Origin: Acidobacteria bacterium RIFCSPLOWO2_12_FULL_67_14b
Lineage (GTDB): Bacteria > Acidobacteriota > Vicinamibacteria > Vicinamibacterales > UBA2999
Assembly (NCBI GenBank): GCA_001768615.1
Contig: MELE01000027.1
Span: 52,778 to 116,777, forward strand
DNA: 64,000 nucleotides
Direction of reading: 5' to 3'
A model generated the notes under the pieces. That model was not told the DNA's origin. It was given only the letters and a program-made list of their open reading frames with translations, and made no database searches. Numbering within the stretch: position 1 is the first letter of the stretch; each line of letters begins with the position of its first letter. Below are positions 1 through 64,000 of the stretch, one piece after another. The position numbers were made by a program, and so were the translations under genes.

Positions 1-108
1 GCTTCCATGCCTTCCGCCGCTTCGAGCTCCGCCCGCGGGGGGCGAAGCTCGACGGCGATCACACTGGAGGGCTCGCGGCGGAGCCGCGAGAGATAGGAAG
101 CCAAGAAG

Positions 109-897
109 CTATTTTTGCTCTTTGATCTTGTAGCCGGCCGGCGGCGCAAACAGGTCCGCGGCCAGGGTTCCGGTTTCGACCGACTGCACGGTGCTGGTGG
201 AGGTCATGCCGCCCATCTTCGCCATCATGCCGGCCATCGGGCCGTCGCCGCCCATCTTGATGCTCATCTCGGTTTCGTACGGGATGCCGCCGGTTTCGGC
301 GAGCTGCTTGTACATTTCGGCCATCGCCTTCGCCTGGCCGGGCGAGCCCTTGGCGCCGCGCGGGTCGCTGAAGATCCAACCTTTTTCGACCGCGCCCTTG
401 TAGAACGCGATGTACTCCGCGGTGCCGGGCGCGCCCTTGACGACCCACATCGGGCCTTCCAGCATCACCGTCATCTTCATGCCGCCGGCGCCGCCCAGCA
501 TGGCGGGCAGCTCGATCGACATGTCGTAGCCGGTGGCGTTCCTGCCGGCGATCTGCTTGGTCTGGCCGTTGGGCTTGACCGACGCCTTCATGGCCGAGGT
601 GTCGACGCTCTTCGAGATGTTCTCACCGAACGCCTGCATGTCCCACGCGTCGGCTTCCTTCTTCTTCGAGTCGAACGAGAAGAGCCGCTGGCTGTCGACG
701 TCGAAGATCATCGTGCGGGTGGTGTCACCGGTGATGGTCTCGGTCCGCATCTTGTTGCCCTTGATGTAAGTAGTCGTGGCCATGTTGCCGGAAATGCCCA
801 TGCCCTTGCCGGAGCCGATGGCCTTGACGGTCACGTCGGCGAACGACGGGGCCGCGATGGCGAGCGCGAACAACGCGATGAGGACGGAACGCTTCAT
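109..897 (-). CDS. secreted protein of unknown function
   Basis: ORF 109..942. The ATG at 897 gives signal peptide MKRSVLIALFALAIAAPSFA and has AAGGAG 6 nt upstream. The C-terminal half is Gly/Met-rich. Confidence 0.75.
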   Translation of the reverse strand: MKRSVLIALFALAIAAPSFADVTVKAIGSGKGMGISGNMATTTYIKGNKMRTETITGDTTRTMIFDVDSQRLFSFDSKKKEADAWDMQAFGENISKSVDTSAMKASVKPNGQTKQIAGRNATGYDMSIELPAMLGGAGGMKMTVMLEGPMWVVKGAPGTAEYIAFYKGAVEKGWIFSDPRGAKGSPGQAKAMAEMYKQLAETGGIPYETEMSIKMGGDGPMAGMMAKMGGMTSTSTVQSVETGTLAADLFAPPAGYKIKEQK

Positions 898-912
898 GTC
901 ATCTCCTTGGGG

Positions 913-994
913 GGATGATTGGGGACAGGCCCCCATTTTCACACTTCTATCGAAGTTCGGGACTGTGAAAATGGGGGCCTGTCCCCAATCATCC
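913..994. repeat. perfect 31-bp inverted repeat (arms 913..943 and 964..994, 20-nt loop)
   Basis: GGATGATTGGGGACAGGCCCCCATTTTCACA and its exact reverse complement were read directly. It lies between the stop of 994..3429 and the start of 109..897. Confidence 0.9.
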
Positions 995-3429
995 TATTGC
1001 TGACTCGTCGTCGTCCTGGGTTTTGCGGCCTTCGCCCACTCGTTGGCCCAGTTCAACATCTCGGCCACGGTGTGCATCACCGATTCACGGGCGACGTAGC
1101 CGTGCGCCTCGTGCGGCAACGTGACGTAGCGGACCGTCGCCCCGTGGCCCTTCAGCGCGCGATAAAACCGCTCCGACTGGATGGGATAGGTGCCGGCGTT
1201 GTCGTCGGCCTCGCCGTGGATCAGGAGGATCGGCTCCTTGATCTTGTCGGCGTGGTTGAACGGCGACATGCGCGAATAGAGCTGCGGCACCTCCCAGAAC
1301 GTGCGGTCCTCGTTCTGGAAGCCGAACGGCGTGAGCGTCCGGTTGTAGGCGCCGCTCCGCGCCAGGCCCGCCCGGAAGATATCCGAGTGCGCGAGGAGGT
1401 TCGCGGTCATGAACGCGCCGTAACTGTGGCCGCCCGCGACCACGCGATCGCGATCGACGACGCCCATGTCGACGGCCTTGTCGACCGCGGCTTGCGCGCT
1501 GGCGACGAGCTGCTCGACGTAGGTGTCGTTGGCGGTCTCACCCGGACCCACGATCGGCATCTTCGGATCGTCGATCACCGCGTAGCCCTGCGTGAGGAAG
1601 AGCATGTGCAGCGTGCTCCATCCCGGCGTCGTGAAGCGGTACTGCGATCCGGTGACCTGGCCGGCGAGCTTCGCATCCGTGAACTCCTGCGGGTACGCCC
1701 ACAGCAGCGCGGGCAGCCGGCCCTGCGCCGGCGTCCATCCCGGCGGCGTGTAGATGGTGGCGCGCATTTGCACGCCGTCCTTGCGCTGGTAGGTCACCAT
1801 CTCGGCCTTCACGCCCTTCATGGCCGGCGCCGGATCCTTATAGGTGCTGAGCGGACGACGGCTGGCCGATTCGCGGCCGCGCACGTAAAGGTTCGGCGGA
1901 TCGGTCCGGGTCTCGTACCGCGTGATGAACTTCGATCCATCGTCCGAGAGCAGGCCGACCACCGGCTCGTACGATCCTTCTTCGGTCTGGAACAGCCGTT
2001 CCTTGGCCCCGGTCTTGATGTTGACCTTGTCGAGGAAGGGACGGTCACCTTGCGGCGATGAGCCGACACCGGCGAGGTAGACGCTGTCGCCAACCTGCAG
2101 CAAGGCGTCGGTGCTGGACGGACGCGCCTGGCGCATCGGCGTGCCCGGGTTGGCGTACGAATCCTCCGAGCTCCGCTCCGACAGCTTGCGCGGCGCCGCG
2201 CCGGGGGCATCGATCACCCACGTGCGGGTCAGCTTCGTGTCGCGATCGTTCTCGGTCAACCACACCGCGCCGGCGGAGGTCCACGTGACGCTCTGCACGC
2301 GCAGCTCGGTGCGGGTCAACTCAGCGGGGGTCACGGCAAACGGCGCCGTCCACGTCATCACCTTGTCGCGTTGAGGCACCTTGTTCTTCGGGTCGCCGCC
2401 GTCGAGCGCTTCGGTCCACGCCACGGTGGCCGGCTGCGTCGGGTGCCAGCGCCAGAGGCGAGGCCCGGGCAACACGGCCCCGCGTGCCAGGTTGTCGGCC
2501 AGCGGCAGATCCGCGAGCGGCTTCACCAGCGCTCCGCGCCGATCCCAGATCTCAACCGAGCTTGGGAACGACCGGTAGGGGACGAGCCACGAGAAGGGCC
2601 GCTTGACCCGCTCGATGAGCATGTACTGGCCGTCAGGCGACGGCCTGAACTCGCTGTGGATCGCGGGCTTGCCGATCGGCGAGCGCTGGCCGGTGGCGGC
2701 ATCGACCGCCGCCAGCTGGCTCGTGGCGTAGTACTCGAACAGCGCTTCGTCGTGCACGCTCCCGAGCATGTCCTGCACGGTCGCGGCCGGCGCGGCGCGG
2801 CCGCGGTTCTCCTGGATGTTCGGACCGCTCGGCACTTCCGCAGCCGCCGGCGCAGGGCCGCGGCCGGCGTTGATGAACGCGCACAACAGCGACGCGCCCT
2901 CGCCGATCCACGCGCACGGCGTGCCCAGCGACGCATTCAGCTGCGCCGGCGTGATCGCCCTGGCCTGGCCGGTGGCCGTGTCGCCGATCCACAACTCGAT
3001 GCCGTTCTCGCGCGTGTTTGTGAACGCAAGGCGCCGGCCGTCCGGTGAGAATCCAATCCAGCTGATCGCGGGGGTGGCCGGCAGCGTCACTTTCCGCTCG
3101 GCGCCGTCGGCGACGACCTTGAGCGTGAGATTGCGATAGCGGTTGTTCAGGCGATGCGGGCCATTGGTCCGCGGGTTGATGCGCAGGCCGGCAAGCCGAT
3201 GCATCGGCTGCGCCAGCTCGGCGATAGACGGGAACGGCGCGCGTTCGAGCAGCACCACCACGTCCCGCGAAGGACTGAGCTCGGCCGTTGGCGGCGGCGC
3301 CGTGTCGAGAATGTCGACAATCTCCTTCGGCGGCAGCAGATATCCGGATGCCGCAGGCGCGGTGGGCGCCTGCGCGCCGAGCGTGACCGATCCGACGATG
3401 GCGACCAGGGCGAGAACGACTCTGCGCAT
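994..3429 (-). CDS. S9 family serine peptidase (prolyl oligopeptidase-type, N-terminal beta-propeller), secreted
   Basis: 811-aa ORF with signal peptide MRRVVLALVAIVGSVTLGAQA, nucleophile motif GGHSYGAF, and AAGGAG upstream of the ATG. Confidence 0.9.
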   Translation of the reverse strand: MRRVVLALVAIVGSVTLGAQAPTAPAASGYLLPPKEIVDILDTAPPPTAELSPSRDVVVLLERAPFPSIAELAQPMHRLAGLRINPRTNGPHRLNNRYRNLTLKVVADGAERKVTLPATPAISWIGFSPDGRRLAFTNTRENGIELWIGDTATGQARAITPAQLNASLGTPCAWIGEGASLLCAFINAGRGPAPAAAEVPSGPNIQENRGRAAPAATVQDMLGSVHDEALFEYYATSQLAAVDAATGQRSPIGKPAIHSEFRPSPDGQYMLIERVKRPFSWLVPYRSFPSSVEIWDRRGALVKPLADLPLADNLARGAVLPGPRLWRWHPTQPATVAWTEALDGGDPKNKVPQRDKVMTWTAPFAVTPAELTRTELRVQSVTWTSAGAVWLTENDRDTKLTRTWVIDAPGAAPRKLSERSSEDSYANPGTPMRQARPSSTDALLQVGDSVYLAGVGSSPQGDRPFLDKVNIKTGAKERLFQTEEGSYEPVVGLLSDDGSKFITRYETRTDPPNLYVRGRESASRRPLSTYKDPAPAMKGVKAEMVTYQRKDGVQMRATIYTPPGWTPAQGRLPALLWAYPQEFTDAKLAGQVTGSQYRFTTPGWSTLHMLFLTQGYAVIDDPKMPIVGPGETANDTYVEQLVASAQAAVDKAVDMGVVDRDRVVAGGHSYGAFMTANLLAHSDIFRAGLARSGAYNRTLTPFGFQNEDRTFWEVPQLYSRMSPFNHADKIKEPILLIHGEADDNAGTYPIQSERFYRALKGHGATVRYVTLPHEAHGYVARESVMHTVAEMLNWANEWAKAAKPRTTTSQQ

Positions 3430-3510
3430 GACTGCTCCTTGCCCCGCCGAAGCTCTAGCGGAGGCGGGCTCCCACCTCCGCTACTGCGAGGCAGGCTGCG
3501 GATTGTACCA

Positions 3511-3549
3511 GTTCCTCACGAGGGTTCCTCACGGAGGTTCCTCACGAAG
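3511..3549. repeat. three direct 13-nt words GTTCCTCACGRRG
   Basis: gttcctcacgagg / gttcctcacggag / gttcctcacgaag were read directly. The last unit overlaps the stop codon of 3542..4795. The word contains the CACGAAG core of the ACCACGAAG family. Confidence 0.85.
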
Positions 3550-4795
3550 GTTCGGTTGCGGCGAGCCCGGCCGCACGTCCGGTGGCCCATGCCCAGGCGA
3601 AGTTGTGGCCGCCGATGGGACCAAACGCGTCGAGGATCTCGCCGCACAGGTACAGGCCGGGGCAGCGCTTGCTCTCGAGCGTGCGCTGGTTGATGGCGTC
3701 CAGCGCCACACCGCCGCCGGTGACTTCGGCCTTCTTGTAGCCCTCGTCGCCGATAACCGGGAGCTCGTACGACGTCAGCTTGTCGATCAACGCCGTGCGC
3801 TCGGATCGGCGCAGGCTGCTCGTCCGGCGATCGGCCGGCACGCCGGCCTCGGTCATGAGCTGTTCGGCGAGGCGCGCCGGGACGTGCCTGCCGAGCAGCG
3901 ACGCGACGCTCGCGGATGGCGCGTCGAACCGGGCCGTCCACTCGCGAACGCCCAGCGGGGACCACTGGGCGCGAATTGTCCGGCTGGCCGCCTTCGCCGA
4001 GGCTTCGGCGCCCGAGAAGCCGGACGCCACATCAGGGTGCCGTGTCACCACGTGGGAAATGTCGAGCACGCTCGGACCGCTGTAACCGCGATGCGTGAAC
4101 AGGAACCCGCCGGAGGTCTCGACGGCCCGCCTTCCGCTCTTCGCGCGCAGGCGCGCGTTCAGGGAGACGCCGGCGAGCGCGGTGTGTCCAGCGGCCGGAT
4201 TGCCCAGCAACGGCGTGAGCGCCGGGTAGGTTTCGACCATCCGATGGCCGAACGTTTCCGCGATGCGGAGGCCGGTGCCGTCGCTGCCGGTGGCCGGCAC
4301 CGACAAGCCACCCGTGGCGAGGATCACCCGCATGGCGGTGATCTCGCCTGCTGGCGTCCGCAGCGTGAAGCCCGGCGCGGATGCCACGATGCCGGTGACG
4401 AGCGTGTCGAACTGGAGCCGGACGCCGCGGTCGCGCGCAAGGGCGACAAGCCCGTCGCGCACGTCGCGCGCGCGGTTCGATTGCGGAAAGAGCTTGCCGG
4501 ACGCTTCCTCCAGCGCGAGGGGAATGCCGAGGTCGCGCTCGAAAAACGCGCGCTGCTCGTGAAGGGGCCAGGACTTGAGCATGCCGCGCATCAGGTGCGC
4601 CGGCGAATCGGTGACGAAGCGTTCGGGGGCCGGCACGGAGGGGAGCACGTTGCAGCGGCCGCCGCCGCTGATGAGGATCTTGCGGCCGCCGTCAGCCGTG
4701 CGCTCGATCAGGAGGACGTCGGCGCCCTGCGACGCGGCGAAGATGGCCGCGACGAGGCCGGCCGCCCCTGCGCCGACCACGGCCACAGATGTCAC
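3542..4795 (-). CDS. NAD(P)/FAD-dependent oxidoreductase, HI0933/YhiN-like
   Basis: N-terminal VVGAGAAG Rossmann motif and the ISGGGRCN motif typical of the family. GTG start. Confidence 0.85.
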   Translation of the reverse strand: MTSVAVVGAGAAGLVAAIFAASQGADVLLIERTADGGRKILISGGGRCNVLPSVPAPERFVTDSPAHLMRGMLKSWPLHEQRAFFERDLGIPLALEEASGKLFPQSNRARDVRDGLVALARDRGVRLQFDTLVTGIVASAPGFTLRTPAGEITAMRVILATGGLSVPATGSDGTGLRIAETFGHRMVETYPALTPLLGNPAAGHTALAGVSLNARLRAKSGRRAVETSGGFLFTHRGYSGPSVLDISHVVTRHPDVASGFSGAEASAKAASRTIRAQWSPLGVREWTARFDAPSASVASLLGRHVPARLAEQLMTEAGVPADRRTSSLRRSERTALIDKLTSYELPVIGDEGYKKAEVTGGGVALDAINQRTLESKRCPGLYLCGEILDAFGPIGGHNFAWAWATGRAAGLAATEPS

Positions 4796-4814
4796 AGATC
4801 AATCAACGTCAGGG

Positions 4815-6263
4815 TCATCGGAACAATTCGTCGATGGGAACGATGTTGATCGGTCCGAGGTTGAGCTGGCGGACCGGGCCTTCAATCACCCGACGATCGC
4901 CGACGATGACGACCGCCATCCTGTCCGGCTGAATGTACCGCGCGGCGGCCTTCTGCAGATCCGCCGCCGTGACCGCGGTCACCTTCGCCACGAACCCGGA
5001 GAACGTGTCGTCGGGCAGGTTGTAGACGACAAGCTCTTCGAGCTTGCGGGCGAGATCGCCGGTAGTCTCGAACTCGCCGGGGAAGCCAAGGGCGACGTAG
5101 TTCTTCGCCTTGGAGAGCTCGTCGCCGGGCACGGGCGTGAGAATGCCGTCGAGCTCGACGAAGAATTCCCTGAGCGCGTCGGCGGTCTTGTCGGTCTGCA
5201 CGCCGGCCGTCGCCAGGAACGGTCCCGGGGATTGGCGCATGTCGAACCCGGAGCTGGCGCCGTAGCTGTAGCCGTTCTTCTCCCGCAGGTTCTGATTGAG
5301 CCGTGACGTGAACGATCCGCCCAGGATGGTGTTGAGCACCTCGAGCGGAACGTAGTCCGGCGTGGAGCGCGGCACGCCCACCCAGCCGATGCGGATCTGC
5401 GACTGCGCGGCTTCCGGTTTGTCCACCAGGTAGATCTGCCGGCGCGTCAGCTGCGGCGCCGCGGGCACGCCCGCAACGAGCGCCGCCATGCCGTCGGCCT
5501 TCCATCCGCCGAAGGATTTTTCCAGCGCCGGCAGCAGCGAGGCCGGCGTCACGTCGCCGACGACGAGCAGCGTGGCGTTGTCGGGGCGATAGTGTGCGCG
5601 GTAGAACGTGCGCAGGTCGTCAACGGTGAACGACTCGATGGCGGGTGGCAGGCCGTTGGCCGACGTGCCGTACCGGTGCGTCGGCCCGAACACGACCCGC
5701 GGAAAGGCGAGCTGGATGAGGGCGGCGGGGTTGTCGCGCGCCTGGAGCAGGCCCGTGAGCCGTTCCTTCCTCAACCGCTCGAGCTCGCCGGCCGGGAAGG
5801 TGGGCCTCAGCCCGACGTCGGCCATCAGCGGCAGCGCGTCGCCGAGCCGCGATACCGGCACCGACATGCGCACGGCCGAATAATCGAACGAGCTCGTCGT
5901 CGACAGGTTGGCGCCGAGGAATTCGATCGCGTCGGCCAGATCGAGCGCCGACCGCGTGCCCGCGCCCTCGTCCAGCATCGCCGCCGCGAGGCTGCCGACG
6001 CCGTACTTGCCGATCGGATCGGCGGCGCTCCCGGAGCGGATGATGAGGTTGACCTGCGCGAGCGGGACCTCGTGGTGCTCGACGATCCACACGGCGAGCC
6101 CATTCGAGAGCCGGCTCTTCTGGATCGCCGGCATCTTCAACGACGGCGCCGGACCAACGGCCGGCGGCTTCGATCGATCGGGCGCCTGGCCGCTGATGGT
6201 CACGCCGATTGAAGCGCAGACGACGGCGACGACATACAGCCGCAGATTAGTACGCAGATTCAT
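4815..6263 (-). CDS. M16 (pitrilysin) family protein, non-catalytic partner (no HxxEH)
   Basis: Internal ATG at 6263 (MNLRTNLRLYVVAVVCAS..., signal-like) inside the artefactual 966-aa ORF 4815..7715. M16 fold-like sequence that lacks the zinc motif. Confidence 0.8.
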   Translation of the reverse strand: MNLRTNLRLYVVAVVCASIGVTISGQAPDRSKPPAVGPAPSLKMPAIQKSRLSNGLAVWIVEHHEVPLAQVNLIIRSGSAADPIGKYGVGSLAAAMLDEGAGTRSALDLADAIEFLGANLSTTSSFDYSAVRMSVPVSRLGDALPLMADVGLRPTFPAGELERLRKERLTGLLQARDNPAALIQLAFPRVVFGPTHRYGTSANGLPPAIESFTVDDLRTFYRAHYRPDNATLLVVGDVTPASLLPALEKSFGGWKADGMAALVAGVPAAPQLTRRQIYLVDKPEAAQSQIRIGWVGVPRSTPDYVPLEVLNTILGGSFTSRLNQNLREKNGYSYGASSGFDMRQSPGPFLATAGVQTDKTADALREFFVELDGILTPVPGDELSKAKNYVALGFPGEFETTGDLARKLEELVVYNLPDDTFSGFVAKVTAVTAADLQKAAARYIQPDRMAVVIVGDRRVIEGPVRQLNLGPINIVPIDELFR

Positions 6264-6289
6264 GTTTTTCCAAAGCCCCAAGGCCGACG

Positions 6290-7630
6290 TCACTTTGTCC
6301 CCGGTACGACGCTCAGCTCGACGCGGCGATCCTTCGGCAGGTATCTTTCGACGGCCGCCTGCACCTCGGCGGCAGTGACGGCGCGGTAGCGCGCCAGATC
6401 CTTCTCGAAGTAATCGGGCGTGCCGGCGGACTTGAAATACGAGTTGAGCTGATCCGCCTTGCCGCCGAAACCGCCGACGCGCTCCATGCCGCGGTAGAAG
6501 TTGGCCTCGGTCTGGTTGAGGGCGCGCGTCATCTCGCGCGCGTCGGGCAAAGACGCACGGAGCTTGTCGAGCTCTTCGTCGATCACCGCCTGGATCTTGT
6601 CGAGCGTCTGGCCGGGACGGGCGGTGGCCATGATCAGGTAGCTGCTGCCGAGCGCCTGTGATTGCTGGAACGCGTTCACGTCCTGCGCGATCTGCAGGTC
6701 GTAGACGAGGCGGCGATACAGCCGCGAGTTCTTGCCGCCGGTGAGCAGGTTCGAGATCACATCCATGGCCGCGTCGCCGGGCTTCAGCAGGCCGGGCGTG
6801 TGCCACGCGAGATACAGCCTCGGGAGCTGCACGCGGTCGGTGATCGTCTTCTTCTTCACGCCGTCGAGCACGGGCGTCGGCGGCGAGAGCGGCGACACGG
6901 GCTTGCCGCGCGGCACGTCGGCGAACCATTTCTCGACCAGCTTGCGGGTCTGATCGACGTCGATGTCGCCGGCAATCACCAGGCTGGCGTTGTTCGGCAC
7001 GTAGTAGGTCCGGAAGAACCGCGCCACATCCTCGAAGCTCGCAGCGGTGAGGTCTTCCATCGATCCGATCACCGGCCAGCTGTAGGGATGCCCGGGCGGA
7101 TAGAGCAACGACGCCAGCTCCACGAACGCCTGTCCGTAGGGCTGGTTGTCCACGCTCTGCCGCTTCTCGTTCTTGACCACGTCGCGCTGGCCGTCCACTT
7201 TTTCGGGGGCCTTGTCGTCGAGCAGGAAGCCCATGCGATCCGATTCGAGGAACAGGGCCAGCTCGAGCGCGTTGGCGGGCAGGTCGATGTAGTAGTTGGT
7301 ACGGTCGTTGTTTGTCGACCCATTGTTGTTGGCGCCGGCGGCTTCGAGCCACGTGTCGAAGGCGCCCTCGGGCACGTGCGTCGATCCTTCGAACATCACG
7401 TGCTCGAACAGGTGGGCGAACCCGGTGCGGCCCACCCGCTCGTTGGCCGAGCCGACGTGAAACCAGACATTCACCGCCACCACGGGCACGCTCGTGTCGC
7501 GATGCAGGATCACGTTCAGGCCGTTGGGCAGCGTGAACTGGCTGTACGGTACCGAGAGGGCCGGCGCCTGGGCGGCGGCGGTGGTCGCAGTCGCGACGGC
7601 AAGGGCAATGGTCGAGATCCAGCGCGTCAT
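6290..7630 (-). CDS. M16 family zinc peptidase (catalytic subunit)
   Basis: 446-aa ORF with signal peptide and zinc motif HLFEH (HxxEH) followed by MFEGS. Confidence 0.9.
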
Positions 7631-7699
7631 CCGCCAAGTCTAGCGCAGCGCCGCAAGGGCGGCGCGGCGCCTGGACCCTGGGATATACTTTCCGTTTTC

Positions 7700-8188
7700 G
7701 TGACAGACCAACCATTGGTGGCGGTGATCATGGGCTCCACGTCCGACTGGGACACGATGTCTCACGCGGCCGAGGTGCTCGAGCGTTTCGGCGTGCCGTT
7801 CGAGAAGGAAGTCGTCTCGGCGCATCGCACGCCGGTGTGGATGGCCGAGTTCGCCCAGAGCGCGGAAGCGCGCGGCATCCAGGTGATCATCGCCGGCGCC
7901 GGCGGCGCCGCGCACCTGCCGGGCATGGTCGCCTCGCACACCGTGCTCCCGGTCTTCGGCGTTCCCGTCAACAGCGCGTCGTTGCAGGGACTCGATTCCC
8001 TGCTCTCCATCGTCCAGATGCCGGCCGGGGTGCCGGTGGGCACCCTCGCCATCGGCAAGGGCGGCGCCACCAACGCGGCGCTGCTGGCCGTGGCCGTCCT
8101 GGCGACGACGCGGCCCGAGCTTCGTGAGCGGCTTCGCCAGTTTCGCGCCGAGCAGACGGCGAAGGTCCGCCAGGACACCCTTCCGTGA
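7700..8188 (+). CDS. purE: N5-carboxyaminoimidazole ribonucleotide mutase
   Basis: The C-terminal part of ORF 6662..8188 reads [14 protein letters not shown]...[14 protein letters not shown]...GVPV. GTG start at 7700 (alternative ATG at 7730). Confidence 0.9.
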
Positions 8189-9318
8189 ACCGCCCCGTGT
8201 TGCCCGGCGCCACCATTGGCGTGCTTGGCAGCGGACAGCTGGGTCGCATGCTCGCGCTCGAGGCCAAGCGCATGGGCTACCGCGTCCATACGCTCTCGCC
8301 CGGCGTCGATACGCCCACCGGACAGGTGGCGGACCTCGAGGTCAGCGCCGAGTACGACGATCTCGAGGCCATCCGCGCGTTCGCGCGCGGGGTCGACGTG
8401 GTCACCTTCGAATTCGAGAACGTGCTGATCGACGCGGCGGACGCCGCGGCCGAGATCGTGCCGGTGCGTCCCAGCGGATCGGCCCTGCACATCACACAGC
8501 AGCGCGCGCGCGAGAAGGCCTTCCTGGCCGATCGCGGCTATCCGGTGGCGCCGTTTGCCAAGGCGCAGTCGCTCGACGAGCTCGCGGTCGGCCTCGGCGC
8601 CGTCGGCCTTCCCGCCATCGTCAAGACCTCGGTGTTCGGCTACGACGGCAAGGGCCAGCACCGCATCAACAGCATCGAAGAGGGGGAGCGCGTCTGGGGG
8701 CTCATCGGCCACCAGGAGGCGATCATCGAGCGGCTGGTCGAATTCACCATGGAGATCTCGGTTGTGGCCGCGCGCGGGCTCGACGGCGAGTTCGCGCACT
8801 ACGGCGTGATTGAAAACGTCCATCACAATCACATCCTGGATCTGTCGGTGTGTCCGGCGCGGCTGCCGGCGGGCATTGGCCATGAGGCCGTGCACCTGAC
8901 GCACCGCGTGCTCGAGGACCTCGGCTACGTCGGCGTGTTGTGCGTGGAGTTCTTCGTGACGGGCGACGGCCGGCTGCTGATCAACGAGATTGCCCCGCGC
9001 CCCCATAACTCGGGGCACTTCACGATCGACGCGTGCGTGACGTCGCAATTCGAGCAGCAGGTGCGCGCGGTGTGCGGGCTCTCGCTCGGCGACCCGGCGC
9101 AGATCAGGCCCGCCGCGATGGTGAACCTGCTGGGCGATCTGTGGATCAACGGGGAGCCGGACTGGGCGGCGGCGATGGCGGTGCCGGACGTGAAGCTGCA
9201 CTTGTACGGCAAGGGCGACCCGCTCGTGGGCCGCAAGATGGGCCACCTGACGGCGCTGGGCGAGTCGGTGGAAGAAGCCGCCGCGAAGGCCCTCGCTGCC
9301 AGGGATGTCCTTTGTTGA
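8185..9318 (+). CDS. purK: N5-carboxyaminoimidazole ribonucleotide synthase (ATP-grasp)
   Basis: 377 aa, 4-nt overlap with purE, with [12 protein letters not shown] and ATP-grasp core motifs. Confidence 0.9.
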
Positions 9319-9320
9319 TC

Positions 9321-9367
9321 AAAGAGACCACGAAGACCACGAATTCGTGATCTTCGTGGTTTCTCTT
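9321..9367. repeat. ACCACGAAG-word hairpin element, copy 1
   Basis: AAAGAGACCACGAAGACCACGAA|TTCGTGATCTTCGTGGTTTCTCTT, centred on GAATTC and preceded by TTGATCAAAGAG. Confidence 0.9.
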
Positions 9368-9378
9368 AGAATCCTCTG

Positions 9379-10848
9379 GTGATCCGCTTCGGTCCGTTCC
9401 AGGTCGACCCGCGGACGTGGACGCTCTCGCGCGACGGGGCGGCCGTGGATCTGTCGCCGCGCCTCGTCGAGATCCTGACCCACATCGTCGAGAGAAACGG
9501 CGAGATCGTCACCAAGGACGAACTGCTGGAGCGGTTCTGGCCCGGCGTGAACATTACCGAGAACACGCTGACGCGCGCGATTGCCGACATCCGCAAGGCG
9601 TTGGCCGACAGCGCCGACAGCCCGAAGTACCTGCAAACGGCCGCGCGCCGCGGCTACAGGTTCGTCGGCGAGCCGCAGTCGCAGCCGGATCCCGGCGTCC
9701 GGATCCCGGCGCCCGATCGGGATGATCCATTTCAAGCGTGGGTGAAAGGGAAGCTGGCGCTCGATTCGCTGGATCTCAAGAAGCTGACCGGCGCGATTGC
9801 CGCCTTCGAGCGCGCCGTGGTGGAGCTGCCGTCGTACGCGCCGGCGCACGCGGGGCTGGCCAATGCTTACCTGTTGCAGTTCGAGAAGACGCGATCGGGC
9901 AGCGTTCCCGATCGCGAGCTCCTCACGCGCGCGATGGCGGCCGCGCGGCAGGCGTGCGCCCTGGACCCGTCGCTCGGTGAAGGGTGGGCGGTGCTCGGCT
10001 ACCTGCTCGGCGCCGCAGGGAAGATGGAAGAGGCGCAAGCGGCCGGCCGCCGCGCCAGCGCGCTCGAGCCCGACAACTGGCGGCATCAATACCGGCTGGC
10101 CTACAGCGCCTGGGGAGAGGAGCGGCTGCGCGCGGTCGACAAGACGCTGACCCTGAAGCCGGGCTTCGCACCGGCGCGCATGCTGTCGGCCATGGTGTTC
10201 ATCGCCCGCGGCGCCCTGGACCGCGCGGAGCGGGAGGCGACGCTCGGCGCCGACGCGCAGCGCCAGCACCGCCACGATCACACGCCGCTGCCCGCGGTCG
10301 GCCTTCACTGGTTGCGCGGCCTCGTGCTCGGCGCGAAGGGCGATCTGCCGGCGGCGCTCGCCAGCTTCGAGGAAGAGATCGCCATGGGCACGAGCGGCCA
10401 CGTGTATGCGCGCGAGTTTGCGGTCAACGCGCGCGTGGCCGCCGGCTTCACCCATCTCACCCTGAACGACACTCCGCCGGCCGCCGCCGCGTTCCGGCAG
10501 GCCCTCGCCGAGGCGCCGGGGCATCCGCGGGCCACGCTCGGCCTGCACGCCGTGGCCGCACGGTCGGGCGACAGGGCCGGCGCGGACGCGACCAAGGCGG
10601 CCCTGGAACACGCGATCGGCGAGCTCAGCCTTGGCGAGCGTCACAGCGAAGCGGCGCTCGTGCAGGCCGGCCGGTGGATCGTTCGCGGCCAGACGGCGGA
10701 GGCGATGGACATCCTCGATCGGCTGCTCACCGACGCACCCCCCGGCCCGGCCGGCTGGATTGTGCCGGTGGACCCGATGCTCGCCGCCCTGCGCTTCGCC
10801 CCCGGGCGGGCGACGCTGCTGGCCCGGCTCGCGGCACGGGCTTCATAG
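9379..10848 (+). CDS. winged-helix (OmpR/PhoB-type, trans_reg_C) DNA-binding protein with C-terminal TPR-like region
   Basis: N-terminus FGPFQVDPRTWTLSRDG..VDLSPRLVEILTHIV...ENTLTRAIADIRKAL is typical of CadC/OmpR-type DNA-binding domains. GTG start. Confidence 0.8.
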   Translation: MIRFGPFQVDPRTWTLSRDGAAVDLSPRLVEILTHIVERNGEIVTKDELLERFWPGVNITENTLTRAIADIRKALADSADSPKYLQTAARRGYRFVGEPQSQPDPGVRIPAPDRDDPFQAWVKGKLALDSLDLKKLTGAIAAFERAVVELPSYAPAHAGLANAYLLQFEKTRSGSVPDRELLTRAMAAARQACALDPSLGEGWAVLGYLLGAAGKMEEAQAAGRRASALEPDNWRHQYRLAYSAWGEERLRAVDKTLTLKPGFAPARMLSAMVFIARGALDRAEREATLGADAQRQHRHDHTPLPAVGLHWLRGLVLGAKGDLPAALASFEEEIAMGTSGHVYAREFAVNARVAAGFTHLTLNDTPPAAAAFRQALAEAPGHPRATLGLHAVAARSGDRAGADATKAALEHAIGELSLGERHSEAALVQAGRWIVRGQTAEAMDILDRLLTDAPPGPAGWIVPVDPMLAALRFAPGRATLLARLAARAS

Positions 10849-10856
10849 AACTGCAT

Positions 10857-10912
10857 CCCAGCTTCCAGCTTCCAGCACCAAAGCACCAAAGCACCCCAGC
10901 ACCAAAGCACTC
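10857..10912. repeat. direct word array (CAGCTTC x2, AGCACCAA/AGCACCCC x4)
   Basis: Read directly. The reverse complement GGTGCTTTGGTGC resembles the GGTGCTTGGGTGC words at 48750. Confidence 0.85.
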
Positions 10913-10980
10913 ACAGTTTCTCACCCCATCCTCAGGACATCCCCACCCGCGCAGAACGACGATGACCGTGGAGGCTGGTC

Positions 10981-11844
10981 ATGGTTGGCTTACTGATCAC
11001 GTCGCTCGTCGTCGCGCTCTCATCCTCTCCATCTCCGCAACAAGGTCCGCCGCCGACGGTGGCGATCGCCGTGGCGCCCGCGGGAGACACGCAGGAACTG
11101 ACGCTGAAGGACGGCACGCGCGCGATTGGCCGCGTCGAAACCATCGAGGCCGGTCGCTTCACGTTCCGCACGACATCCGGCGCGGTGATGAGTGTGGAAA
11201 CCGACAAGGTGCAGTCGCTGGGCACGGTCTCGGGCCGTGTCGTGGCCGGGGACTTCTGGCCCGACGACTCCAATCCCACCCGGCTGTTCTTCGCGCCGAC
11301 GGGACGCGCGTTGAAGCGGGGCGAGTCGTACCTCGGCGTCTACGAGATCATGCTGCCGTTTGTCCAATACGGCATCACCGATCGCATTTCGGTTGGCGCC
11401 GGCACGCCGCTCATCTTCGGCAGCGGCGGCGACACGCCGTTCTGGGTCACGCCGAAGGTGCAGGTGCTCAAGGCGAAATCCACGGAGGCCGCGCTCGGCG
11501 TCATACACTTTATCAACGTCGGCGACGCCAATCTCGGGATCGCGTACGGCGTGGTCACGCAAGGGAGCGCCGACTCCGCGATCACGGTCGGCGCGGGCTA
11601 CGCCTACGTGCGTGATGAAGGCTCGGACGATGGTTCGGCGGTCGTGATGTTCGGCGGCGAGCACCGGGTGTCGCGGCGCCTGAAGCTCGTCACCGAGAAC
11701 TACGCGTTCGATGGCGGCGGCATCCTCAGCGGCGGCGTCCGGTTCCTCGGCGAGCGGCTCTCGGTTGATCTGGGACTGGCGTCGCCCCTCGGTGTTGACG
11801 TCTTCGTGGCGTTCCCGGTGATCAACTTCGTGTGGAAGTTCTGA
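10981..11844 (+). CDS. hypothetical protein, possibly an outer-membrane beta-barrel
   Basis: 287-aa ORF with a hydrophobic N-terminus, alternating beta-like segments and an aromatic C-terminus ...INFVWKF. Confidence 0.6.
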   Translation: MVGLLITSLVVALSSSPSPQQGPPPTVAIAVAPAGDTQELTLKDGTRAIGRVETIEAGRFTFRTTSGAVMSVETDKVQSLGTVSGRVVAGDFWPDDSNPTRLFFAPTGRALKRGESYLGVYEIMLPFVQYGITDRISVGAGTPLIFGSGGDTPFWVTPKVQVLKAKSTEAALGVIHFINVGDANLGIAYGVVTQGSADSAITVGAGYAYVRDEGSDDGSAVVMFGGEHRVSRRLKLVTENYAFDGGGILSGGVRFLGERLSVDLGLASPLGVDVFVAFPVINFVWKF

Positions 11845-11846
11845 TA

Positions 11847-11922
11847 CAGCCGTCAGCCGTCAGCCTTCGGCCGTCAGCCTTCGAGGGTCAGCTCTGGGCC
11901 GACGGCTGGAGGCTGACGGCAG
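11847..11922. repeat. CGTCAGCC-word hairpin element
   Basis: CGTCAGCC-type words x4 are followed by GCCGACGGCTGGAGGCTGACGG (reverse-complement words). It lies between convergent genes. Confidence 0.85.
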
Positions 11923-11957
11923 TGGCGCGATTCTCGGCAACTCAACTGAATTGTGGG

Positions 11958-14438
11958 CTAGCGTGGTGTGAGGGTCAGGGTTGACTCGGTGGGCCCGGGC
12001 AAGAACGGCGACGGCTCGCCGTTGAGCCACAGGCGGTACTGATCGTTGTAGTGCGGCGACAGGGGATGGCCGCTCTGGCCCGTCGGCACGTGCAGGATCC
12101 CATCCTCCTCGTGGCCCGGCGACACGGCCATGCGCTCCGATGGCCCGGCGCGTGGCGAGTGCGCGCGCGGGGTGTAGACGTCGCCCGGCAGCGGGTCCCC
12201 CGGCATGTTGAGGTAGCGGCCGAAGAACGGGATGCCCGACGCGAGCGGATGCCAGACCTGCGCGCGATTGAACTCGCCCCACGTGCGATCCGATAGCGCC
12301 GGTCCCGACTTGCGCAACTCGGCGATGGCTTCGTCGACCGCAGAGAGGATCAGTTCATCCCACGTCCTGAATTGCGGATCGAGCAGATGCGCGGGCCGCT
12401 CGGTCAGCAGCTGCCAGACCGGGCTCTCGCCGCGGAGCGATCGCGTGTAGTCGAACGACGGATCGATGCGGCGAGCGGGCGAGGTCAGCGTGGTCATCAC
12501 GCGAACCACGAGCGCGGTGCGGAACTGGCGCACCAGGCGATAGGCGACCGACCCCGGCGACGCGCGGCCGGTCCACGTCGTTTCGACGAGGCGGCGGAAT
12601 TCTTCTCGTTGGCGGGACTGAAGTCCCGCCTCTACGGCGCCCGGCTGGCGCAGCGCGTCGAGCACCAGCGTGCGCCAGCGATCGAGAAAGAGCGCGGTGT
12701 CTTCGAGCTGCACGTGCAGCATGTCCTGCGGCGTGGCCTTTACGATCGCCATCAGCCGATCGCGGATCAGGCGGGCGCGGATGCCGTCGGCGTATCCGCC
12801 CTCGCCGATCGTCGCGAGCAGGGCGCCGTCGACGACGGGGGCGTTGGCCGTCCAGATGCGGCCGCCGGCCGGATCGGCGATGCGCGGAAATTCCGCGGCG
12901 GGCAGGTAGCCGTCCCACCGGTGCGTGCCGTCGGCCCACGACGCCGGCGTCAGGCCGTCGTGTCCGACGCGCCGCGGGATGGCGCCGCCGATCGTCCACG
13001 CAATGCGGCCCGTGGTGTCGCCCATCGTGACGTTCTGATTGGGGATGCCGAGGCCGGCGACCGCGATCATCAACTCGTCGACGGTCCGGGCCCGTTCCGG
13101 CCTGGTGATGTCCGACGAGAGCGCGGCGGCGTCGTGCGCGATCCATCGCTGCGCGTACTCGCGGCCCTTCGCATCCTTCCAGACGATGGGGCCCCAGATG
13201 GTCCAGCGGACCTGGATGGTCTTCAAGTCCGCGCCCTTGGCCGCGAGGGTTTCGCGGTAGGTCTCGAACGGCTTCGCGCCGTCCGGCGTCAGGTACTGAG
13301 TCGCGTCGCGGGCGTCGGGATCGATCATCACGAGATCGCTCCAATCGCCGCCGCTGTTGGTGAAGCCCCACGCGACGTGGCCGTTGCTGCCGACGACCAT
13401 GCTCGGCAGGCCAGGGAGCGTCACGCCGTTGATGTGCTCGGTGGCCGCGGGCCCCGCGGGATCGGGAAACGCGAACGACGCGCGATACCAGATGGTCGGC
13501 ACGTTGATGGCCAGGTGCATGTCGTTGGCCACGAGCGCCGTTCCAGACGCCGAGTGCGCGGCATCGACGGCCCAGTTGTTGCTGCCGGCGATCAAATGCT
13601 CATCACGGAAACACTGAAACACCGAAGCAACGAACAAATCCTTTCCCAAAGGCTCGTTGCACGCGGCTTTGAGGAGAGGTTGTTCGGTGTTTCTGTGGTT
13701 CTGTGTTTCTGTGTGATGCATTTTTCGCAAATCGAATACGTCCGGCCCTGGTGTCGGCGGCCTGACGATCGCGGAGCCCACCACCGGCGTGTCCCACTCG
13801 GAGCCGGCCGTTGCCAGGAAGCGGAACATCGGCTCGGGCAGGCTGTCGCGCATGGCGCCCATCGTCTGCTCGAAGAGCCCCTGGCGCCCCTGCAGCGTGT
13901 TGAACATCGCGAGCACGGTGAGGATGGAATCTTCCGGCTTCCACGGCTCGGGCACGGCGCGCAGCACCAGGTACTCGAATGGCGCCGCGCCGAGCGCCGC
14001 GAGGCCGGTGTTGACGCCGGCGGCATAGGCCTCGAGCAGGCGCCGGTACGCCGGCTCGGTCTGTTCGAAGGCGCGATGCGCCACGTTACGGAAGCGATGC
14101 ACGCGCACGGCCTCGTCTGCTGCCAGCGCGCGGGGACCCACAAGACCCGACAACTCGCCGGCGGGCTGCCGCCGTTGCAGATCCATCTGGAAAAAACGGT
14201 CTTGCGCGTGGAGAAATCCCAACGCGCGGGCGACGTCCTCACGGGACTGCCCCGTGATGGTCGGCACACCGAGCGAGTCGCGATCCACTTTGACCGTGGC
14301 CGAAAGGCCAGGGACCCGGGAGGTGCCGTCGACCATCGGCAGGCTGGCGCGCACCTGCGATCGGGCGTAGACGCCGGCCATTACGATGAGGGCGCCGGCC
14401 ACGGCCAGCAGGACGATCACGTATCTCAGGATCCGCAC
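11958..14438 (-). CDS. penicillin acylase family protein (S45 Ntn hydrolase; AHL/penicillin/cephalosporin acylase-like)
   Basis: 826 aa. It carries the beta-subunit N-terminal nucleophile motif GSNNWAVDAAHSASGTALVANDMHL and an N-terminal TM/signal segment. GTG start. Confidence 0.9.
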   Translation of the reverse strand: MRILRYVIVLLAVAGALIVMAGVYARSQVRASLPMVDGTSRVPGLSATVKVDRDSLGVPTITGQSREDVARALGFLHAQDRFFQMDLQRRQPAGELSGLVGPRALAADEAVRVHRFRNVAHRAFEQTEPAYRRLLEAYAAGVNTGLAALGAAPFEYLVLRAVPEPWKPEDSILTVLAMFNTLQGRQGLFEQTMGAMRDSLPEPMFRFLATAGSEWDTPVVGSAIVRPPTPGPDVFDLRKMHHTETQNHRNTEQPLLKAACNEPLGKDLFVASVFQCFRDEHLIAGSNNWAVDAAHSASGTALVANDMHLAINVPTIWYRASFAFPDPAGPAATEHINGVTLPGLPSMVVGSNGHVAWGFTNSGGDWSDLVMIDPDARDATQYLTPDGAKPFETYRETLAAKGADLKTIQVRWTIWGPIVWKDAKGREYAQRWIAHDAAALSSDITRPERARTVDELMIAVAGLGIPNQNVTMGDTTGRIAWTIGGAIPRRVGHDGLTPASWADGTHRWDGYLPAAEFPRIADPAGGRIWTANAPVVDGALLATIGEGGYADGIRARLIRDRLMAIVKATPQDMLHVQLEDTALFLDRWRTLVLDALRQPGAVEAGLQSRQREEFRRLVETTWTGRASPGSVAYRLVRQFRTALVVRVMTTLTSPARRIDPSFDYTRSLRGESPVWQLLTERPAHLLDPQFRTWDELILSAVDEAIAELRKSGPALSDRTWGEFNRAQVWHPLASGIPFFGRYLNMPGDPLPGDVYTPRAHSPRAGPSERMAVSPGHEEDGILHVPTGQSGHPLSPHYNDQYRLWLNGEPSPFLPGPTESTLTLTPR
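13601..13718. repeat. CACAGAAAC-word hairpin element embedded in frame in the acylase CDS
   Basis: CATCACGGAAACACTGAAACACCGAAG...CGGTGTTTCTGTGGTTCTGTGTTTCTGTGTGATG. It is translated as MHHTETQNHRNTEQ...FVASVFQCFRDEH, just upstream of the SNNW processing site. A sibling copy lies at 26055..26163. Confidence 0.85.
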
Positions 14439-14509
14439 AGGAAACCATTATCCACTTTGATCGCAAGCGGCGGATCGCGCGGGTCTGGCCACTGGCGTAA
14501 CGTGTTCGC

Positions 14510-15610
14510 ATGATGCACCATGAAATCGTGCCCTCGACTTCCACTCCTGCGATGAGCGCCCTGGACACGCGCTGGAAGCCCCTGGCGGCGCGGGATGCCA
14601 GCGCCGATGGGACGTTCGTGTACGGCGTGACGTCGACCGGCATTTACTGCCGGCCCAGCTGCCCCAGCCGGCGTCCGCGCGCGGATCGGGTTCGGTTCTT
14701 CGACACCACCACCGATGCGCGCCAGGCCGGGTTCAGGGCGTGCAAGCGCTGCCGGCCCGACACCGTCGGCCTGGCGCAGCCCGGCGTGGAGGCGGTCCGG
14801 CGGGCGTCGGCCTATCTCGCCGTCCACGCGGATCAATCGGTGACGCTCAGCCATCTGGCTCGCGTCGCCGCCATGAGCCCGTACCATCTCCAACGCCGCT
14901 TCAAGGCCATCGTCGGCCTCTCGCCCCGCGAGTATCAGGCGGCGGTCCGTGCCGGACGCCTGCGTTCGAGCCTGCGCGACGGGCGCGAGGTGACCACGGC
15001 GATTTACGAGGCGGGATACGGATCGCCGAGCCGCGTCTACGAGGCGCCCCCCACCGGACGGGGCATGTCACCTTCGAGCTATCGCCGCGGCGGCGCCGGC
15101 ATGCGCATCGGCTATTCGACCATGAGCAGCCCGGTGGGCCAGGTGCTGATCGCCGCCACCGAAAACGGGGTTTGCGCGGTCAAGCTCGGTGAGAGTGCCC
15201 CGGCGCTTGCGCGCGACCTGCGACGCGAGTACCCGGCGGCAGAGATCGTGCCGAACCAGAAACCGCGGAAGGCGTGGGTCACGGCGATTGCCGAACACCT
15301 GCGAGGCGTGACGCCGTCGCTCGATCTGCCCATCGACGTCACGGCCACGGCGTTCCAGTGGAAAGTGTGGCGCGCCCTTCAGCGGATCCCCTATGGCGAC
15401 ACCCGCGCCTACGCGGAGGTTGCCAAGGCGATCGGCAAGCCCAGCGCCGCGCGGGCCGTCGCCCGCGCCTGCGCCACCAACCCGGTCGCCCTGGTCGTCC
15501 CGTGCCACCGGGTGGTCCCGTCCGCCGGGGGGGTGGGCGGCTATCGCTGGGGGGCGGAGCGAAAGAAGCGGATCCTTGCACATGAGCAGCGCCCGGCCAG
15601 GGGGAGGTGA
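14510..15610 (+). CDS. ada: bifunctional Ada: methylphosphotriester-DNA methyltransferase/AraC-type regulator plus O6-methylguanine-DNA methyltransferase
   Basis: N-terminal 4-Cys Ada zinc site (YCRPSCPS...CKRCRP), AraC-type HTH (SPYHLQRRFK), and C-terminal PCHRVV active site. Confidence 0.9.
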   Translation: MMHHEIVPSTSTPAMSALDTRWKPLAARDASADGTFVYGVTSTGIYCRPSCPSRRPRADRVRFFDTTTDARQAGFRACKRCRPDTVGLAQPGVEAVRRASAYLAVHADQSVTLSHLARVAAMSPYHLQRRFKAIVGLSPREYQAAVRAGRLRSSLRDGREVTTAIYEAGYGSPSRVYEAPPTGRGMSPSSYRRGGAGMRIGYSTMSSPVGQVLIAATENGVCAVKLGESAPALARDLRREYPAAEIVPNQKPRKAWVTAIAEHLRGVTPSLDLPIDVTATAFQWKVWRALQRIPYGDTRAYAEVAKAIGKPSAARAVARACATNPVALVVPCHRVVPSAGGVGGYRWGAERKKRILAHEQRPARGR

Positions 15611-15620
15611 CCGGATCTGC

Positions 15621-15693
15621 GCACCGTGGCACCCACCCCTTAGGCACCTTTGGCACACTAGGCACCCTTAGGCACGTTAGTATTTAGCGTGCC
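15621..15693. repeat. GGCACC-word array ending in a small hairpin over the next start codon
   Basis: gtggcaccc / ttaggcacc / tttggcacac / taggcaccc / ttaggcacg, then ttagtatttag, then cgtgcc. The 3' arm contains the GTG start of 15689. Confidence 0.8.
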
Positions 15694-16918
15694 TTCGATT
15701 CGTTACGGCGTCTCCCCCTGGACCGGCGCCGTTCCAGCCAAGAAGCGACCCGAGTTTCCGGCCTACCGCGGCGTGAGCACCGCGCCCGCCGTGATCGTGG
15801 GCGGCGGCATGGCCGGCGCCATGACGGCGTACGCGTGCGCCGCCGCCGGCGTAAAGACGATCCTGCTCGAGGCCGATCGCGTCGGGCTGGGCGGCAGCAG
15901 CCGCGCCGCCGGCCTGCTGTCGAACGAGGCGTGCGAGTCGTACCGGGACCTGGAGGCGCGGGCCGGCCGTCGCGCCGCGCGCGCCCTGTTCGAGCTGTCC
16001 GAGCGCGCGCCGCGCGAGCTGGCGACCACCGTCAAGCGGCTCGGCATCAAGGCGGGTCTCAACCTTCGGGATGCGTTGCGCGTGGTGCCGCCCGGGTCAT
16101 CCGACAAGTCGATCCGCCGCGAGATCGACGATCGACGGGCCGCGGGCCTGAACGGGTCGTGGGTCGTTCCGGCGTCGGTGATGCGCCAGACGGGAATCGC
16201 CTCCGCCGGCGCCATGCGGCTGCACGACTGGGGCTTTGTCGATCCCTATCGCCTGACCCTCGGGTTTCTGGCCGCCGCCACCAAGCGCGGCGTCAAGGTC
16301 TTCGAACGATCGCGCGTCAGGAAGATCACCTTCAACCGCAAGAACACCACGGCCTTTCTCGACGGCGGCGGGGCGATCACGACGTCGAACCTCCTGATCT
16401 GCATCGGCGAGCCGACCGATCTCTTCAAGCCGCTCAAGCGCCACCTGCGGCACGAGCATCGCTACGTGGTGCTGACCGAGCCCCTGCCCGCCGCGGTGCG
16501 CGCGGAAATGGGGCAGCGCGCCACGATCCTCACCGATACCGAGCTGCCGCCACACCGGTTGTGGCTGACGCCGGACCACCGCGCCCTGTTTGCGGGCGCG
16601 GATCAGAAGCGTCCTCCGGATCGGCTGCGGGACAAGACGCTGGTGCAACGAACGGGACAGTTGATGTACGAGCTCTCGCGGCTCTATCCTGCCATTTCGG
16701 GCGCCGCGCCGGCGTTTGGCTGGGACGTGCCGCTGGCGCACCCGGTGGACAGCGTGTTGTATGCCGGCGCACACCGGAACTTCCCCCATCACCAGTTTGC
16801 GTTCGGCACGTCGCACGACCCCGCCCGCGCGTATCTGGCCAGCCGGATCCTGGCGCGCGGCGTCATTGGCAAGGCAGAGAAAGAGGACGAGTTCTTCTCG
16901 TTCGCGCGGAACCTGTAG
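15689..16918 (+). CDS. FAD-dependent oxidoreductase (DAO family)
   Basis: VIVGGGMAGAMTAYACAAAG dinucleotide-binding motif and DAO-like length (409 aa). GTG start. Confidence 0.8.
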   Translation: MPSIRYGVSPWTGAVPAKKRPEFPAYRGVSTAPAVIVGGGMAGAMTAYACAAAGVKTILLEADRVGLGGSSRAAGLLSNEACESYRDLEARAGRRAARALFELSERAPRELATTVKRLGIKAGLNLRDALRVVPPGSSDKSIRREIDDRRAAGLNGSWVVPASVMRQTGIASAGAMRLHDWGFVDPYRLTLGFLAAATKRGVKVFERSRVRKITFNRKNTTAFLDGGGAITTSNLLICIGEPTDLFKPLKRHLRHEHRYVVLTEPLPAAVRAEMGQRATILTDTELPPHRLWLTPDHRALFAGADQKRPPDRLRDKTLVQRTGQLMYELSRLYPAISGAAPAFGWDVPLAHPVDSVLYAGAHRNFPHHQFAFGTSHDPARAYLASRILARGVIGKAEKEDEFFSFARNL

Positions 16919-16943
16919 CAAGGCAGAAGGCAGAAGAAGAGAG
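16918..16943. repeat. GGCAGAAGG purine-word array
   Basis: GCAAGGCAGAAGGCAGAAGAAGAGAG lies immediately upstream of the ATG at 16950, purine strand in sense. Confidence 0.85.
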
Positions 16944-16949
16944 CCCCCT

Positions 16950-17303
16950 ATGGCCGACTCCGGTATTTTTCGCATCAACCCCCTGCAGGGATGGCAACGG
17001 GAAGCCATCCTGAAGGCCGCCGCGCTGCTGCGCGAGAAGTTCGGTAACCCGCCGAGCGACCTGGCCGCGCGGGCGGCGCATGACGGCCTGCTCGAGGTGC
17101 TGGATCCCGCGCGGCGGACGGTTCGGCTCCAGAAGGAGATGTCGGAAGCGACGCGCAAGGCGGCGCTGACCGAACGCGCCGAACGGCGCGCCCGCGAGCG
17201 CCGCGCCGCCGATCGCCGCAAGGCCAACCTGGGACCGCCCGCGGGATGGCCGGAACGGCGAAAGGGCGAGCGCCGGGCCGGCGATCGGCGCAGCCGCAGC
17301 TAG
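16950..17303 (+). CDS. hypothetical small protein with Arg-rich C-terminal tail
   Basis: Internal ATG of ORF 16716..17303. It reads MADSGIFRINPLQGW... and ends with repeated ERR/DRR motifs. No family recognised. Confidence 0.5.
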   Translation: MADSGIFRINPLQGWQREAILKAAALLREKFGNPPSDLAARAAHDGLLEVLDPARRTVRLQKEMSEATRKAALTERAERRARERRAADRRKANLGPPAGWPERRKGERRAGDRRSRS

Positions 17304-17367
17304 GCAGCTATACTGGCTGCCTGAACCGCGCTACCTGAACTACCTGAACTTGGAGGCTCTTTTCCCC

Positions 17368-20235
17368 ATGCTGCGCACCCTGACGGCGTTCGTCCTCAGC
17401 CTTGCGATTGCTTCCTCTGCCGCGGCGCAGTCGACGGCGATCAACGGCACCCTCGAAGGCACCGTGAAAGACGAGCAGGGCGCCCTGCTGCCCGGCGTCA
17501 CGGTGGCCGTGGCCAACATCGACACCGGCGAGCAGCGCATCGTCGTGACCAACGAGAACGGCCTGTACCGCGCGCCGCTGCTGTCGCTCGGCACCTACCG
17601 CGTGTCGGCCGAGCTCCAAGGCTTCAAGAAGTTCGAGCAGACGGGCATCTCGCTGCGCGCGGGCCAGACGGCCGTGATCAACGTCACGCTGAGCGTCGGC
17701 GCGATCGTGGAAACGGTGACGGTGACCGCGGACTCGCCGCTGGTGGACCTGGCCAAGATCGAGCAGGGCCGCACGCTGAGTGAAGCCGAGATCAAGACGC
17801 TGCCGCTGACTTCGCGCAACCCGTACAACTTTGCGCTGCTGCAGCCGGGCGTGGTCGGCTTCGAGACCAACGAGTTCGGCGTGCCCCGCATCACCGCCAA
17901 CGGCGCGCTGCTGCGCGTGAACTACCAGGTCGACGGCAGCAACAACACCCAGAAGGACCGCGCGGGCCTGCGCCAGATGCCGATGTCGGAAGTGATGATC
18001 CGCGAAGTGAAGGTCGTCACCAGCGGCTACGCGCCCGAGTTCGGCCAGACCATGGGCCTGGTCTACAACGCGATCACGCCGTCGGGCACGAACACGTTCA
18101 AAGGGCAGGGCAGCTACCGTATGCAGCGGCAGTCGATGGTGGGCAAACCGTTCTTCGTGTCCGCCTCCGCGGCGAAGCCGCCGACCGACGTCAACCTCTA
18201 CACCTTCGATCTCGGCGGCCCCATCGTCAGGGACAAGACGCATTTCTTCGGCGGCTACGAGCACACCGAGCGCGACCTGTCGGGCCTGAGCGTGATCACG
18301 ATCTCGGCGGCGAACAAGGCGCTGCTCGGCCTGACCGAGCCGGCCTACATGCCGCGCGGCCTCAATACCGAGTTCGCGATCGGCAAGCTGGATCACCAGC
18401 TGAACCAGTCGAACCGCCTGTCGTTCCGCTACATGTTTTTCGACAACTTCATCACCGCCAACGTGGGCGGCGGCATCAGCTCCACGCAGCGCGCCACGGA
18501 CTTCGCGGACCGGCAGCATTCCACCGGCGCGCAGCTGATCTCCACCATCGGCGCGGGCGCGCTCAACGAGCTGCGCGTCCAGTACGCCACCCGGGCCCAG
18601 AGCCGTACGCCCAACGCGCTGGCCGGGACGGGACCGGCCATCAACGTCACCGGAACGGCCAACTTCGGTGGACCCGTTGCGGGCGTGGCGGATTCCGGCT
18701 TCGGCTTTACGCAGAACGTGATGCAGGTCAACAACAACACGACGCTGCTGCGCGGCAACCACGGGTTCAAGGCCGGATTCGACCTGCAGTTCGTGTCGGA
18801 CACGCGCACGGCGGCGCCGGCGCAGCTCTACACGTTCCCCAACGCGGCCGCCTACCTGGCGGCGCGCAATGGCACGAACCGGATGGGCTACACCAGCTTC
18901 ACCCAGTACTTCGGCCTGCCGAATCTCGAGTACGACAGCCGGCAGTACGGGTTCTTCGTGCAGGACGACTGGCGGGTGACGTCGGACTTCAAAGTACTTT
19001 ACGGCATCCGCTACGACCTCTACGGGCCGCCCGACGGCAATCCGAGTGCGCCGGTGGCGACGTCGCGTGAGTTCCCGACCTCGAACAACAACATTGCCCC
19101 CCGCGTCGGCGCGGTGTGGACGCTCGGCGAATCCCGCCGGTCGGTGGTGCGCGTCAACACGGGCATCATGTACGACCAGACGCTCAACGCGGTTTACGAG
19201 CAGGCGTTGCAGAACGACGGCACCAACGCCCGCGCGTCGGCGTCGTTTACGCCCACCCAGGTCGGTGCGCCGGCCTTCCCGGCGGTCCTGAGCACGGGCG
19301 CCGGCGCCCAGCCCAACCTGGCCTGGACGGTCGACGCCGATTTCAAGATCGCGCGCTCGTGGCAGAGCAACCTGCAGTTCGAGCATGCGCTGAGCGACCG
19401 CTACTCGGTCAGCGTCGGGGCGTCGTTCGTGAAGGGCTATAACCTGCCGGTCGTGACCAACATCAACCTGATCAACCCGACGGGCGCGTTGCCGGACGGC
19501 CGGCCGATCTTCGCCACCGCGGTCAACGCCGGCACCCGCGTCGATCCGCGCTACAACGTCATCAACGCCGTGCAGTCGCCCGGCGAATCGACTTACAAGA
19601 ACATGACGCTGCAGCTGACGCGCCGCAGCTCGAAGGGCATCGGCTTCGACTTCGCCTACACGCTGGGCAAGAGCGAGGACAACGCGCCGATCACCGGCGC
19701 GCTCTCGGTACAGGGCGACGCGGGCCGCTCCGACATGACGAATCTCGACCGCGACCTCGGCCCGAACATCCTCGACCAGCGGCACACCTTCGTCGGCAGC
19801 ATCGTCGCCACCCCGCAGTTCGAGCGCGGCGGCGCCGCCGGCGCGATCCTGAACAACAACGTGTTCGGCATCGCCATTCAGCTGGCCAGCGGCATCCCGG
19901 TGAACCTGCGCAGCAACCGCGAGTTGAACAACGACGGCACGGCCAGCGACCGCCCGAACGGCGTGGCCCGCAACTCGCTGCAGCTGCCGTCGCGCAAGAA
20001 CGTCGACTTCCGCTACTCGCGCCGCTTCCGCATCCAGGGCAACATGGCGGCGGAAGTGATCGGCGAGGTCAAGAACATCTTCAACACCGTGCAGGTCAAC
20101 GGCGTCACCGCGACGGTGGCGACCGACACGCAGGGCGTGCCGATCAACGCGCTGCCGACGTCGGGCAAGGACCTCGTGCCGACGGGCGGCTACGAGCAGC
20201 GGCAGTTCCAGCTCGGGTTTAAATTCACTTTCTGA
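17368..20235 (+). CDS. TonB-dependent receptor with N-terminal carboxypeptidase-regulatory-like domain
   Basis: Signal peptide MLRTLTAFVLSLAIASSAAAQ, then GTVKDEQGALLPGVTVAV..TGE.R.VVTNENGLYR (CarboxypepD_reg), with C-terminal beta-barrel end ...QFQLGFKFTF. GGAGG lies 11 nt upstream of the ATG. The ORF track starts at TTG 17350. Confidence 0.85.
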   Translation: MLRTLTAFVLSLAIASSAAAQSTAINGTLEGTVKDEQGALLPGVTVAVANIDTGEQRIVVTNENGLYRAPLLSLGTYRVSAELQGFKKFEQTGISLRAGQTAVINVTLSVGAIVETVTVTADSPLVDLAKIEQGRTLSEAEIKTLPLTSRNPYNFALLQPGVVGFETNEFGVPRITANGALLRVNYQVDGSNNTQKDRAGLRQMPMSEVMIREVKVVTSGYAPEFGQTMGLVYNAITPSGTNTFKGQGSYRMQRQSMVGKPFFVSASAAKPPTDVNLYTFDLGGPIVRDKTHFFGGYEHTERDLSGLSVITISAANKALLGLTEPAYMPRGLNTEFAIGKLDHQLNQSNRLSFRYMFFDNFITANVGGGISSTQRATDFADRQHSTGAQLISTIGAGALNELRVQYATRAQSRTPNALAGTGPAINVTGTANFGGPVAGVADSGFGFTQNVMQVNNNTTLLRGNHGFKAGFDLQFVSDTRTAAPAQLYTFPNAAAYLAARNGTNRMGYTSFTQYFGLPNLEYDSRQYGFFVQDDWRVTSDFKVLYGIRYDLYGPPDGNPSAPVATSREFPTSNNNIAPRVGAVWTLGESRRSVVRVNTGIMYDQTLNAVYEQALQNDGTNARASASFTPTQVGAPAFPAVLSTGAGAQPNLAWTVDADFKIARSWQSNLQFEHALSDRYSVSVGASFVKGYNLPVVTNINLINPTGALPDGRPIFATAVNAGTRVDPRYNVINAVQSPGESTYKNMTLQLTRRSSKGIGFDFAYTLGKSEDNAPITGALSVQGDAGRSDMTNLDRDLGPNILDQRHTFVGSIVATPQFERGGAAGAILNNNVFGIAIQLASGIPVNLRSNRELNNDGTASDRPNGVARNSLQLPSRKNVDFRYSRRFRIQGNMAAEVIGEVKNIFNTVQVNGVTATVATDTQGVPINALPTSGKDLVPTGGYEQRQFQLGFKFTF

Positions 20236-20398
20236 CACATTGACGATTTACGACCGACCGATTTGGCGATTGTTTGGCTATTGCCGACTTGCCCATCGAG
20301 CGATTCGATTGGGCGATCGGCAATGGCCCGATTGATTCGCCAAATCGCCAATCACTCAATCGTCAACAATCGCTGATTCAGTCATTCGACGATCGACA
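20236..20398. repeat. 163-nt CGATT-word imperfect hairpin filling the whole intergenic gap
   Basis: GATTTGGCGA at about 20260 pairs with TCGCCAAATC at about 20338. Nested pairs are TTGCCGA/TCGGCAA and GCCCATCG/CGATTGGGC. The region is relatively AT-rich. Confidence 0.75.
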
Positions 20399-23185
20399 AT
20401 GCGCCATTTCCTGATTTCCTTTGCCGTCCTTGTCGCGCTTGGCACCGGACACTCCTCGGCGCAGCACCAGCTCGTGCCGGTGTCGCAATTGAAGGGCGCG
20501 CCGGCGCTCGAGCTCGCGCTCCGCAAGCTCGACACCGTCGGCAGCTTGATGATGACGACGGCGCATCCGGACGACGAGAACAACGCGATGCTGGCGTACT
20601 TCTCGCACGGCAAGGGGTTCAGGACGACCCTGGTGACGGCGACGCATGGCGAGGGCGGGCAGAACGAGATCGGCCCGGAGCTGTTCGAGGCGCTGGCGGT
20701 GCTGCGCACCGAGGAGCTGCTGGCGGCGCACAAGTTCGACGGCGCGGAGCAGTTCTTCACGCGTGCCATCGACTTCGGCTATTCGTTCAGCATCGAGGAG
20801 ACGCTCGAGAAGTGGGGCCACCAGGAGATCCTGGGCGACTACGTGCGCATGATCCGCACGATCCGTCCGGACGTGATTGTCGGCTTCGTGTTCGACGGTG
20901 ACGGCGGCGGCCAGCACCACCAGGCGTCGACGCGCCTGACCCTCGAGGCGTTCCGCGCCGCGGCGGATCCGGCGAAATTCCCGGAGCAGATCAAAGAGGG
21001 CCTGCGCGCGTGGCAGCCGAAGAAGTTCTACTACACGGCCGGCTTTGGGCCGCCGGCAGGTGCAGCAGGTGCATCGGGTGCATCGGGTGCGCGGACGCTG
21101 CCAGGTGAGGGCGCGCCGACCCTGCTGCAGTTTGGCGGCGGCGACGAGTTCGATCCCGTGCTCGGCCGCACCTACAACGAGCTGGCGGGCGAGGCGCGCA
21201 GCATGCACAAGTGCCAGGGCATGTCGCAGCTGCTGCCGCTGCCGGCGCCGGTGGGCGGCGGCGGCCCCATGGGGCCGGGCGGCATCCGCGCGTATCGCCT
21301 GCGCGACACCGTGCTCGACGGCGGCGTGGCCCGCAGCGAGCGCGAAGTGTTCGACGGCGTCGACACCGGGCTGCGCGCGCTTCTGGCGTATTCGTCCAAC
21401 GCTCCCGCAGAGCTCGGCGCCGCGCTCGATCGCATCGGCGCGAGCGTGAAGGATGCGCGCGCGGCGATGGCGGCCAACGGCGACGCCGCAACGGTGGCGC
21501 CGCTGTCACGCGGATTGAGGCTGGTCCGCGAGCTGCGCGGCGCCCTGTCGTCAATGAGCCTGAGCGAGACCGGCCGATACGAGATCGAGTTCCGCCTCGC
21601 GCAGAAAGAAGCGCAGTTCTCGCAGGCGCTGGTGCTGGCGGCCGACGTGCGGCTCGACGCGGTCGCTCGCGACGGCCTCGCCGTGCCGGGCCAACCCGTG
21701 CAGGTGGACATGATGGCCGCCAACCGCGGCAGAAGTGCGGTCGACGTGGCGATGGTCGCCAACGGATTCGCGGGCGGCCCCGCGCCGGCGTGCGAATCGA
21801 GCAGCGCCGTCGTGCCGGGATCGTCGCGCAGTTGCGGCAAGACGCTGACCATTCCCGCCGACGCCCGCCTGACCGCGGCCCACTTCCGCACGGGCACCGA
21901 GGGCGCGCGCTACGTGTTTGACGCCGACGTGCCGTTCGGATTGCCGTTCAGGCCGACGCCGTACACCGCGACGTTCTCCCTGTCGGTCGGCGGGGTTCCC
22001 TTCACGATCGCGCTCCCGATCCAGGCGCGGTCGGAAGCGGACATTTTCGCGGGCGAGAAGCGGCAGGAGATCCACGTGGTCCCGGCGTTTGCGGTGAAGG
22101 CGACGCCAGAGATCGTGATTGTGTCGACGAACCCTTCGACTCGCGACAGCGGGCCCGTCGGGCCCGCTGCCGCTCGCTCAGGGTTGGCGCCTGACGGCGC
22201 CAAGGACATTCGCGTGACGGTGACCAATCACGCAAAGGGCGCCGCCAACGCGGAGGTCGCCCTCGAGCTGCCGCAAGGCTGGCGCGCCACGCCGCCCACG
22301 CAGGCGGTGAGCTTCTCCCGCGAAGACGAAGCGATGACCGTCAGGTTCGCCCTGCAGGCGCCGGCGCCGGCGGTGCTGGCCGCCGCGGCGATGAAGCCGG
22401 GCGGCAATCAGTTCACCGTGAAGGCCATCGTCAAGAGCGGAGGGCAGAGCTTCGCGCAGGGCTACCAGGTGATCGAGTACCCGCATACGACGCGGCGGCA
22501 CGTGCTCAACGCGCCGATCGTGAACGTGAAGGCGCTGGACGTGACGGTCAAGCCCAACCTGACCGTGGGCTACATCATGGGCGTCGGCGACGAGGTGCCG
22601 ACCGCACTGGAGCAGCTCGGCGTCCGGGTGTCGATGATCACGCCGGACGAACTGGCCTGGGGCGACCTCTCGCGCTACGGCGCCGTCATGACCGGTGTAC
22701 GCGCGTATGAACGGCGAGCCGACCTGCGCGCGTACAACCAGCGGTTGATCGACTACGCGAAGGCCGGCGGCACCGTGATCGTCCAGTACAACAAGTTCGA
22801 GTTCAACGACGCGCAGTACGGGCCGTACCCGGCCAGGGTCGGGCGCGAGCGCGTGACCGACGAGAATGCAGAACTGAAGATCCTCGCGCCGCAGCACCCG
22901 GTGTTCAACACGCCGAACGCCATCGGCCGCGCCGACTGGACCAACTGGGTGCAGGAGCGCGGACTGTATTTCCTCGACAGCGCCGGACGCGACCCGCACT
23001 ACACGGATCTCATCGAGTTCACCGACCCATTCCCCTACAATGCCGGGGTGAAGCGCGGGGCACTGGTCGAAGCGAAGGTCGGGCAAGGCCGCTGGGTCTA
23101 TGTCGGCCTCGGCCTGTGGCGGCAGCTGCCGGCAGGCACGGACGGTGCATTCCGGCTCATGGCGAACCTGTTGAGCCTCCCTTGA
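20399..23185 (+). CDS. PIG-L/LmbE family deacetylase, large multidomain, secreted
   Basis: Signal peptide, then the AHPDDENNAM...THGEGGQNE PIG-L motif. The C-terminal region is amidotransferase-fold-like. Confidence 0.85.
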   Translation: MRHFLISFAVLVALGTGHSSAQHQLVPVSQLKGAPALELALRKLDTVGSLMMTTAHPDDENNAMLAYFSHGKGFRTTLVTATHGEGGQNEIGPELFEALAVLRTEELLAAHKFDGAEQFFTRAIDFGYSFSIEETLEKWGHQEILGDYVRMIRTIRPDVIVGFVFDGDGGGQHHQASTRLTLEAFRAAADPAKFPEQIKEGLRAWQPKKFYYTAGFGPPAGAAGASGASGARTLPGEGAPTLLQFGGGDEFDPVLGRTYNELAGEARSMHKCQGMSQLLPLPAPVGGGGPMGPGGIRAYRLRDTVLDGGVARSEREVFDGVDTGLRALLAYSSNAPAELGAALDRIGASVKDARAAMAANGDAATVAPLSRGLRLVRELRGALSSMSLSETGRYEIEFRLAQKEAQFSQALVLAADVRLDAVARDGLAVPGQPVQVDMMAANRGRSAVDVAMVANGFAGGPAPACESSSAVVPGSSRSCGKTLTIPADARLTAAHFRTGTEGARYVFDADVPFGLPFRPTPYTATFSLSVGGVPFTIALPIQARSEADIFAGEKRQEIHVVPAFAVKATPEIVIVSTNPSTRDSGPVGPAAARSGLAPDGAKDIRVTVTNHAKGAANAEVALELPQGWRATPPTQAVSFSREDEAMTVRFALQAPAPAVLAAAAMKPGGNQFTVKAIVKSGGQSFAQGYQVIEYPHTTRRHVLNAPIVNVKALDVTVKPNLTVGYIMGVGDEVPTALEQLGVRVSMITPDELAWGDLSRYGAVMTGVRAYERRADLRAYNQRLIDYAKAGGTVIVQYNKFEFNDAQYGPYPARVGRERVTDENAELKILAPQHPVFNTPNAIGRADWTNWVQERGLYFLDSAGRDPHYTDLIEFTDPFPYNAGVKRGALVEAKVGQGRWVYVGLGLWRQLPAGTDGAFRLMANLLSLP
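21059..21094. repeat. in-CDS 9-nt word array GGTGCNNNN x4 encoding GAAGASGASGAR
   Basis: ggtgcagca ggtgcatcg ggtgcatcg ggtgcgcgg is in frame. With its flank CCGGCA it matches 60262..60303 at 34 of 42 positions (hand alignment). Confidence 0.85.
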
Positions 23186-23324
23186 GGGCTCGAGGGACCG
23201 AGGGCTTGATGGCGGGCGGAACCGCGAAATTTTGTAAGACCCGGATTAAACTTCGGCGGGCCGGTCAGGTCTAACCAGCTGGCCGGCCGTGATCTCCCAC
23301 CCCACGCGGCGATGACGGATTTGT

Positions 23325-24770
23325 ATGCTCGAACACATTCTTCGGCGCATGGGATTTGGCGCGAGTCCGGCGGAACTCGCCGCGTGGGAGGGCGTTCCCA
23401 TCGACACGGCGATCGACCGCCTCCTGAACTACGAGTCGATGTCGACCGATCACGACGCGAAGATCGGGCAGCCGGAGTACGTGGGGATCACCACGTCCGC
23501 AGGCAATCCCTTCTCGCCAAACACGTCGATCAATGATGCGCGGCAGCGCTGGCTGTTCCGCATGATCCACTCGCAGCGCCCGCTCGAAGAGAAGATGGCG
23601 CTCTTCTGGCACAACCACTTCGCGACGGCCTATTCCAAACTCGCGGGCGCCGTGGGCCAGGAGCGCGCCACGCGGTTGATGGACAACGATCCGTCGAGCC
23701 TCGACGGAAGTCCGGCCGGACAAATCCACGTGCTTCGCCAGCACGCCACCGGCAGCTTTCCAGGCATGCTGCTGGCCATGGCGAAACACCCCGCCATGGT
23801 GTACTGGCTGGACAGCCAACTGAACACGCGGACGCGGCCCCAGGAAAACTTCGGCCGCGAGATCATGGAGTTGTTCAGCCTTGGCATCGGCAACTACACG
23901 GAACAGGACGTGTATGCCGCGGCCCGCGTCTTTACCGGCTTCAATTGGCAGATCGTCGGCGACCGCGCCGACCGGTTGAACGGTTACTACACGTTCCTCT
24001 ATCGGGCGGCCGACCACGACACCAACGCCAAGACCTTCACCTTTGCCATCTACCTGGACGGGGGCAAGACGATACCGGCCCGCGCTGCAGCGACAGGGGA
24101 ACAGGATGCGCTGGACTTGATCCTCGCCCTGGCCCGCCATCCCGCGACCGCACGACGGCTGGCCACCAGGCTCTACAAGTTCTTCGTCAACGAGACGTCC
24201 GAGCCCGACGCGTCCCTGGTCAACGCCATGGCCAACGCGTACCTGGGGAACAACTACAACATCAAGGCGGTGCTCCGCACGTTGTTCCAGTCGTCGCAGT
24301 TTCGCGACCCGGCGAACTTCTTTCAGCGCTATTCGTGGCCGCTCGAGTACACCGTGCGTGCCATCAAGGAGATCGGGTGGACCGGCTTCTCCGCGAACAG
24401 CGCCCTCAACCCGCTGACCAACATGGGCCAGCAGATGTACGAGCCACCCGACGTGAATGGCTGGGAAACCGGTCCCGGCTGGATCTCCACATCGTCGATG
24501 CTGGCGCGAATGAACTTCTCGGCCACGCTCGCGCAGAACCAGCGCTTCAACCTGGCGCGCGACGCGCAGCCGTATCGGCAGTCGCCGGACGGCGTGCTCG
24601 CGTACATGCTGGCGCGCTTCCCGAACATCGGGTTCTCGTCCACCGCCACGGCGGCGATGTCCGACTACCTTCGGTCCACCGCGTGGACCGGCACCGACGC
24701 GCAGTTGCAGCAGAGGGTTCCCGGTCTCGCGCGCCTGATCGTCGGATCAGGTGAGTACCAGTTCAACTGA
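23325..24770 (+). CDS. DUF1800 domain-containing protein
   Basis: The N-terminus HILRRMGFGASPAEL is typical of DUF1800. It is followed by its usual DUF1501 partner. Confidence 0.8.
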   Translation: MLEHILRRMGFGASPAELAAWEGVPIDTAIDRLLNYESMSTDHDAKIGQPEYVGITTSAGNPFSPNTSINDARQRWLFRMIHSQRPLEEKMALFWHNHFATAYSKLAGAVGQERATRLMDNDPSSLDGSPAGQIHVLRQHATGSFPGMLLAMAKHPAMVYWLDSQLNTRTRPQENFGREIMELFSLGIGNYTEQDVYAAARVFTGFNWQIVGDRADRLNGYYTFLYRAADHDTNAKTFTFAIYLDGGKTIPARAAATGEQDALDLILALARHPATARRLATRLYKFFVNETSEPDASLVNAMANAYLGNNYNIKAVLRTLFQSSQFRDPANFFQRYSWPLEYTVRAIKEIGWTGFSANSALNPLTNMGQQMYEPPDVNGWETGPGWISTSSMLARMNFSATLAQNQRFNLARDAQPYRQSPDGVLAYMLARFPNIGFSSTATAAMSDYLRSTAWTGTDAQLQQRVPGLARLIVGSGEYQFN

Positions 24771-24778
24771 AGGACGCC

Positions 24779-26044
24779 ATGTCATTTTCACGACGGCAAT
24801 TCGTCAAAGGCGGCGTCACCGCGTTTACCTTCGGATTCGCCGCGCCGCGGCTGATGTACGACATCGCCTTCGGCCAGGCCCTCGGGGCGCGGAACCTCGT
24901 GGTGGTGTACCTCAGCGGCGGCAACGACTCGCTGAGCACCATCGTTCCGTATCGCGATTCGAACTACGTGAGCCGCCGGCCGACGCTGGCCATTGCGGCC
25001 GCCAACGTCCTGCAGATCGGCTCCGACTCCTCTGGCGTCGAACTGGGCTTGCACCCGCGATTGACCGGCCTCAAGGCGATCTTCGATGCCGGCCGGCTCG
25101 CCGTGATCCAGCGCACCGGCTACGCGAACCAGAGCCGCTCGCACTTCACCGGCTACGACATCTGGGGCACGGCGAGCACGACCAACACGTCGGGCACGGG
25201 CTGGCTTGGCCGCTATCTGGACCTGGTCCCGGCGCCCGTCGATCCGCTGGTGGCGTGGAACACGCAGCGGGAGACGCCGCGCCCGCTCATGGCGCGCACC
25301 GTCGGTGTGCCGGCGATCACCAGTCCGGCCACCTACGCGTTCTCGGGCGCGAACCCGAATAGCCCCGTAGAGTCCGGCTACGAACGCACCGCGCAGACGA
25401 AGATCTCGTCACACATCCCGGTGGACCGCCCGCACCTGGCGTTCGTCAATTCGACGACCCAGGCGGCGCTCGGGACCCTGGATCGGGTGGCGACCGTCGC
25501 CACCTATCGTCCGGCCAACACCTACCCCAACAACGGCTTCGGCCAGGCGCTCACGGCGGTGGCCGGCGCCATGAACAAGCAGATCGGCACCAAGGTGTTC
25601 TGGGTGCAGACCGGCGGCTTCGACACCCATGCGTCGCAAGGCACGAACCAGGGCGCCTACTTCAACCTGATGGCGACGCTCGGTGACGGCCTCAAGGCGT
25701 TCTACGACGACCTGAGCGCGCAGGGCCTGTTGAGCAGCACACTGGTGCTGGTGTATTCGGAATTCGGCCGCCGCATCACCGAGAACGGCAGCCAGGGCAC
25801 CGACCACGGTGCCGGCGCCAACATGATAGTGCTCGGCGGCGGCGTGCGCGGCGGTATCTACGGCACGGCGCCGAACCTCAACACCGATCCCGCCAACCCG
25901 ACGCTCGAAAACAACGCCGGCGATGTGAAGTACGAAACCGACTTCCGCGCCGTCTACGCGAAGATCCTCGATAGCTGGCTGGGTGCGAACTCGGTCACCA
26001 TCCTGGGCGGCGACTATCGCGGGGGCGCGCCGGCGATCCTATAG
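24779..26044 (+). CDS. DUF1501 domain-containing protein (sulfatase-fold, Tat signal)
   Basis: Tat-like SRRQFVKGG N-terminus and TGGFDTHASQ motif. Confidence 0.85.
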   Translation: MSFSRRQFVKGGVTAFTFGFAAPRLMYDIAFGQALGARNLVVVYLSGGNDSLSTIVPYRDSNYVSRRPTLAIAAANVLQIGSDSSGVELGLHPRLTGLKAIFDAGRLAVIQRTGYANQSRSHFTGYDIWGTASTTNTSGTGWLGRYLDLVPAPVDPLVAWNTQRETPRPLMARTVGVPAITSPATYAFSGANPNSPVESGYERTAQTKISSHIPVDRPHLAFVNSTTQAALGTLDRVATVATYRPANTYPNNGFGQALTAVAGAMNKQIGTKVFWVQTGGFDTHASQGTNQGAYFNLMATLGDGLKAFYDDLSAQGLLSSTLVLVYSEFGRRITENGSQGTDHGAGANMIVLGGGVRGGIYGTAPNLNTDPANPTLENNAGDVKYETDFRAVYAKILDSWLGANSVTILGGDYRGGAPAIL

Positions 26045-26054
26045 CCGCCAAATA

Positions 26055-26163
26055 CATCACACGGAAACACAGAAACACAGAAACACTGAAAAGTCTTTTT
26101 TCAATGCCTCTGGCATTTCAAGAAGAGTCTCCGTGCTTCCGTGTTTCTGTGCTTCTGTGTATG
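26055..26163. repeat. CACAGAAAC-word hairpin element, intergenic copy
   Basis: CATCACACGGAAACACAGAAACACAGAAACACTGAAAAG, loop, then TCCGTGCTTCCGTGTTTCTGTGCTTCTGTGTATG. It lies between convergent genes. Confidence 0.9.
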
Positions 26164-26166
26164 TAT

Positions 26167-26826
26167 TTACTTCGCGTACTTGACCAGCGCGTCTCTCCAT
26201 GTGCCCACGGGCTCGGGCGCGCCGCCCAATCGATCAAACACGATCTGTCCCGTTCGATAGGCCGTGCCGTAGAAGCGCTCGTTGGCATCCCGATCCTGTC
26301 GAATCGTCGAGCCGTTCACCGTCACGCCGGCGAAGAGCCCTCTCGAGCGTGAATAGCTGAGGATCTGCGCGCGCATCTGGATGTCGGTCGCGGCGCTCGC
26401 ATCACGGCCGATCGGCCCCGCCGCCACCGACGCGTCGGCGCCGATCTTGAACTGGTTCTTCACCAGTTGCTCGAGCCCCCGCTGGTTGTTCACCACCAGG
26501 ATCAGGTCGATTGCCTGCGCGCCGATCTGCGCGCCGAAGCTGCCGCCCGTGATCGTGAGGAAGGCGGGCGCCGACCACGTGCCGGACTTCCGATCGCGAA
26601 CGCTGATGATGCCGCGCCCGCGCTGGCCGCCGATCACGAAGCCGCCCTTGAGCAGCGAGGGGAAGACGGCGATGGCCTCGGCCTTCTCGAGAATCGCGCC
26701 GGGGATGGCCTTGTCGCCGGCCGCCATCATCTCTTCGATCACGACGGTGGACTCGCTGATGCGTTTGGCTTCGTCGGAGGTTTGTGCGGCGGCGGTGATC
26801 AACAGGGCAACGAATAGTGTTTTCAT
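26167..26826 (-). CDS. SYLF (Ysc84/DUF500) lipid-binding domain protein, secreted
   Basis: The ATG at 26826 has AGGAAGG upstream. Signal peptide MKTLFVALLITAAAQ and SYLF-like core GGFVIGGQRGRG...GGSFGAQIGA. Confidence 0.85.
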   Translation of the reverse strand: MKTLFVALLITAAAQTSDEAKRISESTVVIEEMMAAGDKAIPGAILEKAEAIAVFPSLLKGGFVIGGQRGRGIISVRDRKSGTWSAPAFLTITGGSFGAQIGAQAIDLILVVNNQRGLEQLVKNQFKIGADASVAAGPIGRDASAATDIQMRAQILSYSRSRGLFAGVTVNGSTIRQDRDANERFYGTAYRTGQIVFDRLGGAPEPVGTWRDALVKYAK

Positions 26827-26845
26827 GGTGCCTTCCTGCGAAGGG

Positions 26846-27787
26846 TCAGCCGGGGCCCCCGCCACGCGGACTTTGCGTGGTGGGGTGGTAGACCCCTAGT
26901 ATGTCCTCGAGCGCCGGTTCGAGCGTGCGAAAGCCGAATCGGAACCCCAGCTCTTCCGCGTGCACCGGGAGCACACGCTGCCCCGTCAGCAGGAGCGACG
27001 CCATCTCTCCCAACGCCAGCTTCAACACAAACGCCGGCGCCTGAAACACGGCCGGACGATGAAGCACGCGCCCGAGGACGCGGGTGAACTCATGGTTGGT
27101 CACCGGCTCGGGCGCGGTGACATTGAAGGCCCCCACCGCGCGATCGCTCGCGATCAGCCAGAGCACCATCGACACCCAGTCGCTGACGTGCACCCACGGC
27201 ATGTACTGCCGGCCCGACGCGATCGTCGCTCCGAGCGCCAGCTTGAACGCCGGCAACATGCGCGGCAGCGCACCACCCTTCGCATCGAGCACGAGCCCGG
27301 TGCGGACCATCGCCACGCGGGTGCCAGGCCCTTCCGCAGCCCTCGCCTCCTGTTCCCATTCGACGCACAAACGGGCAAGAAAGTCCGCCCCCGGCTCGGC
27401 GCGTTCGGTAATGGTCTCGTCGCCGCGTGGGCCGTAATAACCGACGCCCGACGCGCTCACGAAGATGCGCGGCGGCGTCTGACACGTCGCCATCGCACGC
27501 ACGAGGGTGCGGGTGGCCAGCAGCCGGCTGTCGCGCAGCGCGGCCTTCCGGGCGGAGCTCCAGCGGCGGTCGGCGATGCCCTCGCCGGCGAGGTTCACGA
27601 CCGCATCCACGCCGTCCAGGTGACCGGCCAGCGAGCCGGTCGATCCATCCGGCTGCCAGGCCACGTCGGTCCGGTGGCCGGGACGAGGCCGCCGGGTGAG
27701 GATGACGAGGCGGTGGCGATCGTGTTCGAGGCGGGCGGCGAGCTTGCGCCCGAGAAAGCCCGACCCGCCCGCAAGGACGATGGTCAT
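26846..27787 (-). CDS. TIGR01777/YfcH-type epimerase family oxidoreductase (SDR fold plus DUF1731)
   Basis: MTIVLAGGSGFLGRKL NAD-binding motif and C-terminal QRVLP...GF.F.F..LE.AL. The alternative GTG start at 27805 is less likely. Confidence 0.85.
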   Translation of the reverse strand: MTIVLAGGSGFLGRKLAARLEHDRHRLVILTRRPRPGHRTDVAWQPDGSTGSLAGHLDGVDAVVNLAGEGIADRRWSSARKAALRDSRLLATRTLVRAMATCQTPPRIFVSASGVGYYGPRGDETITERAEPGADFLARLCVEWEQEARAAEGPGTRVAMVRTGLVLDAKGGALPRMLPAFKLALGATIASGRQYMPWVHVSDWVSMVLWLIASDRAVGAFNVTAPEPVTNHEFTRVLGRVLHRPAVFQAPAFVLKLALGEMASLLLTGQRVLPVHAEELGFRFGFRTLEPALEDILGVYHPTTQSPRGGGPG

Positions 27788-27836
27788 GGTTGAAGTGTCA
27801 GACACTGCGATCTTGACATACGGGCGGGGTTGGTAT

Positions 27837-27854
27837 TAACTAACCAGTTAGTTA
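27837..27854. promoter_or_regulatory. candidate TetR operator palindrome TAACTAAC-CA-GTTAGTTA
   Basis: AT-rich 8+2+8 palindrome 5 nt upstream of the TetR start, with TTGACA at 27813..27818 upstream. A second palindrome, AGTGTC-A-GACACT, lies at 27793..27805. Confidence 0.45.
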
Positions 27855-27858
27855 TGTA

Positions 27859-28482
27859 ATGAAAGCCACCCGCGCCCCCCGCCCCGACACCCGCACGGCC
27901 ATCTTCCAGGCCGCCGCCGGGGCCTTTTCGGCCCACGGCTTCGATGGTGTTGGCGTCGACGCCATTGCCGACGCCGCCGGGGTCAACAAGGCGATGATCT
28001 ACTACCACTTCGCCGACAAGCTCGCCCTCTACCGCGCCGTCGTCGGCGACATGCTCAGCACGCTGGGGCGGGCGGTCAGCGAGATCGCCGCCACCGACCA
28101 GCCGCCCGCCGCCAGGCTCGATCGCTTCATCGAAGTCTTCGTCCGCATGGCCGACTCGCGGCCGTGGTTTCCGACGCTGATGCTCCGCGAAATCTCCGAA
28201 GGCGCGCCGAACCTGGACCTCGAAACGCTGGGCCACATCAAGGCGGTGTTCGTCGGGTTCGGCAGGATCCTCGCGGACGGTGAAGCGGCCGGGGTCTTCA
28301 GGAAGGTCCACCCGATTCTCGCGTACACCTCCATCGTCGGGCCCCTCATCATGAACGCGGCTCGAGAGCGCGTCGCGGCGCGTCCCGGGCGCGCGCACCT
28401 GCCGATGCTGGTCGAGGTATCGCACGACGATCTGATCGCCCACGTTCAATACACTGCCCAACGCATGCTCGAACGCAGATGA
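27859..28482 (+). CDS. TetR/AcrR family transcriptional regulator
   Basis: N-terminal HTH FSAHGFDGVGVDAIADAAGVNKAMIYYHF. Confidence 0.9.
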   Translation: MKATRAPRPDTRTAIFQAAAGAFSAHGFDGVGVDAIADAAGVNKAMIYYHFADKLALYRAVVGDMLSTLGRAVSEIAATDQPPAARLDRFIEVFVRMADSRPWFPTLMLREISEGAPNLDLETLGHIKAVFVGFGRILADGEAAGVFRKVHPILAYTSIVGPLIMNAARERVAARPGRAHLPMLVEVSHDDLIAHVQYTAQRMLERR

Positions 28483-29528
28483 CACCGATCAATACACCAG
28501 GGCCGCAGATGACGCAGATTACACAGATCCTTTTCAGATCCCATGTCGCCCTCTTACTCCTGATCGCGACTGCCTGTTCGCCCGAACCCCCGAGCGATCT
28601 GCTCCGCGTGTCGGGGCACGTCGAGGCCACCGAGGTCCGGCTTGCGCCGGAGATGGGCGGGCGCATCCTGACGCTGGCGGTCAAGGAAGGCGACCGCGTG
28701 CAGCCGGGCCAACTCGTGCTCACGCTCGACACGCGGGATGTGGAGCTCGCGCTGCGGCGGGCCCGGGCGGACCAGGCACAGGCCGAAGCGCAGCTGCGCC
28801 TCGTAATGGCCGCCGCGAGGCCAGAAGACGTGCGCCAGGCTGAGGCGCAAATCAACGCGGCGCGCGCGGAGGTATCGGCCGCGCAATCGGAGCTCGCCGC
28901 CGCCGGGCAGGATCTCGAGCGGTTCGACTCGCTGCTCAAGACCAACTCCGGCTCGCGGAAGCAGCGGGACGATGCGGCGACGAGGCGGGATGTGGCGAAG
29001 GACCGCGTGACGTCGTCGGAGAGCCGGGTGAAGCAAGCAGAAGAAACGCTGGCGCGCCTGCGGTCCGGGGCCCGGCGCGAAGAGGTGGACGCGGCGCGGG
29101 CGCGCGTGGCTTCGATCGCCGCCCAGGTGGCGACCATCGAGAAACAGCTCGGCGACACGAAGTTGATGGCGCCGGTCGGCGGCCTCGTGACCGGCAAGCT
29201 AGTGGAAGCCGGCGAGATGATCGCGCCTCGCGCGCCGGCCGTCGTGATCGTGGATCTCGACCACGCGTGGGCGGACGTGTTCGTGCCGGAGCCGGCGGTG
29301 CCGAGGTTGAAGGTCGGCCAGGCCGCCATGGTGTTCACCGACGCTGGCGGCGCAGGCATTCCCGGGACGATCTCCTACGTGTCGCCCAAAGCCGAGTTCA
29401 CGCCGCGCAACGTGCAGACGGCCGAAGAGCGCTCGAAGCTCGTCTACCGTGTGCGCATCGCCGTCGACAACAAGGACGGCGTGCTGAAACAGGGCATGCC
29501 GGTCGAAGCGGAATTCACACTGCAGTAG
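28479..29528 (+). CDS. HlyD-family periplasmic adaptor (membrane fusion protein), lipoprotein-like
   Basis: 4-nt overlap with the TetR gene. LLLIATAC lipobox, coiled-coil segments and beta-barrel end. The N-terminal codons overlap CAGAT-type words. Confidence 0.85.
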   Translation: MTPINTPGPQMTQITQILFRSHVALLLLIATACSPEPPSDLLRVSGHVEATEVRLAPEMGGRILTLAVKEGDRVQPGQLVLTLDTRDVELALRRARADQAQAEAQLRLVMAAARPEDVRQAEAQINAARAEVSAAQSELAAAGQDLERFDSLLKTNSGSRKQRDDAATRRDVAKDRVTSSESRVKQAEETLARLRSGARREEVDAARARVASIAAQVATIEKQLGDTKLMAPVGGLVTGKLVEAGEMIAPRAPAVVIVDLDHAWADVFVPEPAVPRLKVGQAAMVFTDAGGAGIPGTISYVSPKAEFTPRNVQTAEERSKLVYRVRIAVDNKDGVLKQGMPVEAEFTLQ

Positions 29529-29530
29529 CC

Positions 29531-30481
29531 ATGGAATTGGCGATCGAGTTCACGAACGTCAGGAAGAATTACGGGCCCGTCGAAGCCCTGCGGGACGTGT
29601 CGTTCAGCGTCCAGCGCGGCGAGATGTTCGGGCTGATCGGTCCGGACGGGGCGGGGAAGACCACCGCGATCCGCGCCATGTGCGGCCTCCTCCATGTGGA
29701 TGGCGGGGCGATCCGTGTGCTCGGCAGGGACCCGGTGAAGCAACACCGCGCCATCACCGGATCGGTGGGCTATCTCTCGCAGCGCTTCAGCCTGTACGGC
29801 GACCTCAGCATCGACGAGAATATCGCGTTCTTCGCGGAGATCCACGGCGTGCGCGACTACCGAACTCGGCGCAACGCGTTGCTCGACATGATGCAGCTCA
29901 CGCCCTTTCGCCGGCGGCTGGCCGACCAGTTGTCGGGCGGCATGAAGCAGAAGCTGGCGCTGGCGTGCACGCTGGTCCACGAGCCGCAGGTGATTCTGCT
30001 CGACGAGCCGACCACCGGGGTCGATCCGGTCTCGCGCCGCGAGTTCTGGAAGCTGCTCTCGAAGTTCCTGTCCACCGGGATCACGATCCTGATGTCGACG
30101 CCGTATCTTGACGAAGCCGAACGGTGCGCGCGAATCGTCCTGCTGCACGAAGGCCAGGTGCTGGCGCTCGACGAGCCGGGCCGGCTGCGATCGAGCCTCT
30201 CCGGCACGCTGCTCGAAGTGGTGACGGCGGCGCCGCGGGAGGCGCTGACGCGGCTGCGCGAGCGCGGCGGCCTGGCCAGCGCGCAAGTGTTCGGGGATCG
30301 GCTGCACGTCTGGATGCGCCACGACGACGCGCCGGGGGCCGAGGCCGCGTTCCGGGAGGCGGCCACGCGCGCGCAGGTCGATCCAACCGGCGTCCGCGTG
30401 ATCGTGCCATCGCTCGAAGACGTGTTCATCGCCAAGCTCAACACCGACTCTTCCTCTTCACGCGAGACCACAGCGTCATGA
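29531..30481 (+). CDS. ABC transporter ATP-binding protein (YbhF-like, first NBD)
   Basis: Walker A GPDGAGKTT, signature LSGGMKQK, Walker B ILLDEPT. The ATG at 29531 lies inside ORF 29267..30481. Confidence 0.9.
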   Translation: MELAIEFTNVRKNYGPVEALRDVSFSVQRGEMFGLIGPDGAGKTTAIRAMCGLLHVDGGAIRVLGRDPVKQHRAITGSVGYLSQRFSLYGDLSIDENIAFFAEIHGVRDYRTRRNALLDMMQLTPFRRRLADQLSGGMKQKLALACTLVHEPQVILLDEPTTGVDPVSRREFWKLLSKFLSTGITILMSTPYLDEAERCARIVLLHEGQVLALDEPGRLRSSLSGTLLEVVTAAPREALTRLRERGGLASAQVFGDRLHVWMRHDDAPGAEAAFREAATRAQVDPTGVRVIVPSLEDVFIAKLNTDSSSSRETTAS

Positions 30482-31806
30482 TCCGCATCACATTCACTCT
30501 TGCTCTCGTGTTCGTCTGCCTGGGATGGCCTACGGGTTCGTTTGGGCAGTCTGCTCCGATCCGGCTCACGCTGGCGGACGCCGTCGCGCGCGGCTTCGAG
30601 ACCAGCCACCGCCTGGCCGAAGTCAAAGCGCGCGAACAGGGCGCGCAGGCGGCCGTGCGCGGGGCGCAGGCGGCCGACAAGCCGATGGTGACGGCCACCG
30701 CCGGCTACTCGCGGACGAACCACGTGCCGGAGTTCGCGTTCGTTCAGCCATCGGGCAACCGGCTCGTGGTGTATCCCGACATTCCGGACAACGTGGTCAC
30801 GCGCGTGGCCTTCCAATGGCCGATCTACACGTCGGGCCGCGTTGATGCGATGGAGCGCGCGGCGACGGCGGAGGCGCAGGCGATTGCGGCGGACATCGAC
30901 ACCGCGCGGGCGGACTTGCGGCTGGAGATCGTGCGGGCGTATTGGGCGGTGGCGACGGCGCGCGAGGCGGTGCGGGTCCTCGAAGAGGCGGCGACGCGCG
31001 CCGACGCGCAGCTGGCCGACTCGAAGCGGCGCTTCGAGGTCGGGCTGATTCCACCAAACGAGGTGTCCGCGCTCGAGGCACAGCGGTCGCGCGAGCGCGC
31101 GCAACTGATCGAGGCCGGGAACATCCGGGAATCGACGCTGATCGATCTCCGGCGGTTGACTGGCCTTGATCCCGATACGGTAATCGACATTGCGGACCGA
31201 CTGGACGCAGGATTGGCAAACCCGTCGAACCCGTCGAATCCGATCCAGGAGGCGCTCGACCAGCGGCCTGAACGGAAAGCGCTGACCCTGCGGCTGGGTG
31301 GCCTCGAGGCGCGGCAGCAGGCCGCCATGACCGGCACGAAGCCGACCATCGGCGTCGGCGCCGGGGTCGATTACGCGAACCCCAACCCGCGGGTCTTTCC
31401 GCGCAAGGGGGAGTGGCAGGAGTCGTGGGACGTGTCGGTGAGCGTCAGCTGGGCGTTTTGGGATTCTGGCCGCACGAAGGCGCAGGTGGCGGAAGCGGCG
31501 GCGGCCGTCGCGGCCACGCGCGAGCGGATTGCCGAGTTTGACTCCGTGGTCGCGGCCGATGTGCGGCAGCGGCTGCTCGAGATCGATTCCGGCGCCGCGA
31601 TGATCCAGGCGGCCACCGACGCCGTGCGCAGCGGCGCCGAGGCCCGGCGCGTGGTGGCCGATCGATTCACGGCCGGCGTGGCGACGGCGACCGACGTGCT
31701 CGTGGCTCAAGTGGCGCTGCTCGAAAGCGAGCTGGCGCGCACGCGGGCGCTGGCAAACCTGCGGCTCGCCGAAGCGCGTCTGCACCGCGCCCTTGGGAAA
31801 TCCTGA
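30478..31806 (+). CDS. TolC-family outer membrane efflux protein
   Basis: The ATG overlaps the upstream stop (ATGA). Signal peptide MIRITFTLALVFVCLG and repeated OEP-type helical halves. Confidence 0.85.
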   Translation: MIRITFTLALVFVCLGWPTGSFGQSAPIRLTLADAVARGFETSHRLAEVKAREQGAQAAVRGAQAADKPMVTATAGYSRTNHVPEFAFVQPSGNRLVVYPDIPDNVVTRVAFQWPIYTSGRVDAMERAATAEAQAIAADIDTARADLRLEIVRAYWAVATAREAVRVLEEAATRADAQLADSKRRFEVGLIPPNEVSALEAQRSRERAQLIEAGNIRESTLIDLRRLTGLDPDTVIDIADRLDAGLANPSNPSNPIQEALDQRPERKALTLRLGGLEARQQAAMTGTKPTIGVGAGVDYANPNPRVFPRKGEWQESWDVSVSVSWAFWDSGRTKAQVAEAAAAVAATRERIAEFDSVVAADVRQRLLEIDSGAAMIQAATDAVRSGAEARRVVADRFTAGVATATDVLVAQVALLESELARTRALANLRLAEARLHRALGKS

Positions 31807-31807
31807 G

Positions 31808-32752
31808 ATGACGTCCGGGCCCCTCGCGATCGACGTTCGCGGACTATCGCGCAAGTTCGGCGCGTTTACCGCCGTGGACGACGTGTCGTTTTCGGTCCGG
31901 CAGGGCGAGATCTTCGGCTTCCTGGGTGCCAACGGCGCCGGCAAGTCCACGACCATCCGCATGCTCTGCGGCCTGCTGCGGCCGACGAGTGGCACCGCCA
32001 TCGTCGGCGGCGTCGATGTGCGCCGTGATCCCGAGGGCGTGAAGCGGCGCATCGGCTACATGTCGCAGAAGTTCTCGCTGTACGAGCTGCTCACGGTGGA
32101 CGAGAACATCCGGTTCTTCGGCGGCATCTACGGCCTTTCCGCCGATCGGCTCGAGCAACGCCGCCGGTTCGTGGTGGAGATGGCGGGGCTGCACGGCCGC
32201 GAGCACACGCTCGCCAGCCAGCTTCCCGGCGGCTGGCGCCAGCGGCTGGCGCTCGGGTGCGCGATCCTCCACGAGCCGTCGATCGTATTTCTCGACGAGC
32301 CTACCGGCGGCGTCGATCCGCTCTCGCGCCGGCGATTCTGGGATCTGATCGGCGGGCTCTCGGACCAGGGCGTGACGGTGCTGGTGACCACGCATTACCT
32401 GGACGAGGCGGAGCACTGCCATCGGCTGGCGATCATCCATGCCGGGCGGCTCGCGGCGCTGGGCACCGCCGGCGAGTTGAAGCAGGTCTTCGCGTCACGG
32501 CCCATCATCGAGATCCAGGCCGCGCGTCCGGTTGAGGCGATGCGCGTGCTCGACGCGCTGCCGGAGGTCGAGAAGACCAGCCTGTTCGGGACCTCGGTGC
32601 ATGCCGTGGTCCGCGACGCCGGCACGGCCCCCGAGGCGCTGGCCCGCGCGCTGCGCGCCGCCGGCGTCGACGCCGGTTCGGCGGCGGTGGTGTCGCCGTC
32701 ACTCGAGGATGTGTTTCTCGACGTGGTCGAGCGCATCGGAGCCCCGGCATGA
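31808..32752 (+). CDS. ABC transporter ATP-binding protein (second NBD)
   Basis: Walker A GANGAGKST, signature LPGGWRQR, Walker B VFLDEPT. Confidence 0.9.
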   Translation: MTSGPLAIDVRGLSRKFGAFTAVDDVSFSVRQGEIFGFLGANGAGKSTTIRMLCGLLRPTSGTAIVGGVDVRRDPEGVKRRIGYMSQKFSLYELLTVDENIRFFGGIYGLSADRLEQRRRFVVEMAGLHGREHTLASQLPGGWRQRLALGCAILHEPSIVFLDEPTGGVDPLSRRRFWDLIGGLSDQGVTVLVTTHYLDEAEHCHRLAIIHAGRLAALGTAGELKQVFASRPIIEIQAARPVEAMRVLDALPEVEKTSLFGTSVHAVVRDAGTAPEALARALRAAGVDAGSAAVVSPSLEDVFLDVVERIGAPA

Positions 32753-33879
32753 TCCGCACCGCGCTGGCCGTCGGCTCGAAGGAACTCCGGCAGATCCTCC
32801 GCGATCGGCGGACGCTGCTGATCCTGCTGTTCATCCCGGCCTTGTTCCTGTTGCTCTACGGCTACGCGCTCAACTTCGACATCCGCCACGTGCGGCTGGC
32901 GGTCCAGGATCGCGACCGCAGCGCCACGAGCCGCGAGCTGGTGTCGGCGTTTGTCAACTCCGACTATTTCGAGCTGGTGGGTTACGTCGACTCGGACGCC
33001 GAGATCGCGCGGTTGATTGATCGGCAGGAGGCGCGTGCGGTGGTGTCGATCCCGCCGGGCTTCGAACACGACATCGCGGTGAAGCGCCCGGTCGTGGTCC
33101 AGGTGATCATCGACGGCGACAACGCCAACACCGCGTCCGCGGTCGCCGGGTACGCGCGGCTGCTCATCACCGAGTACGGCTCGGCGAAGATGATCGCGTC
33201 GATCACGGAGCCCGGAGCCCGGAGCCCGGTGGCCACGATCACGATCGAACCGCGGATCTGGTACAACCCGCAACTGCGCAGCACGCTGTTCCTCGTCCCC
33301 GGCCTGATCGCCTACATCTCGATGATCACGGCCGTGGTGTCGACGGCGCTGTCGGTCGTGCGCGAGAAGGAACGCGGCACGATGGAGCAGGTGAGGATGG
33401 CGCCGGTCAACCCGGTGTCGTACATCCTCGGCAAGACGCTGCCGTACCTCGCCATCTCCTTCGTGTCGGCGATCATGATCATCTTCACGGCGATGGTGCT
33501 GTTCGACCTGCCGATGCGGGGGTCGTGGGGTCTACTGTGCATCGTGATTGGCCTGTTCCTGATCGGCGCCCAGGCACAGGGCCTGCTGATTTCGACGGTG
33601 GCGCAGACGCAGCAGGTGGCGTTCCAGATGGCGCTGCTGTCGTCGTTTTTGCCCACGTTCATCCTGTCGGGCTTCATCTTTCCGATCTCGAGCATGCCGG
33701 GCGTGATCCAGGCGATCACGTACCTCGTGCCGGCCCGCTACTTCCTGGTGGCCCTGCGCGCGATCGTGCTGAAGGGCGCGTCGATTGCGGCGTTCTGGGA
33801 GGACATGGTGGCACTGGCGATCTTTGCGACCGTGGCGCTCACGCTGGCGTCGCTCCGACTGAGGCGCGAATGGGCCTGA
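32749..33879 (+). CDS. ABC-2 type transporter permease
   Basis: 376 aa, with an N-terminal TM segment, a large periplasmic loop and a C-terminal 5-TM ABC-2 core. 4-nt overlap with the upstream gene. Confidence 0.85.
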   Translation: MIRTALAVGSKELRQILRDRRTLLILLFIPALFLLLYGYALNFDIRHVRLAVQDRDRSATSRELVSAFVNSDYFELVGYVDSDAEIARLIDRQEARAVVSIPPGFEHDIAVKRPVVVQVIIDGDNANTASAVAGYARLLITEYGSAKMIASITEPGARSPVATITIEPRIWYNPQLRSTLFLVPGLIAYISMITAVVSTALSVVREKERGTMEQVRMAPVNPVSYILGKTLPYLAISFVSAIMIIFTAMVLFDLPMRGSWGLLCIVIGLFLIGAQAQGLLISTVAQTQQVAFQMALLSSFLPTFILSGFIFPISSMPGVIQAITYLVPARYFLVALRAIVLKGASIAAFWEDMVALAIFATVALTLASLRLRREWA

Positions 33880-34994
33880 GGCGCCTCGGGCACCTGATCC
33901 GCAAGGAGCTGCTCGAGCTGCGGCAGGACCCGCGGCTGTTCGGCGTCGTGATCATGGCGCCGATCATCCAGCTGGCGGTGCTCGGCTATGCCGCCACCAC
34001 CGACGTCAAGGACATCCCGATCGTCATTGTCGACGCCGACCGATCGGCCGAGAGCCGCGACCTGATCCATCGCTTCGAGGCGTCGGCGAACTTCAACATC
34101 GTCGGGCTGCTCGGGTCGACCTCCGGGATCGATCCCTACCTGGATCGCGGCGACGCATGGATGGCGCTCAGCATCCCGCCCGACTACGGCCACCAGATTG
34201 CCTCCGCTCGCCAGACCTCGTTGCAGGTGGTGGCGGACGGCACCGACTCCAACTCCACGACCGTCGCCCTCGGCTACGCGCAGGCGCTCGTTGGCGGCTA
34301 CATGCAGGAGCTGGCGGCGGCCCAATCGCCGGGGGCGCCGGCCGGCGGGCTGGTGCAGCCGGAGATCCGCATCTGGTTCAATCCCAGGCTCGAGAGCCGC
34401 GACTTCATGATCCCGGGCATCGTGGCGCTGCTGCTGCTGGTGGTGACCACCAACCTGTCGGCGATGGCGATCGTGCGCGAGAAGGAAGTGGGCACGCTCG
34501 AGCAGCTCAACGTCACGCCGCTGGCGCGATGGGAGCTGATCGCCGGCAAGATGCTGCCCTACGCGATGATCGGGGTCATCGACGTCGTGCTGGTCCTGAT
34601 CGTGTCGATCTACTGGTTCGAGGTCCCCATGCGCGGCAGCATCCCGCTGCTGTTTGCGATGAGCCTCGTCTACCTGATGTCGACCCTCGGCCTCGGCCTG
34701 TTCATCTCGTCGATCTCGCAGACGCAGCAGCAGGCGATGATGACGGCGACGTTCTTCTTCCTGACTCCGATGATCTACCTGTCGGGGTTCATCTTCCCGA
34801 TCGAGAACATGCCGGGCTGGATCCAGCCGCTGACGTTCCTGATTCCGCTGCGCTACTTCCTCGTGATTGTCCGGGGCATCTTCCTGAAGGGCGTGGGGCT
34901 GGAGACCTTCTGGCCGCAGGCGCTCGCGCTGTTCACGTGGGGGGCTGTCGTGCTCACCCTGGCTACGCTAAGATCGTCGAAGCGTTTGGGCTAG
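33870..34994 (+). CDS. ABC-2 type transporter permease (paralogue)
   Basis: ATG at 33870 (MGLRRLGHLIRKELLELRQDPRLF) inside ORF 33525..34994. Same architecture as 32749..33879. Confidence 0.85.
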   Translation: MGLRRLGHLIRKELLELRQDPRLFGVVIMAPIIQLAVLGYAATTDVKDIPIVIVDADRSAESRDLIHRFEASANFNIVGLLGSTSGIDPYLDRGDAWMALSIPPDYGHQIASARQTSLQVVADGTDSNSTTVALGYAQALVGGYMQELAAAQSPGAPAGGLVQPEIRIWFNPRLESRDFMIPGIVALLLLVVTTNLSAMAIVREKEVGTLEQLNVTPLARWELIAGKMLPYAMIGVIDVVLVLIVSIYWFEVPMRGSIPLLFAMSLVYLMSTLGLGLFISSISQTQQQAMMTATFFFLTPMIYLSGFIFPIENMPGWIQPLTFLIPLRYFLVIVRGIFLKGVGLETFWPQALALFTWGAVVLTLATLRSSKRLG

Positions 34995-35007
34995 TGAGGA
35001 ACTCCTT

Positions 35008-36231
35008 TTGCCGCACCGCCTAGCGTACATACTGGTCGTAATGAGCGGCCTGGCCGCGTGTGGCGGGTCATCCCCGACACCCACCGCGCCGACCACAACC
35101 ACGCCGCCTGCCGCCGTGCCACCGGTCCCGACCGGCGCCGCACCCGTGACGCAGATTCCCGGGTGTGCAGGCGCCGGCACCACGCTGTTCGACGCGCTGC
35201 CGGTGGCGCTGGCCGACTTCCTGGCCTTCCGTCCGCTGGGCTTCCTGTCGCCACCGATCCACATGTTCCCGGCGAAGCACTCGGCGTTCGGCATGTCGAT
35301 GCCTGGCACCGTCGCGCCGAAGGTGCCGATTCGCGCCCCGGGCAGGGTCTGGGTGAAAGAGATCTGGGAAGCGACCTTCAGCACCGGCGGCGCGAACTAC
35401 CAGGTCTACGTGTATCCCTGCAACGACGTACGCGTGTACTTCGGTCACCTGGCGACGCTGTCTGAGAAGTTACTGACGGAAATGCAGAAGGTCCCGGCTT
35501 CCTGCAATTCGTTCGCGGACGGCACGGCGCTGGTGACGACGTGCCGCCATCTCGACATGGCCGTTCCGCTGGAATCGAACGAGGCCATGGGCACCGGGCC
35601 CGACACGGCCGGTGTCGACTTCGGGCTCGTCGACTTCCGGCGCTCACCGGCGGCCTTCATCCGGCTGGAACACTACGATCATTTCTATCCGTACTGGGCT
35701 TCGCCGCTCGACTACTTCACGGCCGACGTGAGGACCCAGCTCGCCGCCAGGACCGGCAGCGTGTTCGGGTCGCCGTTGCGCACCGCGAGTCCGATCGGCG
35801 GCAGCCACGCGCAGGACGTTGCCGGCACCGCCCAGGGCAACTGGTTTCCCCCCGGCGTGTACCACGCCAACACCACCGACCTTGGCCCGATGCTGGGCCT
35901 GGCCAGCGACTACGTCGACCCGTCGCAGCCGATCATGGCGATCGGCAGTTCCATCCGCGGGATGGCGATGGGCCTCTATTCTTTCAGCGTCGAATCGCAG
36001 GGCCTGACCAACCGCGCGTTTCGTGCCGTCACGGCCGATGGCAATACCTACTGCTTCGATCGATTCAGGTCTGGGCAGTCGGTGGGCGGCTTGCCGCTTC
36101 GCCAGCCGGCCGGCGTGCTGCTGATGTCGATGCCGGGCGACTCGACGCTGAGGGTCGAGCTGGCGCCAGGAAGCTCGTGCGCGTCGGCGAGCCGGGCATT
36201 CACCGTCGGCGCGTCGACGTTCGAGCGATAA
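35008..36231 (+). CDS. hypothetical lipoprotein
   Basis: TTG start with GAGGA 7 nt upstream. Lipobox MSGLAAC followed by a Pro/Thr-rich linker. No family confidently recognised. Confidence 0.65.
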   Translation: MPHRLAYILVVMSGLAACGGSSPTPTAPTTTTPPAAVPPVPTGAAPVTQIPGCAGAGTTLFDALPVALADFLAFRPLGFLSPPIHMFPAKHSAFGMSMPGTVAPKVPIRAPGRVWVKEIWEATFSTGGANYQVYVYPCNDVRVYFGHLATLSEKLLTEMQKVPASCNSFADGTALVTTCRHLDMAVPLESNEAMGTGPDTAGVDFGLVDFRRSPAAFIRLEHYDHFYPYWASPLDYFTADVRTQLAARTGSVFGSPLRTASPIGGSHAQDVAGTAQGNWFPPGVYHANTTDLGPMLGLASDYVDPSQPIMAIGSSIRGMAMGLYSFSVESQGLTNRAFRAVTADGNTYCFDRFRSGQSVGGLPLRQPAGVLLMSMPGDSTLRVELAPGSSCASASRAFTVGASTFER

Positions 36232-36338
36232 GAGACCACGAAGTTCACGAAGATCATCACGAAGACCGCGAAGCGCCTCTTGCTCAAAATGCCTTCGTGA
36301 TCTTCGTGGTTGCCTTCGTGATCTTCGTGGTTTCTTCT
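36231..36338. repeat. ACCACGAAG-word hairpin element, copy 2
   Basis: AGAGACCACGAAGTTCACGAAGATCATCACGAAGACCGCGAAG, loop, then CCTTCGTGATCTTCGTGGTTGCCTTCGTGATCTTCGTGGTTTCTTCT. It lies between convergent genes and touches both stop codons. Confidence 0.9.
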
Positions 36339-37635
36339 AAGATGCCTGGGCGGCGCGCACGCCCTCTTCCTCATCCACCAGGCTCAACACCCATGCGCCG
36401 GCGACGAAGAACCCGAGGATCGCCAGGATGGCGGCGTGGCTCGATCCCGTGATCGACACGCTGAGCGTGAACACCAGCGGACCGAGCACGGTGGCGAACC
36501 GTTCGGCGACGGCAAAGAACCCGAAGTACTCCGACGTGCGATCGGCGGGCACCATCCGCGAGAACAGCGCGCGGCTGAGCGCCTGCGCGCCGCCCTGGAC
36601 GGTGGCGATCATGGCCGCCAGGATGAAGAAGTGCGTGACCGTGGTCATGAAGTACGCGAGCACGGTGGCGAGCGCGTAGACCGCGATAGCGATGAAGATC
36701 GCGCGCTTGGTGCCGATGCGCACCCCCAGCGAGCCGAAAATGAACGAGAACGGGATCCCGAGGAACTGCACCATCACGAACGCCGCGATCTGCGCGGTCT
36801 GCTCGACGCCGACCTCCGCCCCGTAGACGCCGGCCATCCGGATGATGGTCTGGATACCGTCCTGATAGAGCAGCATGGCCAGGAACAGCAGGAACGCGTT
36901 GCGGTACTTCCGGATTTCCCGGAACGTCGTCGCCAGCCTGGTGAAGGCGGCGATGATGGCGACCCCGGATTCGCCATCGGGCCGCGGATGCCTGGGCGGC
37001 TCGGGGACCACGCGAAACAGCGGCAGCGAGAAGACCGCCCACCAGACGGCCACCGACACGAACGACGCGCGAATCGCCGATACCGTGCTGCCGAAGCCAA
37101 ATGCGTCGGGTTTGAGGATCCACGCGAGATTGATCAGCAGCAGGATGCCGCCGCCGATGTAGCCCATCGCGTAGCCCGCCGACGACACGCGGTCGGTCTC
37201 CCTGGCCTTCGCGACGTGCGGCAGCAGCGAGTCGTAGAAGACGATCGACCCGGACACGCCGACGTTGGCGATGAAGAACAGCACGGACGCGAGCGTGAGG
37301 TCGCCTTCGCCGATGAACACCATCGCCGCGCAGGCCGTGACGCCGATGGCGAGGAACACCGAGAGCAGCCGCTTCTTGGCGCCGCTGTGATCGGCCAGCG
37401 CCCCCAGCACCGGCGCGGAGATGGCGATGGTCGCCATCGAGATGGTGGTGACCAGCCCGAAGCGCGCGGTCGCCTCCGCCGGCGCGAGGCCGGCGGCGGC
37501 GTAGGTCGCATAGAAACTCGGGAAGACGGCGGTGACGACGGTGGTGAAGAAGGCGGAGTTGGCCCAGTCGTACCACGCCCAGGCGCGCTGCTCGGGCGTC
37601 ACGAGGCCCACGCGGGCCATCAGCCGGGCGATCAT
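36337..37635 (-). CDS. MFS transporter (UMF1/Atg22-like)
   Basis: 432 aa, about 12 TM segments, N-terminus EQRAWAWYDWANSAF typical of the UMF1 family. Confidence 0.8.
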   Translation of the reverse strand: MIARLMARVGLVTPEQRAWAWYDWANSAFFTTVVTAVFPSFYATYAAAGLAPAEATARFGLVTTISMATIAISAPVLGALADHSGAKKRLLSVFLAIGVTACAAMVFIGEGDLTLASVLFFIANVGVSGSIVFYDSLLPHVAKARETDRVSSAGYAMGYIGGGILLLINLAWILKPDAFGFGSTVSAIRASFVSVAVWWAVFSLPLFRVVPEPPRHPRPDGESGVAIIAAFTRLATTFREIRKYRNAFLLFLAMLLYQDGIQTIIRMAGVYGAEVGVEQTAQIAAFVMVQFLGIPFSFIFGSLGVRIGTKRAIFIAIAVYALATVLAYFMTTVTHFFILAAMIATVQGGAQALSRALFSRMVPADRTSEYFGFFAVAERFATVLGPLVFTLSVSITGSSHAAILAILGFFVAGAWVLSLVDEEEGVRAAQAS

Positions 37636-37660
37636 GCCGGGACATCATAGACGATGTCCC

Positions 37661-37736
37661 AAAGCAAACCACGAAGGTCACGAAGGCTTTAGATCAACTT
37701 GTCTTCGTGATCTTCGTGGTCTTCGTGGTTGTCTTT
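37661..37736. repeat. ACCACGAAG-word hairpin element, copy 3
   Basis: AAAGCAAACCACGAAGGTCACGAAGG, loop ctttagatcaacttgt, then CTTCGTGATCTTCGTGGTCTTCGTGGTTGTCTTT. Confidence 0.9.
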
Positions 37737-38499
37737 AGCGCCGAATCGACACACTGCCGCTGAACGTCTTCAACCTGAAATCGCCCGCGCCGCCGCCGTT
37801 GAGCGATCCGCGGAAGTTGCGGCGGCTGCTGGTGGTCAGCGTGACCGGCAGGTCGCTGTTGAAGTGGCCGCTGAAACTATTGAAGTCGATTTCCCCTCGC
37901 GCGCTCGCCGGCAGCTGCAGCGTTACGTCGCCGCTGAACGTGTTGACGTCGATGTTGTTGCCGTCGGCCCACTCGGCGGCCTCGATGCGGATGTCGGAAC
38001 TGAACCCATCGATGTCCTGGTTCCCGTTCACGCCGGTCACGGTGACCGGCGCGCTGAACGTCTTGAGGTCCAGCCGCGTGCGGGCGGGGACCTGGATCTC
38101 GAAGTCGGTCTCGACCACGTTGTCGTTGCGGCGCTCGACGATGCGATGGTTGGCGTCGACCTCGATGGTGCTGCCGCTCTGGGTAATCTCGAGCTTGATG
38201 TCGTCGAGCCGGTCCTTTCTGGCGCGGCGGACGGCGTGGATCACGACCTGGTCGCCGGAGCCCCCGGTGATGCGCACGCGGCCCGAGAAGGTCTTCAGCC
38301 GCAGCGTGCCCCCGGGCTGCAGCGTGAGCGTCCGGTCCACGGTTTCCGTGTTGGTCTGGGCCGCCCCTTCGGCTCGGCTCGGTCGCGGTGCGACCGACGC
38401 CTCGCTCAGGGCAGGCAGCGGGGACGCCAGGACAAGGGCGAGTAGCAATGTGTAGGGACAAACCTTCAGGTTTGTCCAAATCGAGCGGGTCATGGTCAC
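37735..38499 (-). CDS. DUF4097-like putative adhesin (beta-helical repeats), secreted
   Basis: Signal peptide, then repeated motifs TFSGRVRI / TFSAPVTV / TFSGDVTL / SFSGHFNS / TFSGSVSI. Confidence 0.75.
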   Translation of the reverse strand: MTMTRSIWTNLKVCPYTLLLALVLASPLPALSEASVAPRPSRAEGAAQTNTETVDRTLTLQPGGTLRLKTFSGRVRITGGSGDQVVIHAVRRARKDRLDDIKLEITQSGSTIEVDANHRIVERRNDNVVETDFEIQVPARTRLDLKTFSAPVTVTGVNGNQDIDGFSSDIRIEAAEWADGNNIDVNTFSGDVTLQLPASARGEIDFNSFSGHFNSDLPVTLTTSSRRNFRGSLNGGGAGDFRLKTFSGSVSIRR

Positions 38500-38539
38500 C
38501 TCGCAGAAAATAGACGAGACCGGGGCCCGGAGGGTTGCC

Positions 38540-38854
38540 GATTGCAGATTTCGCCGATCTCAGATCTCAGATGTGCCTTCAGCCTCTAAGTTATTGATGA
38601 ATAAGGCCCAACAGGATGGCACCAGGGCGGCTTCTTGTCCGGCCATGACTCCAAAGGAACTCAAAGACAGGACCAAGCGCTTCGCCATCGATGTGATTCA
38701 TCGCGAAGATTGGGATCGTGCTGGAAGAAGCAGGCAGATGAGCTGACAGCAATATTCGTTTCATCACTAAAGACCGCCAAGAGGTGATAGTCCGACCAAT
38801 CTGCCATCTACCATCTGAAATCGATCTGCAATCTACCTTCCGAAATCTGCAATC
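38540..38854. repeat. inverted CAGAT-word arms (perfect 14-bp GATTGCAGATTTCG / CGAAATCTGCAATC) enclosing a gene remnant
   Basis: The left arm 38540..38553 and right arm 38841..38854 are exact reverse complements. Additional words (GATCTCAGATCTCAGATG versus CATCTACCATCTGAAATCGATCTGCAATC) flank them. Confidence 0.85.
38645..38787 (+). pseudogene. decayed four-helix-bundle protein gene (TIGR02436 / S23p-IVS / Avd-like) with internal deletions and frameshifts
   Basis: Three frames read MTPKELKDRTKRFAIDVIH, then KIGIVLEEAGR*, then ADELTAIFVSSLKTAKR*. These match, from memory, the N-terminal, EEADE and C-terminal TAKR signatures of the family. Confidence 0.6.
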
Positions 38855-40458
38855 GTCTTCAGCTCCGCGAGATCCTTGTCGGCCGAAGCCCAGCCCTTGA
38901 GGGCGAGGCCGAACTCGCGCTTCGCGGTGGCGGCGTTGCCGTCGTGCTCGGCGACCAGGGCCAGGGCGTAGTGCGTGCCGGCGTAGGCCGGGTCGTGTTC
39001 GAGCAGCAGCTGCGCCATCCGGCCCGCGAAGGTCCAGTCGCCGACGTCGCGCGCGGCGCGCGCCATCGCTTCCAGGCGGAACGTCGACTGGCTCCACGCA
39101 TCCGGCCCCGGCAGCGATCGCCATTTCTGCGCGGCGCGCTCCATGACCTGCCGGCCCTTCTCGCGCTGCGCGGTGCGCAGCAGGAACTCCCCCTGCAGCT
39201 GCTCGAGCGCGATCGCGGCCAGGCCTTGCCCGCCCTGCGCACTGCGCAGCGCTTTCAACGCCGCATTCGACGCGGCCGCCGCGTCACCGGGGCGCTTGGT
39301 GGCGAGCAGCGCAAAGCCGGCTTCGATGTGTCCCGTCGCCTGGACCACGAGGTTCGGATGCGCGACGAGGATCCTGGCCGCCGCGAGCGCTTCTTCGGGC
39401 CGGTTGCGCGCCAGCAGGAACATCGGCCACTCGCGCTTGTTCACCGCCTGCACCAGCAGGTTCGACGACAACGCGAACGACTGCTTCAGCAGCGGCTCCG
39501 CTTTCCGCACCTGTCCGACGTATTGATACGAGGCCGCAAGCAGGTCGAGATTGTGCTGGTGATGCCAGTCGAACTCGGCCGGGATTTTCTCGCTGCTGAA
39601 GTAGGCGCGCTGCAGGCGGTCGGCCGCCTCGAATTCGGCGATGGCGTCGGCGGGGCGGCCCGTCCGCCGCAGCTCGTGTCCGTGCATGTGTCGCGCATGC
39701 GGGATCGCCGGCGCCTGCGCCGCATACGCAGCCGCGTGCGCGAGCGCCTCGGCCATGCGTCCGCCGTTCTCGGCCGCGTGCGCCAGGTAATGCCGCGCCG
39801 CGAAATGGTCCGGCGCCACTTTCAACGCGCGCTCGTAAAACGGGATCGACGCCGCCACCGACCCCTGCCCGCGATCGGCGGGATCCGGCGAGGCCGCCAT
39901 GCCGCGCTTCAACAGCAGCTCGACGTCGGACGGGAATGCCACGAGCGCCGCATCCAGGGCCGCGCGATACGGGGGCAACTTGCTCGCGTCGCCGGGCGCG
40001 TCTTCGGCGGCCATCTGCAGCGCCCGCGCCTCGATGTGCCGCCGCTCATGATCCGACACCTTCGGTGCCATCGCCCGGGCGCGCTCGATCGCCCGCCGCG
40101 CATCCGCGGTCAGGTTCAGCTCGATGTAGGCGTAGCTCAGGCCGACGTCGGCGAGCGCGAGTCCCGGATCGATCCTGAGCGCCTGGTGAAACGATCGCGC
40201 CGCTTCGATCCAGACGAACGAATGCAGGTAGGACAGTCCCTGGTCGAAGAAGGCCTGCGCGTCGGCCGATGCCGTGGTGACCGTGTCGTGCGAGACGCCG
40301 ATGCCCGCGTGCACGGTGACGGGGCGCTCGAGCAGCTCTTGCGGAACGACGGGCAGGGTGTGTTGGGCGTGCTGCGCCCAGACAAGGCAGAAGGCAGAAG
40401 GCACAAGGCAGAAGTACGAGGACAAAAGGAAAAGGCAGAAGGAAGAAGAGCGCTTCAC
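38833..40458 (-). CDS. TPR repeat protein, probably secreted
   Basis: 541-aa ORF with a GTG start, a repeat-encoded signal-like N-terminus MKRSSSFCLFLLSSYFCLVPSAFCLVWA and multiple TPR-like helices. The last residues, TIADFGR, are encoded by the repeat arm. Confidence 0.75.
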   Translation of the reverse strand: MKRSSSFCLFLLSSYFCLVPSAFCLVWAQHAQHTLPVVPQELLERPVTVHAGIGVSHDTVTTASADAQAFFDQGLSYLHSFVWIEAARSFHQALRIDPGLALADVGLSYAYIELNLTADARRAIERARAMAPKVSDHERRHIEARALQMAAEDAPGDASKLPPYRAALDAALVAFPSDVELLLKRGMAASPDPADRGQGSVAASIPFYERALKVAPDHFAARHYLAHAAENGGRMAEALAHAAAYAAQAPAIPHARHMHGHELRRTGRPADAIAEFEAADRLQRAYFSSEKIPAEFDWHHQHNLDLLAASYQYVGQVRKAEPLLKQSFALSSNLLVQAVNKREWPMFLLARNRPEEALAAARILVAHPNLVVQATGHIEAGFALLATKRPGDAAAASNAALKALRSAQGGQGLAAIALEQLQGEFLLRTAQREKGRQVMERAAQKWRSLPGPDAWSQSTFRLEAMARAARDVGDWTFAGRMAQLLLEHDPAYAGTHYALALVAEHDGNAATAKREFGLALKGWASADKDLAELKTIADFGR

Positions 40459-40489
40459 AACGCCATTCTGCCTTCTGCCTTCTGCCTTG
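40383..40489. repeat. GGCAGAAGG-word hairpin: perfect 21-bp inverted repeat (40383..40403 and 40469..40489) with 65-nt loop
   Basis: CAAGGCAGAAGGCAGAAGGCA and its exact reverse complement were read directly. The loop contains more GGCAGAAG words and the GTG start at 40458. Confidence 0.9.
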
Positions 40490-40492
40490 TTC

Positions 40493-43400
40493 TTAGAAGC
40501 TGAGGTGCGCGCCCAGCTTGAAGAACCGGTGCTGCAGGACGTTGGTCGGACGCAGCCAGCTCGCCGAGGCCGCGTTCGAGTAGGTGGTGCTGACCGTGTA
40601 GGGCCAGCTGCTGTTGAACACGTTGTAGAGGTCGAAGTCGACCCGCATCCTCACCTTGCTCATGGTGAACCGCTTGGCGAGACGAACGTCGAGCTGATTC
40701 AGGTTGTGATCGCCATACTCCGTGCCTTCGCTGATCAGTTGGACCGTCCGTGACGCGACACCCGTCCAGGCGCGGCCGATCTGCTGCGTGGCAACGGCGT
40801 TGGTCACTGCCCAGCCCGCCGTGACACTCGGGCCGGCCCCGCCATTTTGCACGCCGCGGGTGAACTGGTAGGTACCCGCCAGTTGAATGTCGAATGGCAG
40901 CGTGTACGAACCGGACAGCTTCGCATCCGGCCGGTACCCGTACTCCCGGTGGCAGCCCTTCGTGCCATCCGCGTAGATCTCGGTGCTGCCCGCCGGCACC
41001 GCATCGTTCCCCGCCGCCAGCACGTTGCAGTTGTCGAACGTGCGCGAGGTGGCCGCGATGCCGCCCCTCAGGAACGCGCCGTTGCGGAAGCGCGACTCGA
41101 GGTTGATGTCGAAGCCCTGATACAGGTTGGTCTCGCCGCCAAAGTCGTCCGAGAACCGGATCAGGCTGTTGGCGGGCTGTCTCAGAGCGAACACGGCAGG
41201 CTTGAGGTCCTGGACGCCGCACACCTGGAAGCCGCCGCCGCCGGGCAGGTCCGGATCGACCGGCGCCGTGATGCAGTACGAGTCGTAGCTGTTGGCGTCG
41301 AAGCGGAGGTCGTCGACGATCGTCTGGTTGCCGAAGGTCCGGCGATAGTAGCCGCCGTTGACCGAGATGCGGTCCGCCAGCTGGTGCTGCATCGCGAAGG
41401 TGACCTCGTTGTTGTAGCCGCGCGCGCCCCAGCCGTGGAGCACCTTCGGATCGTACTGCGTGGTCGGCACGGTGAGGCGTCCGAACGTAGGCGTCGCCGC
41501 CGAATTGGTCAACTCGTTGAACTGGATGTTGCCGGCGCTATCGAGCGGCAGCCCATTGCCGTCCAGGTCTCTCCACGGCCGGGTGTCCAGCGCGGTGAGC
41601 GCGCCGATGGGGTTCACCTGGTTGGCCACCGCAATCTGCTGGCCCGCCACGTAGCGCGCGAAGCTCGCCTTGATGGCGGTGCGGCCGTTGCCGAACACGT
41701 CCATCGCGAAGCCGACGCGAGGCGAGATGTCCTTCCAGTTCTGCACCGTGCCGGCGCACAGGTCGCCCGGATCCCATTGGCCATCGTCGCAGACACCGAA
41801 GGTGGCGCCGCCGCCGTGGCGGCTCGCCAGAATCGAGCTCTCACGCGATTCGCCGATGAACTGGTCGAAGCGCAGGCCCAGGTTCAGCGTGACGCGGCCC
41901 AGCGACCAGCGGTCCTGCACGTAGAGGCCAAGGTCGCGCTTGATGCCGTTGTTGCGGTCGGACGGCAAGCGGAGCGTCACCTGCACCGGCACGCCGTTGT
42001 TGTAGGTGATGGGCTGCATGTCGCCCGTCCACCGCGTCAGGAGTTTCCAGTCGCCGTTGCTGAACGTTGCGCCGGCGCGGAAGCTGTGCGAGCCCGCCAC
42101 GTACGACGCCGCGCCCATGAAGGTGCGGAGCACCGAGTAATGGTCGGCCGGGTTGGGCCAGGCGTTGGCCTGCCGGTTGTTCGAAGCATCGACGACGTTG
42201 TAGACGCGCGCGTTCTGAATGGCGTTGTCGTCCCACACCTTGTCTTCGGAGCCGGTCACGCCCGGCTGATAGAGCTCGGTGTAGTTCTGGTTGTACATGC
42301 CGAAACCGGCTTCCAGCAACAGCCGGTTGGTGTGCGTGCGCGTCCACTTCGTGACGTTGACGAAGCTGGTCGGGGTCACCTGCACGCCGGCCGCCTCGGG
42401 CGGAATCGTCGCCGCGATGCCCCAGTGGTTGCGGTACTTGCGCTGGTTGTCGTGATACACGGAGATCTTGTCGTTGGTGCTCACCTGCCACGAAATGCGT
42501 CCCGCGTTGCTGGTGATGTGCCCGTCATCGATGCCGGGCTTGGTAAAGTCGGGCGCGTAGACGAATTGCGATGGGTTCGAGTCGAAGTAGGCGTCGGCCT
42601 TCGTCTTTTCCGAGCCCCAGTTCCGGAAGGTGTAGTTGAACCACACCTTGTTCCTGATGATGGGACCGCCAATCTGCGGGTTGATGTCCCAGATCTTCTG
42701 GATCACGTCGACGTTGGTGAGCGTGTTGTTCCGGTTGAACGTGGTGCTGCCGCTCAGGTTCGACCGCGTGCACGGCTGGCCGATGCCGGCCGAGCCGCAG
42801 TTGTCGGAGCCGAACGACTCGCCGGCAAAGTTGCCGATCACCATGCCGCGGAACGTGTTGCCGCCGTCCTTGGGCACCATGTTGACGCGCATGCCGCCCT
42901 GGCCCATCTCGGCCGAGTCGGCGCCGGTCACGTAGCTGAACTCCTCGAAGCTCGAGTCGTTCCAGTAGACGCCGCTGTAGGCGCCCTGCGCGCACAGGTT
43001 ATTGAGGCGGATGCCCTCGACGGTCTGCACCGTGTCGCCCGAGCCGCGATACTGGAGCGGCGACTGCTGCAGGTTGCCTGAGCCGCCGACGTCGCGCGAC
43101 AGCGCGCCGCCGCCGCCCACCGCGATGGTGGTGCCCGGGATCATGATGCCGACCGCCTGGATGTTGCGGCCCGTCGGCAGCGCCTCGCGCACTTCCGCCG
43201 TCATCACGACGCGTTGGGTGATGCTCTGCGTGTCGACGATGGGCGATTCGCCGGTGACCGTCAGCGTTTCTTCGAGCGCGCCGACCTTCAGGTCCACGTT
43301 GATGGTGGCCGTGAAGTCCGACGTCAGCTCGATGCCCTGGCGGACTACTGTCTGGAAGCCGGGGAGCGTGAAGGTTACGGTATAGGTTCCGGGCCGAAGC

Positions 43401-43606
43401 GCCAGGATCTCGTACCGGCCGGCTCCGCTCGTCGTGGCCGAGCGGACCTTTTCGATCAGCGCCGGGCTGGCCGCTTCAACCGTGACACCAGGCATCACCG
43501 CGCCGGAGTCGTCCCGGACGACGCCGCTGATGGAGCTGGTTTGCGCCGAGGCAAGTGCCGGCGCGAGGACAATACACGCGAGTACAAGAATCCTGAGCGA
43601 ACGCAT
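40493..43606 (-). CDS. TonB-dependent receptor with carboxypeptidase-regulatory-like domain
   Basis: ATG at 43606 (MRSLRILVLACIVLAPALASAQ) with GAGGGGG upstream. SGVVRDDSGAVMPGVTVEA..GRYEI motif and C-terminal ...FFKLGAHLSF. Confidence 0.85.
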   Translation of the reverse strand: MRSLRILVLACIVLAPALASAQTSSISGVVRDDSGAVMPGVTVEAASPALIEKVRSATTSGAGRYEILALRPGTYTVTFTLPGFQTVVRQGIELTSDFTATINVDLKVGALEETLTVTGESPIVDTQSITQRVVMTAEVREALPTGRNIQAVGIMIPGTTIAVGGGGALSRDVGGSGNLQQSPLQYRGSGDTVQTVEGIRLNNLCAQGAYSGVYWNDSSFEEFSYVTGADSAEMGQGGMRVNMVPKDGGNTFRGMVIGNFAGESFGSDNCGSAGIGQPCTRSNLSGSTTFNRNNTLTNVDVIQKIWDINPQIGGPIIRNKVWFNYTFRNWGSEKTKADAYFDSNPSQFVYAPDFTKPGIDDGHITSNAGRISWQVSTNDKISVYHDNQRKYRNHWGIAATIPPEAAGVQVTPTSFVNVTKWTRTHTNRLLLEAGFGMYNQNYTELYQPGVTGSEDKVWDDNAIQNARVYNVVDASNNRQANAWPNPADHYSVLRTFMGAASYVAGSHSFRAGATFSNGDWKLLTRWTGDMQPITYNNGVPVQVTLRLPSDRNNGIKRDLGLYVQDRWSLGRVTLNLGLRFDQFIGESRESSILASRHGGGATFGVCDDGQWDPGDLCAGTVQNWKDISPRVGFAMDVFGNGRTAIKASFARYVAGQQIAVANQVNPIGALTALDTRPWRDLDGNGLPLDSAGNIQFNELTNSAATPTFGRLTVPTTQYDPKVLHGWGARGYNNEVTFAMQHQLADRISVNGGYYRRTFGNQTIVDDLRFDANSYDSYCITAPVDPDLPGGGGFQVCGVQDLKPAVFALRQPANSLIRFSDDFGGETNLYQGFDINLESRFRNGAFLRGGIAATSRTFDNCNVLAAGNDAVPAGSTEIYADGTKGCHREYGYRPDAKLSGSYTLPFDIQLAGTYQFTRGVQNGGAGPSVTAGWAVTNAVATQQIGRAWTGVASRTVQLISEGTEYGDHNLNQLDVRLAKRFTMSKVRMRVDFDLYNVFNSSWPYTVSTTYSNAASASWLRPTNVLQHRFFKLGAHLSF

Positions 43607-43689
43607 CACTATTCCCCCTCTTTCAAGTTGCATCCAACAAAGCCCACGGCGCGTGGGTGAGCCTCGTATCAACGACCGGACGGACAGGA

Positions 43690-43707
43690 ATTGAACGGTG
43701 GTTCAAT
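43690..43707. promoter_or_regulatory. palindrome ATTGAAC-GGTG-GTTCAAT nested in outer inverted repeat GACAGGAA/TTCCTGTC (43683..43724)
   Basis: Read directly. It lies about 85-100 nt upstream of the receptor start at 43606 and is AT-richer than its surroundings. Confidence 0.4.
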
Positions 43708-43770
43708 AACTCACGTTTCCTGTCGGCATCATTAAGCAGCAGGCCGGTGTGCCTAGTCAATGGACAAGGC

Positions 43771-44148
43771 TTACTTCCTTGTAGCGGTGAAGGTACCGTT
43801 GACCATGCCGCCGATGTCGAGCGTTCCCTTCATCGTGTTCTTCTCGACCGTGCCCTTGTAGCTGACCGGGGCCTGCTGGCCTTGGACGTCAATGGTGAAC
43901 GTGAAGGCCACGTCGCTGCCCTTGACCGTGCCGGTCAGGTCGGCGGCGCCCAACTGGCCGTTGTACTTGCCGGTGAGCATCTCGCCATCCTGCTTGAACG
44001 TGATCGCGGGCGTGCCGCCCCCCTGATCCGTCTGGACCGTGAACGCCCACTCACCAGTAATATTGACCGCCTGCGCGGCAAGCTGTGCAGAGGCGAGCAG
44101 TCCAACCACGAAAACAATGCCGGCGACCGCGTGAATTATCGACCTCAT
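43771..44148 (-). CDS. small secreted protein of unknown function
   Basis: 125 aa, signal peptide ...LLASAQLAAQA, beta-rich. GAGGAGG RBS upstream. Confidence 0.7.
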   Translation of the reverse strand: MRSIIHAVAGIVFVVGLLASAQLAAQAVNITGEWAFTVQTDQGGGTPAITFKQDGEMLTGKYNGQLGAADLTGTVKGSDVAFTFTIDVQGQQAPVSYKGTVEKNTMKGTLDIGGMVNGTFTATRK

Positions 44149-44187
44149 CTCGAAGCCTCCTCAGGGCAACGGATCCTACCCCAAATT

Positions 44188-44262
44188 GGGTGCCTGGGGT
44201 GCGTACGGTGACTAGGGTGCCTACGGGTTGGTGCCGGGTGCGGGTGCCGGTGCCGGTGCCGG
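44188..44262. repeat. GGGTGC/GGTGCCG word array
   Basis: gggtgcctggggtgcgtacggtgactagggtgcctacgggttggtgccgggtgcgggtgccggtgccggtgccggg lies in a divergent intergenic region. Confidence 0.8.
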
Positions 44263-44295
44263 GCGCCATGGTGCTAGGATGGCGGGGTCCTGACC

Positions 44296-45894
44296 ATGAC
44301 GATCCATGTGGCGTCCGGCTTCTTGAGCGCCGAAGCCTTGGCGAAGGCGGTTCGCCGGACCATCCTTGCCCTCGCCCTGACGCTCGCCCCCACGTGGGCC
44401 CTGGCGCAGGCGCTGCCCAACATCAGCACCACGATCGTGCGTTACAACACGCGCAAGGCCACGGTGAAGCCGCAGGGCGAGCTCAAGGCCCAGATTGATG
44501 CGGTCGACCAGGAGATTGCCGAGGCCAACCGGCTCGGCAGGATCGGCGAGGGGCGGCGGCAGATTGCCAGGGGCCTCGCGCTGCTCGACGGCACGCCGTG
44601 GACGGCCGCGCTCGACTTCCAGAATTCGCTGGCGCTGCGCAGCGAGCGCACGCTGATCGACTCCGCCGTGTCGTACACGCTGCGGCTCGAACAGATCTAC
44701 AGCCCGTCGATCGAACTGACGCCGGCGATTAGCGCGAAGGTGTCGCTGCGCAAGCGTCCACCGGCTGGCCCGCCGGGGCCGGGGACGACGCCCGCGCCGG
44801 CGGCGCGCGAGCTGGCGACCTTCGACGGCGTGAGCCGCGACCTGCGGGAGTCGCCGCTGGTGATGGAACTCGACCTGGCGGGCGCGGAAGACGGCGCGCA
44901 CCTCATCGAGACCGAGGTCTTCGACGGCACGACATCGCTTGGCACGACCGCGCTCGGCGTCGTGTTGATGAAAGGCCTCGATGCGAAGCTGCGTGCCCTC
45001 GAGGCTGCGGCGGCCGGGGTGCCCCCGGGCGCGCGCGCCGACGTCCTCTATCCGGGGGACTTCATCAAGAACGTCAATCGCGGCCGCGTCGGCCCAGGCA
45101 CCTTCAACCTCGCCGGCGAAATTGCCGCCGCCGAGGCGGTCGTCGCGACGGCGAAGGGCGGGAAGGACCCGTTCAAGGGCAGGACCGGCGACATGGAGCG
45201 GCACTATCCGCTCGAGGGCGCGGGCGAGATCATGCCGTATCGCGTCTACGTGCCGAAGGCCTACACCGGCGCCACGGCCATGCCGCTGGTGATTGCGCTG
45301 CATGGCCTGGGCGCCAACGAAGACTCGTTTTTCGATGCGTACTCGAAGCTGCCGCCGCAGCTGGCGGAGAAACACGGCTTCCTGCTGGCCGCGCCACTCG
45401 GCTACCGCGTCGACGGGTTCTACGGCTCGACGATCATGGGCGGCGGCGACGCCGCGTCGAAGCGGCGCGCCGAGTACAGCGAGAAGGACGTGCTGGAAGT
45501 CCTCCGGCTGATGAAGGCGCAGTATCGCGTCGACGAGTCGCGCATTTTCCTGATCGGCCACTCGATGGGCGCGATCGGCACGTGGGCGCTCGCCTCGAAG
45601 CATCCGGACATCTGGGCGGCGCTCGTGCCGTTCTCCGGGGTGGGCTCGACGACGCTGGCCGAGCGCATGAAAGGGATTCCGCAGTTCGTGGTGCACGGCG
45701 ACAACGATGCGACCGTCAACGTCAACGGATCGCGATCGATGGTGGCGGCGCTGAAGAAGGCGGGCGCCGATGTGACCTACGTCGAAGTGGCCGGCGGCAG
45801 CCACACCGACGTGGTGGTGCCGAACCTGCCGAAGGCCTTCGAGTTCCTCGCGGCGCAGAAGAAGGTGGCTTCCGCGGTCCCGACCAAGCAGTAG
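44296..45894 (+). CDS. secreted alpha/beta hydrolase (esterase/peptidase S9-like C-terminal domain)
   Basis: C-terminal GHSMGAIGTW nucleophile elbow, VHGDNDATV and GGSH. The N-terminal about 300 aa are of unknown fold. Confidence 0.8.
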   Translation: MTIHVASGFLSAEALAKAVRRTILALALTLAPTWALAQALPNISTTIVRYNTRKATVKPQGELKAQIDAVDQEIAEANRLGRIGEGRRQIARGLALLDGTPWTAALDFQNSLALRSERTLIDSAVSYTLRLEQIYSPSIELTPAISAKVSLRKRPPAGPPGPGTTPAPAARELATFDGVSRDLRESPLVMELDLAGAEDGAHLIETEVFDGTTSLGTTALGVVLMKGLDAKLRALEAAAAGVPPGARADVLYPGDFIKNVNRGRVGPGTFNLAGEIAAAEAVVATAKGGKDPFKGRTGDMERHYPLEGAGEIMPYRVYVPKAYTGATAMPLVIALHGLGANEDSFFDAYSKLPPQLAEKHGFLLAAPLGYRVDGFYGSTIMGGGDAASKRRAEYSEKDVLEVLRLMKAQYRVDESRIFLIGHSMGAIGTWALASKHPDIWAALVPFSGVGSTTLAERMKGIPQFVVHGDNDATVNVNGSRSMVAALKKAGADVTYVEVAGGSHTDVVVPNLPKAFEFLAAQKKVASAVPTKQ

Positions 45895-45897
45895 GCC

Positions 45898-46638
45898 GTG
45901 GGTCGCGCGTCGCTCGAGCAGCTGGCCCAACGCCTCACCAGGGACGCGCGCATCACCGTGCTGACCGGTGCGGGCGTCTCGGCGGCGAGCGGCGTGCCGA
46001 CGTTTCGTGGCGCCGGCGGCTTGTGGAAGCAGTTCGCGCCCGAAACGCTGGCCACGCCCCAGGCCTTCGCGCGCGATCCCGCGCTCGTCTGGGAGTGGTA
46101 CGACTGGCGGCGCCAGACGATCGCGGCGTGCGCGCCGAACGCCGCGCATCGCGTGCTCGCCAACTGGAGCCGCCGCTTCCCCTCGTTTCAACTGATCACG
46201 CAGAACGTCGACGGCCTGCACGAGCGCGCGGGCACCGAGCGTGTCCTGCGCCTGCATGGATCGATTTGGGAAGTGTCCTGCTGGCAGCGATGCGCCGCGG
46301 CCCCCGCGCGCTGGCGCAATGAAGACGCGCCCTTGCAGCGGATCCCTCCCACGTGCCCGCATTGCGGCGGGCTCGTCCGGCCGGGCGTGGTCTGGTTCGG
46401 CGAAGGGCTCGACCCGGACGTCCTGGACGCCGCGCAAGCGGCGTCAGACTGCGACGTGTTTCTGACCGTGGGGACCTCATCGGTGGTCTACCCGGCGGCG
46501 TCGTTTTTCGAGGAGGCCCGCCGGCATGGGGCGTTCACCGTGGAGGTCAATCCGGAGGCGACGCCCGCCTCGGCCATGGCGGATCTGGTGTTTCGCGCAC
46601 CGGCCGAGGTGGTTCTTCCCGAGCTCAAACTCCCCTAA
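45898..46638 (+). CDS. cobB: NAD-dependent protein deacylase, Sir2 family
   Basis: GAGVSAASGVPTFRG, QNVDGLH, and zinc ribbon CWQRC...CPHCGG. 246 aa. GTG start. Confidence 0.9.
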   Translation: MGRASLEQLAQRLTRDARITVLTGAGVSAASGVPTFRGAGGLWKQFAPETLATPQAFARDPALVWEWYDWRRQTIAACAPNAAHRVLANWSRRFPSFQLITQNVDGLHERAGTERVLRLHGSIWEVSCWQRCAAAPARWRNEDAPLQRIPPTCPHCGGLVRPGVVWFGEGLDPDVLDAAQAASDCDVFLTVGTSSVVYPAASFFEEARRHGAFTVEVNPEATPASAMADLVFRAPAEVVLPELKLP

Positions 46639-46647
46639 TATACGTAC

Positions 46648-47820
46648 ATGCGTTGGTTTGCCGGTGTCGGCGTGGCCGGATTGGCCGTGGCGGGAGCCGT
46701 GCTCCTCAGGCCGGCGACCGTCTACACGCATACCCCGATCACGACCAGCATCGTCTTTCAGAAGGAGATCGCGCAGATCTTCCAGCGCAAGTGCTTCCAG
46801 TGCCACACCGAGGGCAACATCTCGATGTCGCTCACCACCTACAAGGACGCGCGGCCGTGGGCGGTGGCGATCAAGGAAGAAATTCTCGAGCGCCGCATGC
46901 CGCCCTGGAGCGCGGTGAACGGCTACGGCCATTTCGCCAACGACATGAGCCTGACCGCGCGCGAGGTCAGCATCATCCTGGCGTGGGCCGATGGCGGCGC
47001 CCCGAGCGGCGTGCTGCTCGCCGACGAAAGCAAGCCGCCCGTGTTCGTGCCGCCGCTCGGCGGCTGGGACCAGGGCACACCCGACGTCCTGTTGACGGTG
47101 GCCTCGGATCAGAAAGTGGAAGCCGCGTCGCCCGATCGGACGGCGCGGTTCGAAGTGGCGACGGGCCTGGCGCAGGCGAAGTGGCTGCGCGCGCTGCAAC
47201 TCAACCCGGGCGATCGCCGCGCGGTCCGCTACGCCGCGATCTATGACGCCGCTTCGGGCCGCTGGCTCGGCACGTGGACGCCCGGTCACCTGAACACCAG
47301 CCTGCCCGACGGGGTCGGCATCCAGTTGCCCGCGAAGGGAAAGCTCGCCGTCGAGATCGGCTACCGCGGAACCGACGAGGCCGTGTCGGGCGAAGCCGAG
47401 CTCGGCCTGTACTTTTCGGAGAAGCGGCCGGCGCAGGTCGCGATGCCGCTCGAGATTGCCGCGGCGCCGGCGATCGTGCCCGCCGGCAGGACGCGCGAGA
47501 GGGTCCGCACTGAAACCGTGTTGAAGGCGCCGACCACCGCGTCGGCGCTGTGGCCCCGCCTCGGCGCGGGCGCCAAGTCGATCGAGGTCACGGCCATCCG
47601 TCCCAACGGCGTGGTCGAACCGTTGTTGTGGCTGAAGAACTACCGGCCTGACTGGCCCTCGTCGTATGTGTTCCGCGAGCCAATCACGCTGCCGGCAGGC
47701 ACGCGCCTGGTCATGACGGCGTACTACGACAACGCCACCGGAACCGCGCTCCAGGCGCGGCCCGCGGTGTCGGTTACCGCATTTCCGCCGTCTCGCCCGC
47801 CCGCAACACTCGCACCGTAA
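46648..47820 (+). CDS. CxxCH haem-binding (PSCyt1-like) domain protein
   Basis: N-terminal TM segment, then FQRKCFQCH...MPPW. The C-terminal beta-rich region ends ...AYYDN. Confidence 0.7.
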   Translation: MRWFAGVGVAGLAVAGAVLLRPATVYTHTPITTSIVFQKEIAQIFQRKCFQCHTEGNISMSLTTYKDARPWAVAIKEEILERRMPPWSAVNGYGHFANDMSLTAREVSIILAWADGGAPSGVLLADESKPPVFVPPLGGWDQGTPDVLLTVASDQKVEAASPDRTARFEVATGLAQAKWLRALQLNPGDRRAVRYAAIYDAASGRWLGTWTPGHLNTSLPDGVGIQLPAKGKLAVEIGYRGTDEAVSGEAELGLYFSEKRPAQVAMPLEIAAAPAIVPAGRTRERVRTETVLKAPTTASALWPRLGAGAKSIEVTAIRPNGVVEPLLWLKNYRPDWPSSYVFREPITLPAGTRLVMTAYYDNATGTALQARPAVSVTAFPPSRPPATLAP

Positions 47821-48733
47821 ACGGCACCGTCGACAGGTGGTTGTTCCTCTGGAACTGCAGCCAGATGCGGTAGTGGCCCGGCTTGGGGAACAGGGCGTGG
47901 AAGACCAGGTCCGGCCCGCCGCCCCCGGTGATCGTCGTGCCCTCGAGCATCTCCTCGGGATGGGCGTGCACGTGCTCCATCATGTCTTCGCTGAGCATCA
48001 TCGCGTGCCCGAATGCGCCGAGGTAGCGCTGCAGGTTGGTCACCGGCTGCTCGGTCTTCTCGTCGGTGAAGCGGATCGGCACGTCGAGATCTTCACCGGC
48101 GACGAGCTTCGCGGGCTCGATTCGCAGATCGATCGTCACGCCGTCGGCATGCTTCACCCACGACCCATCCGGCACGAGGTTCGCCGCGTCGGACGCGATG
48201 TCGCCTTCGTAGCCTGCCGTGACGAGCGGCGTCGTGATCAGCTGCGGGCTGCCGCCAAGCGGCATGAAGTCGCTGAAGAGCACATAGTGGCCCGGCTTGG
48301 GCAACGTGTGCTCGATGGTGAACGAGCCGTCCGCCTCGAACACCGGATGCTCGTGATTGAAGAGCGTCAGGTCGCGGCTGATGATGAAGAGGTGGAACAG
48401 CCGGTCGTGCACGTCGGCAAACCGGTTCACCTTCGCGCCGGTCAACGGATGGGTGACGGTGAACCGGAACTTCGTCGGCTGCCCGGCTTTCACGACGCGC
48501 GGCTCGGCGACGACGCTCAGGCGGTAGTCGGCGGTGGCCATCGGGTCGCCGGGCACGAGCGTCATGCCGCAGATGCTGCAGGTGCCGGGCTCGGCCTTCA
48601 CCTCGTTCGGATGCATCGGGCAGATGTAGCCGCTGGTGGTGGCTGGCTTATTCGGGTCGACGATGGGCCGCGCGGTGCCGGGGATCAGCTCCTGGACCGC
48701 CAGCACGACCGCCAAGGCCAGAACGAGCTTCAT
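47774..48733 (-). CDS. heavy-metal-binding domain (HMBD, CPMHP motif) protein with two His/Met-rich Ig-like modules
   Basis: YICPMHPNEVKAEPGTCSICGMTLVP, then two repeats of the pattern H..F..S.D...F.HEHP...PKPGHY. MMLSEDMMEHVHAHPEEM is also present. Confidence 0.8.
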   Translation of the reverse strand: MKLVLALAVVLAVQELIPGTARPIVDPNKPATTSGYICPMHPNEVKAEPGTCSICGMTLVPGDPMATADYRLSVVAEPRVVKAGQPTKFRFTVTHPLTGAKVNRFADVHDRLFHLFIISRDLTLFNHEHPVFEADGSFTIEHTLPKPGHYVLFSDFMPLGGSPQLITTPLVTAGYEGDIASDAANLVPDGSWVKHADGVTIDLRIEPAKLVAGEDLDVPIRFTDEKTEQPVTNLQRYLGAFGHAMMLSEDMMEHVHAHPEEMLEGTTITGGGGPDLVFHALFPKPGHYRIWLQFQRNNHLSTVPFTVRVLRAGETAEMR

Positions 48734-48749
48734 CTCTCTATTCTATAAG

Positions 48750-48879
48750 GGTGCTTGGGTGCTTGGGTGCGTGGGTGCTTATGTGCGCACCTACGCACCT
48801 ACGCACCTACGCACCTACGCACCTACGCACCTACGCACCTATGCACCCACGCACCCACGCACCCACGCACCCACGCACC
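48750..48879. repeat. about 16 consecutive 8-nt units: GGTGCTTG-type x4, CTACGCAC x6 (perfect), CTATGCAC, CCACGCAC x4
   Basis: Read directly. The left units are the reverse complement of the right units. G3N5 x4 motifs occur on the + strand (48749..48775) and on the - strand (48846..48872). Confidence 0.9.
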
Positions 48880-48887
48880 TTGTTCTT

Positions 48888-49442
48888 TCAGGGCCAGAGC
48901 CAGCCGAAGGTGCCGCCGGTGAGGAGGCCGTAGAGCAGGCCATCGAGCATGCCGCGCATGGTCGTGCCCCAGTTCTTGCCGCCCCAGATCGAGGACTGGG
49001 GCAGGCCCAGCGCGTAGCCGGTGAACGCCACGCAGCCGGCGACCTGGAACACCCTCAGGTACTCGGTGCCGGGGCCGAAGGCCACGCCGGCAATGTAGCC
49101 GGCGACCAGCGAGATCACGATGGAGTAGAGGAACCACTGAACCAGGTTCGTGGCCATGTTGTACTCACCCGGCCTCACGGTCATGAAGACCACCGGCCCG
49201 GCCTTCATCTTCGCCTGGAACTCCGGTGACTTCATCGCGTCCATCGACTGCGCGAGCGGCATGCCGTAATCACCGGGCGCGAGGTTGAACGGCCGCAGCG
49301 CGGCCATCACGCCATCCTCGTTTGGTACCCTCTTGAAGTCATTCTTGTGGAACTTGGTGAACATGTGGATGGCCGAGCTGGCCACAAACACGATCACCGC
49401 GGAGAGGAGAATCGGGAGCCACAACGACAGCACTGGGACCAT
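48888..49442 (-). CDS. hypothetical integral membrane protein
   Basis: 184 aa, about 4 TM segments. GGAGG lies 5 nt upstream of the ATG. It is downstream of the ECF sigma/anti-sigma genes. Confidence 0.7.
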   Translation of the reverse strand: MVPVLSLWLPILLSAVIVFVASSAIHMFTKFHKNDFKRVPNEDGVMAALRPFNLAPGDYGMPLAQSMDAMKSPEFQAKMKAGPVVFMTVRPGEYNMATNLVQWFLYSIVISLVAGYIAGVAFGPGTEYLRVFQVAGCVAFTGYALGLPQSSIWGGKNWGTTMRGMLDGLLYGLLTGGTFGWLWP

Positions 49443-49496
49443 CAGAGCCTCCAGCCGCGCATGCTAGTCGATCGCGAGGCGGCCTGTATAGCCGGC

Positions 49497-49742
49497 CTAC
49501 AGGATCCCGCGCAACCGGAGCGCGTCGTGCACGACGGCGGAGAAGTAGAGCAGGCACAGCCCGCCGATCACGGCCTGTCCGAGGATGAAAGCCGCCGACC
49601 GTATCGCGGCACCGGCGCAATCGGGCCGCCGGCGCGCGAGCCTGGCATGGCAGCGCGCGCGCACTTGCGCCGCACGCGAGTGGTCGGGCGTCATGAGCGG
49701 CAGCGCGCGCAGCGCCGGATCATGGGCTTCGTCGGTGATCAT
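49497..49742 (-). CDS. putative anti-sigma factor (small, single TM)
   Basis: ATGA overlap with the ECF sigma gene. It has a C-terminal hydrophobic segment AAFILGQAVIGGLCLLYFSAVV. Confidence 0.55.
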   Translation of the reverse strand: MITDEAHDPALRALPLMTPDHSRAAQVRARCHARLARRRPDCAGAAIRSAAFILGQAVIGGLCLLYFSAVVHDALRLRGIL

Positions 49743-50335
49743 GTCGTGACCTCTTTCAGCGCCGCCAGGCCCGGCACGCTGTTCTCATCGAGCGTGCGCG
49801 ACAGCAGCGCGCGGGCGCGGCTCAATCGCTGGCGCATGGCTTCGGGCGTGATGCCGCACACGCCGGCGGCTTCCGCCGGCCGCAACCCCTCGACCACCAC
49901 GAGCAGCAGCGCTTCACGATAGGCCACCGGCAAGGCGCCAAGCGCCGCCTCGACGCGCCGCCCGGTCTCGCCGGCCGCGGTCGCTTCGAACGGCGTCGGC
50001 TGCGGCGATCCGGAGGGCCACAAGCCGATCAGATCCGCCGCGTGCGAATCCTCAAGGAGCCGCGATCGGCGGTAGCTGGCGTGGAGGTTGCGGGCCACCG
50101 TGAACAGCCACGGTCCGAGGCGCGTGTCAGGCTGCAGCCGCGACGCCCGGGCGACCAACCGGAGCCAGGTTTCTTCCAGCAGATCCTCGGCGACCTGGCG
50201 CCGCCGCGACAGCCGCGCCAGGAAGTTGAAGAGCCGCGTGTTGAAGCACGCGTACACCTCGTCGAACGCCGTGGCGTCGCCCTCTCGCAGGCGGGCGACG
50301 AGCGCCAGCTCGGACTCGCGGTCCATACCGGTCAT
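49739..50335 (-). CDS. ECF-subfamily RNA polymerase sigma-70 factor
   Basis: Region 2 (FDEVYACFNTRLFNFLARL..AEDLLEETWLR) and region 4 (LPVAYREALLLVVVEGLRPAEAAGVCGITPEAMRQRLSRAR). Confidence 0.9.
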   Translation of the reverse strand: MTGMDRESELALVARLREGDATAFDEVYACFNTRLFNFLARLSRRRQVAEDLLEETWLRLVARASRLQPDTRLGPWLFTVARNLHASYRRSRLLEDSHAADLIGLWPSGSPQPTPFEATAAGETGRRVEAALGALPVAYREALLLVVVEGLRPAEAAGVCGITPEAMRQRLSRARALLSRTLDENSVPGLAALKEVTT

Positions 50336-50415
50336 AACGCTTCCGCCGGCCGATCGTGACAGCCGTCACGCCCGGGCCCGGGGAGCGTTATACCCCGGTG
50401 GAGGCCAGGAACGTC

Positions 50416-50760
50416 ATGCAGATTCTTGAAATGCTCGGCCAGGCCAGCATCGTCGCGCTTCTGAGCATGCTGGTCAGCGTGCTCCCGCTCTTCGCCGGTC
50501 TTGCCTACGCGATACGGCCCAACGAGCAGCGGCTGGCGTTGATGCGGCCGCTCTCGCTCGCGGGGTTGTTTGCCGGGTTGTGCGGCCTGGTGGTCGGCCT
50601 GATCAACGTGCTTCGCATGGCCTGGATCAACGAGCCGCCGTTCAACTATCGGGTCGCCGCGGTGGGCACGGCCGAATCGCTGGTGACGCTGTTTCTCGCC
50701 TTCGGCAGCCTGACGGTGGCGTGGCTCTGCGTCGCCTTCGGGTTCCGGCGGCTGTCGTGA
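50416..50760 (+). CDS. hypothetical membrane protein (3 TM)
   Basis: ATG at 50416 (MQILEMLGQASIVALLSMLV...) inside ORF 50356..50760. It is divergent from the ECF sigma gene. Confidence 0.6.
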   Translation: MQILEMLGQASIVALLSMLVSVLPLFAGLAYAIRPNEQRLALMRPLSLAGLFAGLCGLVVGLINVLRMAWINEPPFNYRVAAVGTAESLVTLFLAFGSLTVAWLCVAFGFRRLS

Positions 50761-50800
50761 CGCGCCGCCTGCCCTGAGCGAGCCGCGGCGAGTCGAAGGG

Positions 50801-51502
50801 TCAGCGATCGAGCGCCAGCGCCCCCGTGTAGATCGCCATGCCCACGACGGCATCGATGCCAAGCGCGTCGAGGGCGTCGATTTCCGCGCGGGTCGTGATG
50901 CCGCCCGCGGCGGTGAGCTTGCGAGCGGTCGCCTTGGCCACGGCCTTGATCGCCGCCATGTCGGTGCCCTGCATCAGGCCCTCCGTGTCCACGTGGGTGT
51001 AGAGGAATTCCGAGCAGTACGGCTCGAGCGCGGCCACGGCCTGTACGGCCGTGAGCGGCAGCATGGTCTTCCAGCCGTGGATCACCACGCGGCCGGCCCT
51101 CGAGTCGACCGCGGCGATGAGGCGGTCGGGGCCCACCAGGTCCGCCAGCGCGCGGGCGAAGTCGTGGTCGATCATCCGGCTGATGTCGCCGCCGTCGGCG
51201 CGCCGGAACAGCCCCGAGCCGGCGATCACCGCCCGGGCGCCGGCGGCGATCAGCTCTTCGGCGCGGCGCACGCTGCGCACGCCGCCGCCGACGCGGCAGG
51301 GGAGCCGGGCGGCGATCTGCCTCACGAGCGCGTCGTTGTTGCCACGCGACATCGCCGCGTCGAGGTCGATGAGCTGCACTTTGGGGAACGTCGAGAACTT
51401 CTCGATCCAGCCGTCGAGATCGTCGGAGGCGATGGCGAGCTTGTCGCCCTGCACGAGTTGCACGACGCGGCCGCCCTGGAGGTCGATGGAGGGGATCAGC
51501 AT
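50801..51502 (-). CDS. hisA: HisA-type ProFAR isomerase (HisA/HisF family)
   Basis: MLIPSIDLQGGRVVQLVQG, GGGVRS and GGITT phosphate-binding motifs. Last gene of the his operon. Confidence 0.75.
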   Translation of the reverse strand: MLIPSIDLQGGRVVQLVQGDKLAIASDDLDGWIEKFSTFPKVQLIDLDAAMSRGNNDALVRQIAARLPCRVGGGVRSVRRAEELIAAGARAVIAGSGLFRRADGGDISRMIDHDFARALADLVGPDRLIAAVDSRAGRVVIHGWKTMLPLTAVQAVAALEPYCSEFLYTHVDTEGLMQGTDMAAIKAVAKATARKLTAAGGITTRAEIDALDALGIDAVVGMAIYTGALALDR

Positions 51503-51512
51503 GGTTTCAGAC

Positions 51513-51535
51513 GGGCTCCGGGCTCCGGGCTCCGA
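51513..51535. repeat. GGGCTCC x3 word array in the hisF-hisA gap
   Basis: gggctccgggctccgggctccga. On the sense (-) strand this reads GGAGCCC x3, that is, three SD-like GGAG motifs. Confidence 0.85.
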
Positions 51536-51538
51536 GCT

Positions 51539-52294
51539 TTACATTCTTACCGGAACGCCCGCGTCATTCAAAAACCGTTTGAGCTCGCTGACGCTCTTCT
51601 CGTTGAAGTGGAAGATCGACGCGGCGAGGGCGGCGTCGGCGTGACCGGTGGTGAACACCTCCGCGAAGTGTTCGAAGGACCCGGCGCCTCCGGAGGCGAT
51701 CACGGGGATGTTCACGGCGTCCGACACGGCAGCGGTCAGTTCGCAATCGAAGCCGGCCTTCGTCCCATCGCGATCGATCGAGGTCAGGAGGATCTCGCCG
51801 GCGCCCCGGCTCGTGGCCTCTCGCGCCCATTCGACGGCGTCGCGCGCGGTTTCGGCCATGCCGCTGCGGCCGTAGACCGCGAAGCGATCGTCTTGGCGCT
51901 TCGCATCAATCGCGACGATCACCGCCTGGCTGCCGTAGCGGCGCGCGAGGCTGGTAATCAAGTCCGGATCGGCGAGCGCCGCGGTATTGAGGCTGACCTT
52001 GTCGGCGCCGGCCTCGATGGCCGCCGCGGCATCCGCTTCGCTGCGAATGCCGCCGCCGACGGCGAGCGGCAGGAAGATCTCGCGGGCCACCGCGGCGATC
52101 GTGTGGGCGCGCGCCTGGCGTGCTTCGACCGTGGCGGTGACATCGAGGATCACGATCTCGTCGATGCCCTCGGCGTTGTAGCGGCGCGCGAGGGCCGCGG
52201 GATCGCCGGCGTCGCGCAGGCCCTCGAAGTTGACGCCCTTGACGACCGTGCCGTCACGGACGTCGAGGCACGCGATGATGCGCTTAGACAACAT
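51539..52294 (-). CDS. hisF: imidazole glycerol phosphate synthase cyclase subunit
   Basis: ATG at 52294 ([23 protein letters not shown]) inside ORF 51539..52447. GGGIRS and ASGGAG motifs. Confidence 0.9.
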
Positions 52295-52883
52295 CGCGCA
52301 GCCAGTTGCCGAGAATGTGAAGCCCGGCGGGCCCGGATTTTTCCGGATGGAACTGGACCGCCGACACGCGGTCACGCTCGACGGCGGCGCTGAAGGGCGC
52401 GCCGTAGTCGCAGACCGCGACCGTGTCGTCGACGACCGGCGCGGCATAGGAGTGCGTGAAGTAGACCTGCGTGCCGTCCGCCACGCCGGCCATCAGCTTG
52501 CTTGGGCGCGGCATGGTGAGGCTGTTCCAGCCGACATGCGGCACTTTCAGCGTGTCGTCGCCCCCGACGCGCTGACAGACGCCGGCGAACACGCCCAACC
52601 CCGCGACGCCCGGCGCCTCGACGCTGCCCTCGAACAACCATTGCAAGCCGACGCAAATGCCGAGCAGCGGCGTGCCGTCGGCGATCGTGGCCGCGATGGC
52701 GGATCGCCAGTCACCGGTCAGCCCGCGCGTGGTGTCGAAGTGACCCACTCCGGGGACGATGATGCCGTGCGCGCGGGCGAGCTCGCCGGGCACCGTCGGC
52801 GTCCAGACCCCGGCGCCCAGCGCCGCCAGCGCCTTTCGCACGGACGTGAGATTGCCCGCGCCGTAGTCGACGAGCGCGATCAC
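52284..52883 (-). CDS. hisH: imidazole glycerol phosphate synthase glutamine amidotransferase subunit
   Basis: [22 protein letters not shown] catalytic Cys, and C-terminal HPEKS. GTG start overlapping the hisB stop. Confidence 0.9.
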
Positions 52884-53467
52884 AACAGGCCCTTGGTGCT
52901 CGGAAGCATGCGGGCCAGGCGCTTGTCCTTCGAGGAGGCCACGCGCAGTGCGCGCGCGAAGGCCTTGAAGCAGGCCTCGATCTTGTGATGGTTCGATCGG
53001 CCGTACATCACCTTCACATGCACGTTGGCGCGCGCGGCCATGGCGAAGCCGTCGAAGAAGTCGTGCACCAGCTCGGCCTGCAGATCGCCGACCACGCGCA
53101 CCGTGACCCTGGTGTCGACGACCGCGTGAGGCCGCCCGCTCAGGTCGATGGCGACGACCGCCAGCGTTTCGTCCATCGGCATCACGAAATAGCCGGCGCG
53201 GTTGATGCCGCGCTTGTTGCCGACGGCGGCGAGCACCGCCTCGCCGAGCGCGATGCCCACGTCTTCCACCGTGTGGTGCTGATCGACGTCGAGGTCGCCG
53301 GCCGCCTTCACCTTGAGATCGAACCCGCCATGCCGGGCCACCAGGTCGAGCATGTGATCGAGAAAGCGGATGCCGGTCGCGTTCTCGTACCGGCCCTTGC
53401 CGTCGAGCGCCAGCGTGACCTTGATCCGGGTCTCAGCGGTCCGCCGGTTGATTACCGCGCGGCGCAT
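52880..53467 (-). CDS. hisB: imidazoleglycerol-phosphate dehydratase
   Basis: ATG at 53467. [24 protein letters not shown] and HHKIEA motifs. Monofunctional length. Confidence 0.9.
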
Positions 53468-54528
53468 AACGCCTCGAGGGTCTCGACCGCCGTGCGCGTG
53501 TGTTCCACGACGCCGGCGGTGAGGCGGAAACAATTCGGGCACGCGGGGTCCTTGGTGCGATCGCGAACGAACACGCCCCTGGCAATCATGCCGTCAATCA
53601 GCGCCCGGGCGCGGCTGCCGCCGTCGATGAGCACGAAATTCGCGGCGCTCTTCCAATAGCGCAGGCCGGCGCGCTCGCAGGCGGCGTAGACGAGCGCCTT
53701 CGATTCGGCCGCCTGCGCGACATACCATGCGCGAAACCCGGTGTCGGCGATCGCCGCGCGCAAGGCCGCCACGGCGACCACATTCAGGTTGAACAGCGGC
53801 ATGCACCGGCGGATCGGCGCCAGCACCGCGGGCGACGCGATCATCACGCCAACCCGCATGCCGGCAAGCCCGAACGCCTTCGAAAACGTCCGGCCAACGA
53901 GCATGTTCGGATACTGCGCGGCTTCCTGAAGGAAGTTCTCACCCTGGAAGTCCTGATACGCCTCGTCGACGAACACGAGCGCATGCGCGGCTTCCCGTGC
54001 CACGCGGTGGATGGCCGCCTTCGGCACCGGCTGGCCCGTCGGGTTGTTCGGGTTGTTCACGTAGACGATGCGGGTGTCGGGTGTCAGCGCGCGGATGACG
54101 GCATCGACCGGATACGAATAGTCAGGAGCGGGCGGCACCGACACGACGCGCGCGCCCATGGCATGCGCGCCGTGCAAGTACGGCTCGAACGCCGGTTGCG
54201 CCACCAGGACCTCGGGCGCGCCCGACATGACGGTGGGCGCCGCCCCCTGCGCCACGAGCGCCTCAGGTGTCCGGTTGGTGAGGTAGCCGACCGACGCGAG
54301 CAGGATGCCTTCGTCGAGCCCGTTGGTGAGCACGATGCGATCGGGGTCGACGCCGAGAAAAGCCGCCGTTTCGAGAATGGCGTCGCGGAAATCCGGATAG
54401 GTGGCGAGACGTGGCCCGTCGAACGCGCGGACCGCCTCGACGACCTTCGGCGAACAGCCGCCGGTGTTCTCGTTGAGGTGAAGCCGAAGGCCGGGGCCGA
54501 GGTCGGGGACGCCTTGGATCGTTATCAT
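53452..54528 (-). CDS. hisC: histidinol-phosphate aminotransferase
   Basis: [10 protein letters not shown]-terminal motif and [17 protein letters not shown]-lysine motif. Confidence 0.9.
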
Positions 54529-55784
54529 CGTTTATGCCTTCTGCCTTCAGCCTTCTGCCTTGCTTCAATCGAGCGCGCGTGCGCTTCGAGGCCCTCGGCG
54601 CGGGCCAGGGTCGTGACGGTCTTCGCGATCCGCCCCAGGCCGGCCTTCGTCAGTCGCTGCACGGACACGAGCTTCACGAAGTCGGCGGCGTTCAGCCCAC
54701 CGCGATGACGGGCCGCGCCCGCCGTCGGCAACACATGGTTCGAGCCGATGGCGTAGTCGCCGGCGACCTGCGCCGTCCAGCCGCCCACGAACACGGCACC
54801 AGCATTCCATACGAGCCGGGCGAGCGCTTCGGTTCCCACCACCAGGTGCTCGGAGGCCGCCTGGTTCGCCAGCGCGATGGCCTCGGCCATGCTCCGGCAA
54901 ACGATCACGCCGCCATGACGCGCGAGCGCCTGGCGGGCGGGACCGGTGCCGGGCATCTGCCGTTCAACTTCCGCGGCCACGCGCTCCGCCAACCGCCTGT
55001 TGGAGGTGATGAAGACCGCCCGCGCGTCGGGATCGTGCTCGGCTTGGGCGATGAGATCCGCGGCGATCCACGCGGCCGGGCCGGTCGCCGAGACAATCAG
55101 GATCTCGGTGGGTCCGGCGTAGAAGTCGATGCCGCAGTCGGCGGATACCAGCGACTTGGCGGCCGCCACCCATCGGTTGCCGGGGCCGACGATCTTGTCG
55201 ACCTGGGGAACGGTGCGCGTGCCATAGGCCAGCGCGGCAACGGCGTGGGCGCCGCCCATGCGAAACAGCCGATCGACGCCGGCCTCGAGGGCGGCGGCGA
55301 ACACCGCCGCATCCGGCCGTGGACAGGCCACGACCACTTCGCGCACGCCGGCCGCCCGTGCCGGTACCGCCGTCATCAGCAAAGACGAGGGCAGGGGGTA
55401 GCGCCCGGCCGGCACGTAGCATCCGACACGGCCGAGGGGAACGACGCGCTGTTCCACCACGATGCCCGGCGCCACCTTCAGCCGCCAGCCCGCGGGCACC
55501 TGCTTGCGGGCGACCTTGCGGATGTGGCCCACCGCGCGCTTGATGGCGGCGCGCACGGCGGGCGGCGCCTGTCGCGCCATCGCCGCCCACTGCCGCCGCG
55601 GCACTTCGATGGCGCCGCCGACGCCATCGAGCTCCTTCACGAAACGGGCGAGCGCCGCGTCGCCGCCGCGCCGGACCCGGGCGACGATCGCGGCCGCCCG
55701 CGCCTCGGTCGCGCGATCGCGGATGCGTGTGGCCGACAGCAGGTCGGCAACGGCGCGGCGATTGGTTGAAGTCACAATCTTCAT
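54525..55784 (-). CDS. hisD: histidinol dehydrogenase
   Basis: 419 aa with HisD motifs ([24 protein letters not shown]). ATGA overlap with hisC. Confidence 0.9.
54534..54563. repeat. GGCAGAAGG/GGCTGAAGG word array inside the 3' end of hisD
   Basis: atgccttctgccttcagccttctgccttgc. The sense strand GCAAGGCAGAAGGCTGAAGGCAGAAGGCAT encodes the hisD tail [10 protein letters not shown] and lies just upstream of the hisC ATG. Confidence 0.85.
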
Positions 55785-55788
55785 AAGC

Positions 55789-55871
55789 GATCAAAGGAAA
55801 CCACGAAGAACACGAAGATCACCACGAAGATCACGAAGTCTATTGATCAAAGAGTTCTTCGTGGTCTCTGT
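55789..55871. repeat. ACCACGAAG-word element, copy 4, inside the his operon (hisG-hisD gap)
   Basis: GATCAAAGGAAACCACGAAGAACACGAAGATCACCACGAAGATCACGAAG, loop tctattgatcaaagag, then TTCTTCGTGGTCTCTGTTT. The arms are unequal (4 words versus 1). Confidence 0.9.
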
Positions 55872-56759
55872 TTACACCACGATCTTGTTCAACGGGTACT
55901 CGACGATGCCCTGGCCACCGGCCAGCTTCAGCCTCGGGATCAGATCCCGTGCCGTCTTCTCCTCGAGAATCGTATTGATCGCGACCCAGTCGGGATCGCT
56001 CAGCGACGACACGGTCGGCCGTTGCAGCGCTGGCAGCAGCGCGAGCAGCGCCTCGAGGTCGGTGCGGCGCGCGTTCAGCATCAGGCCGACCCGCCCTTGC
56101 GCTTCGATCGCGGCCTTGAGCAGCAGCGCGAGGTTCTCGATCTTGGTCTTCTTCCACGCGTCGGCCATCGACGGTTGATTGGCGATCAGCTGGGTGTTCG
56201 ACTCCATGATGGTCTCGAGAATGCGCAACCGATTCGCGCGCAGCGTCGATCCGGTTTCGGTGGCTTCGACGATCGCGTCGGCGAGCACCGGCGGCTTCAC
56301 CTCGGTGGCGCCCCACGAGAACTCGACGTCGACGTCGATCTCCCTGGCCGTGAAGTAGTGTTTCGTCACGCGCACGAGCTCGGTCGCAATACGCTTGCCG
56401 TTCAGGTCCGCCAGGCTCTTGAACGGCGAATCCTCCGGCGCCGCCAGCACCCAGCGCACCTTGCCGAAGCTCTGCTTGGCATAGACCAGGTCGCAGATCC
56501 GGGCGAGCGGCGTCTGTTCCGGGTGGCCGATCTCGTGCTCCGCAATCCAGTCGAGGCCGGTGAGGCCGGCGTCGAGCACGCCGTCGGCGACGTAGCGCGC
56601 CATCTCCTGCGCGCGGATCAGCATGCACTCGATTTCCGGGTCGTCGATCGCGGGGAAGTACGACCGCGGGTCGACGCGCATCTGGTAGCCGGCGCGCTGA
56701 AACAACTGGACCGTCGCGTCCTGCAACGATCCTTTTGGAATTCCGAGCCGCAATTTCAT
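55872..56759 (-). CDS. hisG: ATP phosphoribosyltransferase, long form with C-terminal regulatory domain
   Basis: [13 protein letters not shown]..., 295 aa, with the C-terminal HisG_C-like segment present. Confidence 0.9.
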
Positions 56760-56782
56760 CTGGTTTCCCTTGTTTCGCGGAA

Positions 56783-57118
56783 CTAAAGTTCCGCGCTACC
56801 CGCACTTAGCTTGACTTCTGTGTAGAAGCAGCTGCGCTCGCCGGTGTGACACACATTCCCGTCTCCTTCGCGAGCCACGGCGATCAGCACTGTGTCTTCA
56901 TCGCAGTCGACAAACACCTTGCGCACCGCCAGGCGGTTGCCCGAGGTTTCGCCCTTCATCCAGAGCCGGTTCCGCGTCCGGCTGAAGAAGGTGACAAAGC
57001 CGGTCTGCCGCGTCAGCGCCCAGGCTTCCTCGTTCATGAAGCCCACCATCAACACCTCGTGGGTGGCCTCGTCCTGCACCACCGCCGGAATCAGCCCGTC
57101 CAGCTTCGTAAAATCCAT
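56783..57118 (-). CDS. hisI: phosphoribosyl-AMP cyclohydrolase (monofunctional HisI)
   Basis: IPAVVQD....VLM.GFMN.EA...T......FSR.R..LW.KGE.SGN and C.D.D...........CHTG motifs. 111 aa, so no HisE domain. Confidence 0.9.
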
Positions 57119-57125
57119 ATCAGCT

Positions 57126-57152
57126 CTCAGCCTTCAGCCTTCAGCCGTCGGC
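57126..57152. repeat. GGCTGAAGG word array immediately upstream of hisI
   Basis: The sense strand reads GCCGACGGCTGAAGGCTGAAGGCTGAGAGCTGAT-ATG. Confidence 0.85.
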
Positions 57153-57187
57153 AAAAAACAAAAAGCCCGCCGGTTTCCCAGCGGGCT
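57153..57187 (-). terminator. strong Rho-independent terminator 34 nt upstream of hisI
   Basis: The minus-strand RNA is AGCCCGCUGG-GAAA-CCGGCGGGCU (10 bp including one G-U, GNRA loop), followed by UUUUUGUUUUUU. Confidence 0.8.
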
Positions 57188-57225
57188 GTTGCGTCCTGAC
57201 GAATCTTATTGGGTTCGTCGTCGAC

Positions 57226-57300
57226 TTACGCGCAAGCTCCTGCCGGGCCGTTCAATGAACGGCGATGGTGGCCCCAGTGCGCGTGGTGGACGAACGACAT
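57226..57300 (-). promoter_or_regulatory. candidate His-rich leader peptide ORF MSFVHHAHWGHHRRSLNGPAGACA
   Basis: Hand-translated from the ATG at 57300 to the TAA at 57226. Five His occur within 8 consecutive codons. The stop lies 38 nt before the terminator stem. No clear SD. Confidence 0.35.
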
Positions 57301-57362
57301 GACGCAAGAAGCGTAATGGATCGGCCGGTCAAAAGGCAAATCACCCGCCGACTGACAGCGCG

Positions 57363-59057
57363 CTAGCGATAACCGCGCTGCCGGGCCATCCAGCGGGCCA
57401 CATCGTCGGCCGGTGCGGGGTGGCTGATGTAATAGCCCTGCGCCGCGTCGCAGCCAAGCTCGGTCAGCTGCTGGCACACCTCCGCGGTCTCGACGCCTTC
57501 GGCGACGACCCGCAGCCCGAGATTGTGCGCCACGTCGATGAGGCAGCGGACCAGTGTGTCGTCTTCGCCTTCCGACATCCCGAGCACGAATGACCGATCG
57601 ATCTTCAGCTCGTCGACGGGCAGCCTTCGCAGGTAGCTGAGCGACGAGTAGCCGGTCCCGAAGTCATCGATCACGATGCGCACGCCCATGTCGTGGAGGA
57701 TCTGCAGGCAGCGGGCCGAGCCGTTTGGGTCCGACATGATCATGCTCTCGGTGATCTCGATCGACAGCCGCGACGGTGGCATGCCGTGCTCGACCAGGAT
57801 CTCGTGGATCCGGCGCGGAAACGCCGAATGGTGCAGGTTTCTCGGCGACACGTTCACCGCGATGGTGCACGGCGTCGGCAGAATCGACGGCGGCCACTCC
57901 GACAGCGCGCGCCCGACCACGAACGACGTCAGCGGATTGATCAGCCCGGTGTGTTCCGCCACCCGCATGAAATGCGCCGGCGGCAGCCGGCCTTGTTCCG
58001 GATGCTCCCAGCGGACCAGCGCCTCGACCGCCACGGTCGTGCCCGCGCGCAGGTGCACAATCGGCTGGTAGTCGAGGACGAACTGCTGCGCGTCGATGGC
58101 CTTGCGCAGCGCCGCGGCGAGGCCCACGCGCTCGTAGTCGCGCGGGTCCCGCCCGGCGACGTACACCGAGTAGCCCGCCTTGTCGTTCTTGGCGATGTAC
58201 ATCGCCGCGTCGGCGCGCTGCAGCAGTTTATCGCCATTTGACGCGTGCACCGGGTAGCCGGCAATGCCGATGCTGGCGGTGACCATCACGGCGCGGCCGT
58301 CGGCTTGGAACGGGTGCTCGAGGTCGTGCAGGACCTTGCGCGCCGCCAGCTCCGCGCGGTTGACGTCGGTGGCCGGCATTAGCACGGCAAACTCGTCGCC
58401 GCCGAGGCGCGCGACGGTGTCCGACGCGCGCAGCGTCCCCTTCAGCCGGGACGCCACCTCCTGCAGGACCTGGTCGCCGGCATGATGGCCGAGCGCGTCG
58501 TTGACCTCCTTGAAGCCGTCCAGGTCGAGCACGAGCAGCGCGAGGCTTTTCTCGTCGCGGTGCGCGTGCAGGATCGCCTGCTGCAGGCGGTCGTGCAGCA
58601 GCGCGCGATTGGGCAGGTCGGTCAGCAGGTCGTGATACGCGAGGTAGGCGACGCGCTGGTTGGCCAGGTTGTGCTCGCGGCGAACCGCGGCGTCGCTCAG
58701 CTCGCGCTCGACGGCCGGCGCCAGGCGCGCCAGGTTGCCCTTGACGATGTAGTCCTGCGCGCCGGTCCGCATGGCGGCGACGGCGGTCTCTTCGCCGATC
58801 GTGCCGGACACAAAGATGAACGGCACATCGAGGTCGTGCTCGCGGACGATGGCCAGGGCCTTCGAGCCGCTGAAGCCGGGCATCGTGTAGTCGGCGATCA
58901 CGATGTCCCACTGGGCGTCGACGAGCTCGCGCCGCAGCGCTTCTGCGGTGTCGACGCGCATTGCGAACACGTCGTAGCCTGCAGCCGTCAGTTCCCGGGC
59001 CACAAGTGTCGCGTCGTCTTCGACGTCTTCGACCAGGAGCAAGCGCAGGGGGGTCAT
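57363..59057 (-). CDS. response regulator receiver - GGDEF - EAL protein (c-di-GMP turnover)
   Basis: REC (LLLVEDVEDD...IADYTMPG), GGDEF (RLGGDEFAVL), EAL (VEALVRWEHP). Confidence 0.9.
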   Translation of the reverse strand: MTPLRLLLVEDVEDDATLVARELTAAGYDVFAMRVDTAEALRRELVDAQWDIVIADYTMPGFSGSKALAIVREHDLDVPFIFVSGTIGEETAVAAMRTGAQDYIVKGNLARLAPAVERELSDAAVRREHNLANQRVAYLAYHDLLTDLPNRALLHDRLQQAILHAHRDEKSLALLVLDLDGFKEVNDALGHHAGDQVLQEVASRLKGTLRASDTVARLGGDEFAVLMPATDVNRAELAARKVLHDLEHPFQADGRAVMVTASIGIAGYPVHASNGDKLLQRADAAMYIAKNDKAGYSVYVAGRDPRDYERVGLAAALRKAIDAQQFVLDYQPIVHLRAGTTVAVEALVRWEHPEQGRLPPAHFMRVAEHTGLINPLTSFVVGRALSEWPPSILPTPCTIAVNVSPRNLHHSAFPRRIHEILVEHGMPPSRLSIEITESMIMSDPNGSARCLQILHDMGVRIVIDDFGTGYSSLSYLRRLPVDELKIDRSFVLGMSEGEDDTLVRCLIDVAHNLGLRVVAEGVETAEVCQQLTELGCDAAQGYYISHPAPADDVARWMARQRGYR

Positions 59058-59271
59058 GTAACCACGACCAAACTCTGACTCATGGGCAAGATTCGTACCC
59101 CTGCACAGCGAGTGCTCAACCGATACAAATCGCTGGAGTTAGAGCGTGCAGGCGGCCGAGCTGGAGGAAGCCGCGGTGCTCCGATATGGAACACAGGCCT
59201 CAAAACCGTCTGACTTCTGCGGATCTTGAAACCGGCGGCTATCAGGTGTGCGGCAAACGGCGAAACCGGGT

Positions 59272-60861
59272 TTATTGGATCGGCTTTGCGGGCGGCAGGC
59301 CCTTGCGCGGAAGCTTCTCAGGCGTGTTGGCGGCATACCAGGCAAACACGGCCGCGACGGCGCCCTGCTGGATCACGTCTTCGCGCTGCACGTGATCGAA
59401 CGTGTCCATATTCGAGTGATGCGTCCGCGAGTTGTACTCGAGGCGCTCCTGGATGAACTGGAATCCCGGCAGCCCGGCGTTCTCGAACGATCCGTGGTCG
59501 GTCTGGGTCACGGCCCGCGGGCTCACATTCCTGAACCCGAGGTCCTTCACCGACTGGCCCCACTCTTCGAACAGCTTGATCGCGCCCAGGTTGCCCTGGC
59601 CCCAGACGCCGAGGATGCGCCCGGTGCCGTTGTCGAGATTGAAGTAGGCCTGCACCGACGGGTGCGCCGGTTTGGGCGTGTTGCTCGCGAAGTCGTAGTA
59701 ATGCTGCTGCACGTAGGCGCGCGATCCGAGCAGGCCCTGTTCTTCGGCGGCCCAGAGCGCCAGCCGAATCGTGCGGCGCGGCTTCAGGCCGAGCGCCTGG
59801 ATCGCGCGCACGGCTTCGATCATGGCGCTGCTGCCCGTCGTGTTGTCGGTGGCGCCGGTCGCATACGGATAGGTATCGAAGTGCGCGCCCATGATCACGA
59901 CTTCGCTTGCCAGGTCGGTGCCCGGGATCTCCGCGATGATGTTGAAGGCGTTGCCCGCCGGATCGGTTTCGGGATGGAACTTCGTCTGGATGTTGACCTC
60001 CATCCGGACCGGCTGCCCGCGGTCGATCAGCCGGACAATGCGGTTGTAGTGCTCGACGGCGAGGGTGGCCGAGGGCACCTGCTGCGGCATCTTGGGGTCG
60101 CGGCTGCCGCCGTTGCCGGGAAAAATCGTGCCGCCGTCCGCGCGCTGGGTCTGCCACGACAGGTCGCTGCCGCCCGCGGACAGATCGCCATCGGGCCCGC
60201 GATCGAGCACGGCGGCCGCCCCTTCGGCGGCGAGGAATCGCTGCACCGCGCCGGCGAACGCTTGCGCACCTGACGCACCTGACGCACCTGATGCACCCGC
60301 CGGAATCGGCGTCTTCATGGCCTCGTCCCACTCCGCGTCGCCCATGCGGAGGATGATTCGCCCGTCCAGCATGCGAACCGGACGTGCGGCCTGGAGGATC
60401 ACGATCTTGCCCTGCAGCTGACCCTTGTACTTCGCCAGGTCCGCCTCGCTGGCCGCCCGCACGTGCACGACGTCGGCGAGCACCGGCCCGTTGGTCGGGG
60501 GCGAGTACCACCGAGGCTGGCCGACGAGCGACGCGGTCTGCGGCGTCACCATGTGGACCGAGAAGCGTTCGATCGTCCAGCCCTGGCCGAACGGGAAGCG
60601 CTCGGTGTGGACGTTCTTGAGGCCCCACTCGGTGAACTTCTTCATCGCCCACTCGGCGCCCTGCGTGTAGCCGGGCGTGCCCGTGGCACGCGGCCCGAAG
60701 ACCTCCGACAGCCACCAGTGCGTCTCCATGGCCTGCGACCGCGCGATCGCCTCGGCGCGGATGCGGCCGATGGTGGCCAGGTCGAGGCCGGCCGGCGCCT
60801 GGGCCAGGCCGCTGGAGGAGGCGAGCAGAACGATGGAGAGCAGAGCAGCCGCGCGTGTCAT
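59272..60861 (-). CDS. M28 family aminopeptidase with PA domain, secreted
   Basis: Signal peptide MTRAAALLSIVLLASSSGLAQA and M28 motifs (AHFDTYP, ATDNTTG, WAAEEQGLLGS, DHGSF). Confidence 0.85.
   Translation of the reverse strand: MTRAAALLSIVLLASSSGLAQAPAGLDLATIGRIRAEAIARSQAMETHWWLSEVFGPRATGTPGYTQGAEWAMKKFTEWGLKNVHTERFPFGQGWTIERFSVHMVTPQTASLVGQPRWYSPPTNGPVLADVVHVRAASEADLAKYKGQLQGKIVILQAARPVRMLDGRIILRMGDAEWDEAMKTPIPAGASGASGASGAQAFAGAVQRFLAAEGAAAVLDRGPDGDLSAGGSDLSWQTQRADGGTIFPGNGGSRDPKMPQQVPSATLAVEHYNRIVRLIDRGQPVRMEVNIQTKFHPETDPAGNAFNIIAEIPGTDLASEVVIMGAHFDTYPYATGATDNTTGSSAMIEAVRAIQALGLKPRRTIRLALWAAEEQGLLGSRAYVQQHYYDFASNTPKPAHPSVQAYFNLDNGTGRILGVWGQGNLGAIKLFEEWGQSVKDLGFRNVSPRAVTQTDHGSFENAGLPGFQFIQERLEYNSRTHHSNMDTFDHVQREDVIQQGAVAAVFAWYAANTPEKLPRKGLPPAKPIQ
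60262..60303. repeat. in-CDS 9-nt word array (sense GGTGCATCA GGTGCGTCA GGTGCGTCA GGTGCGCAA) encoding GASGASGASGAQ
   Basis: Read directly. It matches 21053..21094 in an unrelated gene at 34 of 42 positions. Confidence 0.85.
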
Positions 60862-60877
60862 GGACGAGTCCTCAACG

Positions 60878-60965
60878 AAAAGAAACCACGAAGATCACGA
60901 AGCACCTCGAAGAACACGAAGTAATCTCTTCCGAACGCATTCTTCGTGGCCTTCGTGGTTTCGTT
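60878..60965. repeat. ACCACGAAG-word hairpin element, copy 5
   Basis: AAAAGAAACCACGAAGATCACGAAGCACCTCGAAGAACACGAAG, loop, then TCTTCGTGGCCTTCGTGGTTTCGTT. Confidence 0.9.
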
Positions 60966-60968
60966 AGA

Positions 60969-63053
60969 TCACTGTTGCGCCGTGGTGGTCACGCCGGGTG
61001 CGCGCTTGTACTTGTCGAACCAGTAGCGCAGGTACAACTGCGTGCGGATGAAGTTCGACGGCGTCGTCGTCGTGCCGTGCCATTCGTTGTTCATCCGCAG
61101 CATCGCGGTCGGCACCTTGCGCAGCTTCAACGCGCTGTAGAACTGCTCGGTTTGCGGCATCGGCGTCCGCAGGTCCTGCACGCCGGTCATCAGCATGGTC
61201 GGTGTCTTGACGTTGCCGACGTAGCTCAACGGCGAGCGGCGGAAGTGCTCGCTGGGATCCTCCCACGGCAGCTTCGCAAAATTGTTGTACCAGCCCGCGC
61301 TGTCGGTGGTGCCGACGAAGCTCACCCAGTCGATCACGGGGCAGTTGGCCGACGCGGCCGCGAAGCGATCCGTCTTGCCGACGATCCACGCCGTCAGCAC
61401 GCCGCCGCCGCTGCAACCGGTGACGAACATGTTGCGTTCGTCGATAAAGCCCTTCTTCAGCAGCTCGTCGACGCTGCCCATCAGGTCGTCGTAGTCCTTG
61501 CTCGGATAGGCGTTGTTGATCTGGTTGCCGAACGCGCTGCCATAGCCCGTGCTGCCGCGCGGGTTCGAGTAGAGCACGACGTAGCCGTTGGCGGCGTGCT
61601 CCTGCCAGCCGTAGTTGAAGCCGACGCCGTACATGCTGTGCGGCCCGCCGTGGATGTGCAGCTGCATCGGGTACTTCTTCGTGGCATCGAACCCCGGGGG
61701 CGTGATGTACCAACCCTGGATCTTCAGGCCGTCCGCCGACGTGTAGGTGATCTCCTTGACGTCGCCGAGCTTCTTGCCCTTGAGGATGTCGTCGTTGACC
61801 CACGTCAGCTGCTTGATCTGCTGCGGTGAGGCGATGTCGTAGGTCACGATGTCCGGCGGCGCCTGGAACGACGTGGACACGCCGACGGCCTTGCCGGTCT
61901 TGCTGATGCTCGTCGTCGTGAGCATGTGCGTGCCCTTCGTCACCGGCTGAACGGCATCGCCACGCGTGCCGGCCAGCGGCAGCACGTAGAGGTTCTGGAC
62001 GCCGGTGTCCTGCGCGGTGAAGTACAGGCCCGTGCCGTCCGCCTTCCACTGCAGGCCCTGTGGCGAGCGGTCCCAGTCGCCCGAGACCAGGCGCGGATTG
62101 CTGCCGTCGACGTTCATCACGTACACCTTGCTGTCGGTCCAGGTGTTGCGCGAGGCATCCATCCCCGTATAGGCCACGAGCTTGCCGTCGGGCGAGACCT
62201 TCGGTCCGTTGTCGGGACCCTTGCGGCGCGTCAGCTGCGCGATTGCGCCGGTCTCGACGGTGACGGCATAGATTTCCGATTCCCGGAACTCGTAGTCGGC
62301 GTCGGGAATGCGCAGCGAGGTGAAGAGGATCTGCTTGCCGTCGGGCGTGAACTCGACGCCGTTGTGATCCCAGTCGCCACTAGTCAGCTGCCGCGGCGTG
62401 CCGCCGGTGGCGGGCACGACGAACAGATGCCTGAACCCGTCGTCGTTGAAGCCCTGGCGGTCCTGGCGGTAATCGAGCCGTTCGACGATGCGGGGGGATT
62501 CGACCCACTTGGCGCCTTCAGGTCTGTCGGGCATCTTGATCGACCAGACGTTCTTCTTCTCGACCTGCATGGCGAAGGCGAGCGACTGGCCGTCGGGCGA
62601 CCACGTCACGTTGGCGGGCGACTTGTCGATGTGCGTCACCGGCGAGATGGCGCCTTCGGCGTCCATGTAGCGCACGAAGATCTGGGAGCCCTTCGGATCG
62701 CCCTGCGCGGTGTAGGCGATGCGATCGCCCGAGGGCGACCACCGCGCGCTGCTGCCGCGCACGAGGAAGCGGTTCCTGCTGCCGTCGGCGTTCATGATCC
62801 ACAGAGACGACTCACGCTTGTCGTTGACCTTGTCGATCCACCCGCGTGTGTAGATGATCTGCGCCCCGTCGGGCGACAGCTGGGGATCGGACACGGTCTC
62901 GAATTCCCAGTAGAGGTCGAGGGTGAGCCGGTCGTTGGCGACATTATTCTGAGTAACATTATTCTGAGTAACATTATTCTGAGTAATAGTGTTCTGGGCC
63001 GCGAGCACGACGGGCAACGACGCAAGAGCGAACGCGACGAGCAAACGGCGCAT
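60969..63053 (-). CDS. S9 family peptidase with TolB-like beta-propeller, secreted
   Basis: ATG at 63053 (MRRLLVAFALASLPVVLAAQ) with GGGAGG upstream. Nucleophile motif GCSGGG. The ORF-track extension to 63464 overlaps vapC and is rejected. Confidence 0.85.
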   Translation of the reverse strand: MRRLLVAFALASLPVVLAAQNTITQNNVTQNNVTQNNVANDRLTLDLYWEFETVSDPQLSPDGAQIIYTRGWIDKVNDKRESSLWIMNADGSRNRFLVRGSSARWSPSGDRIAYTAQGDPKGSQIFVRYMDAEGAISPVTHIDKSPANVTWSPDGQSLAFAMQVEKKNVWSIKMPDRPEGAKWVESPRIVERLDYRQDRQGFNDDGFRHLFVVPATGGTPRQLTSGDWDHNGVEFTPDGKQILFTSLRIPDADYEFRESEIYAVTVETGAIAQLTRRKGPDNGPKVSPDGKLVAYTGMDASRNTWTDSKVYVMNVDGSNPRLVSGDWDRSPQGLQWKADGTGLYFTAQDTGVQNLYVLPLAGTRGDAVQPVTKGTHMLTTTSISKTGKAVGVSTSFQAPPDIVTYDIASPQQIKQLTWVNDDILKGKKLGDVKEITYTSADGLKIQGWYITPPGFDATKKYPMQLHIHGGPHSMYGVGFNYGWQEHAANGYVVLYSNPRGSTGYGSAFGNQINNAYPSKDYDDLMGSVDELLKKGFIDERNMFVTGCSGGGVLTAWIVGKTDRFAAASANCPVIDWVSFVGTTDSAGWYNNFAKLPWEDPSEHFRRSPLSYVGNVKTPTMLMTGVQDLRTPMPQTEQFYSALKLRKVPTAMLRMNNEWHGTTTTPSNFIRTQLYLRYWFDKYKRAPGVTTTAQQ
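62941..62985. repeat. three perfect tandem copies of the AT-rich 15-mer ACATTATTCTGAGTA inside the S9 peptidase CDS
   Basis: Read directly. It encodes (NVTQN)x3 just after the predicted signal-peptide cleavage site. Only 4 of the 15 bases are G or C, in a GC-rich gene. Confidence 0.9.
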
Positions 63054-63112
63054 AGAGCCTCCCAGGGCGTGCAGCGTTACCGTATGGAAGGTGGATTCTA
63101 ACGCGTTTTCGG

Positions 63113-63517
63113 TCACCAGTAGAGCGAGACGCCGTATTCCTCGAAGACTTCGTCGCCGCTGGCGATCGACACACCCTCCACCTGAGCCTGGGCGATCAGC
63201 ATGCGGTCGAAGGGGTCGCGATGATCGCCGGCCAGCCGTCCGGCATGCTCGGCGTGGCGAATCGTGATCTCGAGCTCCGAGAACCCCTGGCTCGCCACAA
63301 TCCGGCCGACGTCCGCAGCGACAGCTTCGGCACCGGGCAGCTTGCCGAGGCGCCACTTCGTGGTGATTTCCCAAGCCGACGCCGCGCTGACATAGATAGT
63401 GTTGCCGTTCGCGCCGATCTGGCGCCTGACCCGCGCGGGCAGGCGGCGGTCGCCGTCGAGCCACCAGAGAAACGTGTGGGTGTCGAGCAGCAGGCGCACG
63501 TCACCCGTCCCAGCCAT
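63113..63517 (-). CDS. vapC: PIN-domain ribonuclease toxin (VapC-like)
   Basis: RLLLDTHTFLWW..., VSAASAWEI and DPFDRMLIAQA are PIN motifs. The start is either ATG 63517 or GTG 63499. Confidence 0.85.
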   Translation of the reverse strand: MAGTGDVRLLLDTHTFLWWLDGDRRLPARVRRQIGANGNTIYVSAASAWEITTKWRLGKLPGAEAVAADVGRIVASQGFSELEITIRHAEHAGRLAGDHRDPFDRMLIAQAQVEGVSIASGDEVFEEYGVSLYW

Positions 63518-63734
63518 CCAGCTCGGCCGCCGGCAGCGGCTCGAAGAACGCGTCGGTGACGCGGGCCCGGCCGCGCATCGCGCCGAACTTCCGCACCTGA
63601 ACCTCGGCGTCAACGCGGACTAGTCTGGCCACCGGCGTCTTGCGCCGGGCGATGACGATCTCTTCACCCGCTTCGACACGTTCGATCAGCTTGGACAGGT
63701 GCGTCTTTGCCGCGTGTACCGTGAACACTTTCAC
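63501..63734 (-). CDS. Phd/YefM-family type II antitoxin
   Basis: MKVFTVHAAKTHLSKLIERVEAGEEIVIAR. GTG start. It abuts or overlaps the toxin gene. The palindrome CTTAGCTAAG (63743..63752) lies just upstream. Confidence 0.85.
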   Translation of the reverse strand: MKVFTVHAAKTHLSKLIERVEAGEEIVIARRKTPVARLVRVDAEVQVRKFGAMRGRARVTDAFFEPLPAAELDGWDG

Positions 63735-63742
63735 CAGCCAAT

Positions 63743-63752
63743 CTTAGCTAAG
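63743..63752. promoter_or_regulatory. candidate TA operator, perfect 10-bp palindrome CTTAGCTAAG
   Basis: Read directly, 9 nt upstream of the antitoxin GTG, in an AT-rich patch. Confidence 0.35.
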
Positions 63753-63781
63753 TAAACATGACTAGATCAAGGACCGTTAGC

Positions 63782-64000
63782 CTAATCTCTTGTGGTTTTT
63801 TCTGCGTAACGGGCGCGGCGGTCGGTGGACAGGCGCCCGATCATCACCTCGGTGGCTTTGATGATCGCGACCGCCTCGTCGCCGCGCTTCAGCTTCAGCT
63901 CGATGACGGCATCGCGGGTGATCACGGCCGTCAGGATCTGATCGCCGATCCGCAAGCGCACCTGCGAGAGCAGCCCCTCGTTGCGGACCTCTTCCACGAC
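63782..64000 (-). CDS. TOBE (molybdate/Mop-like) domain protein, 5' end outside the window
   Basis: RLRIGDQILTAVITRDAVIELKLKRGDEAVAIIKATEVMI matches the TOBE pattern. The frame is open to the window edge. Confidence 0.65.
   Translation of the reverse strand, partial: VVEEVRNEGLLSQVRLRIGDQILTAVITRDAVIELKLKRGDEAVAIIKATEVMIGRLSTDRRARYAEKTTRD

Follow-up and report, generated by a model that had tools for sequence, protein, structure and literature searches.

The array studied here lies between two minus-strand genes in a window (the whole stretch of DNA that was analysed) of 64,000 nt, taken from a MAG of 258 contigs (5.3 Mb, 67% GC). The downstream gene (47774..48733) encodes a secreted protein with a heavy-metal-binding domain (HMBD; PF19335, E = 3e-12). 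The upstream gene (48888..49442), the syntenic partner of the HMBD gene, encodes a 184-aa membrane protein that matched no Pfam or NCBIfam family, and NCBIfam likewise gave no family for either of the flanking proteins. In the gap, at 48749-48880, about 16 units of 8 nt follow each other head-to-tail, first four GGGTGCKT and then 11-12 units of the reverse complement. TRF resolves them into a short arm of GGGTGCTT/GGGTGCGT at 48749..48780 (plus strand; period 8, 4.0 copies, 91% matches) and a long arm of CGCACCTA/CGCACCCA at 48786..48880 (plus strand; 11.9 copies, score 155, 95% matches). Between them the degenerate unit ATGTGCG (48781..48787) marks the turn of the palindrome, where G-type units change to C-type, and sits at the apex of the predicted hairpins. 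By direct reading the right block consists of CTACGCAC six times without error, CTATGCAC once and CCACGCAC four times. This agrees exactly, in TRF and in the letters, with the series of about 16 units described in an earlier sequence-only reading. The assembled count of 4 + 12 units comes from a short-read MAG and is uncertain, since such arrays break short-read assemblies. Seven contig ends in the source genome stop at 7/8-nt arrays.

The short arm is G-rich on the plus strand, antisense to both flanking genes, and in the sense direction (minus strand) the upstream gene's stop codon is followed directly by the long arm, which there reads as 12 GGTGCGTR units. GGGTGCKT itself occurs four times on the plus strand, and four times on the minus strand together with seven GG-only units. 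Inverted-repeat arms of 39 nt each (48749-48787 and 48834-48872) are 90% complementary, and as single-stranded DNA the array folds at -49.8 kcal/mol, where shuffled sequences reach -25.6 +/- 3 (z = -8.1), so the proposal that its reverse-complement halves are able to form a hairpin or cruciform was well founded. The array is far outside chance expectation from dinucleotide shuffles: the window holds 12 period-7/8 arrays with a maximum score of 155, and 20 dinucleotide shuffles gave 0-1 arrays with a maximum of 43. Other window arrays of the same class, palindromic or direct, lie at 40384-40488 (AAGGCAG nine times with CTGCCTT three times), 36233-36332 (CACGAAG with CTTCGTG), 13604-13714 (CACNGAAA with TTTCTGTG) and 44188-44262 (GGGTGCCTA/GGTGCC). 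The array had been called the most expanded of the GGTGC type. It is indeed the largest of that type in the window and the genome's top-scoring 8-mer array, but six further GGTGC arrays in the genome come close to it with about 10-11 units each. No Rfam match was found in the entire window at the gathering threshold.

The place of the array relative to the two genes proved to be as first described. It begins 7 nt beyond the stop codon of the upstream gene (48888-48890) and ends 15 nt from the HMBD ATG (48733), with the short arm abutting a -10-like box, TAGAAT (48740..48745, minus strand), that lies 3 nt beyond the array end and 6 nt upstream of the ATG. Of 83 distinct sequences upstream of orthologues, 65 have the pattern TAnnnT at offset -12 from the ATG and no more than 6 have it at any other single offset, with the orthologue starts picked independently of the motif. 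Position -14 is often a G in these sequences, as in an extended -10 element. Across the genome 173 genes have TAnnnT at -12, compared with about 20 in the background, a sharp peak that indicates a sizeable class of putatively leaderless genes in this Vicinamibacterales MAG. The Shine-Dalgarno peak of the same genome is normal and lies at -11 to -10. In the literature TAnnnT at this offset marks leaderless genes, whose share was estimated at 10-19% of genes in three Acidobacteria (Zheng 2011, PMC3160421). By this signature the HMBD gene is probably transcribed from a promoter of its own, with the TAGAAT box, into a leaderless mRNA that starts downstream of the array. The array would then not be part of the HMBD 5'UTR, because that mRNA probably lacks one and starts further downstream. 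Earlier it had been supposed that the minus-strand G-rich motif would be carried in the HMBD mRNA or 5'UTR, and the conserved box speaks against this by implying a start past the array. Lying between the stop codon and the -10 element, the array would instead be transcribed with the upstream gene, at the 3' end of its RNA. A scan of 48300-49700 with consensus promoter and terminator models returned no sites.

The same gene gap in relatives

Of 24 genomes from the same genus, 22 have an HMBD orthologue. Synteny of the gene pair holds in most of the 24 and in many metagenome contigs, and the gap was compared in 61 loci where both genes were found. About 20 of the 61 have a gap of only 9 nt. In a tree of 48 rows (a quick ML tree of both proteins, with SH-aLRT support only) 19 rows are compact (9-16 nt) and the remainder carry at least five unrelated unit types; the tree calls for 22 changes in the state of the gap, and sister sequences often differ in it, for example by a hairpin of 104 nt on one side and a 9-nt gap on the other. 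The units of the gap hairpins comprise AATAAC-type 7-mers, CGTTC/GAACG 8-12-mers, CACAGAG-type units and GGTGC-type 8-9-mers. Some gaps hold plain long palindromes and others direct arrays, of which one runs to more than 30 units across an assembly gap. In that locus a run of N breaks a direct GGTGCTSR array. At 82-86% protein identity, the closest relatives have AT-rich arrays or a plain palindrome in place of GGTGC units, and scans of metagenomes and of the genome collection found no contig closer than 86% protein identity. In some loci the membrane-protein gene is absent and similar hairpins still stand directly upstream of the HMBD -10 box. Seven loci come from MAGs titled Acidimicrobiia or Cyanobacteriota despite close acidobacterial orthologues, and these are probably mislabelled bins. 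A sigma-54 or ECF-type promoter reading of the GGCAC and GAAC units was rejected on spacing and consensus mismatch.

In the 9-nt gaps (about 20 loci) the upstream TAA or TAG stop codon forms the first half of TAnnnT, and all boxes that overlap the stop codon in this manner end in T. In the hairpin-bearing gaps a separate stop and a separate box flank the hairpin, and TGA stops then occur.

Unit number could be compared at the orthologous locus in four close pairs of relatives (98.6-99.9% gene nucleotide identity). Two pairs have identical arrays and the two others, both of GGTGC type, are one unit apart. Unit number drifts slowly, not at the speed of a contingency locus. The array had been described as prone to slippage and plausibly phase-variable, and the one-unit differences agree with the first half of that description; the second half falters on position, the array lying upstream of the -10 box and in no switching position. 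A contingency locus, in which frequent gain and loss of 8-nt units would switch HMBD expression on and off, finds some encouragement in the six perfect tandem units and in the two pairs that differ by one. We nevertheless hold it to be exceedingly unlikely: the array lies neither between -35 and -10 nor in an ORF, the other two close pairs are identical, and arrays of this class stand beside all kinds of genes. Moreover, the gain or loss of a unit leaves the -35 region and the bases by the -10 box unchanged because the array sequence is periodic.

Arrays and hairpin families across the genome

A TRF run on the whole genome yielded 489 period-7 and 119 period-8 arrays (608 in total), and these are the genome's two over-represented non-triplet periods. 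About 70% of the arrays are intergenic, against 19% expected from the intergenic share of the genome. They fall into some 120 unit types, most without a G3 tract, and the top three types account for about 35% of the arrays. For about 31%, two or more tandem units of the reverse complement lie no more than 250 nt away, compared with 2.5% for shuffled units, and palindromic pairs are on this account a regular form of the arrays in this genome; for the other 70% or so no inverted partner was detected. With gene calls that are GC3/codon-based and start sites that are approximate, the median distance is 8 nt from stop to array and 24.5 nt from array to start, and arrays nearer to a stop outnumber those nearer to a start by 164 to 94. 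Their density is 0.52 per kb in convergent and 0.28 per kb in divergent gaps, the divergent frequency being about half that in convergent or co-directional gaps. In co-directional array-bearing gaps the sense fold is more stable than the antisense fold in 89 cases against 66 (p = 0.006), and the hairpin-paired subset of these gaps shows no such bias. The comparison of fold energies is weak evidence for selection at the RNA level and agrees with an RNA role as well as with no role.

The preference for stops, the excess in convergent gaps, the very stable stem and the slight bias of stability to the sense strand would all suit a selected terminator or insulator, a hairpin fixed because it keeps transcription of the membrane-protein gene from running on into the HMBD promoter. 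However, the stem is followed by TTATAGAAT, with no U-tract, and is for this reason not a canonical intrinsic terminator. Many relatives make do without a hairpin, with a 9-nt gap and a stop codon that doubles as -10 box, and 130 nt far exceeds what a terminator requires. Selection for termination or insulation is in our judgement very unlikely to account for the array.

The GGTGC-type arrays form a family with rules of its own. Runs of GTGC or GCAC at 8-nt spacing occur at about 150 sites in the genome, and in all 21 hairpins built from them with arms less than 250 nt apart the G arm comes first (examples at C95:24100-24247, C179:13617-13728 and C251:25943-26134). This polarity is identical when read from either strand, which is why a G4 motif appears on both strands of the studied array. 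Outer ends reading ...GTACGCACCTTG are common to many hairpins of the type (more than 10 displayed copies), and the outer end of the studied array on the stop-codon side, ...ACGCACCTTG, is the end common to the family. The 11-mer AAGGTGCGTAC has 20 occurrences in the genome, where shuffled words have 0-1. No inward-facing pair with two exact copies of the 9-mer terminus turned up in a search, because each copy has slightly different ends. Other unit families have a fixed polarity too, with AAGGCAG first, CACAGAAA first, CCGGGCT first and TCAGCCT first. A universal rule of a purine-rich arm first, across all unit families, proved weak (48 versus 28) and was dropped, polarity being fixed within families only. 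CACAGARA-type inverted arrays were seen in two genomes, at 26059-26159 of the window and in the gap upstream of one HMBD orthologue, and both enclose a similar small central hairpin (AATGCC...GGCATTTC), a hint that hairpins of this family have a conserved core.

The array is a many-copy, dispersed palindromic element with common termini at unlinked intergenic sites, of a REP/MITE-like kind. At the junctions of the studied locus no clear target duplication was seen. One could suppose that the array arose locally, a chance seed having been extended by replication slippage and template switching, and that it has neither kin loci nor function. Single-unit indels between close relatives, rapid turnover at the locus, six perfect units suggestive of recent expansion, and the wide ascription of heptamer-class repeats to polymerase slippage (work of Mrazek and co-workers, summarised in PMC4679880) are consistent with such an origin. 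Yet independent growth predicts random polarity and random ends, and about 20 unlinked copies have common outer termini and a fixed G-first polarity; furthermore a few unit families dominate the genome, and the same arms bracket four-helix-bundle genes (see below). We consider growth in place unlikely. Shared ends and fixed polarity, unlike independent local slippage, suggest the copying or movement of whole modules.

The four-helix-bundle genes are those of PF05635, the 23S rRNA intervening-sequence protein, with 13 matches in the genome. Inverted reverse-complement arrays stand on both sides of 8 of the 13, compared with 21 of 5000 random segments. One such cassette (C139:20364-21095) has GGGTGCTC/GGGTGCGT x10.6 on one side of its PF05635 gene and AAGCACCC x6.6 on the other, and these arms are the unit types of the studied array. 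In the latter the arms abut and no ORF lies in the loop, so it is not a PF05635 gene-enclosing cassette. It resembles the arms of these cassettes minus the insert and is at most an empty relative of them. Our literature searches turned up no publication that deals with these repeats in Acidobacteria or that ties four-helix-bundle genes to tandem-repeat stems.

Hairpin versus G-quadruplex

Each strand of the array carries exactly one motif of the form (G3+N1-7)x4 by regular expression, a canonical G3N5G3N5G3N5G3 at 48749..48775 on the plus strand and at 48846..48872 on the minus strand, as had been pointed out from the sequence. On these motifs a structural switch had been built in which a G4 on either strand would compete with the hairpin and tune HMBD transcription or translation. 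Besides the motifs themselves, this proposal can draw on the fact that the plus-strand motif overlies the -35 region of the putative HMBD promoter and that the related G-rich repeats of Xanthomonas and Nostoc form G4 in vitro and have the same positional bias. It also gains from the strand preference of the G3-unit arrays before starts, which have their G on the non-coding strand in 18 cases against 7 (p = 0.04), although those after stops have no strand bias (16 versus 15). G4Hunter scoring, which had been put forward as a check, did return both motifs, with a maximum of 1.24 for the plus strand and -1.32 for the minus strand, but these values are marginal and lie at the lenient threshold.

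Folding models argue for the hairpin. We calculated the cost of the G4 state under equilibrium folding by forcing the motif to be single-stranded and adding a G4 term. For the sense (minus) RNA the hairpin has an MFE of -91.6 kcal/mol and the G4 state costs +31; the corresponding values are -73.1 and +52 for the antisense RNA, -49.8 and +11 for the sense single-strand DNA, and -43.2 and +30 for the antisense single-strand DNA. The models thus favour the hairpin over G4 by 11-52 kcal/mol. Allowing G-quadruplexes in the gquad model of ViennaRNA left the minimum-energy structure unchanged, and in that model an isolated G4 motif is worth about -5 kcal/mol (-5.2) versus -92 for the hairpin. In the predicted sense RNA fold the surplus G/U-rich units also pair mutually via G-U wobble. 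A kinetic, co-transcriptional G4 may form in the G arm that is made first.

Comparison across arrays and across relatives points in the same direction. Arrays with a GGG/CCC unit and arrays without one have the same copy-number distribution (mode 4, medians 4.4 and 4.7), and the argument that four units are kept for a G4 thus finds no support. Among the orthologous gaps only that of the window has a G4 motif: none was found in the 60 others, those built of GGTGC units included. With the HMBD gene probably leaderless, which would leave the motif outside a 5'UTR, we regard a switch between G4 and hairpin as very improbable, and the gene-specific form in which it had been proposed finds no support in the 60 gaps or in the folding energies. 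The genome has 342 G4 motifs, about 3 times the Markov expectation, of which 155 lie inside arrays. G4-motif scans in such genomes would therefore mostly pick up arrays, and caution is in order for scans of array-rich genomes.

A dispersed hairpin family and its known counterparts

The array is one ordinary member of a functionally unexplained class of hairpin repeats, and its reading as a G4 switch is unsupported. Our results are best accounted for, and probably explained, by a gene-less copy of a dispersed intergenic hairpin family that would act as a 3' stem-loop of the upstream transcript and in which the G4 motifs would be a by-product. The stems of such hairpin modules are mirror-image runs of 7-9-nt units with the G-rich arm always 5' on either strand, and the copy studied here fills all the free DNA from the membrane-protein stop to the -10-like box by the HMBD start, a place where relatives have the two genes abutting or unrelated hairpins in the same gap. 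Unit number shifts through single-unit slippage. The TAGAAT box would be the promoter of a leaderless HMBD mRNA, and the array, transcribed at the 3' end of the upstream gene's RNA, would form a stem-loop with a folding energy of about -90 kcal/mol. Such a stem-loop may serve in stabilising the 3' end, in pausing, or in RNase III-type processing, the last proposed by analogy with IVS stems, and would separate two genes rather than tune the HMBD gene. The two G4 motifs would follow from a GGG-containing unit being placed in a palindrome and would not represent a selected switch. It is quite possible that the array is largely neutral or selfish, given the missing U-tract and the weak evidence for selection at the RNA level.

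A possible but doubtful alternative is a mobile, IVS-like module, with the array as an empty copy. In its full form such a module would have a four-helix-bundle gene in the loop, and it would insert between stop and -10 box and split operons. The G-rich strand would always point to the centre of the palindrome, and this fixed polarity would reflect the mechanism of copying or insertion. Insertion would be precise, the downstream gene being leaderless and the module landing between its -10 box and the preceding stop codon, and the long stem on the RNA would be cut in an RNase III-like manner, making the module a movable punctuation mark that splits operons.

Considered as an intergenic hairpin copy at the end of the upstream transcript, the locus is ordinary and has no need of a story of G-quadruplex regulation. 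Its value is that of a clean natural series, in which the same gene pair in dozens of Vicinamibacterales genomes displays three states of the gap: a 9-nt gap with the stop serving as -10 box, hairpins of at least five unrelated units, and direct arrays of more than 30 units. Three states in one gene pair make a convenient test bed for the palindromes of the heptamer class, for which the Xanthomonas and Nostoc work raises the question of whether they terminate, get processed or do nothing, and of how they arise. The interest of the locus rests mainly on this comparative series and on the regularities of polarity and shared ends.

Several known systems resemble the array in part. Like REP/BIME elements and MITEs, the hairpin arrays here are dispersed, hairpin-forming intergenic elements with common ends that lie just after stops and whose presence varies among related genomes; unlike them, their stems are internally tandem-repetitive with a variable number of units. 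The intervening sequences of 23S rRNA, with their S23p/PF05635 four-helix-bundle ORF, for example in Coxiella burnetii (PMC4990558), have a long stem around a small four-helix-bundle gene, as do the 8 of 13 such genes bracketed by inverted arrays here. The studied array differs in having no gene in the loop and in lying outside an rRNA gene, and RNase III processing would apply to it by analogy. Long SSRs with units of 5-11 nt, dominated by heptamers, were described by Mrazek and co-workers (work summarised in PMC4679880 and PMC4692102), and further cases of the heptamer class are the STRR repeats of Calothrix and Nostoc and the TAACTGA repeats of Beggiatoaceae (PMC4679880). The arrays share with the heptamer class their intergenic position near gene ends, their abundance in scattered lineages, the want of a functional explanation and slippage as the proposed source. 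The TAACTGA repeats differ in being direct and just upstream of start codons, with 1 inverted in 170, whereas about one third of the arrays here form palindromic pairs.

The closest parallel is with the G-rich heptamer repeats of Rehm et al. 2015 (PMC4692102), GGGAATC in Xanthomonas and GGGGAYT in Nostoc, which are enriched in intergenic regions, have their G-rich strand coding after stops and non-coding before starts, and differ in repeat length between related species; a link to surface genes was not found in them. Xanthomonas genomes hold 70-75 convergent inverted pairs each, and competition between stem-loop and G4 is explicitly mentioned in that work. As in these repeats, the array has tandem units of 7-9 nt with a G3 tract, a genome-wide spread, an intergenic position and the same strand rule, the G-rich strand at our locus being coding after the stop and non-coding before the start. 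Of the marks of a G4-prone, G-rich intergenic SSR, the locus displays at least four G3 units, over-representation in the genome, the strand rule within 50 nt of a stop and of a start, and convergent pairs. It differs in having a unit of 8 nt (GGGTGCKT), an acidobacterial host and G4 that is predicted only. In place of one dominant unit, the genome studied here has about 120 unit types, most of them without G3, and the arms of the array, of 4 and 12 units, differ greatly in length and have no spacer between them. The competition of hairpin and G4 in inverted G-rich repeats is thus already published for a sister class of repeats, in Xanthomonas (Rehm 2015), to which the array adds an octamer counterpart from Vicinamibacterales.
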